From sequence record OP752703.1: a DNA stretch of 64,000 nucleotides, one strand, 5' to 3'. The translations under genes and the position numbers were made by a program. The notes beneath the pieces are model-generated. The model was not told the origin of the DNA, did not search any database, and saw only the letters and a list, made by a program, of their open reading frames with translations. The number at the start of each line of letters is the position of its first letter. Within the stretch, counting starts at the first letter, position 1. Below are positions 1 through 64,000 of this stretch, piece after piece.

Positions 1-42
1 TCGATCTGATAGCCTACGTTGGTATACAATTTTTGCAAATCG

Positions 43-600
43 TCATTCATTTTCTATTAGTTCCTCTAGATTTGTATAGTCAAATAGGAAGTCTTGAATT
101 TCCATTCTGACCTGTTCTTCATTTTCAAACGTAGGCATATCCTTCAACATTAGAAAATTGTTGTAGAACGAATACTTCATGTATGCGTATGTGTGATTAC
201 GTGTTGCCGGGGCTGACTTAATCTTGGTTCGGATTGCGTCAAAGTCACATGTTAGCTTTGTACCATCATTGATATATTCAATAGAAGCTAGCATGATTTC
301 AGGAATTTCCTCTTCTGAATTCGCCAGAAGAGAAAATTTAACCTTGAAAAAGTTACCTACAGCCGCATAAGCATACGTATCATAGTCAACGTAATCATGA
401 CCTCTTGTCGAGCGATTCATCACCTTATGGAAATTCATCACCTGACGGTTCAGCATAATAAGCGTACCGGGTTGATAATTTAAGATTGCGCAAAGCCTTT
501 CTGTTAACGTTGTCGCATCTTGGTAATCACTACCATGCATAGACTTGGTACTACCATGCATTCTATCATTTAGTGTGCAAAGTAGCTTACACTCGTCCAT
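43..600 (-). CDS. hypothetical protein, C-terminal DFLFD-motif family
   Basis: 185-aa ORF coupled to upstream ORF; C-term EQVRMEIQDFLFDYTNLE shared with next two genes. Confidence 0.75.
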   Translation of the reverse strand: MDECKLLCTLNDRMHGSTKSMHGSDYQDATTLTERLCAILNYQPGTLIMLNRQVMNFHKVMNRSTRGHDYVDYDTYAYAAVGNFFKVKFSLLANSEEEIPEIMLASIEYINDGTKLTCDFDAIRTKIKSAPATRNHTYAYMKYSFYNNFLMLKDMPTFENEEQVRMEIQDFLFDYTNLEELIENE

Positions 601-1130
601 TACCAGTTACTCTCAATGTCTGTGAAGTCGAATAGAATGTCTAGAAGAATGTCGATCTGCTCGGTGTTACCTTCGGGGCCAGCATCATCTGCTAGCTCTT
701 CGTGGGTGTCCACAAAATCACCAAATGATTGATTTGGATCGCCCTGTAGAATGTCTACGTTAGACTCTAGAGCAAAACTCTCAGAGAACTCAAACACCTT
801 ACCGTTAGTTTCTAGAGTCATTGAAGTGACTACCGCAGCAAATTTATGGGTACGGCGATTGTAACCTAGATTAACGTATAGGTTTAGACCGTCAACAACT
901 TCAATGGTTGTCTTGTTAAATTCTAGATCGACGGACTTGTTGGTACTACGGAAATCATATCCGTCTTCACCTTCGTCTTCATCCGGGCTGTCGCCCGCCA
1001 CTTCTTCTACGATTGAACGCAAGATGTTACGTGGGTGAAGACCCCATAGTGCTTCACGAATACCCGTTAGGGCGTCTAGACGACCGACCTGATCTAGATC
1101 GGATAGTAGTGATACTTTAATATTGCTCAT
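600..1130 (-). CDS. hypothetical protein, C-terminal DFLFD-motif family
   Basis: 176-aa ORF; C-term EQIDILLDILFDFTDIE. Confidence 0.75.
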   Translation of the reverse strand: MSNIKVSLLSDLDQVGRLDALTGIREALWGLHPRNILRSIVEEVAGDSPDEDEGEDGYDFRSTNKSVDLEFNKTTIEVVDGLNLYVNLGYNRRTHKFAAVVTSMTLETNGKVFEFSESFALESNVDILQGDPNQSFGDFVDTHEELADDAGPEGNTEQIDILLDILFDFTDIESNW

Positions 1131-1182
1131 AATTATCTGATTTTAATGTTAGAAGAGTGAGAGATTATACCGCAAGGACGCA

Positions 1183-1779
1183 TTAAGCGTCCATGTGGTC
1201 TGCTAGATCGGTGGTGTCTAGTAGGAAGTCAATCAGGATAGCGACGATCTGATCGTTCTCAGCTAGGGTTAGACCCTTGTACTGATCGAAGTTCGGATTT
1301 AGTTCATCGAATTCCTTCTGTTCGGTGTCTGACAGAGTAGTGGTTAGAGCATGGTTAGCATCCATTAGCTGCTTTACGTGATCGGCAGTACCGCAACGAA
1401 CTAGGTCCATCGGTAGCGGAAGTAGGAACTCCTGCTCGTCGTTCGGGCTTAGGGTAGCGTATAGGGTGATATCGTAAATCTTACGAGTACCACTCACTAG
1501 CATGCTGCTGCAACGTAGGTCGATTGCATCATGTGATACGCGGGTGTTAACACCATCGATCACTTCTTCACTGTCCGATAGGTGGACTAGACGCGGATGC
1601 TGGATGTAGGTGGTGTGTTCGTAGTGGTCAGCAATGAACTGCTTGAAGTTGTTGAAGAAGGTCGGGTGGGAAGTTACTAGCTGTGCGCCAATATCCGAGA
1701 AAGCTGCTAGGTATTCGTCCTGATCGACGGTTAGGTTTAGGGCGATCTTGGTCTTCTTCGGGGCAGTGTTGGTGGTCAT
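1183..1779 (-). CDS. hypothetical protein, C-terminal DFLFD-motif family
   Basis: 198-aa ORF, AAGGA RBS, strong CTA codon bias; C-term DQIVAILIDFLLDTTDL. Confidence 0.8.
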   Translation of the reverse strand: MTTNTAPKKTKIALNLTVDQDEYLAAFSDIGAQLVTSHPTFFNNFKQFIADHYEHTTYIQHPRLVHLSDSEEVIDGVNTRVSHDAIDLRCSSMLVSGTRKIYDITLYATLSPNDEQEFLLPLPMDLVRCGTADHVKQLMDANHALTTTLSDTEQKEFDELNPNFDQYKGLTLAENDQIVAILIDFLLDTTDLADHMDA

Positions 1780-1901
1780 ACGTTTAATTTCCTTTAGTGT
1801 GGTTTAGGTTGGTTTGTGTCGTTGCCGACTTGATGTGGAGAATGATACGGTGAATTATACTGCGTGTCAACTACTTGTTTTCTCTTAGATGAAAAAGATT
1901 T

Positions 1902-2417
1902 CTAAGATTGTGTTTCAACTTTCTCATGGAACAGATTCTTTAGGAAAGCCGCCTCTGGGCCATTTTGTGTTTGTGCAAATTGAGCCAGTTTTCGATAGGC
2001 CAGATTTTCTTTAAACCTACCCCATTCCCTTTGATAGTCATCATAGTCCTTCTGAGACGCTGATGAAGTTTGTCCTACTACAGTTGGAAGGTAGTTGGAT
2101 ATCTTGTTATAATCAGGGAGCGGGAGCGCCTTTTCAACATGGGAGATAGTATACCCTGCCATATCACGGGAATACAACTGGTTTTTAATTATTGCATCCA
2201 TCTTTTGGTACTGCTCACATCTGGTAGTAACGGCACCATAAGCCAATGCGAGTGCAAACTTATGATTGGTATTGGTGAGAGTGGACGGCTCTCCATACCT
2301 AGCGGCATGGGTTACTCCATCATCTGTGATTGGCCCTTGTGTTTCTTCGGTGGACTCGATCATATCCAAAATCATGGCAGATTTCAAGTCCAGTGCTGCG
2401 GGTAAATTATTGGTCAT
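1902..2417 (-). CDS. hypothetical protein
   Basis: Start moved to MTNNLP (AGGAG RBS); TAG stop. Confidence 0.7.
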   Translation of the reverse strand: MTNNLPAALDLKSAMILDMIESTEETQGPITDDGVTHAARYGEPSTLTNTNHKFALALAYGAVTTRCEQYQKMDAIIKNQLYSRDMAGYTISHVEKALPLPDYNKISNYLPTVVGQTSSASQKDYDDYQREWGRFKENLAYRKLAQFAQTQNGPEAAFLKNLFHEKVETQS

Positions 2418-2589
2418 TGTGTTAAACTCCTGTGTGTGCATATCTATTACATAAAATTCTGCGCGAGCAAGTCGCACAGACCGACTCAGATTCCAGACGG
2501 AATCAATCGCCGGTAGGGGAGTTGTTTTATAAAAGATATAATCTAATACCATACAAAACCATTGTAAAATCTTAACAGAAAAACTCTGG

Positions 2590-2620
2590 TTGTCAAGAAG
2601 AAGGTGAATCAGGTACAATC
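2590..2620 (+). promoter_or_regulatory. overlapping divergent sigma70-like promoters sharing the TTGTCAA heptamer
   Basis: + strand TTGTCA-18-TACAAT ahead of the array; - strand TTGACA-16-TAAGAT. Confidence 0.45.
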
Positions 2621-2625
2621 CAGCA

Positions 2626-2931
2626 ATGACCCTATACTACAGATACCCCGTAGGATTGATTGATCCTATCGACTATGAAGACCCACCCATCGCTCTCACG
2701 CCTGAATACAGCACTAAGATGGCAACACACGCCCATATGAGCATTGGTATGCATATGGAGGATTTGTTTAAGAAGTACCGCCCTGATGCTGTGCATAGAA
2801 GGCACAAGTACCATAAGCTGATGTTCATGAATGTGGAATACAACATGATCCCAGCCAAGTACGAAGTCAGGCATGCAGGAAATGGTGTAACACGAACCAA
2901 TTATTTCACCATGGACTTTACCACTATATGA
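2626..2931 (+). CDS. small protein, KxxhxxY[DE]F tandem family (1)
   Basis: Degenerate motif KLMFMNVEY; ATGA-coupled to next gene. Confidence 0.7.
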   Translation: MTLYYRYPVGLIDPIDYEDPPIALTPEYSTKMATHAHMSIGMHMEDLFKKYRPDAVHRRHKYHKLMFMNVEYNMIPAKYEVRHAGNGVTRTNYFTMDFTTI

Positions 2932-3179
2932 GCGATTACAGCATTGAAAAACGCAGACGTTTCCATGCCAGACCCTTAAATGATTGGATTTATGATTTCA
3001 GAACAGGGAAGAAAATTTGTGACGCCATTGTTCACGATCTAAATGAAATCTTAAATGCAAATCGTCATTCCATCAAGAAGAACTTGATCTTTATGTATGA
3101 ATTTGGGTTGACTCATACACCCATGGGACCGTATACTTACGGGACTAATAACCAATATATTACTGTCGAACTGAAATGA
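2928..3179 (+). CDS. small protein, KxxhxxY[DE]F tandem family (2)
   Basis: KNLIFMYEF; ATGA overlap. Confidence 0.75.
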   Translation: MSDYSIEKRRRFHARPLNDWIYDFRTGKKICDAIVHDLNEILNANRHSIKKNLIFMYEFGLTHTPMGPYTYGTNNQYITVELK

Positions 3180-3469
3180 AACCCCAACTACCTTCACTGT
3201 ATTCATTCATATCCAACATCAGTAGAGAATACGGTGATGGTCGAGAGCTAATGGTATCGCTGTCCGTCTATCTAAGACAGGACTACACGAAAAAGATCAC
3301 CATGTTCAGTCCACGTAATCGAATCGAGTTCAAATACTTCATGTACTTCTATGATATGGGAGGCGTGAAAGAAGACACCGATTGTGATTTCGATGGTTTT
3401 TACATTGACTATGAGATTTCCGCACGAAGGACCACTAAGAGTCTGAACATGCAACGATTTGGACATTGA
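3176..3469 (+). CDS. small protein, KxxhxxY[DE]F tandem family (3)
   Basis: KYFMYFYDM; ATGA overlap. Confidence 0.75.
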   Translation: MKPQLPSLYSFISNISREYGDGRELMVSLSVYLRQDYTKKITMFSPRNRIEFKYFMYFYDMGGVKEDTDCDFDGFYIDYEISARRTTKSLNMQRFGH

Positions 3470-3472
3470 GCT

Positions 3473-3739
3473 ATGAATAAGGGAAATACTGTAAGAACTT
3501 GGAGTGTTGGAGTAAAGATCGCCCACATATTCCATAGGAATTCGGATTTAGATTTTACTCACATGCCCCGATTCCGTTCATATAAAATAGAAATGGATTC
3601 TTATACTACAGAACCGGAAATCTACTATAGGCATATCGTTCATGGCTTAAAACAATATCATCGTAATTACGATTTCGATTCATACATGGAACCGGAATAT
3701 GCAAATTATGAAGAGTATGCAGAGGTAGCATATCCATGA
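3473..3739 (+). CDS. small protein, KxxhxxY[DE]F tandem family (4)
   Basis: KQYHRNYDF. Confidence 0.75.
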   Translation: MNKGNTVRTWSVGVKIAHIFHRNSDLDFTHMPRFRSYKIEMDSYTTEPEIYYRHIVHGLKQYHRNYDFDSYMEPEYANYEEYAEVAYP

Positions 3740-3951
3740 ATATGTTGTTCCATACTGTTCTTCCGAATAAAAACATTGGTATCATACCAACCATCTATAT
3801 TCAAAAATTGAAACCAAGTCACTATAACCGTTCTACTATAGATAATAAGTTTGCAAAACTGTGCATATTCGTATACGAACATATGAATCATAAATCACCG
3901 ATAATTATCGATGACAAGCATGTAACATCGTTATTTTACAAGGAATACTGA
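3736..3951 (+). CDS. small protein, KxxhxxY[DE]F tandem family (5)
   Basis: KLCIFVYEH; ATGA overlap. Confidence 0.7.
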   Translation: MNMLFHTVLPNKNIGIIPTIYIQKLKPSHYNRSTIDNKFAKLCIFVYEHMNHKSPIIIDDKHVTSLFYKEY

Positions 3952-4185
3952 ATGCAGCATATAGTAAGTATATCACTTAAGGCCGGAAATTCTAAAAACG
4001 GAATTCCATTAGATTGGGATCGCTTCCCTGTGGTATATCTAGTAAATCATATTGTAGTTAAAGAAGGGTGTGACTACTTTCAAGTAATGAGTAATCAGTA
4101 TAAAAATTACATGATTCTGTATGAATTCAGAGATTTTTTATTGGATGATGTTGTAATTGATTCTAAATCTTTAAGGTATATGTAA
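3952..4185 (+). CDS. small protein, KxxhxxY[DE]F tandem family (6)
   Basis: KNYMILYEF; abuts previous stop. Confidence 0.75.
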   Translation: MQHIVSISLKAGNSKNGIPLDWDRFPVVYLVNHIVVKEGCDYFQVMSNQYKNYMILYEFRDFLLDDVVIDSKSLRYM

Positions 4186-4431
4186 ATGCATTTCTATAGA
4201 TTTGATAGAGCAAAGCCTAAAAAGTTATGCTCAACTGATATTTCTAAGGGCTTTGAATGCCCAAGGTTCATTACTGCGGCAGAGTTATATTATGGACAAA
4301 GATTTACGTCTTTCTCACTGATGACCTTTAAAAATAATATGATGATAACAGACTTCATGACTTATACCGATATCGTATTTAAAGATAATGTCGGTCCCTT
4401 AAAGCTGTTCGTAGTAGAGTACACAATATAA
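4186..4431 (+). CDS. small protein, KxxhxxY[DE]F tandem family (7)
   Basis: KNNMMITDF. Confidence 0.7.
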   Translation: MHFYRFDRAKPKKLCSTDISKGFECPRFITAAELYYGQRFTSFSLMTFKNNMMITDFMTYTDIVFKDNVGPLKLFVVEYTI

Positions 4432-4721
4432 TGAGCTTTATATCTTATTTTCGTAGTAGAAAGTTGAAGCCAAAGCACCCCGATAATCTACATTTCATAA
4501 TTACTATTCATTTTGGGATGTGGGATTGTGATTCTTTGGAAGTTGCAAACCATAGGATATTGGCTTGGACGGTTAAACATTCAATACTAAAATATGATTT
4601 TCAGATGTTTGATGAAATTAAATTCGGGGAGCTTACTGATAAACATCCAGCACCATATCCATTTGCTTATAATTCGGATCAAGGTAAATGGAAGATGATA
4701 ATATCATATCAAGGATTATAA
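4431..4721 (+). CDS. small protein, KxxhxxY[DE]F tandem family (8)
   Basis: KHSILKYDF; TAATG overlap. Confidence 0.75.
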   Translation: MSFISYFRSRKLKPKHPDNLHFIITIHFGMWDCDSLEVANHRILAWTVKHSILKYDFQMFDEIKFGELTDKHPAPYPFAYNSDQGKWKMIISYQGL

Positions 4722-4975
4722 TGAAGGCACAAATAGATTTAACAACAACGAGTGTTTATTTCGATGTTAAAACGAGGAATATTGAATTTCGAACTATGCC
4801 TGAATGGATATGTTGGAATGGAGAACCACGACCTCATGCGAATTTGAGAATAAAGGATTGGCAAGCTAAAGATTATCTTAGATTGTATGACTTTCAAGCA
4901 TATGATGTTAATACAGTATTCCAATATAATTCGGACTTCGACGAATCCACTCGATTCAATTTTAACCCATTATGA
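4721..4975 (+). CDS. small protein, KxxhxxY[DE]F tandem family (9)
   Basis: KDYLRLYDF; start moved to TAATG overlap. Confidence 0.75.
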   Translation: MKAQIDLTTTSVYFDVKTRNIEFRTMPEWICWNGEPRPHANLRIKDWQAKDYLRLYDFQAYDVNTVFQYNSDFDESTRFNFNPL

Positions 4976-5235
4976 GTATTTTAAACGTTTATAGATGGCC
5001 GTACTATAATGGTTCGGACTACTGTGAATCTATTCTGTATCATGAATCCCAAAAAGATTCCGCTGGCCGTCTGGCGGATGCATTATACCTCGCAGCGCCC
5101 TACAGTCATGCTATAATCCGAAAGAACAAGCATTATTTGATGGCGTATGATTTCCAAGACTGTCTACGCATCTATACTTTGAATCAGGTTAATGAAATGT
5201 TGACGGTGATATCAGTTAGAGGCTATGGTAAATGA
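4972..5235 (+). CDS. small protein, KxxhxxY[DE]F tandem family (10)
   Basis: KHYLMAYDF. Confidence 0.75.
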   Translation: MSILNVYRWPYYNGSDYCESILYHESQKDSAGRLADALYLAAPYSHAIIRKNKHYLMAYDFQDCLRIYTLNQVNEMLTVISVRGYGK

Positions 5236-5471
5236 AAAACATACCAGCGTACAGTAGAGAAATGGATAGTATTGTCTTCCGAATGACAAATAAACTTACT
5301 AGAGGACCATTCCTCAACATGGTCGAGGAACACAAATTCTCAAGAGATAGTATTTTAAGAAGAAAAGAACACATGCTATTGTATGAATTCGGCGACTTGG
5401 GAGTTAAGAGTCAGTCTACGACCCCGGATTTCACATTTATTCGATACAAAAGTTTGAGGAATGATCGATGA
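5232..5471 (+). CDS. small protein, KxxhxxY[DE]F tandem family (11)
   Basis: KEHMLLYEF. Confidence 0.75.
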   Translation: MKNIPAYSREMDSIVFRMTNKLTRGPFLNMVEEHKFSRDSILRRKEHMLLYEFGDLGVKSQSTTPDFTFIRYKSLRNDR

Positions 5472-5716
5472 TAGAAAAGCCAACTAACAAATATTACATG
5501 TTTAGTAAAGGTGGTCACCAGAATTTCCTTTCACTTTTCATATTTAAGGAAGGCGGATTAAAGTTATACGCTAACACTATACATAAACCCTCACCAATTA
5601 CGGTTAAAGCGCAGAAATTAGGACTGTATTACATGGAATACGGGGAATATCTGTTTGAATTAATTGAACAAGAATCACCATATTACATTCAAATGCAGTA
5701 TACATTTAAAAAGTAA
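5468..5716 (+). CDS. small protein, KxxhxxY[DE]F tandem family (12)
   Basis: KLGLYYMEY. Confidence 0.7.
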   Translation: MIEKPTNKYYMFSKGGHQNFLSLFIFKEGGLKLYANTIHKPSPITVKAQKLGLYYMEYGEYLFELIEQESPYYIQMQYTFKK

Positions 5717-5722
5717 ACCACT

Positions 5723-5941
5723 ATGCCAGTAATGAAACGCCTACATTTTATAACACTTAATGGTGTAGCTCTAAAATTACCATTAATTAGATTCGCTCAC
5801 CATTCAGATATTGATTTTGCTACTCCATTTCGCGCAAAACAAGCCAAACAATTCCATCTTTTATACGATTTCATAGACTGCGATAATCATAAATTGTATT
5901 CATTTACCAAATCGGATATATTATACGGACCAGAGAAATGA
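5723..5941 (+). CDS. small protein, KxxhxxY[DE]F tandem family (13)
   Basis: KQFHLLYDF. Confidence 0.75.
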   Translation: MPVMKRLHFITLNGVALKLPLIRFAHHSDIDFATPFRAKQAKQFHLLYDFIDCDNHKLYSFTKSDILYGPEK

Positions 5942-6183
5942 TTTCATTCTATGAAATGTATGAAATTAACCCCAGCGGTTATAGGGAAACGAGTTATTAT
6001 CTTCTTTCTAAGAAAGGTAAAGAGCAATACGGACAATATTTAATGGTTCAGAGAAGATTAGCGCACACAATTCTTCATGAATCTAAGTTAGCTCTATTTC
6101 ATTATGAAGTTTCTGACTCTGTTGAGATATACATTCTAGGGGTGTGCGAAGAATACACTTCAATTGCGATGAGATTCCAATGA
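5938..6183 (+). CDS. small protein, KxxhxxY[DE]F tandem family (14)
   Basis: KLALFHYEV. Confidence 0.7.
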   Translation: MISFYEMYEINPSGYRETSYYLLSKKGKEQYGQYLMVQRRLAHTILHESKLALFHYEVSDSVEIYILGVCEEYTSIAMRFQ

Positions 6184-6449
6184 AAAGCATTCCAGTTTTA
6201 TATACAAAATCTGTCGATTGGGGTGATCCAAAATGGTCGGACCCAATTGGATTCTATGAATGGGTTTATTATATGTCTAAACCTACAGATTTCATACATT
6301 CTGACAGAAAATTCAAAAGAACATTTCTATATCAATATGATTTCGGTTTTATAGAGGCCCAAGAGCATATTCGAGACTGTGAAGCATATCTAGATCAGAC
6401 ATACACCGAAAGGGTTAGATACTTAGCACTAGGATACACGCCATTATGA
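6180..6449 (+). CDS. small protein, KxxhxxY[DE]F tandem family (15)
   Basis: RTFLYQYDF; start moved to ATGA overlap. Confidence 0.75.
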   Translation: MKSIPVLYTKSVDWGDPKWSDPIGFYEWVYYMSKPTDFIHSDRKFKRTFLYQYDFGFIEAQEHIRDCEAYLDQTYTERVRYLALGYTPL

Positions 6450-6721
6450 CACGATTAGTTTACGGACTTCGCGTGGCAGTGAAGACTACTCCACATGTAT
6501 GCAAAATAACCAACCTTAGTAAGCTTCCTAGATTGTGGATATCTATATCTAAGACGCCCACTAATGTATTACCAGAACACTTTCCACAATCACATGCAAG
6601 TCAATCCACTATTGCAAAACTGCACCTTTTGTACTATGATTATACTTACGATGATTTTGTTTTAACACATGTCTATGAATCAGATTCACGATATTACGGG
6701 TACACATATTTGTATGAATAA
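6446..6721 (+). CDS. small protein, KxxhxxY[DE]F tandem family (16)
   Basis: KLHLLYYDY. Confidence 0.75.
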   Translation: MTRLVYGLRVAVKTTPHVCKITNLSKLPRLWISISKTPTNVLPEHFPQSHASQSTIAKLHLLYYDYTYDDFVLTHVYESDSRYYGYTYLYE

Positions 6722-6723
6722 TT

Positions 6724-6963
6724 ATGAGAAATGATGGCATTGTAGAGGAAGAATCACTTCTGTTCATCTACTTCTACTCAAAGGGTATGAGGGAAGATCG
6801 CAAGCTTGATATCTACAACACAGTCCAGACCCCATATTGTATTCAGATGCGTAAGCAATTCTATTACTACTACGATTTCCTACAAGTTACTAAGATTGAA
6901 TCCATGTATGAATGTGATGAATTCTTTAACATTGACCTATATTATGGGGATAAGCTACAATGA
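6724..6963 (+). CDS. small protein, KxxhxxY[DE]F tandem family (17)
   Basis: KQFYYYYDF. Confidence 0.75.
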   Translation: MRNDGIVEEESLLFIYFYSKGMREDRKLDIYNTVQTPYCIQMRKQFYYYYDFLQVTKIESMYECDEFFNIDLYYGDKLQ

Positions 6964-7202
6964 CAATACTGTATGGATTCGATACTAATAATATAGAAAG
7001 CAAAACCTGTTACTTGTATGTCGTAACAAAGGAACAAGAAAAACATCATGGTGGACTAATCGAGTATATGACATTTTATCCAGAGACAGCCATGGCTAGG
7101 AAGAATCACTTTGCTTACTACGATTTTTTATATAGAAATAAGATATTAGCGTTTCTTCCTAACGACAATAATCTATTATACATTTATTATGAAGCAGTCT
7201 AA
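6960..7202 (+). CDS. small protein, KxxhxxY[DE]F tandem family (18)
   Basis: KNHFAYYDF. Confidence 0.75.
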   Translation: MTILYGFDTNNIESKTCYLYVVTKEQEKHHGGLIEYMTFYPETAMARKNHFAYYDFLYRNKILAFLPNDNNLLYIYYEAV

Positions 7203-7446
7203 CATTTGCCGCGCAGGCGTTCAGAATCAGTTCAATAAGGCAAGTCTGTCAACGGTAAAGCTGGCCTATTTTGTAACCTATCATATTGTTACCGACCCTC
7301 CGACATTCAATCCATATGTGGAGGTTCCCGGTTGCAATATTGACGATCTAAAGCGTTATCTGCTATATTACGAATTCATTCCCCGCAATACGTACTTCTA
7401 TCATGACAAGAGTACGGGAGGATATATGGTGTCTTATGAGGAATAA
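7189..7446 (+). CDS. small protein, KxxhxxY[DE]F tandem family (19)
   Basis: KRYLLYYEF. Confidence 0.75.
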   Translation: MKQSNICRAGVQNQFNKASLSTVKLAYFVTYHIVTDPPTFNPYVEVPGCNIDDLKRYLLYYEFIPRNTYFYHDKSTGGYMVSYEE

Positions 7447-7687
7447 TGAATACCTGATCTATCCTCCGTTGAATTTGATGTTCTGTACCTTCACGTCAAA
7501 GTTTACAGCGCAGAAGCCCCATTCAAGTCGCATGAAGGTGTTCATGATGCGCTATGAGTTTCTGTTAGAGACATATAAGCGAATCATTAATCTAGTAGAG
7601 AAAGACCCCCGGACAGCCTTATGCCATTGTCGATTACATGTACCAAGATTGAACAATTATCCTATGCATCTTCCCATAAAGATGTAA
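7436..7687 (+). CDS. small protein, KxxhxxY[DE]F tandem family (20)
   Basis: KVFMMRYEF; 3' end overlaps next gene by 67 nt. Confidence 0.65.
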   Translation: MRNNEYLIYPPLNLMFCTFTSKFTAQKPHSSRMKVFMMRYEFLLETYKRIINLVEKDPRTALCHCRLHVPRLNNYPMHLPIKM

Positions 7688-7857
7688 CATTTGTGGCCTA
7701 CGAGACTCCTATTCCGGTATCAAATAATGGGAAAGTGAGAAATTTAAAAGCTAGAAAGTATTACATGGCTCATTATGAATTTCTCATGGGTGAATTTGAA
7801 ATTGTCCATACCCCTAAAAAAGAATACTACATCATAGACTACCTATATGGACTATAA
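7621..7857 (+). CDS. small protein, KxxhxxY[DE]F tandem family (21)
   Basis: KYYMAHYEF. Confidence 0.7.
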   Translation: MPLSITCTKIEQLSYASSHKDVTFVAYETPIPVSNNGKVRNLKARKYYMAHYEFLMGEFEIVHTPKKEYYIIDYLYGL

Positions 7858-8056
7858 TTATTACTTATATCGCTCTGGCGGTGCCGATGTAGCCTTCATG
7901 ACCTCTAGTTATGGCTACACAATTGATGACATAGAAACTTATACACGCACTGTAAAGTATTACATGGCCCGATATGACCTCTTATTTGATATCAATAACG
8001 TCAAATTCTACCCCTCGCATGACTATTGTATGGTAGACTATACCTATGAAGAATAG
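7847..8056 (+). CDS. small protein, KxxhxxY[DE]F tandem family (22)
   Basis: KYYMARYDL. Confidence 0.75.
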   Translation: MDYNYYLYRSGGADVAFMTSSYGYTIDDIETYTRTVKYYMARYDLLFDINNVKFYPSHDYCMVDYTYEE

Positions 8057-8297
8057 TTTCGGTGCATACACTTACTTTGAAAAGGACAATCTACACCTAG
8101 ACTCCTACTTTGTTACCCGTAGTCAGGAAGACGCTTATAAGATGGATTACAAGGTCGCCCATAAGCAAGAAGCCAAAATCTATCTGGCCCGCTATGATCT
8201 AATCTTCGAAGCATATCACGTTAACTTTGTCAACGTTACCAACTTCATCAACGATCCATACCGTATGATTGAGTACCAACATGCCCCACCCGAATGA
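8046..8297 (+). CDS. small protein, KxxhxxY[DE]F tandem family (23)
   Basis: KIYLARYDL. Confidence 0.75.
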   Translation: MKNSFGAYTYFEKDNLHLDSYFVTRSQEDAYKMDYKVAHKQEAKIYLARYDLIFEAYHVNFVNVTNFINDPYRMIEYQHAPPE

Positions 8298-8526
8298 CAC
8301 TGACAATGAAGATTATGTATCTGTGAACGTTCCGAGCAGAAACAGCGCTGGAGTTTATGGATCGGTGATCTACTTTGTTTCATACAGATTCAAGAAGGCA
8401 GACCGCCATCTTAGAAACATATCCTCCCGAAAACACTACCTCAATATCTATGATTTCATTGATAAAGATGGGGAAATAAACTACCACGACGAAGGCGCAT
8501 TATCTATGGTAGAATATAAAACATGA
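8269..8526 (+). CDS. small protein, KxxhxxY[DE]F tandem family (24)
   Basis: KHYLNIYDF. Confidence 0.75.
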   Translation: MSTNMPHPNDTDNEDYVSVNVPSRNSAGVYGSVIYFVSYRFKKADRHLRNISSRKHYLNIYDFIDKDGEINYHDEGALSMVEYKT

Positions 8527-8762
8527 AGATTCCAACCCAACAAGTCGCAACCTATATGTCCTCGTTAATTAATATGAACGGGGACGTTGTTTCATTGGAA
8601 TTCTACAACTATGAGCTAAATGAAGACGATGAATACGACTTCCCTACAGAACATGACGAATCTAAAGATTTCCTCAGACTGTATGACTTCATGGGCCATG
8701 TAATGCGACTTACATTCGTTAGAACCTACCGAAGAGCCGTGGGAATTGAGTACGACCTATGA
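8523..8762 (+). CDS. small protein, KxxhxxY[DE]F tandem family (25)
   Basis: KDFLRLYDF; C-term GIEYDL. Confidence 0.8.
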   Translation: MKIPTQQVATYMSSLINMNGDVVSLEFYNYELNEDDEYDFPTEHDESKDFLRLYDFMGHVMRLTFVRTYRRAVGIEYDL

Positions 8763-9004
8763 CAGAAATCAATAGAAACTTCTACTACTGGTATACGCCC
8801 CAAAACTATAACCATTCCACAACGGCCACTATCGGCGTTGGAATGATTAGCTACCGTATATCTAAACACAACACGTTTGCATTCGACATTAGCCCTAAAG
8901 ATATAAAAACCTACCATCGAATCTATGACTTCTGTTTCGACCAAGCCACCATTAGAGTCAATCTAATGAAAGCTAATGGAACCAGAATCGAGTACGAACT
9001 ATGA
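8759..9004 (+). CDS. small protein, KxxhxxY[DE]F tandem family (26)
   Basis: KTYHRIYDF; C-term RIEYEL. Confidence 0.8.
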   Translation: MTEINRNFYYWYTPQNYNHSTTATIGVGMISYRISKHNTFAFDISPKDIKTYHRIYDFCFDQATIRVNLMKANGTRIEYEL

Positions 9005-9213
9005 TTTTATTTACAATCCGCTATGCCTACTCCTACTGCGAAACTAAAGGCATCGGCTACCTAAACTATAATAGTGCGTCGGATAATGAATATGACTTCG
9101 ATGCCTATGAACAGAAACTCTACCTGCAAAGGTATGACTTCCTAGTAGACCAAATGAGGCGTGAGTGCTATGATAAGCCCTATAAGGCAGTAAGAATTGA
9201 GTATGAGATATGA
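9001..9213 (+). CDS. small protein, KxxhxxY[DE]F tandem family (27)
   Basis: KLYLQRYDF; C-term AVRIEYEI. Confidence 0.8.
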   Translation: MILFTIRYAYSYCETKGIGYLNYNSASDNEYDFDAYEQKLYLQRYDFLVDQMRRECYDKPYKAVRIEYEI

Positions 9214-9431
9214 CCTACAGACACACCTATTCCTTTGAGTATGAATCACAAGTCGGCTTCATTATTGGAGCGGGCTTCGTATGCTGTCCAGTCAGTCAGT
9301 ATAGCGGTGAAGACAACTCCCCCTTTAATCTAAAGCTGTATCTCAACCGATACGACTTCCTAGAAACCGAAGAGTCTGCTTCATTCTTCTATCAAGCATA
9401 TGGTGCAGTCAAAATCGAGTACGAATTCTGA
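9210..9431 (+). CDS. small protein, KxxhxxY[DE]F tandem family (28)
   Basis: KLYLNRYDF; C-term AVKIEYEF. Confidence 0.8.
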   Translation: MTYRHTYSFEYESQVGFIIGAGFVCCPVSQYSGEDNSPFNLKLYLNRYDFLETEESASFFYQAYGAVKIEYEF

Positions 9432-9679
9432 TGCATAGACTCCAATACTCCTTCGAATACCAAACCGGCCATCGTTTTAAACCTTTTAACACCATTATCA
9501 ATGGTGCCTGTTATATGTGCTACCCTGATAATCTCACTAAAGATGAATCAGAAGAACTTAAAAAGCCATTAAGACATAAGATATATTTTCAACGATACGA
9601 CTTCCTAATGGATCAACAAATAAATCCCTTCTATTATGGATCATACAATCAAATCAAAATCGATTACGAATTCCAATGA
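9431..9679 (+). CDS. small protein, KxxhxxY[DE]F tandem family (29)
   Basis: KIYFQRYDF; C-term QIKIDYEF. Confidence 0.8.
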   Translation: MHRLQYSFEYQTGHRFKPFNTIINGACYMCYPDNLTKDESEELKKPLRHKIYFQRYDFLMDQQINPFYYGSYNQIKIDYEFQ

Positions 9680-9888
9680 GTAATAATCAAGCCTACGCCA
9701 TCGGCGACTGTAACAATATCTTCTACTTCCTCGTCTGTAAAACCATGGACTTGAAATATGAAGTCATTGCTTTGCATAGAAGAAAAGCCTACATGCTATA
9801 CTACGATATGTTCATCGATTCCATAACAGCAGACTGTAATCAGAACCACTATCACGAATACCTAATGTGGAGATATGAACTTCAATGA
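9676..9888 (+). CDS. small protein, KxxhxxY[DE]F tandem family (30)
   Basis: KAYMLYYDM. Confidence 0.75.
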   Translation: MSNNQAYAIGDCNNIFYFLVCKTMDLKYEVIALHRRKAYMLYYDMFIDSITADCNQNHYHEYLMWRYELQ

Positions 9889-10097
9889 ACAAGTATTACA
9901 TGAAAGACCTCAGTCCACTCAATCCACACCCCTATCACTGCATCGGATTCAGTGACGACCACCTGTCACATCTATACTTTAATTCATCTATTGCCGATGC
10001 GAAATTCCATCTGCTACACTACGACTTCAACAATATCCGTTCTTGGGAGCAAACCACTAATGGATATGAAGTAACTATGTGTGTATACCACCTATGA
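9885..10097 (+). CDS. small protein, KxxhxxY[DE]F tandem family (31)
   Basis: DAKFHLLHYDFNNI. Confidence 0.8.
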   Translation: MNKYYMKDLSPLNPHPYHCIGFSDDHLSHLYFNSSIADAKFHLLHYDFNNIRSWEQTTNGYEVTMCVYHL

Positions 10098-10327
10098 ACA
10101 TTTATTACATTTCAAATATAAATCCAGAAGAAGGATACATCGGTAAACTATCAGCCGACTCCCCTTTCTATGCCCTAGGTTTCACCCCTAGAGATATGCG
10201 TGTCTATAACGCCCATAGCAGAGTACACACAAAGCTATATCTAAATCGCTACGAATTCACAGAAGCATCAGACTGGAAAACCACAATCAACGGCAGAGAC
10301 GAACCCATGGTGATGTATTACGTATGA
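10094..10327 (+). CDS. small protein, KxxhxxY[DE]F tandem family (32)
   Basis: KLYLNRYEF; start moved to ATGA overlap. Confidence 0.75.
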   Translation: MNIYYISNINPEEGYIGKLSADSPFYALGFTPRDMRVYNAHSRVHTKLYLNRYEFTEASDWKTTINGRDEPMVMYYV

Positions 10328-10545
10328 ATAAGTTCTACACCTATTACACGACAGACCTTGATTTCTCTCCTAAAGCTACCTATCACCTAATAGGATTCTG
10401 TAGTACACACAAGGACTACCTATACCGCCCGGAATCTATAGCCGACGCAAAGATTCATCTACTCAACTACGACTTCAATAATATACGAAAGTGGTCCCAT
10501 TCCGTTGATAGACACAATATCACTATGGTAGTATACAATCTATGA
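10324..10545 (+). CDS. small protein, KxxhxxY[DE]F tandem family (33)
   Basis: DAKIHLLNYDFNNI. Confidence 0.8.
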   Translation: MNKFYTYYTTDLDFSPKATYHLIGFCSTHKDYLYRPESIADAKIHLLNYDFNNIRKWSHSVDRHNITMVVYNL

Positions 10546-10693
10546 AGCACTATTACATCACCGATGCCGATATCAAAGAAACTCCATCCTATCACGGCAT
10601 TGGATTCGATAACAGATTCCCATCCTACCTGTACTCCCCTGTAGGACGACACGACGCAAAGATTCATCTACTCAACTACGACTTCAATAATAT
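10443..10693 (+). repeat. 42-nt perfect direct repeat in array genes 33 and 34
   Basis: cgacgcaaagattcatctactcaactacgacttcaataatat at 10443-10484 and 10652-10693. Confidence 0.9.
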
Positions 10694-10754
10694 CCCATCT
10701 TGGTATCACACCACTAATAATGCAAAGGTCACATTAGTCATATACAACCTATGA
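10542..10754 (+). CDS. small protein, KxxhxxY[DE]F tandem family (34)
   Basis: DAKIHLLNYDFNNI. Confidence 0.8.
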   Translation: MKHYYITDADIKETPSYHGIGFDNRFPSYLYSPVGRHDAKIHLLNYDFNNIPSWYHTTNNAKVTLVIYNL

Positions 10755-11287
10755 AAGTAAACTTCAAACCCGCTGGCACCATCTTCTATAACGACGACCC
10801 TGCTATCGATAAGACAATCTTCTCAGCCACATTCGCTATCCCTACAAAGTACTTCTATACTAAAACTATCCCTAATGAAATCAATGCCGGTGTCAAATAC
10901 CTCACACAAAAACACCCCAATACAACTATAGACAGAATAAGCACACAAGCACTTAAACTGTATATGATCCTGTACGACCTATGGGAATCTCCACTGTATA
11001 AAGTAGTAGATGAACTAGAGACTATTACCTATGTCTATATCAGAACAGATATAAACTACAATGGTGATTACTACCCTATGAATATTGCATACTATCCTAA
11101 GAAGGAAACAGACAAGAGCAATAACCCCCTCAGCCTAACGCATGCGTTAGGACATAAGAAGGGACAGATGCATACATTCAGTACAGGGACTATCGAACAT
11201 GATACTAGTAGAGTCATAGCAGTAGATGGACACGCTATGGATAGAATAGTATTCCCCTATAAGCCTAAGACTAATAAAGCCCTATAA
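10751..11287 (+). CDS. protein of KxxhxxY[DE]F tandem family with C-terminal extension (35)
   Basis: KLYMILYDL; last and longest gene of the array. Confidence 0.7.
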   Translation: MKVNFKPAGTIFYNDDPAIDKTIFSATFAIPTKYFYTKTIPNEINAGVKYLTQKHPNTTIDRISTQALKLYMILYDLWESPLYKVVDELETITYVYIRTDINYNGDYYPMNIAYYPKKETDKSNNPLSLTHALGHKKGQMHTFSTGTIEHDTSRVIAVDGHAMDRIVFPYKPKTNKAL

Positions 11288-11306
11288 GAATAATATAGGG
11301 CTTTTA
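11276..11306 (+). terminator. rho-independent terminator closing the array
   Basis: aaagccctata-agaataa-tatagggcttt hairpin over the stop of gene 35. Confidence 0.65.
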
Positions 11307-11734
11307 CTCTGTATGGGGGACTTAGTTGTATATGAATTTTAAAAATGTACTCATTTAAGAGAATATACAACTAAAAACTTAATCGGTAAGTTATTGATTA
11401 GTATGGGGATGGGTAAGAGTGTTGATATAACTTAATTAGAAAATTATAGGGGAAATAGTGGAGAATTGTGGGAAAATGTATCGTAAATGATTGATTTACG
11501 GTGGATTTGATGATTCTTCTGTGCTGTATAGGGGGAGTTCAACAAACTTTTAAAAATTTCCCCACCGAAGTTAACAGGCGTTAACTTTAATGAAAATGGT
11601 GTCATCACGGTATCTCCCTATCATTGTAGCACTGTAGTGGGGTGGTGTACTACCTAGGTAACACACCTAGGCTGTAGAATGCCTTCTCCCACGATTGCGT
11701 CCACTGTATCACGTAGTCAATGGTCTGTCAATAC

Positions 11735-11832
11735 TTGACAACCTGATACCTGTGTTTTAAAATAGGTGGGAGGCCGGGGGACTGTGGCCTGATGGGGTTG
11801 GGTGTTGACACGGTGTTGGAATGCTGTATACT
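11735..11832 (+). promoter_or_regulatory. tandem sigma70 promoters for the membrane-protein array
   Basis: TTGACA-17-TAAAAT (11735) and TTGACA-16-(TG)TATACT (11805-11832). Confidence 0.65.
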
Positions 11833-11860
11833 GGCGACACTTAAACAGAGATTTGATTAA

Positions 11861-12073
11861 ATGGGTGTGTTACTTTTTGTTCTAGCGTTGATCCTGATTG
11901 GTATTCGCTTCTACCGTGAGAGCAGGTACATTAAGGGCTGGCTAGATTGGGTTAGTACGTTGGCCCTGTATGGTGCTATGATCTACGTGTGTAGCTTCTT
12001 GATGCAGGTTCCGCATGCTGGTATTATTGTCATTCCGATTCTAGTTGTTCTAGCTGCACAGTACATGGATTAA
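11861..12073 (+). CDS. small membrane protein
   Basis: 3 hydrophobic segments; paralog of next gene (MG.LLF...RESR/RDSK..DW). Confidence 0.75.
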   Translation: MGVLLFVLALILIGIRFYRESRYIKGWLDWVSTLALYGAMIYVCSFLMQVPHAGIIVIPILVVLAAQYMD

Positions 12074-12282
12074 TGATTATGGGTATCTTTTTGTTTATTG
12101 TTTGTCTATTGCTATTGGTTTTCTGTTTCTTTAGGGACAGTAAATGGGCCAGTGGTGTAGGCGACTGGATTTTTAACATTGTAATATACGGTATCATGGC
12201 GATAGCCTGTACGTTTGTTATTGTATACCCTGTAGAGGGATTGTTGCTTGTGGCGATATTGATCGCCTTTGCTTGGGATTAA
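12073..12282 (+). CDS. small membrane protein
   Basis: 3 hydrophobic segments; TAATG coupling. Confidence 0.75.
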   Translation: MIMGIFLFIVCLLLLVFCFFRDSKWASGVGDWIFNIVIYGIMAIACTFVIVYPVEGLLLVAILIAFAWD

Positions 12283-12285
12283 AGT

Positions 12286-12534
12286 ATGTCTGAGAATGCT
12301 AGACTGATTCTACAAATTATTGCGACGCTACCGTGTCTTGCTATGTTCGTTGGTATTGTGTACTATGATCGTTGGTTGTATCGTTTATCTCCGATCCTCA
12401 CGTTATTGGCTTGGCTTTTCATCTTTGTGATGTGTATTGGACCGATTTGGTATGCACCTATCCTTGCATTGGTAAGTGTACCTTTGCTATTCTTACAACT
12501 CCAACACAGTAGAGCTTGCTCTAGAGACGACTAA
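12286..12534 (+). CDS. small membrane protein
   Basis: Hydrophobic 82 aa. Confidence 0.7.
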   Translation: MSENARLILQIIATLPCLAMFVGIVYYDRWLYRLSPILTLLAWLFIFVMCIGPIWYAPILALVSVPLLFLQLQHSRACSRDD

Positions 12535-12857
12535 TGACATTTGTTAATTCATTTCAGGCATTGTGTATGGTGCTGATTCTAGCGGCATCGATTTTGTGGA
12601 CAGTGGTAATCTTTCAGGAAGAGAGCCGCCGTCCGTTGTTCGGTAAGGAATCGCTAGGGACTGGCTGGGAAATGTTGGGCTTCATTAACATTCCCTTCAT
12701 TGCTATCCCTCTAGCAGTCTTGTGTGGCGTTCCGGGTGGTATGGGTGCTGTGATTGCTATTGTACTCTATGGGCTGTTAGGCGCATGGTTCATCCTTGAC
12801 ATTAAATTCATTCACCCTTATCATGGGGAGCATAGGAAGAAGAGTGGATATTATTAA
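12534..12857 (+). CDS. membrane protein
   Basis: 3 predicted TM segments; coupled. Confidence 0.7.
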   Translation: MTFVNSFQALCMVLILAASILWTVVIFQEESRRPLFGKESLGTGWEMLGFINIPFIAIPLAVLCGVPGGMGAVIAIVLYGLLGAWFILDIKFIHPYHGEHRKKSGYY

Positions 12858-13239
12858 CGAAATTGGTTTTACATTCTTAATCGTAGGCGGCTATGCTTTT
12901 TGTGGCTGGCTGACCTATGTTCTAGGTAAAGCTACTTGTGCGTATACGGTCATTCTAAAGGCTTGGCGCACCCGTAAAGAATTAGAGCGATCTGAACTGA
13001 TCGATGGGTGGAATGCTTATGCTCGCTATAGTGGTGAGTTAAATGGCTTAGACCCTTTGTTCACTTTCCTATGGCCTTTTGGTTTGATTGGCTGTATTTC
13101 AACTATCTTGGTCTTTACTCCTTATGCGATGTATAAGCGATGGTGGACTTACAAGGTTAAGCCGGGACAATTTACGCTACGTCCACGTTGGTGGTCAGTA
13201 GATACACTTCTTCATAACATTAACAAGAAAATCAAATGA
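12844..13239 (+). CDS. membrane protein, WPF / PxW..N family
   Basis: FLWPF; PRWWSVDTLLHNIN; GTG start inferred. Confidence 0.7.
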   Translation: MDIINEIGFTFLIVGGYAFCGWLTYVLGKATCAYTVILKAWRTRKELERSELIDGWNAYARYSGELNGLDPLFTFLWPFGLIGCISTILVFTPYAMYKRWWTYKVKPGQFTLRPRWWSVDTLLHNINKKIK

Positions 13240-13619
13240 GCTACCATTCCCCGCTAGAAGTTTTTGCTACAATTGCAGTCATCTACATTAGTGGTGCGGC
13301 TGTGACCCATCTAGGTTCTCGCATACTGGAAGTATTGAACTATCTGCGCTATACTTCTGTCGATGGTACTAAGGTAACTGCGTATGGTATCAAGCGAGCT
13401 TGGCGTCTAGAGGGTGAGAGTGATACCTTCGAGTATGTTCTATTCGTGGGAACGTTGTTCTGGCCCTTTGCATGGATTGTTAATCCCTTCCTGTATCACA
13501 AGACGTTCATGTGGGTGATTGGTTATCCTGCTCGTTCGTTGAATATTCGTATGCCTTACTGGATGACAGTACAGGGCTTTGCTGACCGTGTTAATAAAAA
13601 GAGAGAGGCACGACGCTAA
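13236..13619 (+). CDS. membrane protein, WPF / PxW..N family
   Basis: LFWPF; PYWMTVQGFADRVN. Confidence 0.75.
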   Translation: MSYHSPLEVFATIAVIYISGAAVTHLGSRILEVLNYLRYTSVDGTKVTAYGIKRAWRLEGESDTFEYVLFVGTLFWPFAWIVNPFLYHKTFMWVIGYPARSLNIRMPYWMTVQGFADRVNKKREARR

Positions 13620-13936
13620 TGTTAGAATCTGTAGGAATTGTGTGTGGTGTCCTATCGGTCATCATTGGTGTATACTTCGCTGGTAGTGTATCTGTAGACT
13701 CGATCTATGGATATTACCCTGAAAGCTATGGTATGCCTGCTATGTTCGGCTGGCCCATTGCGTTCTTCTGCACTATTCTATCTGCTGGTTTGTGGTTTAT
13801 TGGGGTGTTATGCTTTGTTGTTTTTGTAGCTATTGTAGTACACCTACACCAGATTAGGGGACCACGTGGTTGGTATGATAACAATACTGATCCGCCACCG
13901 CGAAAGACTGATAATTCTTTAAAGGATTTGGAATGA
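13619..13936 (+). CDS. membrane protein
   Basis: FGWPI; TM segments. Confidence 0.7.
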   Translation: MLESVGIVCGVLSVIIGVYFAGSVSVDSIYGYYPESYGMPAMFGWPIAFFCTILSAGLWFIGVLCFVVFVAIVVHLHQIRGPRGWYDNNTDPPPRKTDNSLKDLE

Positions 13937-14340
13937 CTGTTATCGACGTAATTAGATGGATCATCCTAGGCTACATTGCCGGCGCTATGCTTATGTTGGT
14001 AGGCTATTGTGTTGGCTGGGTGTGGGGTGCTACACTATCATTTGTAGAGTCGTGGGCAAAGCGAGAGCCTTTGACTGCTGATGACCTTAGTATGGACATT
14101 CGAGAAATGGGACCGCCTTTGTGGGTGATGCCTTTTATTAGTCCGCTAATCATTGGGTTGTTCGCTTTAATCTTTACTTGTGGTACAGTCTATGTCTTAG
14201 CCATGGTGATGCAGCACAGAGTAGTACCGTTGTTCAAGCGCATCACACTTGGAAATTTTAACTTGCCATCGTGGTTTAGTCTTGATAGACTAGCCACATC
14301 ACTTAACAAGCTAACTGGCACTCACAATGAATCTAAATGA
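13933..14340 (+). CDS. membrane protein, PxW..N family
   Basis: PSWFSLDRLATSLN. Confidence 0.75.
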   Translation: MTVIDVIRWIILGYIAGAMLMLVGYCVGWVWGATLSFVESWAKREPLTADDLSMDIREMGPPLWVMPFISPLIIGLFALIFTCGTVYVLAMVMQHRVVPLFKRITLGNFNLPSWFSLDRLATSLNKLTGTHNESK

Positions 14341-14704
14341 TTTGCCCACGCACCACTTGATTCCGATCCTACTGATTGGTTACGGCCTTATGTCCTTTGT
14401 GGCCAGAGGAATCTTGTTCGGCCTACACGCTATTCTTATCTACTTTAAGTCCCGTGTATTGAATTTTGAAGTATCGGGCATTCACTTGGAACGTTATCCG
14501 GGTGCAGACTTGGGTCATGGTGAAATGCTATTCATCTGGCCGTTCGCTCTAGTCATCATGGGTATCAGTATGATCGGTGATATTATCCATTTCATGTGGA
14601 GGGCTGTGTTCACTACGGATGGTAGTAAGATTCGTCTGATTCCGAAGTGGTTCAGCATTGATGGTCTAGCTCGTATGATGAACGGACACAAAAAGGAAAA
14701 GTAA
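14327..14704 (+). CDS. membrane protein, WPF / PxW..N family
   Basis: FIWPF; PKWFSIDGLARMMN. Confidence 0.75.
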   Translation: MNLNDLPTHHLIPILLIGYGLMSFVARGILFGLHAILIYFKSRVLNFEVSGIHLERYPGADLGHGEMLFIWPFALVIMGISMIGDIIHFMWRAVFTTDGSKIRLIPKWFSIDGLARMMNGHKKEK

Positions 14705-15075
14705 TGGAACCTAAAGTTTTGTATATTGCTGGATTTATGGTGCTATACTGCCTTGGTGCTATCCTGCTCCCTAAGATATTGATTATCCCCAACTTCATTG
14801 CTGAATTCGTTATCGCGTTCTTAGAGCGTCGTCCAATGAGCTACCATAAGGTGGCAGACGTTGACTTTTTAATTGACGATGAACTATTCTGCATCATGAT
14901 GTTTGCGGCATGGCCTCTGGTAATTTTGGTGGTGTGTATTGTCCATATCATCAGGGTGATTTCCGCTGCCCTAGACAGGTTCAATAACTACCGATTCACT
15001 GGCCCGAAGTGGTTGACGCTAAGGGGTTGGGTGGGTTACACTAATTCTCTACTTGGACACAAAGAACAGAAATGA
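14704..15075 (+). CDS. membrane protein, WPF / PxW..N family
   Basis: AAWPL; PKWLTLRGWVGYTN. Confidence 0.75.
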   Translation: MEPKVLYIAGFMVLYCLGAILLPKILIIPNFIAEFVIAFLERRPMSYHKVADVDFLIDDELFCIMMFAAWPLVILVVCIVHIIRVISAALDRFNNYRFTGPKWLTLRGWVGYTNSLLGHKEQK

Positions 15076-15398
15076 CTATTCTTTCCATTATCTCACTAAC
15101 CGTATTAGTTCCTAGTATCTTCTATAACGCCATGAGGTTTGGAGCTTCTCTTGGCATGTATATGGATGACAAGTGGCGTGAAACCAAGAACCCGCTATAT
15201 GCTGTGGGTTATGTACTCACGATCATTGGCACGATGTTTGGTGGTGGCGGTAGTTTGATGGCGGCTATCCACTTCTATCATGGCAATGAAACTGTTATGA
15301 TGGTCGTGGCATCTATCTCTATCCTTCTAACCATCTACTTCTCTTACTATCAAAGGTTTGGTAAATCACTATGGGTGAAACGCTTCCTGTACTCTTAA
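15072..15398 (+). CDS. membrane protein
   Basis: 3 TM segments. Confidence 0.7.
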   Translation: MTILSIISLTVLVPSIFYNAMRFGASLGMYMDDKWRETKNPLYAVGYVLTIIGTMFGGGGSLMAAIHFYHGNETVMMVVASISILLTIYFSYYQRFGKSLWVKRFLYS

Positions 15399-15730
15399 TT
15401 GTTGTTGGCTCCCTACTAGGGAGTATGGCGTTAACCGTGTTCAATCTTTATGTTTGCGTATTGATTGATGCATGGTATAATCAAACCCCGTTGGGATATG
15501 ATTCATTAGAACTGGACCGTATTCTATGGGACTTTGGTAATCTGGACTACCCACTGTTCTTTGGTGGTACTATCACTGGTCTATTGACAGCGGTAACCAC
15601 TGTACGTATGCTCTTCTATGTGATTGTATTCATTCCGATGGGTATTTTCAAAATCATGGGCGCTAGGTACAGATTGGATTCTGACAACATAGCCCGTATC
15701 TTAAACAATCTCCTAATTAGGAAACGATAA
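15371..15730 (+). CDS. membrane protein
   Basis: 2 TM segments; C-term DNIARILN resembles family tail. Confidence 0.65.
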   Translation: MGETLPVLLIVVGSLLGSMALTVFNLYVCVLIDAWYNQTPLGYDSLELDRILWDFGNLDYPLFFGGTITGLLTAVTTVRMLFYVIVFIPMGIFKIMGARYRLDSDNIARILNNLLIRKR

Positions 15731-16173
15731 TGAATATTTCTGATCTTTCTGGCTGGCAAATGTTTGGTGCATACATTGGTTGTATGATTGCTTCCCCGTT
15801 CCTCTATTGGATTCTGTGGTTTGTAGGGACATTTATTCATAGTTACGTGGGCGGTAACCGTATCAAGGTTGGTGCATTAAATTACTTTAAGTCATTCGAA
15901 CCGGTTTCTGATAGAAGGACTGACCAAGAAGCTGCATCCTTCTGGTTTGGATTTAATATGTTTGTTGGTTGGCTACTCTGGCCGATTGGCTGGACGCTTG
16001 CTAGTATTGGCTTTATCATTACGATCATTACTGCTTTCTTCCAAGCTGCTGCACAGGGACTTGACTCTGCCTTTGGAAAGCGCGAGAATGGCGAAGACGT
16101 TTGGGACTTCGGTGCTTTAACTCGCCGCCTAAATGCATCTGCTGAAAATCGCAAGAATAAGGCGATCAAGTAA
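15730..16173 (+). CDS. membrane protein, WPF family
   Basis: LLWPI; WDFGALTRRLN. Confidence 0.75.
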   Translation: MNISDLSGWQMFGAYIGCMIASPFLYWILWFVGTFIHSYVGGNRIKVGALNYFKSFEPVSDRRTDQEAASFWFGFNMFVGWLLWPIGWTLASIGFIITIITAFFQAAAQGLDSAFGKRENGEDVWDFGALTRRLNASAENRKNKAIK

Positions 16174-16231
16174 TGAATGAAATCCTCTCCGAACTAACCC
16201 ACTGGCTACAATACAAGGTAATTGACAAACT

Positions 16232-16678
16232 ATGGAACTAATTAGCACTCTTCTAAGCTTCGGTAAGCTCAATGCTGGTATCTCTATTGGCGTGACCTTC
16301 ACCTTCCTCTTCCTTTACTCTGTAGTAATCCTACGTAAGCGTCGTGCGGTTAGTGAAGTCTATACTGCCGACCTGAACGAACTGGAACTACTAGCACGTA
16401 ATGAAGAAGTATCGAACGCCCGTCTATCTGCCTACAACCGCGTAACCCGTAACAAGGAAGCTCTAGAGGCTTTGCGTAAGGGTAGTGGCGTAATCGATGC
16501 CTACAATCATATGCTACTGGCTGGCTTTGCATTCTGTATCCCTGTATACTTCCTATGGCTCCCGGCTCTGATCCTGACTCTACCGATTGGTCTAGCTCTG
16601 GCCTGTGTCTACCCGGACAAGGTTAAGGCTCTACTTGCTAAGACGGTAGCTGTTGACAAGAAGCCTGCTAGCCAGTAA
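16232..16678 (+). CDS. membrane protein
   Basis: N- and C-terminal TM segments, strong CTA codon bias. Confidence 0.75.
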   Translation: MELISTLLSFGKLNAGISIGVTFTFLFLYSVVILRKRRAVSEVYTADLNELELLARNEEVSNARLSAYNRVTRNKEALEALRKGSGVIDAYNHMLLAGFAFCIPVYFLWLPALILTLPIGLALACVYPDKVKALLAKTVAVDKKPASQ

Positions 16679-16709
16679 TATACAAACTCTTCCCAACGAG
16701 TGAATCACC

Positions 16710-17006
16710 ATGATGCTGTTTGACATTGTACGTGACATTAACGACAAGATTACCCACTCTATGAATGAGGGTAAGCCCGGTAAGCGCGGAATTTATCTAA
16801 CAGGAACCACGGATGGTTACAATGTAGTGTTTCACTTCATGGGCGAAGTAGTGTGGGACTCAACTGTGTGGGCCTATCACTATGAAGGCGATGACGTGAC
16901 CGACGAACAGGTTGCTCTAGAAATGGAGCGCATCCGTGGTCACGTCACCGCCAAAGCACAGAAACTAATCAATCAATTCTTTAACATCCAACTGGATAAC
17001 GATTAA
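16710..17006 (+). CDS. hypothetical protein
   Basis: 98-aa ORF coupled to next. Confidence 0.7.
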   Translation: MMLFDIVRDINDKITHSMNEGKPGKRGIYLTGTTDGYNVVFHFMGEVVWDSTVWAYHYEGDDVTDEQVALEMERIRGHVTAKAQKLINQFFNIQLDND

Positions 17007-17308
17007 TGAACCTTGCTGACCTTTCCCCCGGCTATCAAATGATCTATATCATTTCGTGCGTACTACTGTCTGCTCTGCATCTATTTCTGATGGAAAAGGC
17101 GCTGTATAAAATTTATCGTATCCTGTTCAACCGTCATACATTCAGCAATAAGGTAGAGAAGTTCGGGTTTTACCTGCACGGCATTCTAGCGTATGCTGGT
17201 GGTATGACTCTGGTTCTCTCACCGCTGCTATTCATTGACCTAAAGTATGGTCTAATGGGAACCGGTTTTATTCTATTGATTCGTCTACTACTAAAGGGTA
17301 AGCTATAA
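17006..17308 (+). CDS. membrane protein
   Basis: 3 TM segments, coupled. Confidence 0.7.
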   Translation: MNLADLSPGYQMIYIISCVLLSALHLFLMEKALYKIYRILFNRHTFSNKVEKFGFYLHGILAYAGGMTLVLSPLLFIDLKYGLMGTGFILLIRLLLKGKL

Positions 17309-18066
17309 TGAGTCGTGCTTCTGATGCAAAGTCTCTAGGTGATCGAATGAAGGAGTATGAAGATGCATACCGCATCAAGCTCTCCCGTCGAATGCCTGTA
17401 ATTATCCGTCTAGATGGTAAGGCGTTCCACACTTGGACTAAGGGCCTAGACCTACCGTTCGATGATACCTTTATGGGTATGATGGCGGCTACTACCAAGT
17501 TCCTAGTAGATAACATTCAGGGTGCTGTGTTCGCATACACTCAATCGGATGAAATCTCAATCCTCTTGCGCAACTACGATTCGCTGACCACCGATCCTTG
17601 GTACGACAACAATCTTCAAAAGATGGTGTCGGTTGCCGCCAGTCTAGGCACTGGCCGTTTTAACCAGTTGTGTAATGAATTCCTAGAAGACCCTAAGCTG
17701 GCCTTCTTTGATGCCCGCGCTTTCATTCTGCCCAAGGAAGAAGTAGTTAACTATTTCATCTGGCGTCAGCAGGATGCAACCCGCAACAGTATTCGTGCTG
17801 TAGCGCATCACTACCTTGGTCACAATGCTATCCTTGGAAAGAATAACAGTGAAGTGCAGGATATGTTGATGGGGCTGGACGTTCCCGTAAATTGGAACGA
17901 TTACCCTATTCACAAGAAGCGCGGATACTGCTATAATAGCCTTTCTAAGGAAATCGATCAGCACATTCCGATCTTCTCTGCAAGTCGAGATTATGTCGGT
18001 CTACACCTAGAAAAGCTAGAAGATGCATCGCTGGAAGAAGTCCAGCAACTTATGGGTGAAGAGTAA
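17308..18066 (+). CDS. thg1: tRNA(His) guanylyltransferase / Thg1-like 3'-5' polymerase
   Basis: RMKEYE, RLDGKAFHTWT, YTQSDEIS, FDAR, WRQQDATRNS motifs. Confidence 0.93.
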   Translation: MSRASDAKSLGDRMKEYEDAYRIKLSRRMPVIIRLDGKAFHTWTKGLDLPFDDTFMGMMAATTKFLVDNIQGAVFAYTQSDEISILLRNYDSLTTDPWYDNNLQKMVSVAASLGTGRFNQLCNEFLEDPKLAFFDARAFILPKEEVVNYFIWRQQDATRNSIRAVAHHYLGHNAILGKNNSEVQDMLMGLDVPVNWNDYPIHKKRGYCYNSLSKEIDQHIPIFSASRDYVGLHLEKLEDASLEEVQQLMGEE

Positions 18067-18371
18067 TGTGGGATAAAATTAAGTATAATATAGGTGCGCT
18101 TGCTATTGCACTTCTATTATTTGTACCATTTCTATTATGGGTATTCGCTCCACCGACTAGCCCAGCGGATAATGATTGGTATTTGGTTTGCTCAGGAAAA
18201 GACAAGGACTATCTTGTAAAGTCCGAAGGAAAGCCTTATACTAAGGACGGCTTCATTTATGTTGATGGAGATTCATTCATCACTGCGGAAGCTGGTATGA
18301 CCTGTAAGCCTGTAACGGGTGAAGTGGTGCGCGCCGCCATTGGTCAAAAGGGCCTAGAACAAGGAAAATAA
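18066..18371 (+). CDS. membrane-anchored hypothetical protein
   Basis: N-terminal TM, two Cys. Confidence 0.7.
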   Translation: MWDKIKYNIGALAIALLLFVPFLLWVFAPPTSPADNDWYLVCSGKDKDYLVKSEGKPYTKDGFIYVDGDSFITAEAGMTCKPVTGEVVRAAIGQKGLEQGK

Positions 18372-18374
18372 AAT

Positions 18375-18551
18375 ATGAAGAACGAAACTCGTTACTTTGT
18401 GTTCAGTAAGGTTGCAGCAGTCCGCACTGGCATGCTAAAATCCCTAAAGAACGCAGAGACTCGACAGGAAGCCCGCGACTTTAAGTCAGAAAAGGCAACC
18501 CCGTCAATCTACGGTATCTTTGATCGTCATAGTCATTCGATCATTCGCTAA
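18375..18551 (+). CDS. small hypothetical protein (58 aa, below track cutoff)
   Basis: MKNETRYFVFSK... with AAGGA RBS. Confidence 0.6.
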   Translation: MKNETRYFVFSKVAAVRTGMLKSLKNAETRQEARDFKSEKATPSIYGIFDRHSHSIIR

Positions 18552-18561
18552 AATTTGAAAG

Positions 18562-18595
18562 GGGGGTTGACAACCCCCAAACCTTCCCCTATAAT
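18562..18595 (+). promoter_or_regulatory. consensus sigma70 promoter for rIIA; -35 centred in a palindrome
   Basis: TTGACA(18567)-17-TATAAT(18590); GGGGGTTG-A-CAACCCCC inverted repeat. Confidence 0.85.
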
Positions 18596-18634
18596 TCTCA
18601 CTATCAACTCCCCCTTACAGGAACATAGAGAAAC

Positions 18635-20887
18635 ATGAAGCTGAACCACGACAATAACGCAGCAGTCTCCACCGGTGCTGAACGCTCGGGTACTTTCGGT
18701 ATCGCCAATAACGGCAAGGCGTTCAAGGTTCTATCCGATAGCATCTATCAGGATAAGATCGGTTCGATGATCCGCGAGACTGCTTGTAATGGTCTTGACT
18801 CACACATTCAGAATGGCAACCCGGATACCCCGATTCAGATTCACATGCCTGACGCTTTCGAGCCGTGGTACAGTGTAGAAGATTTCGGTCTAGGTATGTC
18901 CCCGGACACCATCGACAACGTTTTCACCGTTTATTTCTCGTCAACCAAGGCTCAGTCCAATGACGTGATCGGTGCATTCGGCCTAGGCGCAAAGACTCCG
19001 TTCGCGTACACTGACAAGTTCACCGTAACGTCTACCCACAATGGTAAGCGCTACCTGTACGCCATGTACTACAACGACAACAACGAACCGCAGTCCGACC
19101 TGATGGATACTTCCGATGTACCGGAAGGCACCCCGAATGGTGTAAAGATTGAAGTTCCGGTTCTACCTGAACACTTCCGCGAATTCCGCGAAGCTCTAAA
19201 GAACCAGCTACGTTTCTTTGCAGTAAAGCCGATCATCCTAAATGGTGGTCAGTTCGAGTTCGATGCAACCCCGCGTGCGCTACTGGAAACTAAGTCGGTA
19301 ACTGTACTTGACACTGCTGGTATGTCGAGCTATAGTGATCTACGTAAGTCGTTCATCGTGCAGGGACCGGTCGGTTACGCAATCGATGAAGCTCTACTAA
19401 TGCGTCGTATGGAAGAAGCTGTGGATCAGGACTTGGTGCCGGGTCTAACTCGTAAGAACCTAGAGTTCCTACGTGTCATGCTTCGCACTGCAACGTGGTT
19501 CAAGTTTGATATTGGTGAAGTCGGTGTTACTGCATCCCGTGAAGGTGTAGAATATACCAAGCACACCATTAAGAATTTCGCTACCAAGCTAATCACTATC
19601 CATAAGGAAATGATTGACTACGTAGAAAGTTCGCTAACGGGCGCTAAGACTGCATACGAACGTGTTAAGCTACTAAACCGTATGACTTCATTCCGTAACC
19701 TGATTCAGCATATCGAGATTGATATTGGTAATGCTAAGAAGGATCGTTATGAAGAACATTATTCCTTCCACTTCTCTGACGCTCCGATCTTTAAGACCGT
19801 TGCTAAGAATGCGCAGGGAACTGTAACTCACTCGGTTAACAACTTCCAGATCACGGCCTATGAACGTGCGATGGGTGGTAGCCTAAAGACTTCGCGTATG
19901 ACTGACATTACGCTAACGCCGGATGACAACGATAATATCGTAATCATTCTACGTGACACGAACAGTCGCCCGATCCTGCGCCTACGCCAGTATTTTGAAA
20001 CGAATGCTAACGAAAAGCGCGTAATTGTTGTAGCCACCACTGGCGCTATGACCATCTTTGATGGCGGTGCGGTAAAGAATGCGGTCATTGACGCATTTGG
20101 TGGTTTTGATGGCCTAAACGTCATCAATCTAAGTGATTGCCCTGAGCCTCCGGCTGGTAGCTCTGTACGTAACCGTGCAGCTTACACCCGCCCGACCGGT
20201 TACGTAATGCCGAAGCACAGCTTTGCTCTAGACAGCATCGCAAAGTGGAATCGCGTATTCGAGGAACCGGACGACCCGGAATTCGGCATGGGTGATGACG
20301 GCGTTGAAGTAGAGACTGCGCTTTATGTGCTAGTTGATCGCCAGCGAGTCCAGACGCAAGTCGATACTCGTCTGTTTAACGCTCTAAAGGAAGAAGGAAT
20401 GCTAGATAGTATTGGTATCTACGGTTTCCGTATCGCCGATGAAGCAAAGCTACAGTCCTCCGGTATTAACTGGATCAGTCTGCCCGACTTCCTAGCTGCC
20501 AAGCGTGAAGAAATTGCAAAGGATAAGAAGATTAAGCGCTCCGCTTATGCTACCATTGCAAGTGACCACGTGAAGCGCAAGGTAAACGTTTCACTGCTAG
20601 AGCTTGAAGAAAGTAAGCTAGACTCTAAGTCCGAACTACATAGTCTACGTAAGATTCTAAATGAATCTGACAAGATTGTTAACTCGAACGGCGTGTCACA
20701 TCGTATGCTGGAAATCGCAGGCCATAAACTGCCTAAGACTTTCCTACAGAAGATTGACCGTCTAAGTAGCAGCTTCGCAGGTAAGAATCCGTTTATCAGT
20801 AAGCTACTGCCGTACCACTACAGCCGTCTGGAAGAACGTGATATTGAACACGCTGTGGACTATATCAACTGGAACGCCAGCAAGTAA
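18635..20887 (+). CDS. rIIA: rIIA lysis-inhibition/membrane integrity protein
   Basis: 750 aa; N-terminal GHKL-like ATPase motifs (IRETACNGLDSH, EDFGLGMS, STK...IGAFGLGAKTPFAYTD); upstream of rIIB. Confidence 0.88.
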   Translation: MKLNHDNNAAVSTGAERSGTFGIANNGKAFKVLSDSIYQDKIGSMIRETACNGLDSHIQNGNPDTPIQIHMPDAFEPWYSVEDFGLGMSPDTIDNVFTVYFSSTKAQSNDVIGAFGLGAKTPFAYTDKFTVTSTHNGKRYLYAMYYNDNNEPQSDLMDTSDVPEGTPNGVKIEVPVLPEHFREFREALKNQLRFFAVKPIILNGGQFEFDATPRALLETKSVTVLDTAGMSSYSDLRKSFIVQGPVGYAIDEALLMRRMEEAVDQDLVPGLTRKNLEFLRVMLRTATWFKFDIGEVGVTASREGVEYTKHTIKNFATKLITIHKEMIDYVESSLTGAKTAYERVKLLNRMTSFRNLIQHIEIDIGNAKKDRYEEHYSFHFSDAPIFKTVAKNAQGTVTHSVNNFQITAYERAMGGSLKTSRMTDITLTPDDNDNIVIILRDTNSRPILRLRQYFETNANEKRVIVVATTGAMTIFDGGAVKNAVIDAFGGFDGLNVINLSDCPEPPAGSSVRNRAAYTRPTGYVMPKHSFALDSIAKWNRVFEEPDDPEFGMGDDGVEVETALYVLVDRQRVQTQVDTRLFNALKEEGMLDSIGIYGFRIADEAKLQSSGINWISLPDFLAAKREEIAKDKKIKRSAYATIASDHVKRKVNVSLLELEESKLDSKSELHSLRKILNESDKIVNSNGVSHRMLEIAGHKLPKTFLQKIDRLSSSFAGKNPFISKLLPYHYSRLEERDIEHAVDYINWNASK

Positions 20888-20893
20888 TCGGGC

Positions 20894-20942
20894 GGGTTGT
20901 CAGCAAATAGGTGTTGACAACCCATCCAAAACGAAGTACAAT
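20894..20942 (+). promoter_or_regulatory. sigma70 promoter for rIIB with hairpin over -35
   Basis: TTGACA(20914)-17-TACAAT; gggttgtca/tgacaaccc inverted repeat. Confidence 0.75.
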
Positions 20943-20977
20943 TCACATCACCAAAACACAACAAGGAAAACATCCAA

Positions 20978-21991
20978 ATGTCAAACATTAAGTCAGTACG
21001 TACCGCCAAGGGCGTTAGCATCTTCCTACCGGGTAAGTCACCTGTCTCCATCGACGTTGGCGCTGGTAACTATGAAGCTGTCATCGAAGCCCTAAATGCG
21101 GGCGACCTAGCCAAGCTAGAGCTAGCCCTAAACATCCGTCAGTACGTTGTTGAACAGAGCTTCGGTAAGTTCAAGGTTGACGAACGCGGCAACCTAGTTT
21201 ACGCTCCGGGCAACTACACCCTACCGGCTGAACTAACCGAGTACGTCCTACCGATCCTAAAGAAGGCCCGCAACGTAGAGCCGATCCTACTATACATCGA
21301 GCATCTACTAAGCAACCCGAGCCAGTTTGCTCAGAAGGAACTACTACAGTGGGTTGACAAGGCTAAGATGCCGATCACCCCGGACGGCCACTTCCTAGCT
21401 TACAAGCGCGTTCGTGACGACTACAAGGACGTACACAGCGGCACCATGGACAACTCAGTTGGTCAGGTAGTCCAGATGCCACGTCTAGCAGTAGACGACG
21501 ACCGCACCCGTACTTGCTCGGCTGGTCTACACTTCTGCTCCAAGGATTACCTAAGCCACTTCGGCGGCGACCGTATCGTTGTAGTAAAGATCAACCCGGC
21601 TGACGTAGTATCCATCCCGGACGACTACGACTTCACCAAGGGCCGCGCATGGCGCTACGAAGTAGTTGCTGAACTAAGCACCCTAGACGGCGAGCTAATC
21701 CGCGAACTAGACGCTTTCTTCATCGATGAATTCGACAGCCGTGGCGAAGAAGTGGTAGAGCTAAAGCAGGTTTCAAAGAACGCTCAGGGCGCAGTCAGCC
21801 TAACCAAGGTTGTAGCTCCCAAGGCCGACTCGGTAATCGGTAAGACTTCACTAACCGACGATCAGGTCCGCAAGATTCGCAAGCTACTAAAGCAGGGCGG
21901 CACTGTCGCTGGCGTAGCTCGCACCATCGGCACCAGCGAGCGTACCGTCGCCCGCATCCGTGACGGCGAAACCTACACCAACGTCAAGTAA
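20978..21991 (+). CDS. rIIB: rIIB protein with C-terminal HTH
   Basis: PITPDGHFLAYKRV, DNSVGQVVQMPR..VDDDRTRTCSAGLH, VVVKINPADVVSIP.DY...KGR..RYEV. Confidence 0.92.
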   Translation: MSNIKSVRTAKGVSIFLPGKSPVSIDVGAGNYEAVIEALNAGDLAKLELALNIRQYVVEQSFGKFKVDERGNLVYAPGNYTLPAELTEYVLPILKKARNVEPILLYIEHLLSNPSQFAQKELLQWVDKAKMPITPDGHFLAYKRVRDDYKDVHSGTMDNSVGQVVQMPRLAVDDDRTRTCSAGLHFCSKDYLSHFGGDRIVVVKINPADVVSIPDDYDFTKGRAWRYEVVAELSTLDGELIRELDAFFIDEFDSRGEEVVELKQVSKNAQGAVSLTKVVAPKADSVIGKTSLTDDQVRKIRKLLKQGGTVAGVARTIGTSERTVARIRDGETYTNVK

Positions 21992-22015
21992 TATTGACCC
22001 AAGTGCAAAAAGATG

Positions 22016-22054
22016 AAAAAGGGGCTTGACGGCCCCTTTTTCTTTGCCTATAAT
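22016..22054 (+). terminator. terminator hairpin carrying the -35 of the rnlA promoter in its loop
   Basis: aaaaaggggc-ttgacg-gcccctttttc; TTGACG(22026)-17-TATAAT(22049). Confidence 0.8.
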
Positions 22055-22081
22055 TTGCCCATACCAAACAAGGACGCAAAC

Positions 22082-23224
22082 ATGTTCCAGCACCCGCACT
22101 ACTCATTCAACGCTGACACTCTGTATGACGAGCTAATGGCTCTGTGCGATGGCAGCGACGTGTTCTACTTCCAAGATCACACCTACAAGGGTGACACCTA
22201 CCGCATCTTCAACTACCGTCTGGCTTCCTATGGCGACTTCCTAAAGCCGTCTGCACTGGAATGCCGTGGTCATACTTTCCGTCTTGTCGAAGGCTACCGT
22301 CCGGTACTGGTGTCTCTGCCGATGGAAAAGTTCTTCAACCTAGGCGAGAACCCGTTCACCATGGACCTTGATCTGTCGAAGGTCATTCGTGTAGAGGACA
22401 AGCGTGACGGTTCGCTAATCTCGACTGTCCTAGGTTTCCCCTCTGACGGCCAGATTCACGTCAAGTCTAAGGGTTCGTTCACTTCGGATCAGGCTAAGGC
22501 TGCATTCAACATGCTGAACTATGGCGACGAGTATTGGGAATTCTCCAAGATTGTTGCGGCTGCTATTTCGTTCGGTTACACTGTGAACATGGAATACACT
22601 GCACCGTCTAACCAGATCGTGGTAGGATACTCCAAGCCTGCTCTAACTGTCCTGAACATCCGTGACAACGCGACCGGTGCTTACATCGATCCGATCAACT
22701 TTGGCTTCCCGGCTTACCATGTTGCTGATTATCAGGAACGTGAAGTCGATAAGACTTGGCTGGAAATGATCGACCTTGAAACCGGAAAGGAAGGTTACAT
22801 CCTTGTATTCGACAACGGCCTAAAGGCAAAGGTTAAGAATTCGTGGTACTGCAACCTGCACCTACAGAAGGAACAGGTAAGTCAGCCCCGCCGTCTGTTT
22901 GAGGCAGTGCTACATGAAACCTCTGACGACCTAAAGACTCTGTTCAAGGAAGACCCTCAGTCTATCCAGCGCATTGTTGATATGGAAGTCATGGTGAAGC
23001 GTGAGTACAACCGACTTGCAAAGCTTGTCCATACGTTCTACACTGAGAACCATGAACTAAGCCGAAAGGACTACGCAATCCTAGGCCAGCAGGTACTTGC
23101 TCCGCATGGTATCTTCTCCCTAGCGATGAACCTGTTCCTAGGTCAGCCGCATGGTCTAACGGACTGGATGATTAAGAACTATAAGAAGTTCATCAACGAC
23201 GAAGGTGTCACTGATGCTGAATAA
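22082..23224 (+). CDS. rnlA: RNA ligase 1 (T4 RnlA family)
   Basis: IFNYRLASY, ECRG, KFFNLGEN, EDKRDGSLIS (motif I), KSKGS, EYT..N.IV, EGY, K.K..WY. Confidence 0.9.
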   Translation: MFQHPHYSFNADTLYDELMALCDGSDVFYFQDHTYKGDTYRIFNYRLASYGDFLKPSALECRGHTFRLVEGYRPVLVSLPMEKFFNLGENPFTMDLDLSKVIRVEDKRDGSLISTVLGFPSDGQIHVKSKGSFTSDQAKAAFNMLNYGDEYWEFSKIVAAAISFGYTVNMEYTAPSNQIVVGYSKPALTVLNIRDNATGAYIDPINFGFPAYHVADYQEREVDKTWLEMIDLETGKEGYILVFDNGLKAKVKNSWYCNLHLQKEQVSQPRRLFEAVLHETSDDLKTLFKEDPQSIQRIVDMEVMVKREYNRLAKLVHTFYTENHELSRKDYAILGQQVLAPHGIFSLAMNLFLGQPHGLTDWMIKNYKKFINDEGVTDAE

Positions 23225-23495
23225 GCCGTTTGATATGATGGATGCGTTTACCTCTAAACCGGTAAGCGCATCTAAGGAAGCTACCGAGTATAACGTGCAG
23301 GACTGTGCAGATCGAATCTACGATTTGGACAAGGAGAACTTGACAAAGGAAGAATACCTTGCTAAAGTTCAATCTATTGTACTGATGGGTATGAGTTGGT
23401 CCCATATGAACCAGCAACTCTACATGCAAGAATGTGCAGCCGCAATTGGCCGCATGGCTAATCAATATAAACAAAAGAGAGGAATTGATGGCTAA
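23214..23495 (+). CDS. hypothetical protein
   Basis: Overlaps rnlA stop; start moved to MLNK. Confidence 0.65.
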   Translation: MLNKPFDMMDAFTSKPVSASKEATEYNVQDCADRIYDLDKENLTKEEYLAKVQSIVLMGMSWSHMNQQLYMQECAAAIGRMANQYKQKRGIDG

Positions 23496-23730
23496 TCGTT
23501 TAGAAGATATTGCAAATGTAATCGTTGGACTTGTCCGTGATGCTGATGAAGATTTTGATATTAACGCATCTAGAGAAGGCTACGATAACCTTACAAAAAA
23601 TATTGTAGTAGAGCTTGCTTCGCTAGTGCAGGATGCAACCTATGACTCTAAGATCAGAAATCTTGCTGAGGCTATTATGGAGCGAGAATTGGCTGAACAA
23701 AACAATGGACAAATGACGGATAATAACTAA
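23488..23730 (+). CDS. hypothetical protein
   Basis: Start moved to MANRL (GAGG RBS). Confidence 0.7.
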   Translation: MANRLEDIANVIVGLVRDADEDFDINASREGYDNLTKNIVVELASLVQDATYDSKIRNLAEAIMERELAEQNNGQMTDNN

Positions 23731-23960
23731 TGAAGCACGATCAGGTAATCGAAGACGCCGTAGAGAACATCATGGAATACACTGGCGTGTACCGTGACAT
23801 TTACAACAGCGATCACACTGAACGAACTCTAGAAGAAATTCAGAGTTATCAGGAAGGCGTCCGTGAAGCGATTCGTGGACAACTCTGTAAGGTTGCTGTA
23901 GAGGCTAGCAGGAACATGAATCTTGCCCAGCTTTGCGTAGCTCGCGGTGTTAAGCACTAA
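23730..23960 (+). CDS. hypothetical protein
   Basis: TAATG-coupled 76 aa. Confidence 0.7.
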   Translation: MKHDQVIEDAVENIMEYTGVYRDIYNSDHTERTLEEIQSYQEGVREAIRGQLCKVAVEASRNMNLAQLCVARGVKH

Positions 23961-23981
23961 TCACAAATCAGTCACATCATC

Positions 23982-24033
23982 TTGACACGAAGGCCCTAGT
24001 CTAGTACACTAGGGCCTTCTTTGTTACTAAATA
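23982..24033 (+). terminator. terminator overlapping a sigma70 promoter, followed by a late-promoter-like ACTAAATA
   Basis: TTGACA-17-TACACT; gaaggccctag/ctagggccttc stem; ACTAAATA at 24026. Confidence 0.65.
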
Positions 24034-24226
24034 ACCATTCAAGAGGAAAATTATAAGCTAGATTAAAAACTAGAACGCCAACAATAGAAGGAAAAATCTA
24101 TGCGTGAACTACTAACCGAAGGACGGTAACACTAGTCCCTTCATTACGAAAGCAGCAGCGATTATCCTTTCAATAACACTGACGGTTATTGGAAGCGTTT
24201 CAGAAGCCCACGCAAGTGACTCTGGA

Positions 24227-24808
24227 ATGATTGCCGCAAAACCGGCAGCGATTATGACTTTAACAACGTTCGATAAGAACAACGCTATTGACATTTTCGG
24301 TTTGCCAAAGAGGGAATCAGTTATTCTCCCTCAACAAATAGAAATGCCAAAGCTAGATGATCCCCTAGCAAACTTCATTAGGAATCCAGACTTTGTGCTG
24401 GGAGAAGAACATTCTCACGCTGATTCCCGCATCCCCTCCCTCGCTGGTCTTGTTACATCTGCCTTCGGTTACAGGAAACATCCTGTCAAGGGCAAAGTCA
24501 AGCACCACAACGGCATCGACCTAGCCGCTAAATTAGGCACACCGGTATTCGCACCGGCATCGGGTACAGTCATCTTCGCTGGTACGAAGAACGGCTACGG
24601 AAACGTTGTAGAAATCGACCACGGAAATGGTTACGTATCTCTACTTGCCCACCACTCCAAACTCTTAGTAAAGGTTGGAGACTTAGTAACTGCTGCTACC
24701 GAGATTGCGAAAGCAGGTAGGACAGGTATCGCCACTGGCGTCCATGTTCATGTAGAGCTAAGAAAAGACGGAAGATTGATTAATCCCATATCCTACGTTG
24801 CGAAGTGA
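24227..24808 (+). CDS. M23 family peptidase (peptidoglycan endopeptidase)
   Basis: SAFGYR.HPV...HHNGIDLA (HxxxD), YGNVVEIDH, HHS, G.TG.ATGVHVHVE (HxH); true start uncertain. Confidence 0.9.
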   Translation: MIAAKPAAIMTLTTFDKNNAIDIFGLPKRESVILPQQIEMPKLDDPLANFIRNPDFVLGEEHSHADSRIPSLAGLVTSAFGYRKHPVKGKVKHHNGIDLAAKLGTPVFAPASGTVIFAGTKNGYGNVVEIDHGNGYVSLLAHHSKLLVKVGDLVTAATEIAKAGRTGIATGVHVHVELRKDGRLINPISYVAK

Positions 24809-24815
24809 CAAAGAA

Positions 24816-24843
24816 AAAGCCCCGGACCTCTTGCCGGGGCTTT
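24816..24843. terminator. bidirectional terminator between convergent genes
   Basis: aaagccccgg-8-ccggggcttt. Confidence 0.8.
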
Positions 24844-24859
24844 GTCGTTTAAGGGAGAT

Positions 24860-25228
24860 TTACTTAGGGTAGTAACATGTAGCAACATGCTTATTACAAC
24901 TGCTATCTAGCTTAATGGATGAGATTCGCTTATTGGTCTTCCATTTCTCTACAATATCATCACCAATCCTATACGTGTATCCTAGTTCATCGCCGACACT
25001 AATATTCTTACCGGGCCAGTTATTGAACGACATACGATAGAATCGACCGCCATCTAGTTGTACGTTACATTCAAAGTAATACTTGCCAGCATAACAGTTC
25101 TGAACGGCTGTTACAGTTCCGATGGATTCATATTTACTTACATAATGTTCATTGGGGCCGATGACTCGGATACAGCCCGATAGTGCCACGGTGGATAGTG
25201 CTGCGAGTAGTAGGGTTTTAATCTTCAT
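24860..25228 (-). CDS. putative lipoprotein
   Basis: Lipobox LSGC after hydrophobic leader. Confidence 0.75.
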   Translation of the reverse strand: MKIKTLLLAALSTVALSGCIRVIGPNEHYVSKYESIGTVTAVQNCYAGKYYFECNVQLDGGRFYRMSFNNWPGKNISVGDELGYTYRIGDDIVEKWKTNKRISSIKLDSSCNKHVATCYYPK

Positions 25229-25230
25229 AG

Positions 25231-25252
25231 TTAACGCCTGCGTTAGGACTTA
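25231..25252. repeat. 22-bp gene-boundary motif, copy 1 of 3
   Basis: ttaacgcctgcgttaggactta, also at 61828 and (1 mismatch) 61915. Confidence 0.85.
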
Positions 25253-25506
25253 TTAGGGGTGGTTGTTACGTGGCGGTATAGGTTGATCGCCACATCGTTA
25301 AACTGCTGGCCTTGAATGGTACGCATGTGTCCAGTCTTGGCATTGGCAGCTAGCATCACTTTCTTACCAGTAACACCAGCAACCCCGATCAGGTTATAGC
25401 CTGCGAGGCTGGGACAGTTAGAGGGGAATGGGTTTCCTACCCACTTGCTAGCCAGTTCTTCCTTGAAAGTATTACTGCTTAGATCATCACTTTCAATATA
25501 CGTCAT
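25243..25506 (-). CDS. hypothetical protein
   Basis: Start moved to MTYIES. Confidence 0.6.
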   Translation of the reverse strand: MTYIESDDLSSNTFKEELASKWVGNPFPSNCPSLAGYNLIGVAGVTGKKVMLAANAKTGHMRTIQGQQFNDVAINLYRHVTTTPNKS

Positions 25507-25756
25507 TTGATTTCTGTAGGGCCTCTTCAATAATTTCATCTTCTGCAAACAGAGTGTTCTGCATGCGTCTAACATTTACGCGTTCAGATTCGTTCATACC
25601 ACGCATGTCGATAGAATACAACTTGTCGTACAGTTGCCAGTTGAACATGGTCAATTTTACGCCTTCGCGCAGGGTTAGTCCAGTCAATGCTCGCGCATAC
25701 GACTTAATGGAGTATTCAGGTAAGATTTCGTCAATCGTGATAACAGAATCAGTCAT
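25493..25756 (-). CDS. hypothetical protein
   Basis: Start moved to MTDSV. Confidence 0.6.
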   Translation of the reverse strand: MTDSVITIDEILPEYSIKSYARALTGLTLREGVKLTMFNWQLYDKLYSIDMRGMNESERVNVRRMQNTLFAEDEIIEEALQKSNDVY

Positions 25757-25873
25757 AGGCAATATTCCATGGGGGCCATTGTAGCACAAAAATAATAGTT
25801 TGCAAGGGGTTGACTCGTTATAATTTATCTGGCAAAATGGGATGGAAGGACGGGGGACTAGATAAATATCCGC

Positions 25874-26722
25874 ATGACCCAATCTTTCAAACAATTTCTA
25901 ATCGAGGCACGCATTGCTGCCCCTACTACCCTTGTAACTCAGGTGATGAACGTCGCTGCAAGCGCTCTGTTTAGCCTTGCGTACTCCCAAGATGGGGGTA
26001 TGGACGATGATATGCGCGTTTTTATGACGCAAATGAAGAAAAAGTACGGAAATTTCCGTGTTTTTAAGCTTTCTGAGGGCCAACCACTGGTCGTAACGCT
26101 CCAATTTGACCCAAAAGAGCTTCCAGAACGCTATACAAAGGGCATTAAACTACAAAAATCCTACCCGATCAAGGTAAAAGTGGGTGCTTTAGGGGCTACA
26201 GAGGACCAACATATGGCCTATTACACCCCCATGGGTCGTGGTCAGAGTGGTGGAATCACCATAAACCTGTCCAACCTACCAGAAATCGACTCCATTGGCT
26301 CTGTAGAGGGCATGGAAGCCGCCCTAGACAATCTAGAGGGGTCAGTACCGCATGAGGTACAGCACGCCACACAGGACGTTGTGCTGCGTAAGAGACATAG
26401 TAGCCAGTTCGAGCTACCGAATGAGGGGGATACTGATGATGACTACTACGCATCACAGGTCGAATTCCAACCGCAGATCACTACAGCGGGGAATGACTTC
26501 AAAAGAATGCTAAAGCAGATGCGTAATGCGGGGGTAGAGGTATCAGGGGATGCGGCTCAACAACTCTTTAGAGTATTCGTAGGAGCTTCCAACCAGATGC
26601 CGCAGGGTATGTTGAAGTGGAAGAGCTACTTTGACAGTCCGTTCTACAAGTCACTACGCCAGAATGACGGCGACAAATGGAAAAAGGCGGTGAAGGAGCT
26701 TCACCGCCATCTAGGTTCTTAA
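25874..26722 (+). CDS. putative head-packaged protein with HExxH zinc-peptidase motif
   Basis: N-term MTQSFKQFLIEA resembles T4 capsid-targeting sequence; HEVQH; GATAAATA upstream. Confidence 0.6.
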   Translation: MTQSFKQFLIEARIAAPTTLVTQVMNVAASALFSLAYSQDGGMDDDMRVFMTQMKKKYGNFRVFKLSEGQPLVVTLQFDPKELPERYTKGIKLQKSYPIKVKVGALGATEDQHMAYYTPMGRGQSGGITINLSNLPEIDSIGSVEGMEAALDNLEGSVPHEVQHATQDVVLRKRHSSQFELPNEGDTDDDYYASQVEFQPQITTAGNDFKRMLKQMRNAGVEVSGDAAQQLFRVFVGASNQMPQGMLKWKSYFDSPFYKSLRQNDGDKWKKAVKELHRHLGS

Positions 26723-26725
26723 GTT

Positions 26726-26929
26726 TTATTTAATCTTTACAACAGGGGCATCGGTGCGTAGGTCGTTACCTACTCTTAGCACTGTATGCCCCTTTGCGTT
26801 TATGGTGACTTCTGCAAAGGGTTCACGTTCATTTAGTCGTTGCACCTTGACAGAGCGGCAGAAGACTGCCGCATATTCATTTTCGATCCCTAGCTGTGCA
26901 AGCACATCATGGCGAAAACTCATTGTCAT
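26726..26929 (-). CDS. hypothetical protein
   Basis: 67-aa ORF in a run of - strand genes. Confidence 0.55.
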   Translation of the reverse strand: MTMSFRHDVLAQLGIENEYAAVFCRSVKVQRLNEREPFAEVTINAKGHTVLRVGNDLRTDAPVVKIK

Positions 26930-26935
26930 TGACCT

Positions 26936-27133
26936 TTAAGCGTCGAGTACCTTGCCGGTGTGGTCAAGAATGAAGACGCGAGGGCTATTAGCCATCTTCA
27001 CTAGATCACGGTGAATGTCTAGTAGAGTCTGACGCTTCTTGGTTGCCGGGTCATACGTTTCCTTTAGAGCCTTAAACTCGTAGTGGGTGCCGTTGTTGAC
27101 GAAAGTGAACTTGAATTCTTTGTGGGTCTTCAT
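26936..27133 (-). CDS. hypothetical protein
   Basis: 65 aa, phage-like codon usage. Confidence 0.65.
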   Translation of the reverse strand: MKTHKEFKFTFVNNGTHYEFKALKETYDPATKKRQTLLDIHRDLVKMANSPRVFILDHTGKVLDA

Positions 27134-27264
27134 AGGGGTAGTGCCTTTATTTCTGTAGTTATAGGAATGGGGTTAGTGTTTGAAAGTGTAGCAATTGCGA
27201 GTGAGGTTTACAAGGGGCAGTCACTACAACCTGCCCCCGTCTATGAAGAGTGTTGCGGTATTAC

Positions 27265-27792
27265 TTAGAAAGTGTCGTCTTCCATGTAATCCGGGTAATC
27301 GATCACGCTTAGGGCTTCGCCTGCGGCATTTAGCGCTTCCTGCACGGCCTTGAATTCCGGGCTGGAATGGAAGTTGTTCATTAGGTTAATGTAGTCGCGG
27401 TAAGCCGCTTCGTATGCCTTACTGGCTGCGTCCTGAGCCTTCCACTTGACAGACTTGGCCTTACGGACCTGTTCATTGTAGGTCTTGACGATTAGGCCCG
27501 GAATCTGATCCAGAGTAGTGCCAGCCGGGAAGGTAACTGAGCCAGTTTCCGCACCGATGTTGGTGTTGGCCTGAGCTAGCTCTAGGCGAGACTTAGCGAT
27601 GGCTAGACCGGACTTGCGCTTGAACACTGCGTGGTCAGTCGGATGGCAGGAGGCAACACCGTACTGGACAACCTGCTCACCGGCTTCATTGCGAACGGCG
27701 GTGAAAGCGACAGATAGCTTCGGCTTGTTCGGGTTGATGGTCGAACCCTTTAGGCCAGTGTTGGTGTAGAAGTTACGAACTAGAACGGTCAT
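27265..27792 (-). CDS. hypothetical protein
   Basis: 175 aa, AAGGA RBS, strong codon bias; C(H)P.D..F.RK.G..IA..RL motif. Confidence 0.8.
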   Translation of the reverse strand: MTVLVRNFYTNTGLKGSTINPNKPKLSVAFTAVRNEAGEQVVQYGVASCHPTDHAVFKRKSGLAIAKSRLELAQANTNIGAETGSVTFPAGTTLDQIPGLIVKTYNEQVRKAKSVKWKAQDAASKAYEAAYRDYINLMNNFHSSPEFKAVQEALNAAGEALSVIDYPDYMEDDTF

Positions 27793-27866
27793 GCGATTTC
27801 CTTTAATTAGGAGTTGATTAGGAGATTTAAAGTTTACAGCAGTTTTTCAGTTTGTCAACTGGAATT

Positions 27867-28403
27867 TTACTTCCAGTCGATTAGAACACAGGTCTTGTCT
27901 TTGATGCGCAGCCAGATGGCCTTAAAGAATTGCTTGACAGCACCATCAACCTTGGTTTCGCCCAAGTAATACTTTGAACTATAGTACCACGTATTGAACT
28001 CTTCGTCAGTAATTTCTTTCTTGTGAAGCTTATTAGTCCATTCACGATATTCACTTTCGTAAATGTATCGCTTCTTATCATGCCAGATATCAAGACGATA
28101 TACAAGATACTTACTGCCTGCAATCAGTACAGCAGCCACTAGGATCAGCGTGTGTACGAACACGATAGCATGTGCGCGATGTTCTGCACCATAGTAGGCC
28201 GTCATTGCACTCAGATCATACAGGAAGAAGATCGGTGCGAATACAGCATACAGGACAGCGGAGATAACCGCAAGACCTACTAGGTAGAGCAGAGTCAAAC
28301 CCACAATGTGCTTGCCTAGTTCACACACAGTGTTCGGTAGTTGATGCTTGTATTGAATACCGAGGTAATGGCGGATGAACCAGTGATTAGGGTCGATCTT
28401 CAT
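27867..28403 (-). CDS. membrane protein (paralog of next gene)
   Basis: MKI.......R.YLG....P.TVCEL shared with 28403-28891. Confidence 0.75.
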   Translation of the reverse strand: MKIDPNHWFIRHYLGIQYKHQLPNTVCELGKHIVGLTLLYLVGLAVISAVLYAVFAPIFFLYDLSAMTAYYGAEHRAHAIVFVHTLILVAAVLIAGSKYLVYRLDIWHDKKRYIYESEYREWTNKLHKKEITDEEFNTWYYSSKYYLGETKVDGAVKQFFKAIWLRIKDKTCVLIDWK

Positions 28404-28891
28404 TACTTGTCTTCCTTTTCGTCAGTGATGATTACAATAGCACACGACTTGCGGGTTAGTCCAGCCTTTACGTCAGCAACCTTAGTCTTAAAGGATTCAG
28501 GAATGCGATCATAAAGGAATTCGGATGCGATCATACCAAGATACACCACACCAATAGCAATTGCAAGCACTACCAAGCACAGAATGGCAAAGGAACCGAT
28601 TACAGATGGTAGGCCGATCAGAATATCCTGTAGGAATGACGGATCAACACCCGAAATGTAGATTACGCGTAGAGTTTCAGGATCACGCGGCCACATGGGC
28701 ATAGGACCAATGGCGATCAGACTATACAGGGTGGCGATGGTTACATGCAGGATAGCATAGTACAGGATAGTGCGCTTGATGAAACGCCACACTAGATCAC
28801 ACACTGACTGAGGATGCGGGTTGATCCACAGACTATGCTTGTCGTAACCAAGGTAGCGACGGAAGAAGAACGAGTTAGAATTAATTTTCAC
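28403..28891 (-). CDS. membrane protein (paralog of previous gene)
   Basis: MKI......RRYLG....PQSVCDL; 2 TM. Confidence 0.75.
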   Translation of the reverse strand: MKINSNSFFFRRYLGYDKHSLWINPHPQSVCDLVWRFIKRTILYYAILHVTIATLYSLIAIGPMPMWPRDPETLRVIYISGVDPSFLQDILIGLPSVIGSFAILCLVVLAIAIGVVYLGMIASEFLYDRIPESFKTKVADVKAGLTRKSCAIVIITDEKEDK

Positions 28892-28893
28892 GG

Positions 28894-29493
28894 TTAGGTT
28901 CCGAATTTGAGTTTAGAGTCACGATAGAATACATGATCGCCAATCGTAGTGATATAGACCATGCGCTTATTTGCAGTTACCCAATAGGGAGGCTTCTTCA
29001 TTGCTTTCTTTGAATAGTAGTGAGTGGCATCGCCAACCAAACCGTTCAGTTCACCGCGAAGGCCCTTTTCCGCAGCGATACGGGAATCTTCCCATGCCTT
29101 GCGTTCCTGAGCATTATGCAGGGACGGAATATGGTTTGTCAACCACGTCCACGAAAACTGTTTCCGCTGATACACTACACCGCAAACGTCCTTCGGGAAT
29201 GACCGGGTGTTACTCACGTCCATCCGCTTGAAAACGACTTCTGCGACGGCTTCTTTCCCGTCCATATCTTGATCCCCTGCCTCGAAATAGATATTCCGCT
29301 GCAAGCAATCCAGTTCCTTCGGGTCAATCATAACCAGCAATTCATTCGCGCTGGGGATTTCTTCAATGGTTTCCGGCAGTTCGATGTTCTCAGGCAGTGC
29401 TGCCAGAGTTTCGTTCTTCTTAGTGCCATTCCAGAGCGCGAAAGTTGCAATCACCGCTGCTGACAGGATGGCAATCCGACTGGTGTTAGTCAT
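28894..29493 (-). CDS. cell wall hydrolase, SleB/Hydrolase_2 family
   Basis: DCLQRNIYFEA (catalytic Glu), VCGVVYQRKQFSW, GDATHYY, IGDHVFY; N-terminal anchor. Confidence 0.9.
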   Translation of the reverse strand: MTNTSRIAILSAAVIATFALWNGTKKNETLAALPENIELPETIEEIPSANELLVMIDPKELDCLQRNIYFEAGDQDMDGKEAVAEVVFKRMDVSNTRSFPKDVCGVVYQRKQFSWTWLTNHIPSLHNAQERKAWEDSRIAAEKGLRGELNGLVGDATHYYSKKAMKKPPYWVTANKRMVYITTIGDHVFYRDSKLKFGT

Positions 29494-29567
29494 CTTGTTG
29501 CTCCGTAAGTGGTTGGTATGGGTGCCATCATACAGCATCCATACCCGGTGTCAAATGTTTTTAACTC

Positions 29568-29933
29568 TTAAAAATCATTATTTGTTGATGGGATGCGAAC
29601 CGTAAAGCCATCAGAGCTTTCACTGATCTGTTCCCCATCGTAAGGGCCATCAGGCTTGTTATAGCTCAGAGTCACTTCAACAGTATAGTATTCATTATTA
29701 CTGTACCATGAATAGTTGTCGCGGTCACGAACACGAACCGCTACCGCCAAGCGCCTGATAGTCTCTTCCATCATCTTTTCAATGAAAGCTATCTGTGCCT
29801 CAGTGAATGGTGGCGGTGCCTCTTCTACTTCTACAGGCTTCGGTACAATAACTGCACCACGACCGTTATTCATATTCATCCATGGATCGGCGTATTCATC
29901 TAAATCGTCATTGTCCCAATCTAGGTCAGGCAT
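29568..29933 (-). CDS. hypothetical acidic protein
   Basis: Start moved to MPDLDW (GGAG RBS) after sigma70 promoter. Confidence 0.7.
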   Translation of the reverse strand: MPDLDWDNDDLDEYADPWMNMNNGRGAVIVPKPVEVEEAPPPFTEAQIAFIEKMMEETIRRLAVAVRVRDRDNYSWYSNNEYYTVEVTLSYNKPDGPYDGEQISESSDGFTVRIPSTNNDF

Positions 29934-29952
29934 GGTATTCTCCTTTTCAGAA

Positions 29953-29990
29953 ATTATAAACCCCTCCGACTGGATTGTCAAGAGGGGTTT
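29953..29990 (-). promoter_or_regulatory. sigma70 promoter whose -35 lies in a terminator-like loop after tRNA-Arg
   Basis: TTGACA-17-TATAAT; AAACCCCTC/GAGGGGTTT stem. Confidence 0.75.
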
Positions 29991-29996
29991 TTGAAT

Positions 29997-30072
29997 TGGC
30001 GCGCCCGGAGGGATTCGAACCCCCAACCAACAAGGTAGAAGCTTGTTGCTCTATCCATTGAGCTACGGACGC
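29997..30072 (-). tRNA. tRNA-Arg(TCT)
   Basis: Cloverleaf, loop CT-TCT-AC, TTCGAAT, CCA. Confidence 0.95.
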
Positions 30073-30078
30073 ATTGAA

Positions 30079-30264
30079 TTAATTGCTAAGAATAAACTTA
30101 ACCATGGAACCAACGGGAATCACCCACCAGCACCCCATCCATACGAATGAGTAGCTCTTAGCCTTCTGTGTTACGTTATGGTTCAGGTAACACAGCATCA
30201 CAGGGAATGCACCGATTCCCATCATAACAGCACACAGTGCGAATTTAGCGAACTGCAAGTCCAT
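30079..30264 (-). CDS. small membrane protein
   Basis: 2 hydrophobic segments. Confidence 0.6.
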   Translation of the reverse strand: MDLQFAKFALCAVMMGIGAFPVMLCYLNHNVTQKAKSYSFVWMGCWWVIPVGSMVKFILSN

Positions 30265-30463
30265 TGTTATCTTCCAGTAGAATGCGAATGTCAGTCACGT
30301 GATGCCAGTCCCAGCGATCACCATAACCAGAGGTTTTGTTATGAGTATTTACTGCCTCGAAAGCTTCTTCTTCCGTTTCAAACTTCCCCTTAAAGTCATC
30401 CATACCACCTTCGGGGTAATAGTGGTGTCCAGCAAAGAGAAGATACGGCTTTTCAATAGTCAT
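30245..30463 (-). CDS. hypothetical protein
   Basis: YLLFAGHHYYPEGGMDDF, motif typical of small phage proteins. Confidence 0.7.
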   Translation of the reverse strand: MTIEKPYLLFAGHHYYPEGGMDDFKGKFETEEEAFEAVNTHNKTSGYGDRWDWHHVTDIRILLEDNNGLAVR

Positions 30464-30720
30464 TAGTCTCGTCCGGGTAGTTGGTCACGCCATTGTAGAT
30501 AGTAATCGCGGATAATGCAATACTCTTTCAGCAGCTTTTTCTTAACGACTCGTTCATCATAACCAAGGATTAGATGAATCACATCCTTGGCTTCCTGTGA
30601 GAGTGAATCAAACGCCTCCTTACATACACTAAGGATTACATCCCTGTCAAGTCTAGAAGACGTTATGATCGCACAAACACTGATTTCTTCGTTGGTAAGA
30701 ACAACCTTACTGATTTTCAT
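30463..30720 (-). CDS. hypothetical protein
   Basis: Coupled 85 aa. Confidence 0.6.
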   Translation of the reverse strand: MKISKVVLTNEEISVCAIITSSRLDRDVILSVCKEAFDSLSQEAKDVIHLILGYDERVVKKKLLKEYCIIRDYYLQWRDQLPGRD

Positions 30721-31040
30721 TAGAGAGTTGCAGACTCAGTTGTGGATTTGTCTGAAAGATTAACCTTCTCGACCCTGCCATTGTGGAAATACAGGATAGC
30801 ACAGCCTTTGCGACTCCACCACTGTGTAGAGTCGTATTCATACACAGAATGCTTATCAATCTGCGGACTATCATACGGACCATCAGGATAGGAAGGGGAC
30901 CAACGTTCGCCACAACACTCACACCATTCAGAGTGATCCTCAGTGATTTGGTTTAGACGGCTAGCCGCATAATCTTCCGAAGGAGCTTCGATCAACACGT
31001 AAACACCTACTTCATCATTTTCAATGAAGTATCCGGCCAC
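30720..31040 (-). CDS. hypothetical protein with CECCGERW motif
   Basis: IEA.S...A....CECCGERWS. Confidence 0.7.
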   Translation of the reverse strand: MAGYFIENDEVGVYVLIEAPSEDYAASRLNQITEDHSEWCECCGERWSPSYPDGPYDSPQIDKHSVYEYDSTQWWSRKGCAILYFHNGRVEKVNLSDKSTTESATL

Positions 31041-31096
31041 TGTTGTTCTGGCTGAAAGTATACCACTTTAAATCAGGTGGTGTTGCATTTGCTTCT

Positions 31097-31405
31097 TTAA
31101 TTACTGTCACTCTTGACATTGGGAATTACTCCTACGATTTTTGAGGCATCTACGATAAAATATTCATCACGACCATCCATGACAGGATGACCAGCAGTTT
31201 CAGGAACAATTACAGTATCGCCTACTTTTACTGCCGGTGCAACTACATCGCCATTATCTAGTGGCTTGCCCGGACCAACGGCTACGACTTCGCAGCGGGT
31301 CTTATCAACGGGAGCATTAGCTAGGACGATACCGAATTCGCTACGCACTTCATCAACAATGATGGGCTTAACGATGATGTTGTTAAAAAGGGGTTTGATA
31401 TTCAT
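31097..31405 (-). CDS. groES: co-chaperonin GroES (Cpn10)
   Basis: MNIKPLFNNIIVK, GIVL, EVVAVGPGK, VKVGDTVI. Confidence 0.9.
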   Translation of the reverse strand: MNIKPLFNNIIVKPIIVDEVRSEFGIVLANAPVDKTRCEVVAVGPGKPLDNGDVVAPAVKVGDTVIVPETAGHPVMDGRDEYFIVDASKIVGVIPNVKSDSN

Positions 31406-31447
31406 GTGGCTATTATACTTGGTATTTCTGAAAAGTAAAGGGGGATA

Positions 31448-32197
31448 TTACTCCCCCTTTGGTTTCCATTGCTTACGGCGCTTGCTGTTCGTCTTCCACG
31501 AAACCTCTGATCGCTTGGCCGCGACGGGAACATCGTCCCATACAGTGCGGATGTGGCGACGGTTACGCTTGGCACGTCCGAACTTGAACCCGTCTTCATC
31601 TTCGGTGTTGTGGCCTTCGGTCGCACGGAGTTCACCACTCGTCCTTGGGCTACGCGTCCACCACCAGCAGACTTGCTCTAGTTCTTCTTCACCTTGTCCA
31701 CGAACATCACTCACGCGACGTTCTACCTTGTGGAATTCCTTGATCTTAGCAGCGTTCTTCTTGTTGGTCAAACGTGCTTCGGTTTGGGCAGTCCACTTGG
31801 CGGGACGGGACCAGTATCGACCGGTGTAGGGTGGGTGGACGTACTCGGGAGCGCGTGCCACTTCCCTAGCGGTGATGATAGCACCGTAGTTGTTGCGGAT
31901 CAAGAACGGGAACGAACCTTCTACGAATTCGTACTTGCTCTGCCAGTACGTTACGTAAGTGTGCTTCTTCCAATCGTGACGGTACTTGATTCCGGTTTCA
32001 TTCACCAAATCGTACACGGTCAAGTGTTCAGCCCCGATGTAGTAACCGCTGTAACGGCTACGGACCATGCTGAGGATGTAGTTCTTTACCGCGCTGAGGG
32101 AACTGAAATAGACGGGGATTTTGTCGAAGTCATCGTATACGTTGGTGACGCTGTAGGTGTATTCGACGGGTTCGACAATGTGTAGGGTCTTGCTCAT
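31448..32197 (-). CDS. hypothetical protein with basic C-terminus
   Basis: 249 aa; RAKRN...WDD....SWK...R.KQW tail; GGAG RBS. Confidence 0.75.
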   Translation of the reverse strand: MSKTLHIVEPVEYTYSVTNVYDDFDKIPVYFSSLSAVKNYILSMVRSRYSGYYIGAEHLTVYDLVNETGIKYRHDWKKHTYVTYWQSKYEFVEGSFPFLIRNNYGAIITAREVARAPEYVHPPYTGRYWSRPAKWTAQTEARLTNKKNAAKIKEFHKVERRVSDVRGQGEEELEQVCWWWTRSPRTSGELRATEGHNTEDEDGFKFGRAKRNRRHIRTVWDDVPVAAKRSEVSWKTNSKRRKQWKPKGE

Positions 32198-32272
32198 GTT
32201 TAGTCTCCTTTAATTAACCTAAACTAGACATGATGACCTCCTTTATTATTGAATTTGTTCATTAGTTACCTT

Positions 32273-32590
32273 TTAGTATTGATACAACTCTTGGTTGATA
32301 CCCATGACGGTATCATAAATCTGGTCGATGCGAGTGATGTGGTACGGAATCATTGCCATATTGGCTGGCTTCGCTTCCTCATACATCTGGAACACTGGCA
32401 CCTTATCATCAGTTTCCACCTTAATGATAAACGGCTTGTCACGCAATAGTACACGGAACGAGGCAATATAGCAATCATTCCTTAGAAGCTCTGCACTCAT
32501 GGATAAACCAGTGAGATTTAGCCATTCCATGACAAAAATAAGCTTAATGAAGTCTGCACGTTCAGGTGAAGTGGACACTGTAGGGTTCAT
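32273..32590 (-). CDS. hypothetical protein
   Basis: Start moved to MNPTV so it does not overlap tRNA-Ser. Confidence 0.6.
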   Translation of the reverse strand: MNPTVSTSPERADFIKLIFVMEWLNLTGLSMSAELLRNDCYIASFRVLLRDKPFIIKVETDDKVPVFQMYEEAKPANMAMIPYHITRIDQIYDTVMGINQELYQY

Positions 32591-32634
32591 GGGAAGAAGT
32601 ATAAGAGAGGGACAACGATGTGTCAAGAGGAATT

Positions 32635-32725
32635 TGGCGGATACGGAAGGATTCGAACCTTCGGTCCCGGTTAAGGGACGCTCCCTTAGCAAGGGAGTGC
32701 TTTAGGCCACTCAGCCACGTATCCG
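32635..32725 (-). tRNA. tRNA-Ser(GCT)
   Basis: Class II variable arm, loop TT-GCT-AA, G73, CCA. Confidence 0.95.
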
Positions 32726-32732
32726 TAAAAGT

Positions 32733-32809
32733 TGGGGGAGAGTGGGGGAATCGAACCCGCCATACCCGCAGTCACAGTGCAGGACTCTAACCGTTGAGAT
32801 AACTCTCCC
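32733..32809 (-). tRNA. tRNA-His(GTG), G-1 genomically encoded
   Basis: Loop CT-GTG-AC; G-1:C73; CCA. Confidence 0.9.
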
Positions 32810-32907
32810 ATATTATCAAATGCGTGCTTACCATCACACTCGGGTAGCTATCATGGAGCTACTGCCATTTCCCTTGGTTCTGACCCAAGTCTTCATTTGA
32901 TAGTTGT

Positions 32908-32957
32908 TGGAGCCGATAGGGCGGAAGAAGCCTCTTCCGGGCTTTCCCTTAATCGGC
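32908..32957 (-). ncRNA. 50-nt CCA-ended minihelix-like RNA
   Basis: GCCGAT/ATCGGC + U + CCA; internal AGGG/CCCT and CGGAAG/CTTCCG stems. Confidence 0.5.
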
Positions 32958-32965
32958 ATAGAATC

Positions 32966-33041
32966 TGGTGGATCGTGTAGGGTTCGAACCTACGACAATC
33001 GCCTTGTAAGGGCGGCGCTCTACCAACTGAGCTAACGATCC
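32966..33041 (-). tRNA. tRNA-Val(TAC)
   Basis: Loop CT-TAC-AA, CCA. Confidence 0.95.
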
Positions 33042-33053
33042 ATTTTGTGTATG

Positions 33054-33437
33054 TTACCAGCGATTATGCATTTCGTCAACAGTCGGTAGCTCGGTCCAGT
33101 CGGTCGCCCCATCATAGATCGGGGAAATCAGGTCACGAATTACTACCAAGTTTTCTTCGGTGAAATCACCACTACTATAGTTGTCTTCCGTCTTAAGGGA
33201 ACCCATGTACTTGGTTTGCTGGATGATGACGTTTTTAATCTCTAGGTCTAGAGGCTGTTCTGGCTTCAAGCGACTATCCTTAGCATTAATGATAATGGTT
33301 AGATTATCCGCAGGCTTCCATACGTACTTTACCGTATACCACGACCTATCGGTGTAATAGGAATTAGTGGTTTTGGTTCGAGTCAGTTCCGATGGAATCG
33401 ACCCGATAATCTCTAGAAAACGCTGTGAAAGGTGCAT
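33054..33437 (-). CDS. hypothetical protein
   Basis: 127 aa between tRNAs. Confidence 0.65.
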   Translation of the reverse strand: MHLSQRFLEIIGSIPSELTRTKTTNSYYTDRSWYTVKYVWKPADNLTIIINAKDSRLKPEQPLDLEIKNVIIQQTKYMGSLKTEDNYSSGDFTEENLVVIRDLISPIYDGATDWTELPTVDEMHNRW

Positions 33438-33452
33438 ACGTCTCTTCTAAAT

Positions 33453-33528
33453 TGGTGGAGCCTATCGGGATCGAACCGATTACCTTCTGCGTGCAAGGCA
33501 GACGCTCTCCCAAGTGAGCTAAGGCCCC
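33453..33528 (-). tRNA. tRNA-Ala(TGC)
   Basis: G3:U70, loop CT-TGC-AC, CCA. Confidence 0.95.
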
Positions 33529-33536
33529 ATGTTAAA

Positions 33537-33616
33537 TGGACCGGGCGACAGGGGTCGAACCTGCATTTTCATCCATTACCTGAGTCAACGTTCGTAGCGT
33601 TGCTGGTTACACCCGG
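33537..33616 (-). tRNA. non-canonical tRNA-like RNA, D-arm absent, ACG anticodon-like loop
   Basis: 7-bp acceptor + CCA, T-arm TTCGACC, hairpin CAACG-CTACGAA-CGTTG. Confidence 0.6.
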
Positions 33617-33622
33617 AGTATA

Positions 33623-34003
33623 TTACAAAAACTTGTTAAAATCAACTACATCTCTAGGATAAATTTCACCATCTTTAGGATGGGAAGCTCTCTCTACTAG
33701 GAACTTGCGATCTTCCGTGGAGATATTCTCAACAGGAATAGTCACAGTTCGTTTCAGCAAACCGTAAAAGAACGGAGTCTTGATTAAAACGTTGCGTAGC
33801 TTGTACGGCTTATTGCTTCTATTCATGTAATTCTCTAGAAGCTCTACGACTACAACCTTCTTATTAGGAAGTCGCCATGTTGTGGTAACCAAGGCTTTGT
33901 GGTCGAAATAATCGCCACCTGTCCATCTTGTATCACGATCACATGTGGTAGCTTGGTATTTCAGGTAGTCTAGAAAATTTAAACCTTCATCTGATTCAGA
34001 CAT
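33623..34003 (-). CDS. hypothetical protein
   Basis: 126 aa, AAGGA RBS. Confidence 0.65.
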   Translation of the reverse strand: MSESDEGLNFLDYLKYQATTCDRDTRWTGGDYFDHKALVTTTWRLPNKKVVVVELLENYMNRSNKPYKLRNVLIKTPFFYGLLKRTVTIPVENISTEDRKFLVERASHPKDGEIYPRDVVDFNKFL

Positions 34004-34020
34004 AAATTTCCTTTGGGATT

Positions 34021-34097
34021 TGGTTGGACTAGCGGGACTTGAACCTGCGACCTCCCGGTTATCAGCCGGACGCTCTAACCAACTGAGCTATAGTCCA
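34021..34097 (-). tRNA. tRNA-Ile(GAT)
   Basis: Loop CT-GAT-AA, CCA. Confidence 0.95.
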
Positions 34098-34117
34098 TTA
34101 CTTTAATTGTTACTTAT

Positions 34118-34378
34118 TTAGGCGGGTAGAATATTCAGTGTCACCTTACGAGTAAGGATAACAACCGAGTCAGTCCCATCTTCATTGTCGCCGTAGACTT
34201 CAATGATGCCCTTGTTAAGGTCTAGGCATACATCATAGTGCTTATCGGTCGGGAAGTCAAGCCCTTCCTTGAACTGCGCCTGATAGAACATCAGGGCCAT
34301 TGTTTCCAGTTCATCCCAGCCGCCCCATGATTCAATGAATGAGGATTCGATACCTTCGGGAATGATGCGTTCAGACAT
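34118..34378 (-). CDS. hypothetical protein
   Basis: Start moved to MSERII. Confidence 0.7.
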   Translation of the reverse strand: MSERIIPEGIESSFIESWGGWDELETMALMFYQAQFKEGLDFPTDKHYDVCLDLNKGIIEVYGDNEDGTDSVVILTRKVTLNILPA

Positions 34379-34388
34379 TTTTATACCT

Positions 34389-34583
34389 TTATTGTTTAAC
34401 GCACAGGGCATGTGCGTTGATGATTTGATAAGTGTACTTTCGATTCTTCTGTTGCGCAATCCATGCGTTACCGGCTGCTAGGCAACCGGCTTCGCTTTTG
34501 AATCCATCAACATTATGAATGGACGCCGAGCTTTCATAGCTATGGGGCGCAACCAGCATTAGCGTCAGGATCAGAGTATACAT
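34389..34583 (-). CDS. small exported hypothetical protein
   Basis: Hydrophobic N-term, F.S...C..A and C-term C..Q. Confidence 0.65.
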   Translation of the reverse strand: MYTLILTLMLVAPHSYESSASIHNVDGFKSEAGCLAAGNAWIAQQKNRKYTYQIINAHALCVKQ

Positions 34584-34969
34584 TACTTGGCCGGTTCAAA
34601 GGTAGTGGTAGTCTTGCCGTCCTTGGTGGAGCGAATGACGGTGTAGCCTACGATCTTTTCACAGATACGGGTGTTGTGGAGGTTCGATGCAACGAGCGCA
34701 CCGGTTACAGCACCGCCAATACCCCACAGGTCTTGATTTGAGGCGTTTGCAGCACGTGAGCCGCCCTTACCTACCAGATAGCCAGCACCAGCGCCGATAG
34801 CGGCATTCAGGAGCTTGTCAGTGCTAGTCTGCTCACAGGTTTGCTCAATCTTCGGGATACGGGTTTCAATCGTACCATCCGGTAGCTGAGTGGTTTCCGA
34901 GGCGACGGTCTGAGCCGAAGCAAAAGCCGAGACGGACATTAGAGCAACAGCCAGTAGAACGTTCTTCAT
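34583..34969 (-). CDS. exported glycine-zipper protein
   Basis: Signal peptide (ASA), GAGAGYLVG / GGAVTGALVA zipper. Confidence 0.75.
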   Translation of the reverse strand: MKNVLLAVALMSVSAFASAQTVASETTQLPDGTIETRIPKIEQTCEQTSTDKLLNAAIGAGAGYLVGKGGSRAANASNQDLWGIGGAVTGALVASNLHNTRICEKIVGYTVIRSTKDGKTTTTFEPAK

Positions 34970-35035
34970 TTGTTTAGTTTCCTAGTTGGTAGGTGGTTAG
35001 TATAGAGTGGTTTGAAACAGGTGTCAAGCAATTTC

Positions 35036-35551
35036 TTAGTAGACTAGCATTGCCTTTTCAAGGTAGCTTGCCATCTTGGTAAAGTTATTGACGTGTTCCG
35101 AACGGGTCACAGTCTTGTGCTGGTTAATCTTACGGGTTACGCGGCCAATTTCATCGTTCAGTTCGGAGACGCATTCGTCTTCACTCTTGATGTACGGATC
35201 ACCAGACTTGTTGTTCCAGCTATTGACATACAGCATACCAGCTTCCTCTAGGTACTTGTGGCTAGGGAAGTTTGCCCATTCGCCTAGATCGCAGGTTTCA
35301 CTCTTAAAGGAATTCTCCACGACCTTGCCGTTATTAACATACTGCTCAACGCCGAGGCAGCAGAAACCACCCGAGACTGAACTATGTAGCTGGCCATCGT
35401 CCTGAATGTATTCACCAGAGCGCAGAGCCTTTAGCCACTTCTGAGCGCGCTTCTTCGGCATTAGAATGGTGTATCCCTGATCGAATAGGGCAACTTCGAT
35501 CTTCTTATCTTTAAGCATCTTTTCAGCTTGTGCTTTAGTTACAGTCTTCAT
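35036..35551 (-). CDS. conserved phage protein, WLxALRSGEY..GFCCLGV family (copy 1)
   Basis: Clear paralog of 35613-36122. Confidence 0.8.
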   Translation of the reverse strand: MKTVTKAQAEKMLKDKKIEVALFDQGYTILMPKKRAQKWLKALRSGEYIQDDGQLHSSVSGGFCCLGVEQYVNNGKVVENSFKSETCDLGEWANFPSHKYLEEAGMLYVNSWNNKSGDPYIKSEDECVSELNDEIGRVTRKINQHKTVTRSEHVNNFTKMASYLEKAMLVY

Positions 35552-35580
35552 TGTTTTGGTTCCGTTGTTGGAGTAGGTGA

Positions 35581-35609
35581 ATTATAGAGGGTGGTTAGGG
35601 TGGTGTCAA
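35581..35609 (-). promoter_or_regulatory. consensus sigma70 promoter
   Basis: TTGACA-17-TATAAT. Confidence 0.85.
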
Positions 35610-35612
35610 GTC

Positions 35613-36122
35613 TTAGTAGACTAGCATCACTTCTTCAAGGTAATCCGCCATCTTGGCGAAATCGTTAGTATGGAGCTTTACCTTCTTAGTTGCGTACTGG
35701 TTCACCTTCTTCTTAACTTCATAAGTGGAGTCGTTGAGGTTTGCAGTACGACCCTTGCGCAGTGCAGGATTGCCAGTCTTGCAATTGTCTGCGTCAACGA
35801 ACAGATAGCCACGCTCTTGCTGATAGCCAATGGTCGGATAACCGAGGAAGTTGCCGTTCTTATCCTTGTCACTTTTGTAATTGTTTTCTACATAACCATC
35901 ATTATTGCAATACTGCTCAACGCCGAGGCAGCAGAAACCACCAGTCGTCGGATTATGAAGCACCATCGCTGACTGAATATATTCACCAGAGCGCAGTGCG
36001 TCAAGCCAATTCTGTGCAGCTTCCTTCGGCATTAGAATCGTATACTTCTTTTTGAAATACGAACTACTGATGCGACCAGCATCCAGCATGTTCTGAGCTT
36101 CTGTCTTGGTTACAGTCTTCAT
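35613..36122 (-). CDS. conserved phage protein, WLxALRSGEY..GFCCLGV family (copy 2)
   Basis: Start moved to MKTVTK, matching copy 1. Confidence 0.8.
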   Translation of the reverse strand: MKTVTKTEAQNMLDAGRISSSYFKKKYTILMPKEAAQNWLDALRSGEYIQSAMVLHNPTTGGFCCLGVEQYCNNDGYVENNYKSDKDKNGNFLGYPTIGYQQERGYLFVDADNCKTGNPALRKGRTANLNDSTYEVKKKVNQYATKKVKLHTNDFAKMADYLEEVMLVY

Positions 36123-36195
36123 GGGTTTGGTTCCGTTGTTGGAGTAGGTGCCTATAATAAATCGGCCTAGATGCCTTGTCAACCCCTGAAACGAA

Positions 36196-36219
36196 GAAAA
36201 CCACCCGAAGGTGGTTTTC
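36196..36219 (-). terminator. UUCG-loop terminator downstream of tRNA-Asn
   Basis: GAAAACCACC-TTCG-GGTGGTTTTC. Confidence 0.8.
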
Positions 36220-36223
36220 AAAA

Positions 36224-36299
36224 TGGCGGACCTGATAGGATTCGAACCTATGACCCTCGCCTTAACAGGGCGATGCACTAACCGCTGTGCTACAGATCC
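36224..36299 (-). tRNA. tRNA-Asn(GTT)
   Basis: Loop CT-GTT-AA, G73, CCA. Confidence 0.93.
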
Positions 36300-36324
36300 A
36301 TTAAATTATACAAACTATTTAGTA

Positions 36325-36504
36325 TTACTTTTTCTTACGTGTAAACTGCATGTTCTCAGTCCACAGTAGGTACATTGTGATAAGGCTCATGATAGCAGTT
36401 CCACCTACCAAGTCAACCCCTCGCACCCCTTGGAATGCACCGAATAGGAATCCGATGGCACTGATAGGGAGAGTCAGTAGTAAAGCAATGCCCAAACGCT
36501 TCAT
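36325..36504 (-). CDS. small membrane protein
   Basis: Start moved to MKRLG; 2 TM. Confidence 0.65.
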   Translation of the reverse strand: MKRLGIALLLTLPISAIGFLFGAFQGVRGVDLVGGTAIMSLITMYLLWTENMQFTRKKK

Positions 36505-36518
36505 AGTTTTCCTTAAAT

Positions 36519-36593
36519 TGGAAGCCAGTGCGGGAGTCGAACCCACCTAAACGGATTTGCAATCCGTCACATCTGCCGCTCTGTCAACTGGCC
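36519..36593 (-). tRNA. tRNA-Cys(GCA)
   Basis: Loop TT-GCA-AA, U73, CCA. Confidence 0.93.
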
Positions 36594-36597
36594 GTTG

Positions 36598-36831
36598 TTA
36601 AAGTGTAAGTATGCGGTAGATAAAGTAACCCATCGCACCTAGAATTGCAAGCCCTACAATAGTAGGCGCCCACGTTTTAATTGTTTCGCGTATCGCATCT
36701 ATCAACATGACTAATAGCAAGATGAAAATTGCTATAGCCGTAGCTAATGGCTTCAAACAAAGAGCCATCGCCTTGCCAATCCATATCAACGTCCTAACGA
36801 ATTTGGTATTATGCACGTTGTATTCTTCCAT
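36598..36831 (-). CDS. small membrane protein
   Basis: 2 TM. Confidence 0.65.
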   Translation of the reverse strand: MEEYNVHNTKFVRTLIWIGKAMALCLKPLATAIAIFILLLVMLIDAIRETIKTWAPTIVGLAILGAMGYFIYRILTL

Positions 36832-36849
36832 GTTAATACCTTATTTACC

Positions 36850-37158
36850 TTAGAGCTTGATTTCTTCGCGCTTGATCTTTCCATCAATCACGGTGTAGGA
36901 GTACAGAGTGCCATCTTCCTTACGGGCAATGCACATATCCATATCATACATGTACGTAGCTGATGGGTCAATAGCTTGCTTGATACCACGACACTTGGAA
37001 ACTGTCATAGGCTGTTTCGATTCGTAGCGGGTTGCTAGGTAAATCGGTACAGCAAAGATGGCTACACCAGTAGCCGCAGCTAGGATGACGCCAGCGGGCA
37101 TCTTAATAGGTTCCCATACCGCGTTGAATGCGTCTTTAATCGGGGTTCTTGATGCCAT
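36850..37158 (-). CDS. membrane-anchored hypothetical protein
   Basis: Start moved to MASRT; TM then C..C ectodomain like the next gene. Confidence 0.6.
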   Translation of the reverse strand: MASRTPIKDAFNAVWEPIKMPAGVILAAATGVAIFAVPIYLATRYESKQPMTVSKCRGIKQAIDPSATYMYDMDMCIARKEDGTLYSYTVIDGKIKREEIKL

Positions 37159-37543
37159 GAGGCATATACCTTTCAAATTTGGAATCGTAAAGATAACACT
37201 TCTTGTTGTTCTTGTCAAATTCAAACTTGGTAGCCTGAATCTTGGCAGCGAACTCACACGATTCATAATCGCGCTTAGTTGCGTATTTGTCACCGAAGCT
37301 GACAGCACCTACCACAGCAAGAGGAATACCTAGAACGACAATATAAGGAATGCAATTTACAAACCCTTTCTTGAAGTTGTGCCAACTACGACGCAGCGGA
37401 GCCATCTTATAGACGTTTAGTTCGTCCTTGACTTCTTTAAGCTCTGCTTTAAGAGCCTTGTTCTGTTCGCGCAATTCGTAGTTGGTTAGTGCGGAGTCAT
37501 ACGGACGAACGGGACCGCCGCCACCAAAGTCATCTGCCATCAT
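37136..37543 (-). CDS. coiled-coil plus TM hypothetical protein
   Basis: Heptad region, TM, two Cys. Confidence 0.7.
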   Translation of the reverse strand: MMADDFGGGGPVRPYDSALTNYELREQNKALKAELKEVKDELNVYKMAPLRRSWHNFKKGFVNCIPYIVVLGIPLAVVGAVSFGDKYATKRDYESCEFAAKIQATKFEFDKNNKKCYLYDSKFERYMPHGIKNPD

Positions 37544-37692
37544 GGGAGGTCTTCCATTAGTTCGGAACGTGAAGGGATATAAGGCTTTTCAGCCTCGCGT
37601 GGGATATAGACTAGCGCCACATCGCGCTCTACGTCAATATCTTCCTGAGAATCTTCGACAATATCGATAGCCAACTGCTTAATGCGGGACAT
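37540..37692 (-). CDS. small acidic hypothetical protein
   Basis: Start moved to MSRIK. Confidence 0.55.
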   Translation of the reverse strand: MSRIKQLAIDIVEDSQEDIDVERDVALVYIPREAEKPYIPSRSELMEDLP

Positions 37693-37715
37693 GATTATTA
37701 CTCTAAGATTTGAAT

Positions 37716-37792
37716 TGGAAGGGGTAGAAGGATTCGAACCTTCGCATGGTAGGATCAAAACCTACTGCCTTAAACCGCTTGGCTATACCCCT
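37716..37792 (-). tRNA. tRNA-Gln(TTG)
   Basis: Loop TT-TTG-AT, CCA; atypical U73. Confidence 0.92.
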
Positions 37793-37818
37793 GAATGAAG
37801 TTGTATTATACAGGCTAT

Positions 37819-37974
37819 TTAGTGGATTGTAAAGCCCAATGTCATCATGAATGTGCCAATTGCTACGAACACAAACTGCATGACAGTCTCTTGCTTAGAG
37901 CCGCATGGTATCACATGAGCGACACCAGCAGCAATAGACAGAGCGATCATTACATCAGCTATAATTAGCAGCAC
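37819..37974 (-). CDS. small membrane protein
   Basis: 2 hydrophobic segments; GTG start inferred. Confidence 0.45.
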   Translation of the reverse strand: MLLIIADVMIALSIAAGVAHVIPCGSKQETVMQFVFVAIGTFMMTLGFTIH

Positions 37975-38143
37975 GTTCAGGTTTCCCGAATAGCGCCCAC
38001 CATAGGGCAATGAACCAACCCACACCAGTCCAACCGGCCAGCATTGTTAGAATGAAGATCGCAGGACTGTTCTTGCAATCACGTACAACTGCAATGATGA
38101 CGGGTAGGAAGTAAAGGAAGGTGAATGTTAGAAAAGTGAGCAT
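37955..38143 (-). CDS. imm: superinfection immunity protein (T4 Imm family)
   Basis: LYFLP.IIA..R......IF....LAGWT.VGW..AL.WA. Confidence 0.88.
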   Translation of the reverse strand: MLTFLTFTFLYFLPVIIAVVRDCKNSPAIFILTMLAGWTGVGWFIALWWALFGKPERAANYS

Positions 38144-38290
38144 TGTTATCGAATATAAATCATAAAAGCTAGACCCGCTATAATAAGCGCTATAGTGGTT
38201 AACTCTTTTTTCAAGTTAACACGGGTGAAATTCCATGTCAATAGTCCCATTATAAAAAGGTAAATGAACAAAGTTAATAGAATAACCATG

Positions 38291-38440
38291 TTAGAACCTA
38301 TTGATGATGTATACAATTGTACCAATGATAAGCACAGGAGTCAATAGCAATACACTTACTTTAATTCGAGGGAATACAGTGACTAAACCGACTATGATCC
38401 AGAATGCTGCAAATAGAATAAAGCCAAAGACGACGCCCAT
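38291..38440 (-). CDS. small membrane protein
   Basis: Start moved to MGVVF; 2 TM. Confidence 0.55.
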   Translation of the reverse strand: MGVVFGFILFAAFWIIVGLVTVFPRIKVSVLLLTPVLIIGTIVYIINRF

Positions 38441-38457
38441 ATGTTTACCTTTAAATG

Positions 38458-38533
38458 TGGTGGGTCCAGCAGGACTCGAACCTGCAACCAAGGGATTATG
38501 AGTCCCACGCTCTAACCATTGAGCTATAGACCC
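38458..38533 (-). tRNA. tRNA with CAT anticodon, probably Ile2 (lysidine type) rather than Met
   Basis: Loop CT-CAT-AA, paired 1-72; body resembles bacterial Ile2 tRNAs. Confidence 0.88.
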
Positions 38534-38625
38534 AAATTCGTGCTGGGGCAGTCCCGACCTCACATCCCAGCAGTTTCGACTTAGTGATATCGTATCATCA
38601 TCTATCGAAGCTTACCACTTCTTTT

Positions 38626-38880
38626 TTAACGAACGTCTAGAAGTGCGCGACGCTGTTCATCAGTTTCTACCCAAATGGACACGTCAACGCGGACGGTATC
38701 GTTTAGGTAGGTGTATAGTACATCAAAAACAGGGAATGTCCAGCTTAGATGGCCGAAACGATCACCCTTGTTGGGGACCGGTACAGCACCGGGGAATGAA
38801 CGCGAATACACAGCATGTGTGTTTAGACGACGCTTCGTCTCCTTATCATAAGCAAAAACGTTAATTGAAGTGGTTAGCAT
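38626..38880 (-). CDS. hypothetical protein
   Basis: 84 aa downstream of a TTGCA-type promoter. Confidence 0.6.
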   Translation of the reverse strand: MLTTSINVFAYDKETKRRLNTHAVYSRSFPGAVPVPNKGDRFGHLSWTFPVFDVLYTYLNDTVRVDVSIWVETDEQRRALLDVR

Positions 38881-38941
38881 AGTGTTTCCTTTTAGAGTTC
38901 TATTGTACTCTATCTAGAAACACTATGCAAGGGCGAGCCGA

Positions 38942-39208
38942 TTAATACTTTACGCAGTTATCGTACAGTTCGCCGTTGTTGGCTACTACCACGTACCCAT
39001 AAGGGGTGGTGTACTTAATTATACCACGGATCAAAACGGTATTGCAAGAAAACATTTGAGAGGGGGAGTAGTTAGGACGCACTTCCCAATGGGTGGGATA
39101 CTGCGGAGCATAGGTGCGAGGATAGCCATAGACAGGCTGGTAGTACGGCACTGAGATACAGGCCGATAGGGAAAGGGCTGTGAGAATTGCTAGAATGATG
39201 TTCTTCAT
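38942..39208 (-). CDS. putative lipoprotein
   Basis: Lipobox LSAC; Pro/Tyr-rich linker. Confidence 0.7.
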   Translation of the reverse strand: MKNIILAILTALSLSACISVPYYQPVYGYPRTYAPQYPTHWEVRPNYSPSQMFSCNTVLIRGIIKYTTPYGYVVVANNGELYDNCVKY

Positions 39209-39537
39209 TCGTCTTCCTTCAATTCATCTAGGAGATTCTTGACTTGGTGCATATCCATGGGTGTGAGAACCTGCAAATGCCAGCTATGGCCGGAATCATC
39301 AACTACCATGATAGAACCGCTCTGAGTCACGGCATAGGCGTCAACCTGAATGCTGCCCCAGCGACTGGCGTTAATATCTACGTGCGGTAGATCATTCTTA
39401 CAGAACCAGCCTGACGGGCGACGAGCGATCATACTTTCGTCAACGAGACTGACGGATTCCACAAAGTGTTCATTTTCCAGAAGCACATGATGGGTGGACA
39501 GCAGCTTGTATAGGGTTTCTAGGTGTTTGATTGACAT
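39205..39537 (-). CDS. hypothetical protein
   Basis: Coupled 110 aa. Confidence 0.65.
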   Translation of the reverse strand: MSIKHLETLYKLLSTHHVLLENEHFVESVSLVDESMIARRPSGWFCKNDLPHVDINASRWGSIQVDAYAVTQSGSIMVVDDSGHSWHLQVLTPMDMHQVKNLLDELKEDE

Positions 39538-39788
39538 TAGTAATACCAGATGTATTTGCCGGGGTTTTGGGTGTAGGACTTGTCTCTGTGTCGGGAAGCG
39601 TCAGCCATCGGGCTATCCCAACCCAACTTGTCCAGAGTGCGAAGCATATCGCGGAATGCGCTACCAATCAACCTCTTACAGACACGCAATTCAACCAGCG
39701 GGAGGTTAGTCTTGCGGTTATAGACACGACAGCCATAGAGGCCCTTGCCTAGGTAAGTTACTTTGGTATAAAGAATGTCGGGGTTCAT
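39537..39788 (-). CDS. hypothetical protein
   Basis: Start moved to MNPDIL, directly after promoter. Confidence 0.65.
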   Translation of the reverse strand: MNPDILYTKVTYLGKGLYGCRVYNRKTNLPLVELRVCKRLIGSAFRDMLRTLDKLGWDSPMADASRHRDKSYTQNPGKYIWYY

Positions 39789-39795
39789 GGGGCCT

Positions 39796-39832
39796 ATAAT
39801 AAAGAAAGGGCTGACCGAAGTCAACCCTTTTT
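39796..39832 (-). terminator. UUCG terminator containing the -35 of a sigma70 promoter
   Basis: AAAGGGTTGAC-TTCG-GTCAGCCCTTT; TTGACT-17-TATTAT. Confidence 0.75.
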
Positions 39833-39946
39833 CTTGTATCCACTATGGGAATCGTATACTTCTTTGGAGACTTCTCTCCAGATTAAACAGTCATCCCATG
39901 TGGCTTCTGTAGCAATATAGTATTTCATATATTTTACCACTTTGTT

Positions 39947-40022
39947 TGGCGGGCAAGGTAGGAGTCGAACCCACAACCAACGGATTTGGAATCCGCTACT
40001 CTGCCAATTGAGCTACATGCCC
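39947..40022 (-). tRNA. tRNA-Trp(CCA)
   Basis: Loop TT-CCA-AA, G73, CCA. Confidence 0.95.
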
Positions 40023-40029
40023 TTAAATT

Positions 40030-40362
40030 TTACTCTTCTACTTCGCTACTGTCACGTGTATTAGTCTGGATGTGAATGTCTACATCCTTATCTACCGAAA
40101 GTATATTGGCTAACATGATAGCGGTGATAATCAGAACATCAAGCCATGATCCTGCTACAGCAGAAACAATGAGTGCGATAAGAAGTAGAGCCATCACTGC
40201 ATATAGAAAGCGGTTATTGCTAAAAGTATAATCAGATCGACTAACTACGTCAACACATAGAGTGTGGACCTTCTCACCATTAAGAGACAGATTATCCTCG
40301 GATACATCAATATCAATTTCAGTGGTGTCTTCTACGTAAAGCTTCTTTAATAGATTCTTCAT
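40030..40362 (-). CDS. membrane protein
   Basis: 2 TM segments. Confidence 0.65.
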   Translation of the reverse strand: MKNLLKKLYVEDTTEIDIDVSEDNLSLNGEKVHTLCVDVVSRSDYTFSNNRFLYAVMALLLIALIVSAVAGSWLDVLIITAIMLANILSVDKDVDIHIQTNTRDSSEVEE

Positions 40363-40382
40363 TTGGTTTTCCCTTAATTAGA

Positions 40383-40516
40383 AGCCTGTGACAGGACTCG
40401 AACCTGCGACCTTTCCTAACAACATCCAGCGATCAACCCGAATGTTAACAACGCGACGTGTACTTAGCCCGTGTTATAAAGTTTATGGAGCGCTCTCCCA
40501 ACTGAGCTACATAGGC
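40383..40516 (-). ncRNA. tRNA-like RNA with ~60-nt expansion of the anticodon domain
   Basis: Intact acceptor, D-arm GCTC-AGTTGGGA-GAGC and T-arm GCAGG-TTCGAGT-CCTGT; no encoded CCA. Confidence 0.7.
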
Positions 40517-40621
40517 ATGAATTTTGTTGAGGGGACATTCCTCAGCCAGAGAATTCGGTCACTGACTGTATCTTCACGTCCTTTATTGGTTATCCAGATT
40601 TAACTGACCTCCCCGAATAAT

Positions 40622-40695
40622 TGTATGACGGAAGGAATCGAACCTTCACCCTCAGCGCTAACTGAGTTTACCAGAAGCCTTTCAGCCTATCATAC
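40622..40695 (-). ncRNA. degenerate tRNA-like RNA (6-nt anticodon loop)
   Basis: 7-bp acceptor, T-arm TTCGATT, CTCAG-TTAGCG-CTGAG; poor D-arm; no CCA. Confidence 0.55.
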
Positions 40696-40703
40696 CACGT
40701 GTT

Positions 40704-40779
40704 TGGTGCCGGTTGAGGGATTCGAACCCCCGACCTACTGCTTACAAGGCAGTTGCTCTACCAACTGAGCTAAACCGGC
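40704..40779 (-). tRNA. tRNA-Thr(TGT)
   Basis: Loop CT-TGT-AA, CCA. Confidence 0.95.
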
Positions 40780-40785
40780 GAAACT

Positions 40786-41028
40786 TTACTTAACGAATTC
40801 GATGATGAACGCTTCGTCACCACCAACAACACCTATTTTATCATCACTGAACACATTGTCAACTCTATCGATATTGAAAATGGTCAACTTGTTGAAATGA
40901 TAGGCTTCAATACTGAGAATGCCATCTTCATCGAAATATGCGCGATCTACCTTATAGACTGCATCAATATAGATTACAGTCCCATCCTCGACGCGATCAA
41001 TCTTTCGCAGTAGACTATTAAGCTCCAT
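40786..41028 (-). CDS. hypothetical protein
   Basis: 80 aa acidic beta-rich. Confidence 0.65.
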   Translation of the reverse strand: MELNSLLRKIDRVEDGTVIYIDAVYKVDRAYFDEDGILSIEAYHFNKLTIFNIDRVDNVFSDDKIGVVGGDEAFIIEFVK

Positions 41029-41317
41029 TGTTTGCTCCGTTAACCATCAGATCAAACTTGGTAACACGCTGGAAGATTTCCACTTCGATTGCAGAGCCAA
41101 GGTGGTCCTGACAATGAATCAGGCCATTTTCATCGACACTGACAATCTCTTCAATCCAGACGTTACCTACATTACCTTCATCGTCGGTATACTTTACATC
41201 AATACCATCATTCTCTTCCGGGTTGTCATCATAGAGAGTAACATCGTAGGGGAAGTTACCATCAACACGGTGGACGTTATTCTGCATCAGTTCAGCGAGA
41301 CGTTCAAGAGTGAGCAT
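41018..41317 (-). CDS. hypothetical protein
   Basis: 99 aa acidic; promoter upstream. Confidence 0.7.
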   Translation of the reverse strand: MLTLERLAELMQNNVHRVDGNFPYDVTLYDDNPEENDGIDVKYTDDEGNVGNVWIEEIVSVDENGLIHCQDHLGSAIEVEIFQRVTKFDLMVNGANNGA

Positions 41318-41395
41318 TACGATTTCCAGTTGGAGTTAAGTTATAGGGCCATCATAGCACGTCGTTTATTGACTGACAACCCTAGGGTTTAAATT

Positions 41396-41470
41396 TGGCG
41401 GTGTGTACGGGAATCGAACCCGTGCCTCCGGCGTGACAGGCCAGAATTCTAACCGTTAAACTAACGCACC
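41396..41470 (-). tRNA. tRNA-Asp(GTC)
   Basis: Loop CT-GTC-AC, G73, CCA. Confidence 0.93.
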
Positions 41471-41656
41471 GTATTTTTATCTGTCGCTTAGTTCGCCGCG
41501 CTTAACTCTGCGCGCATCATCCCAGCGATCATAGAAATCAAGTCCTACAAATAACGCTACAATACCTAAAACAATAAGAGCGCTTGGTACATGAATATAC
41601 ATGACTTTATTTCCTTTTTCAACCCCGCACTTTACAAGTGGCGGATCACTTAGAAT

Positions 41657-41733
41657 TGGTCCGGACGGCAGGACTCGAACCTGCGACCCTCTGCTCCCAA
41701 AGCAGATGCGCTACCAGACTGCGCTACACCCGG
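41657..41733 (-). tRNA. tRNA-Pro(TGG)
   Basis: C1:G72, loop TT-TGG-GA, CCA. Confidence 0.95.
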
Positions 41734-41752
41734 ATAATGTGAATGACCTGAG

Positions 41753-41826
41753 TCAGGACGGCTGGATTCGAACCAGCGGCTTCTTCCGTCCAAGGGAAGC
41801 ACTCTACCAGACTGAGCTACACCCTG
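41753..41826 (-). tRNA. second tRNA-Pro(TGG), no encoded CCA, inside a 14-bp inverted repeat
   Basis: Loop CT-TGG-AC; flanks tgacctgagtcagg / cctgactcaggtca. Confidence 0.8.
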
Positions 41827-41858
41827 ACTCAGGTCACTCTTAAAACTTAGACTACTAT

Positions 41859-42098
41859 TTAGTAGCGGTAATTCTTGCTGTAATATTTCTGTGCATTAGA
41901 CAGACTTAGCAGTCCAGTTCCAACAAAGAATACAAGCAATCCCCACAATTTGTTCTGCCACAGTAGGCTTAGGAAACCTACGGGAAGAAATATACCAAAA
42001 ACGATGATGGAATGCAACACATCCATTACGAAAGTGAACTTCTTTCCTTGTTCACTATACAGCCATTTTTCAATGGCCTTGATTGATTTAACGATCAT
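41859..42098 (-). CDS. membrane protein
   Basis: Start moved to MIVKS; 2 TM. Confidence 0.6.
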   Translation of the reverse strand: MIVKSIKAIEKWLYSEQGKKFTFVMDVLHSIIVFGIFLPVGFLSLLWQNKLWGLLVFFVGTGLLSLSNAQKYYSKNYRY

Positions 42099-42361
42099 CA
42101 GATTCCCATTAGATCGACAGGTTGAGGGGTCATACACCAGACACGTAGTTTAAACTGTTTGCCTGCAACTTGCAAGAGGACTAGCTGCTTGTTGCTGGTG
42201 ATAATCGAATCAGCATTAAGGTGAATCCACTCAGCCGCATCAGAAGGAGTATACCTGATCGAATATCCATTCTCAATATTAGCAATAGTAACATAGAACA
42301 CGTCAGGGGACAACCCGATCAGTGACTTGTTCAAATCTTTAATGTGAGAGAAAGAGTTCAT
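42098..42361 (-). CDS. hypothetical protein
   Basis: Coupled 87 aa. Confidence 0.6.
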   Translation of the reverse strand: MNSFSHIKDLNKSLIGLSPDVFYVTIANIENGYSIRYTPSDAAEWIHLNADSIITSNKQLVLLQVAGKQFKLRVWCMTPQPVDLMGI

Positions 42362-42624
42362 GACAGGGCTTCAATACCGATTTGGGTCATCTGAACACGA
42401 TGGAAAGTTAATGTGAACTTCGTTCCAGCGGCATTACGCATAACAATCGCTTTCTGATCGACCTGCACCACTTCCCACGTATACATCCCGAGGAAACAGA
42501 GTGCTTCATTGCTGTTCATATCGGCAGAATTGCCACTTGTCTGTGTATAGACTCGCACAATATCACCGCAAGCAAGGCGGGCAATTACGTTCTTAACATC
42601 ACTTACGGTAGGCAGCAGACTCAT
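42358..42624 (-). CDS. hypothetical protein
   Basis: Coupled 88 aa. Confidence 0.6.
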   Translation of the reverse strand: MSLLPTVSDVKNVIARLACGDIVRVYTQTSGNSADMNSNEALCFLGMYTWEVVQVDQKAIVMRNAAGTKFTLTFHRVQMTQIGIEALS

Positions 42625-42756
42625 GGAGTTAATTCCTGTTCGTTAGAGGGGCCAGTGTATTCTGGTTCATCTTCAATGTCAATCCCTGACTGTAGAGCTT
42701 TCTGTACTTCCTTATTTCGCTCTTCGACTCGCTTCATGAAACGTGCAACAAAGGGA

Positions 42757-43164
42757 TCAACGGACTTCAAATGCGTAACCTTCCTGAGTAGTATAATAGA
42801 TTTCACGAACTCCTGCAAGCTTTAGTGCAGCGGTACAGCTAACACAGGGCTTACAGTTGGCAATGACGCCATGCTTGTCTTCACGATAGATGTAAATCTC
42901 AGCGTTGCTCAGATCAATCTTACCAGAGTTAATGAGAGCGCTTACCTCAGCATGTAGCTTGGCATTAGGGCAATGGTAGTTGTTCTGCTGGTCGAGCCGA
43001 GCCTGTAGCGGATGCGTCTTGGCCTTATTAAAGCCGCGACTCACTACGTAGTTCCCAAGCACAATTACAGCACCGATATGGGCCTTGGCATGGGTGGACT
43101 TCTTGGCTTCGCGCTTGGCTTGCTTGAACCAGCGCATTTCACGGGTAGTGGGAATATAAGACAT
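42757..43164 (-). CDS. zinc-dependent cytidine/dCMP/tRNA deaminase-fold protein
   Basis: HIGAVIV...G.N, LHAE, CKPCVSC, GVREIYY. Confidence 0.88.
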   Translation of the reverse strand: MSYIPTTREMRWFKQAKREAKKSTHAKAHIGAVIVLGNYVVSRGFNKAKTHPLQARLDQQNNYHCPNAKLHAEVSALINSGKIDLSNAEIYIYREDKHGVIANCKPCVSCTAALKLAGVREIYYTTQEGYAFEVR

Positions 43165-43841
43165 TACTTCACAGCTTGGTTAGTGGGGTTACCGAGGTCA
43201 GAGACTCGGGAAGAGTCAGCAGTACCACCGGCAGACCAAGTATACACCTGTCCGTGCTTGTCCTGCAAGAAGAATTTAACTTCTGCATCATAGACACGGC
43301 CATTCACAGTTGCACGCCAAGTCTTAGGCGGAGCATATGCGGCTCTCACATCTTGCACCATCATAAAGAGCGTCATAACCCCTACAATGAGGTAGCACAC
43401 ACCAGTAGATAGGAAACCTGCTGGGGTAGCACCAAAGACGCGGAGAGGCATCCATGCAAAGACGATACCGCCAATGGCGAAGAAGAAGAGGTAACCGAAC
43501 CAGAATTTAATACCAAGTGAACGGTGATTCTTGCCGTAGTCTTCCCAATTCGACAGAACGGAGTAGGGAACGTCACACTTACTGTTAGAGTTATCACGCG
43601 ACTGGTGGAAGCTCTTGTTATCGCCTTCAATGTACCAACAACTGGTAGTGTTAAAGCGATTCTGGTCACGTGCCTCAACCCAATGTACGTTGTAAGTACT
43701 AGGGGAGTTCATCCATAGCTTGTTGTTAGCAGCGGATGCGTAATCTTTGAGCATTCCTCCGAAGACAATAATGACTGCGATAAAGAAGATCGCGGACAGA
43801 ATGTTAAGGAAGGTATTGATTAGTCGAGTGATGATATCCAT
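43164..43841 (-). CDS. membrane protein
   Basis: 3 TM segments with two periplasm-like domains. Confidence 0.7.
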   Translation of the reverse strand: MDIITRLINTFLNILSAIFFIAVIIVFGGMLKDYASAANNKLWMNSPSTYNVHWVEARDQNRFNTTSCWYIEGDNKSFHQSRDNSNSKCDVPYSVLSNWEDYGKNHRSLGIKFWFGYLFFFAIGGIVFAWMPLRVFGATPAGFLSTGVCYLIVGVMTLFMMVQDVRAAYAPPKTWRATVNGRVYDAEVKFFLQDKHGQVYTWSAGGTADSSRVSDLGNPTNQAVK

Positions 43842-43867
43842 AGGGATACTCTAGCAGAGTTGAAGGG

Positions 43868-43895
43868 AAAAGAAAAGGGGCCATAAGGCCCCTTT
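43868..43895 (-). terminator. rho-independent terminator
   Basis: AAAGGGGCC-TTAT-GGCCCCTTTTCTTTT. Confidence 0.75.
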
Positions 43896-43980
43896 CTAGG
43901 ATGATGGTAGGTTTCAGTTCAGAAAGAGTATTAACCTACGAAAGCCTCTTCCCTAGTTCAGCGAACTGAACATCTGCGTT

Positions 43981-44055
43981 TGGTACACCTAGAGGGTTTC
44001 GATCCCTCTTCTGCTGGGTGAAAACCAGCGATCCTAGCCACTAGACGATAGGTGC
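43981..44055 (-). tRNA. tRNA-Glu(TTC)
   Basis: Loop TT-TTC-AC, CCA; T-loop has A54 (ATCGAAA). Confidence 0.88.
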
Positions 44056-44137
44056 ATAATTGTTCATGAGTCTACTGTAGGTCATCCATGATGATGATTG
44101 TATCCTACTAGTCGGTGGTTTGCAACACCGTCACTAT

Positions 44138-44192
44138 TGGTTGCGAGTCTCTAGAGTACCGACCCCGCATGAAGGGGAAGGCTGCACTCGCG
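44138..44192 (-). ncRNA. 55-nt armless tRNA-fMet mimic
   Basis: CGCGAGT/ACTCGCA-A-CCA with C1:A72; hairpin CCCC-TTCATGC-GGGG. Confidence 0.6.
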
Positions 44193-44211
44193 TTTACATT
44201 GCAATGCTAAT

Positions 44212-44285
44212 TGGTTGCGAGGGAGAGAGTCGAACTCTCAATTCAGGGGTATGAACCCCGCGTGATGCCATTTCACTACCTCGCG
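44212..44285 (-). tRNA. initiator tRNA-fMet(CAT)
   Basis: C1:A72 mismatch, three G:C pairs in anticodon stem, CCA. Confidence 0.9.
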
Positions 44286-44454
44286 TCATTTGGTGATACT
44301 TAAGAAGTGTCCTGTAAGTCGCATCAATCTTACAGTAAGTCATATTAGGCTGTCAACCCCTTCCCTCAGTGCTTTTCAGCTCACCCCACATTCCGTTAGG
44401 AAGGCACTAAAAATGCAGGTTAATCAATAACTCTTCACTTACTGATCTAAAACA

Positions 44455-44530
44455 TGGTGGGGCAAGTAGGACTCGAACCTACATCTGCTGCTTTTCAGGC
44501 AGCCGCTAAGATCTCATCAGCTATTGCCCC
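44455..44530 (-). tRNA. tRNA-Phe(GAA)
   Basis: Loop CT-GAA-AA, CCA; atypical D-loop. Confidence 0.88.
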
Positions 44531-44672
44531 TCGTTGAAATGGAGAAACTTTCCCGGCTGCGATCCCTAGTCTATCAGTTCAGCAGTAGTTCCGAGCAATT
44601 CCTGGATGCCCCCAAACAATATTGTACGGATATTGTAAGGTTTCTCATTGGTGCCGTCATTCATTTCACGTT

Positions 44673-44757
<85 letters not shown>

Positions 44758-44803
44758 GTAAAATTGTAGTTCTTTATTTATACAGTAATTATTCCACTGT
44801 CAT

Positions 44804-52340: not shown

Positions 52341-52342
52341 CT

Positions 52343-52645
52343 TTATAGCTTACCATCAATGATATCTTGCTTGCTACGTTCAGTGAATAGTGCATTCATC
52401 TTAGGTGCAGGCTTCTTCTTGATGGCCCAACGATCATTTACCACGTCTCGCTGTAGAATCCAATCGTTACCACGGAAGGTGAAGTGTGTCAAGATAAGAA
52501 TCTTGTTCTCACTTCCCTCAAAGTACATGCGATTGACTCTCACAGGAGTCTTTAGGTTAAAGGCCATGAAAGCCAGCAAGTCTCTACTTGCCTCGATATC
52601 CTTCATGGCCTTTGAATCGTCAGTGAAGTAACGATTCTCTTGCAT
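52343..52645 (-). CDS. hypothetical protein
   Basis: 100 aa. Confidence 0.6.
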   Translation of the reverse strand: MQENRYFTDDSKAMKDIEASRDLLAFMAFNLKTPVRVNRMYFEGSENKILILTHFTFRGNDWILQRDVVNDRWAIKKKPAPKMNALFTERSKQDIIDGKL

Positions 52646-52646
52646 T

Positions 52647-52907
52647 TTACTTCTTAACGACTAGGATGCAGTCAGCAAATGCACGAACAAAGCTGCCAGT
52701 CTTAGCCGACTTGTAGGTAAAGCCGTCGCCCTCAATCGGGACAACCTTACCGGTTGAAACGTCTTCAAAGATCACCTGACCACCGCTGTAGCACTTCACA
52801 TCGGCCTGATCGCCATAAGCGAAGACGTTAGCGATTTCTGCATCAGTACAGCCAGACAGGGAAGCGGTAGCAGCAATTAGAGCAACAGCTAGAAAAGTCT
52901 TACGCAT
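52647..52907 (-). CDS. lipoprotein
   Basis: LSGCTD lipobox; CYSGGQVIFED.STGKV. Confidence 0.8.
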   Translation of the reverse strand: MRKTFLAVALIAATASLSGCTDAEIANVFAYGDQADVKCYSGGQVIFEDVSTGKVVPIEGDGFTYKSAKTGSFVRAFADCILVVKK

Positions 52908-52921
52908 TTTAAGTCCTTGAT

Positions 52922-53143
52922 TTAGTTAGGGATTTTCTCGCATTTCATTTCACTACCGGGAATGAGAGTGACACGATTGCCAGTTTTCTTTGAAACATAT
53001 TCATACCCATCGAAATCGATGGGGGTTACTTTACCAATTGCAGTATCTTCAAAAACTACTTGTCCTTTAAGGCGACATTCAACGCCTTCTTTAGTGCAGG
53101 CAGTTAGGGTGATGACAGCAGCAATTAGAATCATAGTCCGCAT
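52922..53143 (-). CDS. lipoprotein, paralog of previous gene
   Basis: Start moved to MRTMI; LTAC; C...GQVVFED...GKV. Confidence 0.75.
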   Translation of the reverse strand: MRTMILIAAVITLTACTKEGVECRLKGQVVFEDTAIGKVTPIDFDGYEYVSKKTGNRVTLIPGSEMKCEKIPN

Positions 53144-53170
53144 GATATGTCTCTGTTTAGTTAGGGAAAT

Positions 53171-53256
53171 TGGTGGACAGGGTTGGATTCGAACCAACGT
53201 ACCCCGAAGGGAGCAGATTTACAGTCTGCCGGTTTTAACCACTCACCCACCTGTCC
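53171..53256 (-). tRNA. tRNA-Tyr(GTA)
   Basis: Class II, loop CT-GTA-AA, CCA. Confidence 0.95.
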
Positions 53257-53269
53257 GTGGATTCTTATT

Positions 53270-53593
53270 TTACCACCACCAGTGGATCAGAATCAATGCC
53301 TTTGGATCAATATCCGGCTTCTGTTCGGTGATGTATTGGATTGTAGCATGGTACTTGTCTTGTTTAACAAGCTTTTCCAGCGAAGAATGAATAATGTAAC
53401 AATCGTTACCTAGTTCATATTCGTCCCACATTTTGCGGACTTCATCTTCAACTTCAATAGGACACGTGGACCATTGAGCATCGAGATAGAAGACTTCACG
53501 GAAACCAGCGTTAACGTCATCCGGGTTAGGGGTGTCGTTCCACTTGTGGTGGTAACTGGAAGTCTTGCCAGACCATACAATCTTATCAGTCAT
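53270..53593 (-). CDS. hypothetical protein (paralog of 55136-55432)
   Basis: LD..W..CP.EV...VR.M; terminal WW. Confidence 0.7.
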   Translation of the reverse strand: MTDKIVWSGKTSSYHHKWNDTPNPDDVNAGFREVFYLDAQWSTCPIEVEDEVRKMWDEYELGNDCYIIHSSLEKLVKQDKYHATIQYITEQKPDIDPKALILIHWWW

Positions 53594-53603
53594 TTTATTT
53601 AGT

Positions 53604-53813
53604 TTACCAAATTGGAGGGTGAACTTCAATGTTATATACGTAATAATTAATTTCGTATAATTGACACTTGTGGATGAAATGTGATTCCAGCTTATGGATG
53701 GCATCCTGTTCGGATGTTGCCATTACAATACGAGTGATCGACGTTGTTACAGGTTTACACATGTAACGGTTGGTGTCAAGCGTTGCTTGAACTAGATACG
53801 GCTGGTCATTCAT
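53604..53813 (-). CDS. hypothetical protein
   Basis: TRIVMATSEQDAIHKL. Confidence 0.6.
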   Translation of the reverse strand: MNDQPYLVQATLDTNRYMCKPVTTSITRIVMATSEQDAIHKLESHFIHKCQLYEINYYVYNIEVHPPIW

Positions 53814-54003
53814 CGTAATCATCATCAGTCTCTAGAACAAGAATCTGATGCTCTAGCATACCGACCTTATTGCGCAGTTCGTCGCGCTCATTGGTTAGAT
53901 TACCAACCATGTTCGCAACAATCCTTAGAAACTCTTCATTGTTGTCTTTATGCCTGATCTGCAAGGTTCGCAGTTCAGTCTTATAAAACTGATGGTCGCT
54001 CAT
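53806..54003 (-). CDS. small coiled-coil protein
   Basis: Start moved to MSDHQ. Confidence 0.55.
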   Translation of the reverse strand: MSDHQFYKTELRTLQIRHKDNNEEFLRIVANMVGNLTNERDELRNKVGMLEHQILVLETDDDYDE

Positions 54004-54248
54004 AGTGTCTTCCAGCAATGGTGGTCACGAATTGTCTTTGCTACGTCTTCTGCATCAGTATACACCGTTACAGTGTGCTTGTCACTATCAATCACGATGT
54101 TAAGATCGGGATAGGTGGCACGCAGAGACTTTAGCACTTCCGCAGTTGTAATGATAGACTTTTCAGTCCCTACGATACTGCCCTGAAAGCCAAACTTAGC
54201 TTTCTTGGCCTTCATTTCACGGAAATACTGAGAGGTATCAATCTGCAT
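54000..54248 (-). CDS. hypothetical protein
   Basis: Coupled 82 aa. Confidence 0.65.
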   Translation of the reverse strand: MQIDTSQYFREMKAKKAKFGFQGSIVGTEKSIITTAEVLKSLRATYPDLNIVIDSDKHTVTVYTDAEDVAKTIRDHHCWKTL

Positions 54249-54472
54249 TAGATTTCAATCTCACAATCGCCGTGTTCGGCAACGTAGGCATCCAGTAGTG
54301 CGGTCAGGGATTCACTATAGCCGTAATCACGGCCAACACCCTTATACAGTTCCCATGTGTGGGACTCATAGCCGGGGATCATACGATCCTTTTGCATCTG
54401 AGTCAAGATGGCGTTGTAGTCGCCATGACCATTCTGAGAACCCCATGCAGCTACATCAGCGTAATCTTTCAT
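54248..54472 (-). CDS. hypothetical protein
   Basis: Coupled 74 aa. Confidence 0.65.
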   Translation of the reverse strand: MKDYADVAAWGSQNGHGDYNAILTQMQKDRMIPGYESHTWELYKGVGRDYGYSESLTALLDAYVAEHGDCEIEI

Positions 54473-54500
54473 TACTAACCTATTGATTTGTAAGGGAATT

Positions 54501-54576
54501 TGGTGGGTCGGGCGGGACTCGAACCCGCGACCAGAGGATTAAAAGTCCCCTGCTCTACCAACTGAGCTACCGACCC
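54501..54576 (-). tRNA. tRNA-Lys(TTT)
   Basis: Loop CT-TTT-AA, CCA. Confidence 0.96.
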
Positions 54577-54584
54577 GTGGAATT

Positions 54585-54660
54585 TGGTGGATCGCCCGAG
54601 ACTCGAACTCGGAACCTGTCGCTTAAGAGGCGAATGCTCTAACCATTGAGCTAGCAATCC
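54585..54660 (-). tRNA. tRNA-Lys(CTT)
   Basis: Loop CT-CTT-AA, CCA. Confidence 0.94.
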
Positions 54661-54661
54661 G

Positions 54662-54874
54662 TTATAGAAGTGGCAACTGGTTAAGCTGCCTGTCAATTAT
54701 GCTTAACTTACTTATATGAATAATTTTGCGAGTGCGCTTAAAATCTACCCAAGCCATCGCGGTCAAGTCATTCACATAGTAAACAGTACCTATTGCGTTG
54801 TCAACCCCCGTGTTCATACCAGTCACTTTAACACGGTCATTCTTGCGAATCGGTTGTGTATCAAGGTAAGACAC
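54662..54874 (-). CDS. small SH3/KOW-like protein
   Basis: KNDRVKV.....GTVYYV...AWVDF. Confidence 0.55.
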   Translation of the reverse strand: MSYLDTQPIRKNDRVKVTGMNTGVDNAIGTVYYVNDLTAMAWVDFKRTRKIIHISKLSIIDRQLNQLPLL

Positions 54875-54907
54875 GGGAGTATCCTGTCGTGGTTGAGAGA
54901 CGATATA

Positions 54908-55132
54908 TTAGTCTGATTCGATTCCGTTGTCAACAAGAATTTTCTTCAATCTCTTAACTTCGGCTTCTGCTCTCAGCGCTCGCTTAGTGGCAATCCATTC
55001 TTGCTCATGCCACAAATTGCGATTCTCTTCCATCCAGAAATATGCTTTACGCATTTCCTTTAGACGACGCACAGAACTCTTAGTATTCTCAGTACCTTTA
55101 GCCTTAATCTTTTTAGAGATTCGTGCCTTCAT
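54908..55132 (-). CDS. basic hypothetical protein
   Basis: 74 aa. Confidence 0.6.
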   Translation of the reverse strand: MKARISKKIKAKGTENTKSSVRRLKEMRKAYFWMEENRNLWHEQEWIATKRALRAEAEVKRLKKILVDNGIESD

Positions 55133-55135
55133 GGT

Positions 55136-55432
55136 TTACCACCAGTTATAGACTAGGAACTCAGTGTCTTCGGGAAGGTCGGGAGCAACGCTCTTGATGT
55201 AATCATACAGGACTTTATCGTCCTTGTAAAATTCAAAATTCTCGGCGTTCTCTTCTTCGCTGACTTCGGGATCATGCATCCACTGCGTCAGTTCTCTTAG
55301 GACGATCTTTCGTGCTGCGCCATTTCCATCCTCGCGCATCATGTTACGAACGGCATTCTTAACTTCTGGCGGACAATCAGATGCCCATACCGGATCAAGA
55401 ACCCACTGCTGCTGGAAAGTCTTATGGGACAT
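55136..55432 (-). CDS. hypothetical protein (paralog of 53270-53593)
   Basis: LD..W..DCPPEV...VR.M; terminal WW. Confidence 0.7.
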   Translation of the reverse strand: MSHKTFQQQWVLDPVWASDCPPEVKNAVRNMMREDGNGAARKIVLRELTQWMHDPEVSEEENAENFEFYKDDKVLYDYIKSVAPDLPEDTEFLVYNWW

Positions 55433-55458
55433 GTAAGTCTCTGAATTTTAAGGAAATT

Positions 55459-55546
55459 TGGCGGGCAGGGTGGGATTCGAACCCACGGAGGTATAACCCT
55501 CGGCGGTTTTCAAGACCGCTCGTATAAACCACTCACGCACCTACCC
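55459..55546 (-). tRNA. tRNA-Ser(TGA)
   Basis: Class II, loop CT-TGA-AA, G73, CCA. Confidence 0.95.
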
Positions 55547-55684
55547 ATATTTTAAACGATTATTTATGAACGATAATCGTCGTTGTCAAAACCAGCTTCG
55601 CGCTGATCGGCGTCATTATAACGGTAGGGATTGGTCGGAGTCAAGAGCTTTGCAATTGCTTCCTTTGCCTGCTGTTCAGTCTGT

Positions 55685-56161
55685 TCATTCTGCATCAGTT
55701 TTATCTCCGTTAGGGGGCCAAAAGGCATCAAGTGTTTCGATTAGATGATTACGTACTGTAGTATTAGCTTTCAAACTTTCGATGGTGAAAGCATACACCT
55801 TTTCATCCTGAAATACAACAAACTTCACATCATCAATCGGTGTTCCGTCAGTGACGTGGAAGAATGTGTCAGTGCGAGGATTATATTTAACCTGCGGGTG
55901 GTTGTCAAGGTCGAAACGCGCATCCGATTGGAAATACATATCTACCACAATGTAGGCATGAACCTGTTTCTTACCGCCAGCGACAATCTTCTGTCGCACA
56001 GTCTCAGACACACGGAACCCGTCTACCATGGCAAACGCAACGGGATACCCCACCTTTGCGAAGCGACCCTGTACCTTACCCCTACACTTAGACGAGAAAC
56101 CGCCACAGTTCAGGTTTCGGTAGATATAGTTTTTAGCACGCTTGCGCTTAGTAGTCGCCAC
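55685..56161 (-). CDS. conserved phage hypothetical protein
   Basis: YRNL...FS; F.V.E..RQK.....K.VHAY; V.YNP....F. Confidence 0.75.
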   Translation of the reverse strand: MATTKRKRAKNYIYRNLNCGGFSSKCRGKVQGRFAKVGYPVAFAMVDGFRVSETVRQKIVAGGKKQVHAYIVVDMYFQSDARFDLDNHPQVKYNPRTDTFFHVTDGTPIDDVKFVVFQDEKVYAFTIESLKANTTVRNHLIETLDAFWPPNGDKTDAE

Positions 56162-56648
56162 GAACCGGCTTCCCTACCTTGGTCATGCCATAGTGATCGC
56201 GTAGGCTCTTTAGGTCACGGAAGTAGATGATCGTATCAGTAACGATTTCTTCATCAGTACCCATGTAGTAGCGAGCGCCAGCCGGGATGACACCATAGAT
56301 GGTGACAACACCACGACCCATTAGGGTCGGGCGACCACTCCAACTTAGAGCAGTGGCATCATACGTGTAGGCGTGGAAGCCATGCTCTACCCTATTACCA
56401 CCAATACCGCCAGCCTGCATATCGGTCGTTAGTTTAACACCAAACTTGATCGGCGTATACTGGTACGGACTATGGAAGCTGTTCGGATTCTGATGATTGC
56501 GGCGGACACGCTTCTTAACGATCAGCGGTTGGGTCGCAACGAATTCGATAGGCGTGCGGATAGTGTGGTCATATTCCCAACTACGCTTCGCCTTAATTAC
56601 TTCCGTAGTCGCCTTATAATGGCGATCAGTATTAACATATAGACACAT
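56148..56648 (-). CDS. hypothetical protein
   Basis: 166 aa; GFHAY, IPAGARYYMG. Confidence 0.75.
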   Translation of the reverse strand: MCLYVNTDRHYKATTEVIKAKRSWEYDHTIRTPIEFVATQPLIVKKRVRRNHQNPNSFHSPYQYTPIKFGVKLTTDMQAGGIGGNRVEHGFHAYTYDATALSWSGRPTLMGRGVVTIYGVIPAGARYYMGTDEEIVTDTIIYFRDLKSLRDHYGMTKVGKPVRGDY

Positions 56649-56659
56649 GTTCTTATCCT

Positions 56660-57004
56660 TTAAAAGGTAATTGTAGTGTGAGCGAAATACTTCTGAATCA
56701 TAGCATCAGTGATACTCTTGTGCATGTTCAGGGCAATGAGCTTATCATATACCTTTAGGGCATATTCAGCATACTTACCAGCGGCCTGCGACACAAGGTC
56801 ATCATCTTCATTGATGTGACGTAGGTCAATCGTTAGAGCGTTAGCCACGCGGGTAGATAGCTCGATGCCTAGACCCTCAGTGATTAGTCCAGAACGGACC
56901 ATGTTGAGGAATTTGACATTGGTCGGGTGGAACAGGTTCGGGCAATCATCCTGTAGGTCCAGCATGAAGCCTTCCATTTGTAGATGGCGGTCGGTCATTT
57001 CCAA
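56660..57004 (-). CDS. hypothetical protein
   Basis: 114 aa in operon. Confidence 0.65.
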   Translation of the reverse strand: MEMTDRHLQMEGFMLDLQDDCPNLFHPTNVKFLNMVRSGLITEGLGIELSTRVANALTIDLRHINEDDDLVSQAAGKYAEYALKVYDKLIALNMHKSITDAMIQKYFAHTTITF

Positions 57005-57279
57005 TTCTCGTCGTTGTGGATGAATCCTAGCAGATCAAATGATTGTTTGCCAGTACCTACGCGCTCACTCATCATCGAGGCGTATTGAGTATAGCGTAGA
57101 ATCTTAGAGATTGCACGGGAGCGTTCTTCCTCAGTTTCCAGCGTACCGGTGACTAGGGCCGAATATGCCTCAGTTGATAGCTCGAACATGGCACGGAGTA
57201 CACCCGCCTTACGTCGCCACCCCTTGTAATAGGGATGGCCTTTCATACTTTTCGGTAGTTCGGGGAGACTCTTAATCAT
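56995..57279 (-). CDS. hypothetical protein
   Basis: 94 aa in operon. Confidence 0.65.
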   Translation of the reverse strand: MIKSLPELPKSMKGHPYYKGWRRKAGVLRAMFELSTEAYSALVTGTLETEEERSRAISKILRYTQYASMMSERVGTGKQSFDLLGFIHNDENWK

Positions 57280-57578
57280 CGTGCGGCCATGAATTTGAGT
57301 GGTTCGTTAGTATACGGCACTTCGCTGGAAGCTTCAAACTTTGCGCGCTGTTCATTGATGGCCTGTTGAATACCATAGATGATGTGCGACGATTCACGTT
57401 CCTGCGGAGTGGAGAACATGTGGCAGAATTTCACAAACATATTTTCAGCCACTTCAACGTCGCGCAAGCACTTAGCCTGCGCTAGGATGCGAGACACCTT
57501 GTTAAGGCCCTCAGTAACCTGTGAGTAATCCAGCTTCACGGGTTCGTGTGTCCACTTGCCGAAGATTTTGGAAAGCAT
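57276..57578 (-). CDS. hypothetical protein
   Basis: 100 aa in operon. Confidence 0.65.
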   Translation of the reverse strand: MLSKIFGKWTHEPVKLDYSQVTEGLNKVSRILAQAKCLRDVEVAENMFVKFCHMFSTPQERESSHIIYGIQQAINEQRAKFEASSEVPYTNEPLKFMAAR

Positions 57579-58180
57579 TAGTTAGTTCCTTGGTGGAATG
57601 CGCGGTCCCAATACTGTAGGGTTTCTTCCATTTCGTCGCCCCACACGGTACGCATTAGAGTGGAAATGTAATAGTAAAGACTTTCAAAGTGCTTCACGTA
57701 CAGATTGTGATTGAATGCCTCTAGAGGCACTTGTAGATGATGCCACAACATAAACAGTCGAGTCAAGCGACGATGGTTGTGGTCACGCGGATTGTCGATC
57801 CATGCCAGACGTTCCGGGTGGCTCTCCTGCATAATAAAGACAGAACCAGCATTAGTCAAGCCAATGCCAATTGAATCCATGTATCGTGCCATTAGTTCAC
57901 CGATGGCAATATACACGTCCTCAGTGTGACCACTGACAGGGAATCCGTCCACGTAAGTATGGCGAAGGAATTCGTTAAAGTCAATGATCGGAGCGTTCGG
58001 GTTGAACATTGACGGAACACTAGACGGGAATGCCCACTGAATGTGGTTGTGACATTCTTCCCAGCGCTCCGGGGTGAACGTCAGATATTCCGTGACGTAT
58101 CGCCCTTCACGATCAGGGGAGCTACCCGACAGGAATGCCAGTGCAGCGAAGGTGTTAGGGTTTTCCATGGGAGTGAACAT
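57578..58180 (-). CDS. opioid growth factor receptor-related (OGFr N-terminal-like) protein
   Basis: D..GR....W.E.HNHIQWAFP....S.FNPNAP; DHNHRRLTR. Confidence 0.8.
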   Translation of the reverse strand: MFTPMENPNTFAALAFLSGSSPDREGRYVTEYLTFTPERWEECHNHIQWAFPSSVPSMFNPNAPIIDFNEFLRHTYVDGFPVSGHTEDVYIAIGELMARYMDSIGIGLTNAGSVFIMQESHPERLAWIDNPRDHNHRRLTRLFMLWHHLQVPLEAFNHNLYVKHFESLYYYISTLMRTVWGDEMEETLQYWDRAFHQGTN

Positions 58181-58353
58181 TAGTAGTCCACTCGCGTGTT
58201 GGAATGCTTTGCAGCGGTTTCGTCTTCCAATTCATCTTCCAGATCAAGCAGTTCATCCTCTAGATCAAAGATGGTATCTTCGTCTGCGCCATTGGCACGG
58301 GCGATAGCTAGCTGCTGGGACACTTCACGGATGCGAACGATTAGGTTGCTCAT
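58180..58353 (-). CDS. small acidic coiled-coil protein (57 aa, below track cutoff)
   Basis: MSNLIVRIREV...DLEDELLDLEDELED; TAATG-coupled. Confidence 0.65.
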   Translation of the reverse strand: MSNLIVRIREVSQQLAIARANGADEDTIFDLEDELLDLEDELEDETAAKHSNTRVDY

Positions 58354-58433
58354 TTCTCTTTTAAGTAGTTAGGGAGTTTGTTGGGAGCCAATAATTTAGC
58401 TCCCGTGTATATTAGCCTAGACTTTTCAGTCTG

Positions 58434-59162
58434 TCAAGCGAAACCGCCATCTTTCTTACGCACAAAGCCGATTTCATCCTTTCGTGCCTTCCCCTTGGGG
58501 AATAGTGCCACAATGTGGCCACCCTTCGGGTCGAGGAAACGCAGGTCGGTTTCGTCACCATCAACCACCGGATACCCACCCCACGTGTCAGGCTTTGCTT
58601 CTTTACGCTTTACGTCCATCACTACAGCGACATTGTAACCCTGAGCCAGCGCCTTTACAGCAGACTTGTCGTTTTCTTCCGACAGGCTAAAGGTAAGGTG
58701 ATAGTTCGGCAGGGACAGTGCCTTGTGACGATTGAGGATTTTCGTGTAATCGTAGAACTGCACTTCACTAAATGCCTCAATCAGGGAATCATACTTGACG
58801 CCATTACGAACGCAAGCAAACTTTTCCCAAGGCATATCAGACGTGCCGTTTAGACGGACAACCGGAATCATCTTTTCACGGCCAGCTTTGCGGATCAAGG
58901 CTTCGATATCCTTTACCAGATTGGCAATGAAAGCGTTGCGGTCAGCAAAGAAACGCTGAGTCTTATCAATACGCGACTGCTGCACATTGTTATAGACACC
59001 ACGGCCAGCAGTGTTAAGACAAGCGGCTGCGCAACCAGCACTGGCCTTCGGGCAAACCTGTCGGCCCGACAGATCGTAAGGGGCCAGATACAGCACACCG
59101 GTCAGATAACCCCGCTTGTTGCCCTTGATAGTCTTTGCGTCAGCGTTAACAGAAAGAAGCAT
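58434..59162 (-). CDS. gp88-like Cys-cluster protein (radical-SAM-related)
   Basis: CPKASAGCAAACL..AGRG, VRLNGTSD, FYDYTK, NYHLTFS, DGDETDLRFLD. Confidence 0.82.
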   Translation of the reverse strand: MLLSVNADAKTIKGNKRGYLTGVLYLAPYDLSGRQVCPKASAGCAAACLNTAGRGVYNNVQQSRIDKTQRFFADRNAFIANLVKDIEALIRKAGREKMIPVVRLNGTSDMPWEKFACVRNGVKYDSLIEAFSEVQFYDYTKILNRHKALSLPNYHLTFSLSEENDKSAVKALAQGYNVAVVMDVKRKEAKPDTWGGYPVVDGDETDLRFLDPKGGHIVALFPKGKARKDEIGFVRKKDGGFA

Positions 59163-59234
59163 TGCGATTCCCGTGTAATGATTTGATGTGCCTATAATAA
59201 CCTAAATCAGGATATTGTCAACAACAAAAATCAA

Positions 59235-59258
59235 AAAAGGGACCGAAAGGCCCCTTTT
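59235..59258 (-). terminator. rho-independent terminator
   Basis: AAAAGGGGCC-TTTC-GGTCCCTTTTTT. Confidence 0.75.
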
Positions 59259-59260
59259 CT

Positions 59261-59623
59261 TTACGCTGCAACTGCTGGGTTACGTACCTTACTTGCGTAG
59301 GTAGCCGCTACCGACTTCTTACAGCCGGTTTCAGCCATGATGGCGTCACGTAGCTGAATGTTGGTCATCGACGGATCAGCCGCAAAGATATTGCGAGCGC
59401 GGCCCATCGTGGTGACGCCAGCGGTATCAAGGGGACGGCCCTTAACACCAGTGCGAACCACCTTCTTTACCTTGACAGGCTTAGTAGCTTCTGCTACAGT
59501 GGTCGGTTCGGTGGTTACGGTATCGGTGCTAGTTGCGTCTGCGTTAGTCACTTCCTGTGACGCAACAACGGGACGGTCCTGTGCATCGGCTAGCTGAGAC
59601 AAGGTTACTTCGTTATTTGACAT
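59261..59623 (-). CDS. hypothetical protein, possible DNA-binding helical C-terminus
   Basis: Start moved to MSNNE; low-complexity linker, basic helical tail. Confidence 0.7.
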   Translation of the reverse strand: MSNNEVTLSQLADAQDRPVVASQEVTNADATSTDTVTTEPTTVAEATKPVKVKKVVRTGVKGRPLDTAGVTTMGRARNIFAADPSMTNIQLRDAIMAETGCKKSVAATYASKVRNPAVAA

Positions 59624-59723
59624 TGTTACTCTCTCCAAGAGATTTAAGTTAGTGTTTGGATGTTACGGGGTATATTCTATATCAGTGTGGGGGTGGTGTC
59701 AAGAAGTTGACGCCAAATTTTTG

Positions 59724-60164
59724 TCATTCAGCCGGTGGGCCGGGATTACGCACGGGCGGACGTGGCCCCGGCATATTCCAGTTCAAACCCGGTCGAATCG
59801 GAATGACCTGTGCAACAGGCTTCGGTGCAGCGGGAGTCGGCTGATTCTTCGCAGCTTCTTCCAGTTCACGTGTGATAATGAATTGCACGTGTTCCTTAAT
59901 CTTTGCAGCCTTAGCCAATTCACCGTTCATCTTTGCTAGCAGGGGTGCAGCATACGGGTCTTTGTCAAGCTCTCCATGCTTGTTGATCTTCTTAGCCTGA
60001 TCCAGATAATCCTGAGCCTTATTCTGGTGAGCCAGAATGCGACCCAACAGCACTTCCTTCATGGAAATTACTTCACCCTTCGGAGTCTCCGGGTTCATAG
60101 CCGCAGCAAACTTCTCCTGCAATTCCTTTGCTTTCTTGTTTTGATCTTCCGGGGTGTCAGCCAT
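59724..60164 (-). CDS. hypothetical protein
   Basis: Helical core, Pro-rich tail; GAGG RBS. Confidence 0.7.
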   Translation of the reverse strand: MADTPEDQNKKAKELQEKFAAAMNPETPKGEVISMKEVLLGRILAHQNKAQDYLDQAKKINKHGELDKDPYAAPLLAKMNGELAKAAKIKEHVQFIITRELEEAAKNQPTPAAPKPVAQVIPIRPGLNWNMPGPRPPVRNPGPPAE

Positions 60165-60193
60165 GTGTGCCTCAAATGATTTAGTGTGAGTGA

Positions 60194-60243
60194 ATTATAG
60201 GGCATGAAAAAAGCCCTGTCAAGCGATTTCGACAGGGCTTTTT
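60194..60243 (-). terminator. terminator whose 3' arm contains the -35 of a consensus sigma70 promoter
   Basis: AAAAAGCCCTGTC-10-GACAGGGCTTTTT; TTGACA-17-TATAAT. Confidence 0.8.
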
Positions 60244-60250
60244 AATTTTT

Positions 60251-61351
60251 TTACAGCGGAGTGCGGAGGAAGTAATCGCGGGCCTTCTGAATGACCTTCG
60301 GAGCAATGTCCTTCTTCCAGTCAAATTCATTGTTAGCGATAGTGTCGGTGTGTTCCTTTAGAACGTCACGGCTAACCCATTGCAGGTATTCGCCCATGTT
60401 CTTTGTAGAGATAACACCGCCATTGGCCTGCTTAACTTCTGACACGCCCTGTTCCATACGCCATTCCGGCAGGATTTCATCGATCAGTTCACCGACCTTG
60501 GCAACCTTCACCGGATCAACGTGTACGAGATTGGTCGGCTTCGTCTTATTCGACTTCTGGTGCAGCAGGCCCTTAACCTTAAATCCCCACTCACGCTTTT
60601 CAGCGAATTCGCCAGTTGGCATCCAGACGATACCTTCACCGATGCCCTTCACACCAAACTGAGCAGCCCAAGGGCATTCCTCTTCATACGCGAGGGTGCG
60701 TTCTTCCAAATCCTGAGTAACCTTTTCCGGGTTAGCAAAGTCAATGGTGATGAACTGCGGCTGTACTTCATCAATCAGGTAGATACCAGCAGCGTGCAGG
60801 CGATCCAGAATGGTCATTTCACTGAAAGTCGGGTGTGCGCGCTGGAAACCCTTTGACACACGATCACTTTCAATCAGAAGCGACTGCCAGTCGATAGTAA
60901 CCAGTTCATCGGTATCCGTATCACGCACAGCGAACACAACAAAGTGCTTATCCAGTTCGTTAAGGGCAACACCCTTCTGGATCGAACCGCCACACCATTC
61001 ACCGTAGAAGATGTAATGGTTTTCCTTACCCTCTTCCACATGCACACCCGGCTTGTCCTGATAATGCAGGTAATGGGCCAGTAGAGCGAATGCGTGGGTA
61101 GAAATGTCACGGGCCACGAACTGAGCAAAGCCAGCATTGTCATTCTGTAGAGACAGGATGTTGTTGCGACTCTGAGCGATCAGGCCATCCGGGGTGACAG
61201 TGACACCGCCATTGGAACCGTGCAGCTTGACAGTACCCTTAAAGGTAACAGTCGGTGCAGCGATGCGATGGAAGTCTGCATAACGGCGGACATTGGCAAC
61301 GACATTACGCAGGCTTTCGATAGAACCAAACTTCTTCATTTCGGTAGACAT
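60251..61351 (-). CDS. RNA ligase, Rnl2-like family
   Basis: F.GTVKLHGSNG (motif I KxHGxN), QSRN, YGEWCG, F.VFAV, GEGIVW, FKVKG. Confidence 0.8.
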   Translation of the reverse strand: MSTEMKKFGSIESLRNVVANVRRYADFHRIAAPTVTFKGTVKLHGSNGGVTVTPDGLIAQSRNNILSLQNDNAGFAQFVARDISTHAFALLAHYLHYQDKPGVHVEEGKENHYIFYGEWCGGSIQKGVALNELDKHFVVFAVRDTDTDELVTIDWQSLLIESDRVSKGFQRAHPTFSEMTILDRLHAAGIYLIDEVQPQFITIDFANPEKVTQDLEERTLAYEEECPWAAQFGVKGIGEGIVWMPTGEFAEKREWGFKVKGLLHQKSNKTKPTNLVHVDPVKVAKVGELIDEILPEWRMEQGVSEVKQANGGVISTKNMGEYLQWVSRDVLKEHTDTIANNEFDWKKDIAPKVIQKARDYFLRTPL

Positions 61352-61548
61352 TAGAGCCTCTTTAGGTCTGAGTGATGGACATTTCCGTTAACGACGATGT
61401 TACCGGAAATACATTTTAATTGCAAGTGGTGGCCTTCATGAATTGCAACCACTTCAAACTTATGCCCCATGTAACTATCGTAGAAGGGCGCGTAAGGTGG
61501 CTTGAATACATGTGAACGAAAACAGACGTGCATTCCGATACCGATCAT
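61351..61548 (-). CDS. hypothetical protein
   Basis: Coupled 65 aa. Confidence 0.6.
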   Translation of the reverse strand: MIGIGMHVCFRSHVFKPPYAPFYDSYMGHKFEVVAIHEGHHLQLKCISGNIVVNGNVHHSDLKRL

Positions 61549-61823
61549 GGCGTTTTGATATCCTCTGGCGGTTTAGGTGGGAAGTTAGCTACCATAACCT
61601 CAACGTCATCCTCTGTCAATAGTTTAACTACGACAAGGGATTGGGTCTGTGTCATCATATCAATGGCAGGCTTCCCCTCGAATACGTCACCGACCTTTAG
61701 GAATGGAGCAGTCGAACGGAGAATCTTAAATGAATTCCCCTTGGTGTCAATCACCTTGATGTTGCCATCAGATTTATGTGACACAGTTTTAACTTTGTAG
61801 TATTGTTTAATCTCTGGATGCAT
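61545..61823 (-). CDS. hypothetical protein
   Basis: Coupled 92 aa. Confidence 0.6.
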   Translation of the reverse strand: MHPEIKQYYKVKTVSHKSDGNIKVIDTKGNSFKILRSTAPFLKVGDVFEGKPAIDMMTQTQSLVVVKLLTEDDVEVMVANFPPKPPEDIKTP

Positions 61824-61827
61824 AGTA

Positions 61828-61936
61828 TTAACGCCTGCGTTAGGACTTAATCAGTCTGTGTAGTACGTATTGAGTCGGTTAAGGACAGAGCCATGCCTGC
61901 TGGAATCGCTGGGGTTAACGCATGCGTTAGGACTTA
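61828..61936. repeat. 22-bp motif copies 2 and 3 (direct repeats 87 bp apart)
   Basis: 61828-61849 identical to 25231-25252; 61915-61936 has one mismatch. Confidence 0.85.

Positions 61937-64000: not shown

Follow-up and report, generated by a model that had tools for sequence, protein, structure and literature searches.

A probable tRNA-Arg(ACG) with a rewired core in the tRNA array of Stenotrophomonas phage RAS14

The tRNA array of the Stenotrophomonas jumbo phage RAS14 contains an element of 80 bases that has an arginine anticodon and lacks a D hairpin. Is this a functional tRNA, and how might its core be constructed? The DNA analyzed, termed here the window, comprises the final 64 kb of the RAS14 genome, and is the same as that of phage CM1 over the stretch compared. 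The element occupies positions 33616..33537 of the window on the minus strand, so that element position p lies at window coordinate 33617-p.

The acceptor stem is formed by positions 1-7 (CCGGGUG; 33610..33616) pairing with 33541-33547, giving 7 bp of which six are Watson-Crick and one is U-G. This is followed by a U8-A9 connector (33608..33609). The anticodon arm at positions 15-31 (33586..33602) has a stem CAACG/CGUUG of 5 bp and a loop CUACGAA of 7 nt, with the ACG anticodon at 33593-33595. The T arm, positions 53-69 (33548..33564), comprises the stem GCAGG/CCUGU and the loop UUCGACC, and the 3' end (33537..33547) consists of the acceptor 3' strand, a discriminator U at 33540 and an encoded CCA at 33537-33539. 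Thus the 7-bp acceptor with U73-CCA, the normal T arm and the perfect 5-bp hairpin with the loop CU-ACG-AA described in the initial annotation are all present on the minus strand. The acceptor stem and the hairpin are separated by 7 nt (UAACCAG), and 21 nt lie between the hairpin and the T stem.

A search of Rfam with the element matched no family, even at E<=10, and ARAGORN missed it in standard, relaxed (-ps), intron and two mitochondrial modes. The single call made nearby in a mitochondrial mode is spurious, overlapping upstream sequence. As a single sequence the element folds no more stably than its shuffles (z = -0.48). A covariance model constructed from the alignment of its homologs scores it at 93.9 bits with E = 3e-23, the sole such match in the window; canonical tRNAs reach no more than 37 bits under the same model. 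Scanning for promoters and terminators around the element gave matches at the level of chance. One sigma-70-like match (TTGATT, a 17-nt spacer and TATACT; 33617-33645, minus strand) ends one base before the start of the element, and the abutment of its -10-like hexamer on the 5' end is probably coincidental. The small ORFs flanking the element match no Pfam family, and the only matches of one are to PHROG families of unknown function; nothing here points to a dedicated tRNA enzyme.

The CM1 genome (319.5 kb, 43.9% GC) has 29 tRNAs called by ARAGORN, all of them within the window on the minus strand, and all 20 amino acids are covered. It had been suggested that the ACG isoacceptor is otherwise missing, and this holds for the whole genome: the phage's only other arginine tRNA is a canonical tRNA-Arg(UCU) (29997..30072, minus strand), and there is no canonical decoder of CGN codons. 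Among the arginine codons of 196 long ORFs of CM1, 47.6% are CGU, 22.0% CGC and 10.9% CGA (in sum 80.5%), with CGG contributing 0.7%. The nearest gene downstream, on the same strand and at a distance of 8 nt, is tRNA-Ala(UGC) (33453..33528, minus strand), identified by both ARAGORN and Rfam. The order Ile, element, Ala, Val, His, Ser, Arg is common to the window and to phage XacN1, whose syntenic cluster contains a single canonical Arg-UCU together with the element.

Several other features of the array may be recorded. A full-length GOLLD RNA lies within the tRNA cluster at 45528-45953 (minus strand; 217.8 bits, model positions 1-416). A tRNA-like gene at 40383-40516 (minus strand) scores 39 bits with the Rfam tRNA model, and has a normal acceptor, D arm and T arm with an insertion of ~70 nt in its anticodon arm; ARAGORN is silent at this gene, which could be an intron-containing or disrupted tRNA. 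Suppressor-type tRNAs with the anticodons UUA and CUA are found at 46793-46867 and 50693-50768 (both minus strand), yet TAA is the commonest stop codon in the 196 long ORFs (146 TAA, 44 TGA and 6 TAG). Two CUA suppressors are present in XacN1 (PMC5852040).

The element is not confined to this phage. There are about 85 distinct homologs in the tRNA clusters of cultured and metagenomic phages, in which the stems covary throughout. They come from phages of Stenotrophomonas, Xanthomonas, Pseudomonas, Rhizobium, Mesorhizobium and Streptomyces and from huge phages; within clusters of tRNAs they go unannotated in no fewer than 12 GenBank phages and in some 70 contigs of viral or metagenomic origin. 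When GenBank phages were searched with blastn, homologs lacking annotation came up in XacN1 and Xoo-sp13 (Xanthomonas), DLP_6 (Stenotrophomonas), RHph_I1_18 (Rhizobium) and Cp1R7A-A1 (Mesorhizobium). Later searches added members in the Pseudomonas phages ventosus, UAVern, Bitten and vB_PF_Y1-MI, in the Streptomyces phage Daubenski and in "huge phage" assemblies of 642-735 kb, each with no annotation at the site of the element. In RHph_I1_18 (L004, ~595-675) the locus tags skip from EVB91_036 to EVB91_034 exactly at the element; a feature may have been predicted at this site and then dropped. A search of plasmids for the element gave no match.

Copies are also found in three alphaproteobacterial genomes, a Hoeflea MAG (L079), Rhizobium rosettiformans (L080) and Pseudaminobacter soli (L081), within arrays of 10-20 tRNAs. 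The copy in P. soli is identical to that on an IMG/VR viral contig (L009), and the three are therefore probably prophages or phage-like elements. Tandem pairs of arginine members with the same fold, separated by 1-6 nt, occur in a number of loci. One (L017:3326-3405 and 3407-3496, the same in L030) combines GCG with UCG, and others combine UCU with ACG (L014:3508-3587 and 3594-3673) or UCU with UCG (L143:9943-10022 and 10029-10107). The different anticodons within pairs suggest duplication followed by a shift of anticodon within the fold.

The way in which the family was collected bears upon how its conservation should be read. Motif scans covered viral, metagenome and genome collections, and the anticodon was left unspecified in every scan that yielded members; one variable-gap scan that fixed part of the anticodon contributed none, its matches being chance hits in coding sequence. 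Most members derive from motif-anchored scans, which in part dictated that the anchoring motifs would be invariant: most of the patterns required U33 and A37-A38, and several required part of the T-loop (GGTTC). The positions reported as variable were left free in the first blastn matches and in the later relaxed scans. Sequences and loci share ancestry, and counts consequently exceed the number of independent events.

We aligned 51 distinct sequences using MAFFT. Within the helices 96.5% of cells are paired, compared with 66% in shuffled alignments, and the covariation measures were reached by none of 500 shuffles; controls in which the partner strand was slid were ~35% paired. The acceptor stem is 97.5% paired with compensatory changes in all seven pairs, the T stem is 98% paired with compensatory changes in four of its five pairs, and the anticodon stem exhibits such changes in five out of five. 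U8-A9 is invariant in 51 of 51 sequences, and the canonical tRNA-Arg genes of these phages have the same bases at positions 8 and 9. U54, U55, C56 and A58 of the partly scan-fixed T-loop are also invariant. Some members look decayed, one having just four of seven acceptor pairs (L092) and another having C33 and an altered T-loop (L127:12773-12854). The homologs lie in tRNA clusters and their stems covary, and the conclusion that emerges from these comparisons is that the element is not a chance look-alike.

What has taken the place of the D arm? The element had been described as D-armless, with a linker of 7 nt. There is indeed no D hairpin, and the segment is 7 nt long, but part of it belongs to a helix closing around the anticodon arm, its bases pairing and covarying with bases that lie 3' to that arm. 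The 5' strand of this extension helix is at positions 10-14 (ACCAG; 33603..33607) and the 3' strand at positions 37-39 (GGU; 33578..33580). The 11:38 pair is formed in 51 of 51 sequences (43 CG, 7 UA and 1 GC), as is 12:37 (42 CG, 8 GC and 1 AU), such that G37 and G38 covary with C12 and C11. The 10:39 pair is mostly AU, U39 being invariant; it is formed in 84% of sequences and unpaired in the remaining 16%. The 14:33 pair may be CG, GC, AU or UA, and is formed in 73% and unpaired in 27%. A pairing 13:34 was rejected, being formed in 24%, and position 13 is left unpaired. On the 3' side of the junction (positions 32-36, ACUCA; 33581..33585), A32 is invariant and bulged, C33 pairs with G14, and there follows a bulge of 3 nt at positions 34-36 that varies in sequence and is 4-9 nt long in divergent members. 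The covariation was seen once the scan freed the bases next to U8-A9 and those before the AAYGG motif, and RNAalifold predicts the same extension helix independently. In our model the extension helix would stack directly on the anticodon stem, giving an uninterrupted column of about nine pairs from which A32 and positions 34-36 bulge; its length is close to that of a normal D stem and anticodon stem combined. Two other pairings had been proposed. A UCA/UGA mini-stem can be drawn in the element, but two of its three pairs are formed in only 31-39% of the 51 homologs, and an alternative register with AAU is not conserved in the homologs.

The long region that follows the hairpin is no mere spacer. 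Positions 40-47 (AAUGGAUG; 33570..33577) carry the motif AAUGGAU, and are followed by a variable-loop-like segment of 5 nt at positions 48-52 (AAAAU; 33565..33569). Canonical tRNA-Arg genes of these phages, the tRNA-Arg(UCU) of the window among them, have the D arm GCUC-AAUGGAUA-GAGC, whose loop motif AAUGGAU recurs unchanged in the segment following the helix. From this match we deduce that the segment corresponds to the D-loop of a tRNA-Arg, relocated to the 3' side of the anticodon arm. The equivalents that we propose are A40 for A14, A41 for R15, G43 and G44 for G18 and G19, and A45 for A20; U52 is the proposed equivalent of Y48. In the model, the 5' strand of the extension helix replaces the canonical 3' strand of the D stem together with position 26, and its 3' strand replaces the canonical 5' strand. 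The canonical order is D-stem 5' strand, D-loop, D-stem 3' strand and anticodon arm, whereas in the element it is D-stem 3' strand, anticodon arm, D-stem 5' strand and D-loop. The simplest description is that the D/anticodon domain looks circularly permuted. From the known L-shape of tRNA, the ends of the permuted segment should be adjacent in the folded molecule. In the DLP_6 subgroup there is an extra covarying hairpin just upstream of the variable-loop-like segment, resembling a variable arm.

Candidate equivalents of U8, A14, R15, G18, G19 and Y48 are present and conserved in the permuted order along the backbone, the contacts between them being predicted. The bases at positions 41 and 52, corresponding to 15:48, are A:U in 55 and G:C in 30 of 85 members and are never mixed, and both states occur in both amino acid identities of the family. 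The GG motif and a canonical T-loop are retained in essentially all members. In two divergent members (L104:9315-9395 and L127:12773-12854) the second G of the GG motif and T-loop position 56 change together, an observation that is anecdotal. The three-dimensional mapping is a model, drawn from the identity of the motif, the length of the stack and a handful of tertiary covariations, which perhaps represent few independent events.

We then have a family that can be examined for its anticodons. An anticodon-agnostic structural finder applied to all the DNA collected gave a strict set of 85 distinct elements. The arginine anticodons are ACG (34), UCU (9), UCG (9), CCU (2) and GCG (1), the isoleucine anticodons are UAU (23) and GAU (7), and there is nothing else; among the canonical tRNAs of the same loci, Arg and Ile make up 14% of 723. 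The covariance model adds looser members that include one CCG, so that all six arginine anticodons are seen. The isoleucine members include a large clade with the same permuted architecture (L155-L227, e.g., L155, L166, L170, L198 and L224), with further examples in L092:5584-5676, L135:33-115 and L143:9678-9757. The clade has the D-loop-like motif AGYGGU/G, G:C at the 15:48-like positions, and always A as discriminator. Two long ARAGORN calls of tRNA-Ile(tat), in L014:3679-3771 and L113:2351-2441 (both minus strand), were set aside as another fold; these are tRNA-Ile(UAU) genes of 91-93 nt, ordinary cloverleaves with a normal D arm and a long, type-II-like variable arm.

A20, C35 and G or U36 form the identity set of bacterial tRNA-Arg in E. 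coli and T. thermophilus, A20 being the element of the D-loop recognized by ArgRS; IleRS requires A as the discriminator, and both enzymes recognize elements of the core or D-loop in addition to the anticodon. The base equivalent to position 20, which follows GG and occupies the place in the motif that A20 has in the canonical tRNA-Arg of these phages, is A in 55 of 55 arginine members and in none of the 30 isoleucine members, all of which have U or G (Fisher 1e-23); a looser arginine member (L017:478-558) has C. The discriminator is A in 30 of 30 isoleucine members, and is U, G, A or C in the arginine members, like that of nearby canonical arginine tRNAs. In all arginine members C35 is invariant and position 36 is G or U; U33, A37 and A38 are invariant too, mostly as fixed by the scans. 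These switches of identity are present on both 15:48-like backgrounds, and are therefore not the effect of one clade. The initial annotation had made conservation of the hairpin loop in homologs decisive. Homologs do preserve the loop, and the anticodons that differ are those of other arginine tRNAs, or of isoleucine in the related clade. We take the anticodon loop of the element to be identical to that of bacterial tRNA-Arg(ACG), and the features of a TadA substrate are present (U33-A34-C35-G36 in the 7-nt loop CUACGAA on a perfect 5-bp stem). Wolf and colleagues reportedly found in 2002 that the anticodon stem-loop alone suffices for TadA.

We turn next to the genomic surroundings of the members. 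A canonical Arg-ACG accompanies a noncanonical ACG member in 1 of 39 loci, compared with 6 of 18 loci where the noncanonical anticodon is another (p = 0.003, the loci being related). In ventosus, for instance, a noncanonical UCU is found 80 nt from a canonical ACG. Canonical and noncanonical UCU occur together in five loci (L092, L132, L140, L143 and L153). The encoding of CCA follows the neighboring tRNAs, being found in 40 of 41 members where at least 70% of the neighboring canonical tRNAs encode it, and in 0 of 11 where no more than 30% do so. The base at -1 is U in 50 of 59 members.

The element is very probably a functional elongator tRNA-Arg(ACG), read as ICG, with a non-canonical, rewired core. 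This agrees with the earlier reading as a functional if odd tRNA: it is a real and conserved tRNA-shaped RNA with an arginine ACG loop that would fill a gap in the tRNA set of the phage. It would be transcribed along with the minus-strand tRNA array upstream of tRNA-Ala, and matured as its neighbors, RNase P cleaving the 5' end and the 3' end being trimmed back to the encoded CCA. The acceptor and T stems should stack as in any tRNA. With no D hairpin, the strand that follows U8-A9 would pair just 3' to the anticodon arm, creating a single helix in which about nine pairs stack, with bulges, and the D-loop AAUGGAU emerging from this helix is predicted to dock on the T-loop, with G18/G19-like contacts, an interaction of U8 with the A14-like base and a 15:48-like pair. 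Host ArgRS would then read C35, G36 and the A20-equivalent base, and host TadA would deaminate A34 via the unchanged anticodon stem-loop. The deaminated tRNA could read CGU, CGC and CGA, corresponding to ~80% of the arginine codons of the phage. Counting against this reading are the ordinary folding energy of the single sequence, the decayed look of some members, the incomplete pairing at 10:39 and 14:33, the changing length of the junction and the five loci with both kinds of UCU.

We also favor, with rather less assurance, a broader proposal. Functional elongator tRNAs with a circularly permuted D/anticodon domain, in which the strands of the D stem flank the anticodon arm and the D-loop has moved 3' to it, would exist as a natural class, and the element would be the first of them to be recognized. 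The class would be used for arginine (six anticodons) and isoleucine (UAU and GAU) by phages of at least Proteobacteria and Actinobacteria, and be systematically absent from annotations. More speculatively, the fold may persist by escaping enzymes of the host or of competitors that recognize the normal D arm or elbow of tRNA-Arg and tRNA-Ile, while satisfying ArgRS or IleRS, EF-Tu and the ribosome.

Other explanations must be weighed against these. The element could be a functional tRNA-Arg whose core does not resemble a permuted canonical one, being instead a flexible boomerang with a long anticodon helix like the D-armless mitochondrial tRNAs, in which AAUGGAU would serve solely as a recognition site for ArgRS. 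The secondary structure is a three-way junction like theirs, the junction bulges are variable, and the tertiary support is thin, comprising two single co-variations of the GG and T-loop and few independent events at the 15:48-like positions. However, the T-loop and GG are essentially invariant, unlike those of mitochondrial D-armless tRNAs; U8 and the A14-like and 15:48-like bases are kept, the latter exclusively as A:U or G:C in 85 sequences; and the length of the helical stack is close to the canonical one. We therefore regard such a structure as unlikely. We consider it unlikely, too, that the element is a mimic that never enters the ribosome, soaking up a host factor such as an anticodon nuclease, TadA, ArgRS or a tRNA-sensing defense. 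In its favor, the core is abnormal, standard tRNA models reject the element, and the anticodon loop is presumably the same as that of bacterial tRNA-Arg(ACG); in addition, phage tRNAs are known to counter tRNA-targeting defenses (PMC10264068, PMC11464382, PMC11555353). The Arg(ICG) decoy suggested earlier fares poorly as a decoy for TadA in particular, since the arginine variants with G34, U34 or C34 lack A34 and would not be substrates. A mimic of any single target leaves the six arginine and two isoleucine anticodons unexplained, together with the switching of the A20-like base and discriminator with the anticodon and the near mutual exclusion with canonical Arg-ACG. Moreover, the family retains what charging and EF-Tu need: a 12-bp acceptor/T unit, a canonical T-loop and the local convention for CCA.

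It might finally be asked if the element is a decaying pseudogene or a chance tRNA-like sequence, given that the gene finders are silent and the folding energy of the single sequence is unremarkable. This has virtually no prospect of being correct. Every helix is preserved by compensatory changes in unrelated phages of Proteobacteria and Actinobacteria, the functional positions are invariant and the model E-value is 3e-23; the covariation and conservation refute it.

A full-text search of the literature found no description of this fold, and an earlier description is possible since most subscription journals lay outside its coverage. We know of no tRNA of such topology that works with a bacterial ribosome, EF-Tu or ArgRS. 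A 2020 review of non-canonical tRNAs contains no phage case and no re-ordered core (PMC7609411), and the paper on XacN1 reports 26 canonical tRNAs, two suppressors and one pseudogene per repeat (PMC5852040). A 2023 survey describes a candidate RNA that sometimes overlaps ARAGORN calls of tRNA-Arg (PMC10690425), and this might be the family of the element. We would class the element as a novel structural variant among tRNAs.

If it is charged and used, the backbone order of the four-arm tRNA would be dispensable for bacterial ArgRS and IleRS, EF-Tu, RNase P, TadA and the ribosome. What counts would then be solely how the core elements are arranged in space, and the family would constitute a natural experiment in tRNA topology; the permuted fold might also provide a new scaffold for tRNA engineering. 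Inventories of phage tRNAs would be incomplete, biasing analyses of codon usage against tRNA content. The inventories of CM1/RAS14 and XacN1 would be missing a decoder that, using the codon usage of CM1, serves ~80% of arginine codons in that phage. The family further offers a testable handle on why only Arg and Ile identities adopted the fold, and allows a test of whether tRNA-targeting defenses drive structural innovation in phage tRNAs.

How does the element compare with known systems? It shares with a canonical bacterial or phage tRNA-Arg(ACG) (RF00005) the 7-bp acceptor, the 5-bp T stem with a UUCRA T-loop, the 5-bp anticodon stem with the loop C-U-ACG-A-A, AAUGGAU with A20, the variable segment of 5 nt, the encoded CCA, the length of 80 nt and the location within a tRNA array. 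It differs in having no D hairpin at positions 10-25, the strands of the D stem instead flanking the anticodon arm with the D-loop 3' to it. Like the D-armless mitochondrial tRNAs (metazoan mt-tRNA-Ser(AGY) and those of nematodes; PMC7609411), it has a three-way junction with a short connector in place of the D hairpin. Those tRNAs, however, have lost the D-loop and usually the contacts of the T-loop, and work on mitoribosomes, whereas the family described here is encoded by phages of bacteria and has retained the D-loop motif in full, together with the core bases and a canonical T-loop. The anticodon helix of mt-tRNA-Ser(AGY), too, is extended in published models.

Allo-tRNAs (8/4 and 9/3), tRNA-Sec and tRNA-Pyl (PMC5389517, PMC7609411) are likewise natural, conserved non-cloverleafs from metagenome mining that standard tools miss or mis-score. 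In these the lengths of the helices vary and the order of the four arms is kept, whereas the order of the D/anticodon backbone is changed in the element. The permuted and split tRNA genes of Cyanidioschyzon and Nanoarchaeum resemble it in the non-canonical order of their segments, but there the rearrangement is at the acceptor end and is repaired at the RNA level to give a normal tRNA. A permuted gene of the algal or archaeal type, with the 3' half placed ahead of the 5' half and the acceptor ends joined via a processed circular intermediate, was rejected for the element, in which the acceptor strands are in normal order and flanking; its permutation is internal, and presumably permanent. Lastly, tRNA-like mimics such as the tRNA-like domain of tmRNA, viral 3' TLS and mascRNA also join an acceptor and T arm to a D region that is reduced or altered. 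They have no constrained anticodon, in contrast to the element, where the anticodon varies in step with the "20" base and the discriminator, in the manner expected from the identity rules of aminoacylation.

Follow-up and report, generated by a model that had tools for sequence, protein, structure and literature searches.

Within the tRNA cluster of a Stenotrophomonas jumbo phage lies a 134-nt element, on the minus strand at 40383-40516 of the window (the whole 64-kb stretch of DNA analyzed here), that is best explained as a disrupted, non-decoding tRNA-Thr-like paralogue. We propose that it is probably still excised as an RNA of about 134 nt and acts as a cutting site rather than as a spliced tRNA, a reading to which we assign a probability of roughly 0.55. 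Judged from its gene, the element cannot decode, because it has no anticodon loop and no excision restores one. Its origin would lie in a second, redundant tRNA-Thr-like copy in the phage's operon of tRNAs and small ORFs, in which the anticodon stem-loop was swapped for about 70 nt of unrelated, selectively unconstrained sequence, probably during homing-endonuclease-driven reshuffling at the locus. What is left would retain the signals for RNase P, for the 3'-end processing of precursors without CCA by RNase Z/BN-type trimming and for the CCA-adding enzyme, in the form of a seven-position acceptor stem stacked on an intact T-arm together with a complete D/T elbow. Co-transcribed with its neighbours, the element would be excised as a tRNA-shaped RNA and would serve as 'punctuation', that is, as a processing site splitting the upstream tRNA-like RNAs from the message of the downstream ORF110, whether this role was selected or arose accidentally; the RNA released in the process would be a by-product or relic. 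As matters stand, the result bears mainly on annotation, in that the gene should count neither as a phage tRNA nor as an intron-bearing tRNA. The element would also offer a clean natural case of a tRNA body whose anticodon arm is lost while every processing signal is kept. It could serve as a test case for whether the tRNA-shaped elements of phage tRNA operons are there solely to mark sites of RNA cutting, and for whether tRNA frames can carry cargo.

Structure of the frame and the insert

A preliminary description of this DNA had noted a tRNA body at 40383-40516, and the D-arm, AGGUC variable loop, T-arm and acceptor on which it relied are all present on the minus strand (RNA position p corresponds to 40517 - p in window coordinates). 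An Infernal search of Rfam bore this out: the tRNA model RF00005 covered the element over its full length (model positions 1-71) with 39.0 bits against a gathering score of 29 (E = 1e-4 when the 64-kb window is searched, 8e-7 when 500 nt are), and the alignment put a 70-nt insertion into the anticodon region. The same interval carries the label 'tRNA-OTHER' in the GenBank record of phage RAS14 (296018-296151), given by its depositors. The 5' strand of the acceptor, GCCUAUG (positions 1-7; 40510-40516; U at position -1), forms six of seven pairs with the 3' strand CACAGGC (40384-40390), leaving an A5.C68 mismatch in the window strain. U8 and A9 separate it from the D-arm GCUC-AGUUGGGA-GAGC (positions 10-25; 40492-40507), which has a 4-bp stem, includes G18 and G19, is followed by G26 and is invariant in 13/13 relatives. 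The variable loop AGGUC (40408-40412; G46 and C48), supported by both the sequence and the Infernal alignment, leads into the T-arm GCAGG-UUCGAGU-CCUGU (40391-40407), which has a 5-bp stem and is likewise invariant in the relatives. The acceptor 3' strand with the discriminator U occupies 40383-40390; as previously noted no CCA is encoded, and the bases 3' of U73 are UCUAAUU. The class-I core is complete (U8, A14, G15, G18, G19, A21, G26, G46, C48, G53, U54, U55, C56, A58 and C61).

The anticodon arm is the one part of the frame that departs from this pattern. Infernal aligned the 5' remnant of its stem to CUCC (positions 27-30; 40487-40490) and the 3' remnant to GGAA (positions 40-43 in tRNA numbering; 40413-40416), of which only UCC and GGA pair. 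The element thus has three pairs around 70 nt, flanked by C.A and A.A mismatches. Remnants of an anticodon stem had been described as enclosing 68 nt; the remnants are there, but the insert measures 70 nt and the stem has just these three pairs. A canonical arm, with a 5-bp anticodon stem, a 7-nt loop, U33 and a purine at 37, is absent, and a standard ARAGORN run did not call the element. It also appears to lack the identity elements of the anticodon-independent synthetases: it has C3-G70 in place of G3:U70, no G-1 and no long variable arm, and its discriminator is U73.

Folding of the whole element was unremarkable compared with shuffled sequences (z = +0.56). In the unconstrained minimum free energy (MFE) fold the cloverleaf was not formed and the D-arm paired elsewhere; when the cloverleaf was imposed as a constraint the energy was -35.4 kcal/mol compared with -34.5 kcal/mol for the MFE fold, so forcing it had no energy cost. 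Constrained folds of the four natural haplotypes were mutually discordant. Because the acceptor/T-arm helix and the elbow are intact and the cloverleaf is energetically free, the element is a predicted substrate for RNase P, 3' trimming and CCA addition. Phage tRNAs encoded without CCA need these last two steps, as is established for the tRNAs of T4.

The 70-nt insert that replaces the anticodon loop (40417-40486) contains the AACATTC/GGATGTT hairpin reported in the preliminary description. Written as RNA (AACAUUC/GGAUGUU), it extends to nine pairs, formed by 40446-40438 with 40429-40421; the strands AACAUUCGG and CUGGAUGUU close an 8-nt loop, GUUGAUCG, and the hairpin spans 40421-40446 on the minus strand. 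The claim that the insertion is structured was not upheld: folded alone, the insert gave z = -0.26, and 77 of 200 shuffles were equally or more stable. A direct repeat, GUUGUUA, flanks the hairpin (40447-40453 and 40417-40423), with the second copy sharing 3 nt with the 3' strand of the stem. In this second copy, located at the insert's 3' end, the Thr anticodon UGU follows a U (U-UGU), in the wrong register for the three stem pairs and with a U at the would-be purine 37. The motif may survive from the original loop or may have arisen by chance; the latter is conceivable because the same 7-mer occurs 24 nt upstream. BLAST against the window found no second copy of the insert or of the spacer beside the element and no complementarity longer than 11 nt. 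An Rfam search of 40300-40800 at E <= 1 returned only tRNA-clan matches and one chance match; ribozymes, riboswitches, introns, tmRNAs and Y RNAs were all absent from the results. The element itself was free of any endonuclease gene or identifiable trace of one. A CRISPR-repeat mimic was also considered, on account of GUCGCG...UGGAU, which we take to resemble type I-C repeats, and was dropped since the spacing and the hairpin did not fit. The insert appears unconstrained and not unusually structured.

Excision and the anticodon arm

One of the two readings put forward in the preliminary description was a tRNA with a protein-spliced intron. Every single block was removed from the element, with variable loops of 4 or 5 nt allowed, and a product was scored as a canonical anticodon arm if it was 17 nt long with at least four pairs in the stem, U at position 33 and a purine at position 37. 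Such an arm could be made from 0/4 natural haplotypes, compared with 280 of 2000 shuffled inserts (14%) that gave one by chance. Relaxed bulge-helix-bulge (BHB)-like motifs were present in the element, but also in 393 of 500 shuffles (79%), a frequency at which the scan is uninformative, and none of the element's motifs sat at a tRNA-yielding junction. A 1-nt U indel at 40485, immediately 3' of CUCCA, segregates in the relatives at the exact would-be position 32. The sequence thus gives the splicing proposal no support.

When ARAGORN was run with introns allowed, it returned only a poor Pro(cgg) model that had mismatched stems, an 'intron' of 44 nt and a long variable arm, and this solution was rejected. 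The unspliced element was found in 13/13 related sequences (the contigs of four sequencing runs and nine loci), although the four runs were represented by assembled contigs of flat depth, which cannot show the absence of a spliced form. Apparent joints at 40411/40412 had 16-20 foreign letters between the two sides and belonged to the ordinary tRNAs of other organisms. A group I intron was rejected as well, in agreement with the earlier judgement that the insert is too short for one: the ribozyme core (P3-P9) usually exceeds 200 nt, the insert has 70, and no Rfam intron matched at E <= 1.

Genomic context and variation among relatives

The window region is 100% identical to the Stenotrophomonas jumbo phages CM1 and RAS14 (each ~319 kb), and the window corresponds to the final 64 kb of the RAS14 record. 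Its tRNA cluster (~30-55.5 kb) contains 29 tRNAs identified by ARAGORN, every one on the minus strand, which cover all 20 amino acids plus UUA and CUA suppressors; 27 of the 29 encode CCA. Small ORFs and a GOLLD RNA are interspersed among them, and at least four tRNA-like genes of the phage cluster are non-canonical. The surrounding cluster may be of greater interest than the element itself. A clear HNH/NUMOD4 gene (46952-47560) has tRNA-Gly(UCC) on one side and on the other a degenerate copy without CCA, which likewise carries the GenBank label 'tRNA-OTHER'. Because this gene adjoins a degenerate copy, endonuclease-driven reshuffling that leaves damaged tRNA copies is apparent in the cluster. 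Two RNA ligases had been attributed to the phage, and both genes were found, one Rnl1-like (22013-23224) and one matching PF09414 (60251-61351); a Thg1-like enzyme is also encoded, near the element.

Upstream of the element, across a 106-nt spacer (40517-40622), is a second non-canonical tRNA-like element (40623-40695, with a sub-threshold match of 23 bits to a tRNA-Sec model), which has a perfect acceptor and T-arm, a reduced D-arm, a CUCAG/CUGAG stem with a 6-nt loop and no CCA. The functional tRNA-Thr(UGU) follows at 40704-40779, placing the element 190 nt downstream of it, and a promoter-like TTGACA-16-TAAAAT (11/12, a consensus match only) lies upstream of this tRNA at 40835-40862. On the other side, ORF110 (40030-40362, minus strand) encodes a small protein with a long hydrophobic stretch and no Pfam match; its ATG is 20 nt downstream of the 3' end of the element, after AAGGGAAAA, and several other ORFs of the cluster also begin about 20 nt after a tRNA. 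The second tRNA-like element, spacer, element and ORF110 form one mobile block that is intact in all strains. No terminator-like site was found on the minus strand down to 39900, and with all tRNAs on one strand this is the context of an operon. Both halves of the frame are 92% identical to the tRNA-Thr(TGT) of Salmonella phage SSBI34, and most matches to its 5' half are phage tRNA-Thr genes. Two unrelated Thr(UGU) alleles replace the upstream tRNA-Thr in relatives: in locus L185 an 87-nt gene with a long extra arm, and in locus L190 a third allele followed by a putative HNH gene (its Pfam HNH matches are below the curated cut-offs). By these comparisons the locus is a mosaic and a recombination hot spot.

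We examined variation in 13 related sequences, comprising contigs from four sequencing runs, in which the relatives of the locus had ~95-99% identity and the element lay within a single contig each, and nine loci (L182-L190), which were retrieved via the downstream ORF110, a gene that travels with the element in them, and then aligned. The insert varied at 40485 (the indel), 40454, 40442, 40440, 40428 and 40426. At 40454 the change was G>A on the RNA strand (C>T on the plus strand). Four linked changes affected the hairpin (40426, 40428, 40440 and 40442), with three pairs kept and one broken, and weakened it from -11.0 to -7.7 kcal/mol. This variant did not exceed 27% of random four-substitution sets in stability, and the test of hairpin conservation was not significant. 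In the acceptor stem, most relatives have the 3' strand CAUGGGC (40387 T>C, 40388 G>A) in place of CACAGGC; the window strain has U4-A69 and A5.C68, and most relatives have U4.G69 and A5-U68, which makes seven of seven acceptor pairs if G.U is counted. In either form of this CA/TG change the stem contains a single non-Watson-Crick pair, a hint that it may be under some selection.

Pooled over the 13 related sequences, variable sites numbered 6/79 in the insert, 10/106 in the 106-nt spacer (our neutral yardstick), about 13-16/333 in ORF110, 2/55 in the frame, 0/76 in tRNA-Trp and 1/73 in the tRNA-like element at 40623-40695. On these counts the insert drifts as the spacer does (6/79 vs 10/106), and tRNA-Trp and the neighbouring tRNA-like element are held constant (1/149 combined). 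Neutral-like drift of the insert would be equally expected of an intron or of fast-evolving cargo. For the frame, the 2/55 variable sites compared with ~4-5 expected under neutrality were not significantly different and statistically match either group; constraint on the frame is not demonstrable because the relatives diverge by only about 1-3%, and therefore a selected punctuation role and a recent relic look alike.

The distribution of the element is narrow. Among GenBank phages it was found in CM1 and RAS14 only, a search of IMG/VR with both frame halves or with the ORF110 protein revealed no homologue, and a search of JGI metagenomes with the frame pattern gave one match (L060), which is unrelated. 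In the protein database ORF110 formed a single 97%-identity cluster. The closest GenBank relative, Xanthomonas phage Xoo-sp13 (54% identity in the Rnl1-like ligase), has a largely syntenic tRNA cluster (Ser, Lys, Lys, Tyr, CUA ... Pro, Thr, Trp, Gln ... Arg), in which the Thr-Trp interval holds two unrelated ORFs and neither the element, the second tRNA-like element nor ORF110. Because this syntenic cluster has no counterpart, the element is by this comparison young and lineage-restricted.

Alternative explanations and known systems

Several other explanations were weighed against the proposed processing site. A functional tRNA-scaffolded ncRNA, in which the frame would provide RNase P/Z processing, CCA addition and stability for a ~70-nt cargo that works as a decoy, sponge or antisense RNA, seems unlikely to us, although it would account for an intact frame with all its tertiary-core nucleotides and for the block kept in all strains, and would suit a phage that invests heavily in tRNA biology (the Thg1-like enzyme, the Rnl1-like ligase and the second RNA ligase). 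Possible parallels include T4 rnaC (139 nt), which lies in a tRNA cluster and similarly ends in a T-arm and acceptor-like stem, many other phage and MAG contigs that have tRNA frames with 40-80-nt inserts, and a contig pair (L051/L056) with two compensatory changes in the acceptor stem. The cargo, however, is spacer-like in its variation, polymorphic for an indel and unremarkable in structure. Within the window it occurs only once and finds no complement of more than 11 nt; homologues were absent from Xoo-sp13, IMG/VR and the JGI metagenomes, and known RNA families gave no match. A cargo function of the insert is, on this evidence, unlikely. The stable tRNA-framed ncRNA reminiscent of T4 species 1/2 that had been the second earlier reading would agree with the frame and the operon position, but less readily with a cargo that drifts and is absent in Xoo-sp13; the earlier interpretation as a whole is partly supported, and the observation on which it was built is confirmed. 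More broadly, the element could belong to a kind of phage RNA, widespread but as yet undescribed, that uses the body of a tRNA as an expression and stability scaffold for fast-evolving anticodon-arm cargo and of which T4 species 1/2 would be old examples, a proposal we regard as improbable. If it were true, the drift of the insert would reflect an arms race, for example of a decoy or sponge against host tRNA-targeting defences.

At the other extreme the element might be silent DNA, a pseudogene that gives no discrete RNA because it is degraded with the spacer or misfolds and is ignored by RNase P. The MFE fold without a cloverleaf and with the D-arm paired elsewhere, the A5.C68 mismatch of the window strain, the missing CCA and the neutral-like variation all point in this direction; we nevertheless consider it distinctly unlikely, as the constrained cloverleaf is energetically free, relatives restore A5-U68, and an acceptor/T-arm minihelix by itself normally suffices as an RNase P substrate. 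An intron-containing tRNA, from which an endonuclease would excise the insert and a phage RNA ligase (the Rnl1-like enzyme with a kinase/phosphatase, or the second ligase) would join the halves, is made very improbable by the excision results, the chance level of BHB-like motifs and the polymorphic indel at the would-be position 32. Further points against it are the phage's own tRNA-Thr(UGU), already present 190 nt upstream, the lack of a splicing endonuclease among the window's large ORFs (a Pfam scan of the larger ORFs found no EndA-type enzyme) and, as weak evidence drawn from contigs only, the lack of a spliced contig. In its favour are the two RNA ligases and the Thg1-like enzyme encoded nearby, the short introns reported in Lak megaphage tRNAs (for example, contig L043), and the U-UGU within the 3' GUUGUUA of the insert, though this is out of register with the stem. 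Protein-mediated splicing has less support than any other serious option. A miniature molecule of the tmRNA or Y-RNA (YrlA) type can scarcely be entertained. The insert does contain a short frame (GCU AAG UAC ACG UCG CGU UGU UAA) with a single, synonymous polymorphism (UCG>UCA), a permuted tmRNA is found in the relative Xoo-sp13, and tRNA-like matches of the Y-RNA type occur in other contigs. Yet the tmRNA mode of ARAGORN (-m) found nothing, no Rfam tmRNA model matched at E <= 1, and the element, with C3-G70 in place of G3:U70, also has a D-stem of the normal kind; for YrlA, the topology is not permuted and neither RF02553 nor RF01053 matched at E <= 1.

The preferred reading, a disrupted tRNA-Thr-like gene that may still be cut out of its transcript, was also compared with known systems. 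With canonical tRNAs (RF00005), and with tRNA-Thr in particular, the element shares the acceptor, D-arm, 5-nt variable loop, T-arm and core nucleotides, as well as a position in a 29-gene, same-strand tRNA cluster; it differs in having three pairs around 70 nt, no restorable anticodon and, unlike 27/29 neighbours, no CCA. T4 species 1 and 2 (rnaC and rnaD) are genes for stable RNAs of 119-139 nt within a phage tRNA cluster, a position like that of the element. Both have tRNA-like ends as the element does, rnaD ending in GCACCA and rnaC in a T-arm and acceptor-like stem, but there is no sequence similarity, and the element is known here from its gene alone. Unlike the element, rnaC has no D-arm or full cloverleaf, and its best Rfam tRNA-type score was 17.5 bits.

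Degenerate tRNA copies adjoin homing endonuclease genes in phage tRNA clusters, as in the segB region of T4. This arrangement is shared in that the HNH gene of the cluster stands beside a CCA-less copy and the putative HNH gene of one strain adjoins the element's block; it differs in that the element itself holds no endonuclease gene or remnant. The same design principle, in which tRNA machinery processes and stabilises an RNA, is found in mascRNA, a natural RNase P/Z-processed tRNA-like RNA, and in the engineered 'tRNA scaffold' for RNA expression that Ponchon and Dardel reportedly described in 2007, with the cargo in place of the anticodon arm. These have a demonstrated product, whereas processing of the element is presumed and its cargo bears no sign of selection.

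Among natural introns, those closest in setting are the 'enigmatic' short, non-group I introns of tens of nucleotides in the tRNAs of Lak megaphages (Devoto et al., bioRxiv 10.1101/356790). Like the insert, they interrupt tRNA genes, among them a tRNA-Thr(TGT), in the anticodon region, and the phages concerned are very large. Once a Lak intron is removed a canonical loop results; there are also alleles without the intron, and the inserts show high conservation. In contrast, the element has no restorable loop, no insert-free allele was found among its relatives, and its insert drifts. Our literature search found this Lak phage report, and no paper on CM1 or RAS14 and no mechanism for short phage tRNA inserts. 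Archaeal and eukaryotic BHB tRNA introns resemble the insert in size range and in their location in the anticodon arm; they differ from the element, in which BHB motifs do not exceed chance and a canonical exon junction is missing, and for which no splicing endonuclease was found among the large ORFs of the window.

In pattern searches, tRNA frames whose D- and T-arms are 40-90 nt apart turned up often, and those with 40-80-nt inserts were common in phage and gut-MAG contigs; no sequence was shared between the element and any of them. They were of several kinds. Archaeal introns were recovered at 37/38, and their excision restored perfect arms. Others were Y-RNA-like forms, and a few had no canonical arm. 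A large gut-MAG/phage set had an insert of ~45 nt near position 28/29, with the anticodon arm intact.

Additional tRNA-like elements in the cluster

A second non-canonical tRNA-like element was identified at 40623-40695 (minus strand), directly 3' of tRNA-Thr. Its acceptor stem and T-arm are perfect, the D-arm is reduced with the loop AGGC, and a stem CUCAG/CUGAG encloses a 6-nt loop (UUAGCG); CCA is not encoded. Only 1 of its 73 nt varies among 13 relatives, and the element therefore looks to be under selective constraint. It is absent from Xanthomonas phage Xoo-sp13, the nearest GenBank relative. A third, unannotated acceptor-plus-T-arm element with a non-standard body is located at 48959-49027 (minus strand) and reads UGCACAG...GGAGG-UUCGAAU-CCUCU-A-CUGUGCA.

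We also examined an unannotated 80-nt tRNA-like gene at 33537-33616 (minus strand), between tRNA-Ile and tRNA-Ala. Besides the acceptor stem CCGGGUG/CGCCCGG, this gene has a perfect T-arm and the anticodon-type hairpin CAACG-CUACGAA-CGUUG (ACG, Arg). It encodes CCA, lacks a D-arm and has a variable region of approximately 21 nt. Its counterpart in Xoo-sp13 (L058, 34929-35002) shows 93% identity over 74 nt, higher than the 81% observed for tRNA-Thr, and the first acceptor pair differs by a compensatory change. The gene may be a D-armless tRNA-Arg.

Rearranged and insert-bearing tRNA-like genes in other genomes

D- and T-arms identical to those of the tRNA-Thr-like element at 40383-40516 were found in an unannotated, circularly permuted tRNA-like module of Xanthomonas phage XbC2 (L002, ~401-460) and Erwinia phage Kaldavass (L003). 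The module runs from the variable loop through the T-arm, the palindrome CAGUACUAGUACUG, the D-arm and an anticodon-stem strand; the 14-nt palindrome forms a closed acceptor hairpin, and a 9-bp closing helix (UGGAAUUUA/UAAAUUCCA) flanks the whole. This topology resembles that of YrlA/Y RNA.

In many gut-MAG and phage contigs, tRNA genes whose acceptor stems are perfect and whose anticodon arms are intact contain an insert of ~40-55 nt near positions 28/29 (L065, L078-L080, L095, L098, L099, L105, L106, L109, L119, L126, L129, L130, L137, L143, L146, L150, L156, L168 and L173, with L038 and L060 as further cases). At least three insert types recur: a hairpin followed by ACAGCAA; a type of the form ...AUUACC-hairpin-GGUCAA...CUUACUUC; and a GC-rich type, which in L143 adjoins a sub-threshold match to Deinococcus Y RNA (53.5 bits). 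The first two types are covered by no Rfam family. A set of approximately 45 IMG/VR loci (L004-L055) forms a near-identical family with the acceptor ACCCAAG/CUUGGGU, an encoded CCA, an extra arm and a stem AGACC/GGUCU around ~30 nt that include a poly-A tract of variable length; a canonical anticodon loop is not evident in this family.

Suppressor-type tRNAs, structured RNAs and maturation genes

Two suppressor-type tRNAs were found on the minus strand, one with anticodon UUA (46793-46867) and an odd T-loop, GGAGCAUAACC, and one with anticodon CUA (50693-50768) and an anticodon stem of only 3 pairs; none with anticodon UCA was seen in the window. The CUA suppressor is also present in Xoo-sp13. 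These findings may be a sign of stop-codon read-through or recoding. An odd tRNA lacking U33 (49598-49674, minus strand) is called Leu-CAA by ARAGORN and Cys by GenBank, and a second copy of Pro(UGG) (41752-41826, minus strand) lacks CCA.

The tRNA cluster also contains a GOLLD RNA (45528-45953, minus strand, 217.8 bits). In contrast, at a roughly corresponding cluster position Xoo-sp13 carries a permuted tmRNA (RF04321; L058 24031-24374, 65.7 bits), flanked by its CUA suppressor tRNA and Gly(UCC). Genes for a Thg1-like 3'-5' polymerase (17308-18066, plus strand), a T4 Rnl1-like ligase including its C-terminal domain (22013-23224, plus strand) and a second RNA ligase (PF09414; 60251-61351, minus strand) together form a tool kit for repairing and maturing tRNAs.

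Homing endonuclease genes and allele replacement

An HNH/NUMOD4 homing endonuclease gene (46952-47560, minus strand) lies between tRNA-Gly(UCC) (46876-46951, minus strand) and a degenerate Gly-like copy without CCA (47518-47590, minus strand; 'tRNA-OTHER' in GenBank), which the start of its ORF overlaps. The slot 5' of the block comprising both non-canonical elements and ORF110 holds three unrelated tRNA-Thr(UGU) alleles that differ by strain: one at 40704-40779 of the window, an 87-nt gene that carries a long extra arm (L185, 119-205), and one (L190, 313-387) followed by a putative HNH gene (427-837) whose Pfam HNH matches fall below the curated cut-offs. The slot reflects allele replacement, not point divergence.

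The phage block was also found in CP102930.1, a record of chromosome size (3.34 Mb) labelled Bdellovibrio bacteriovorus, where phage sequence (ORF99 through the tRNA-Thr-like element onward) directly adjoins bacterial ABC-transporter and response-regulator genes. The junction is due either to chimeric assembly or to inserted phage DNA.
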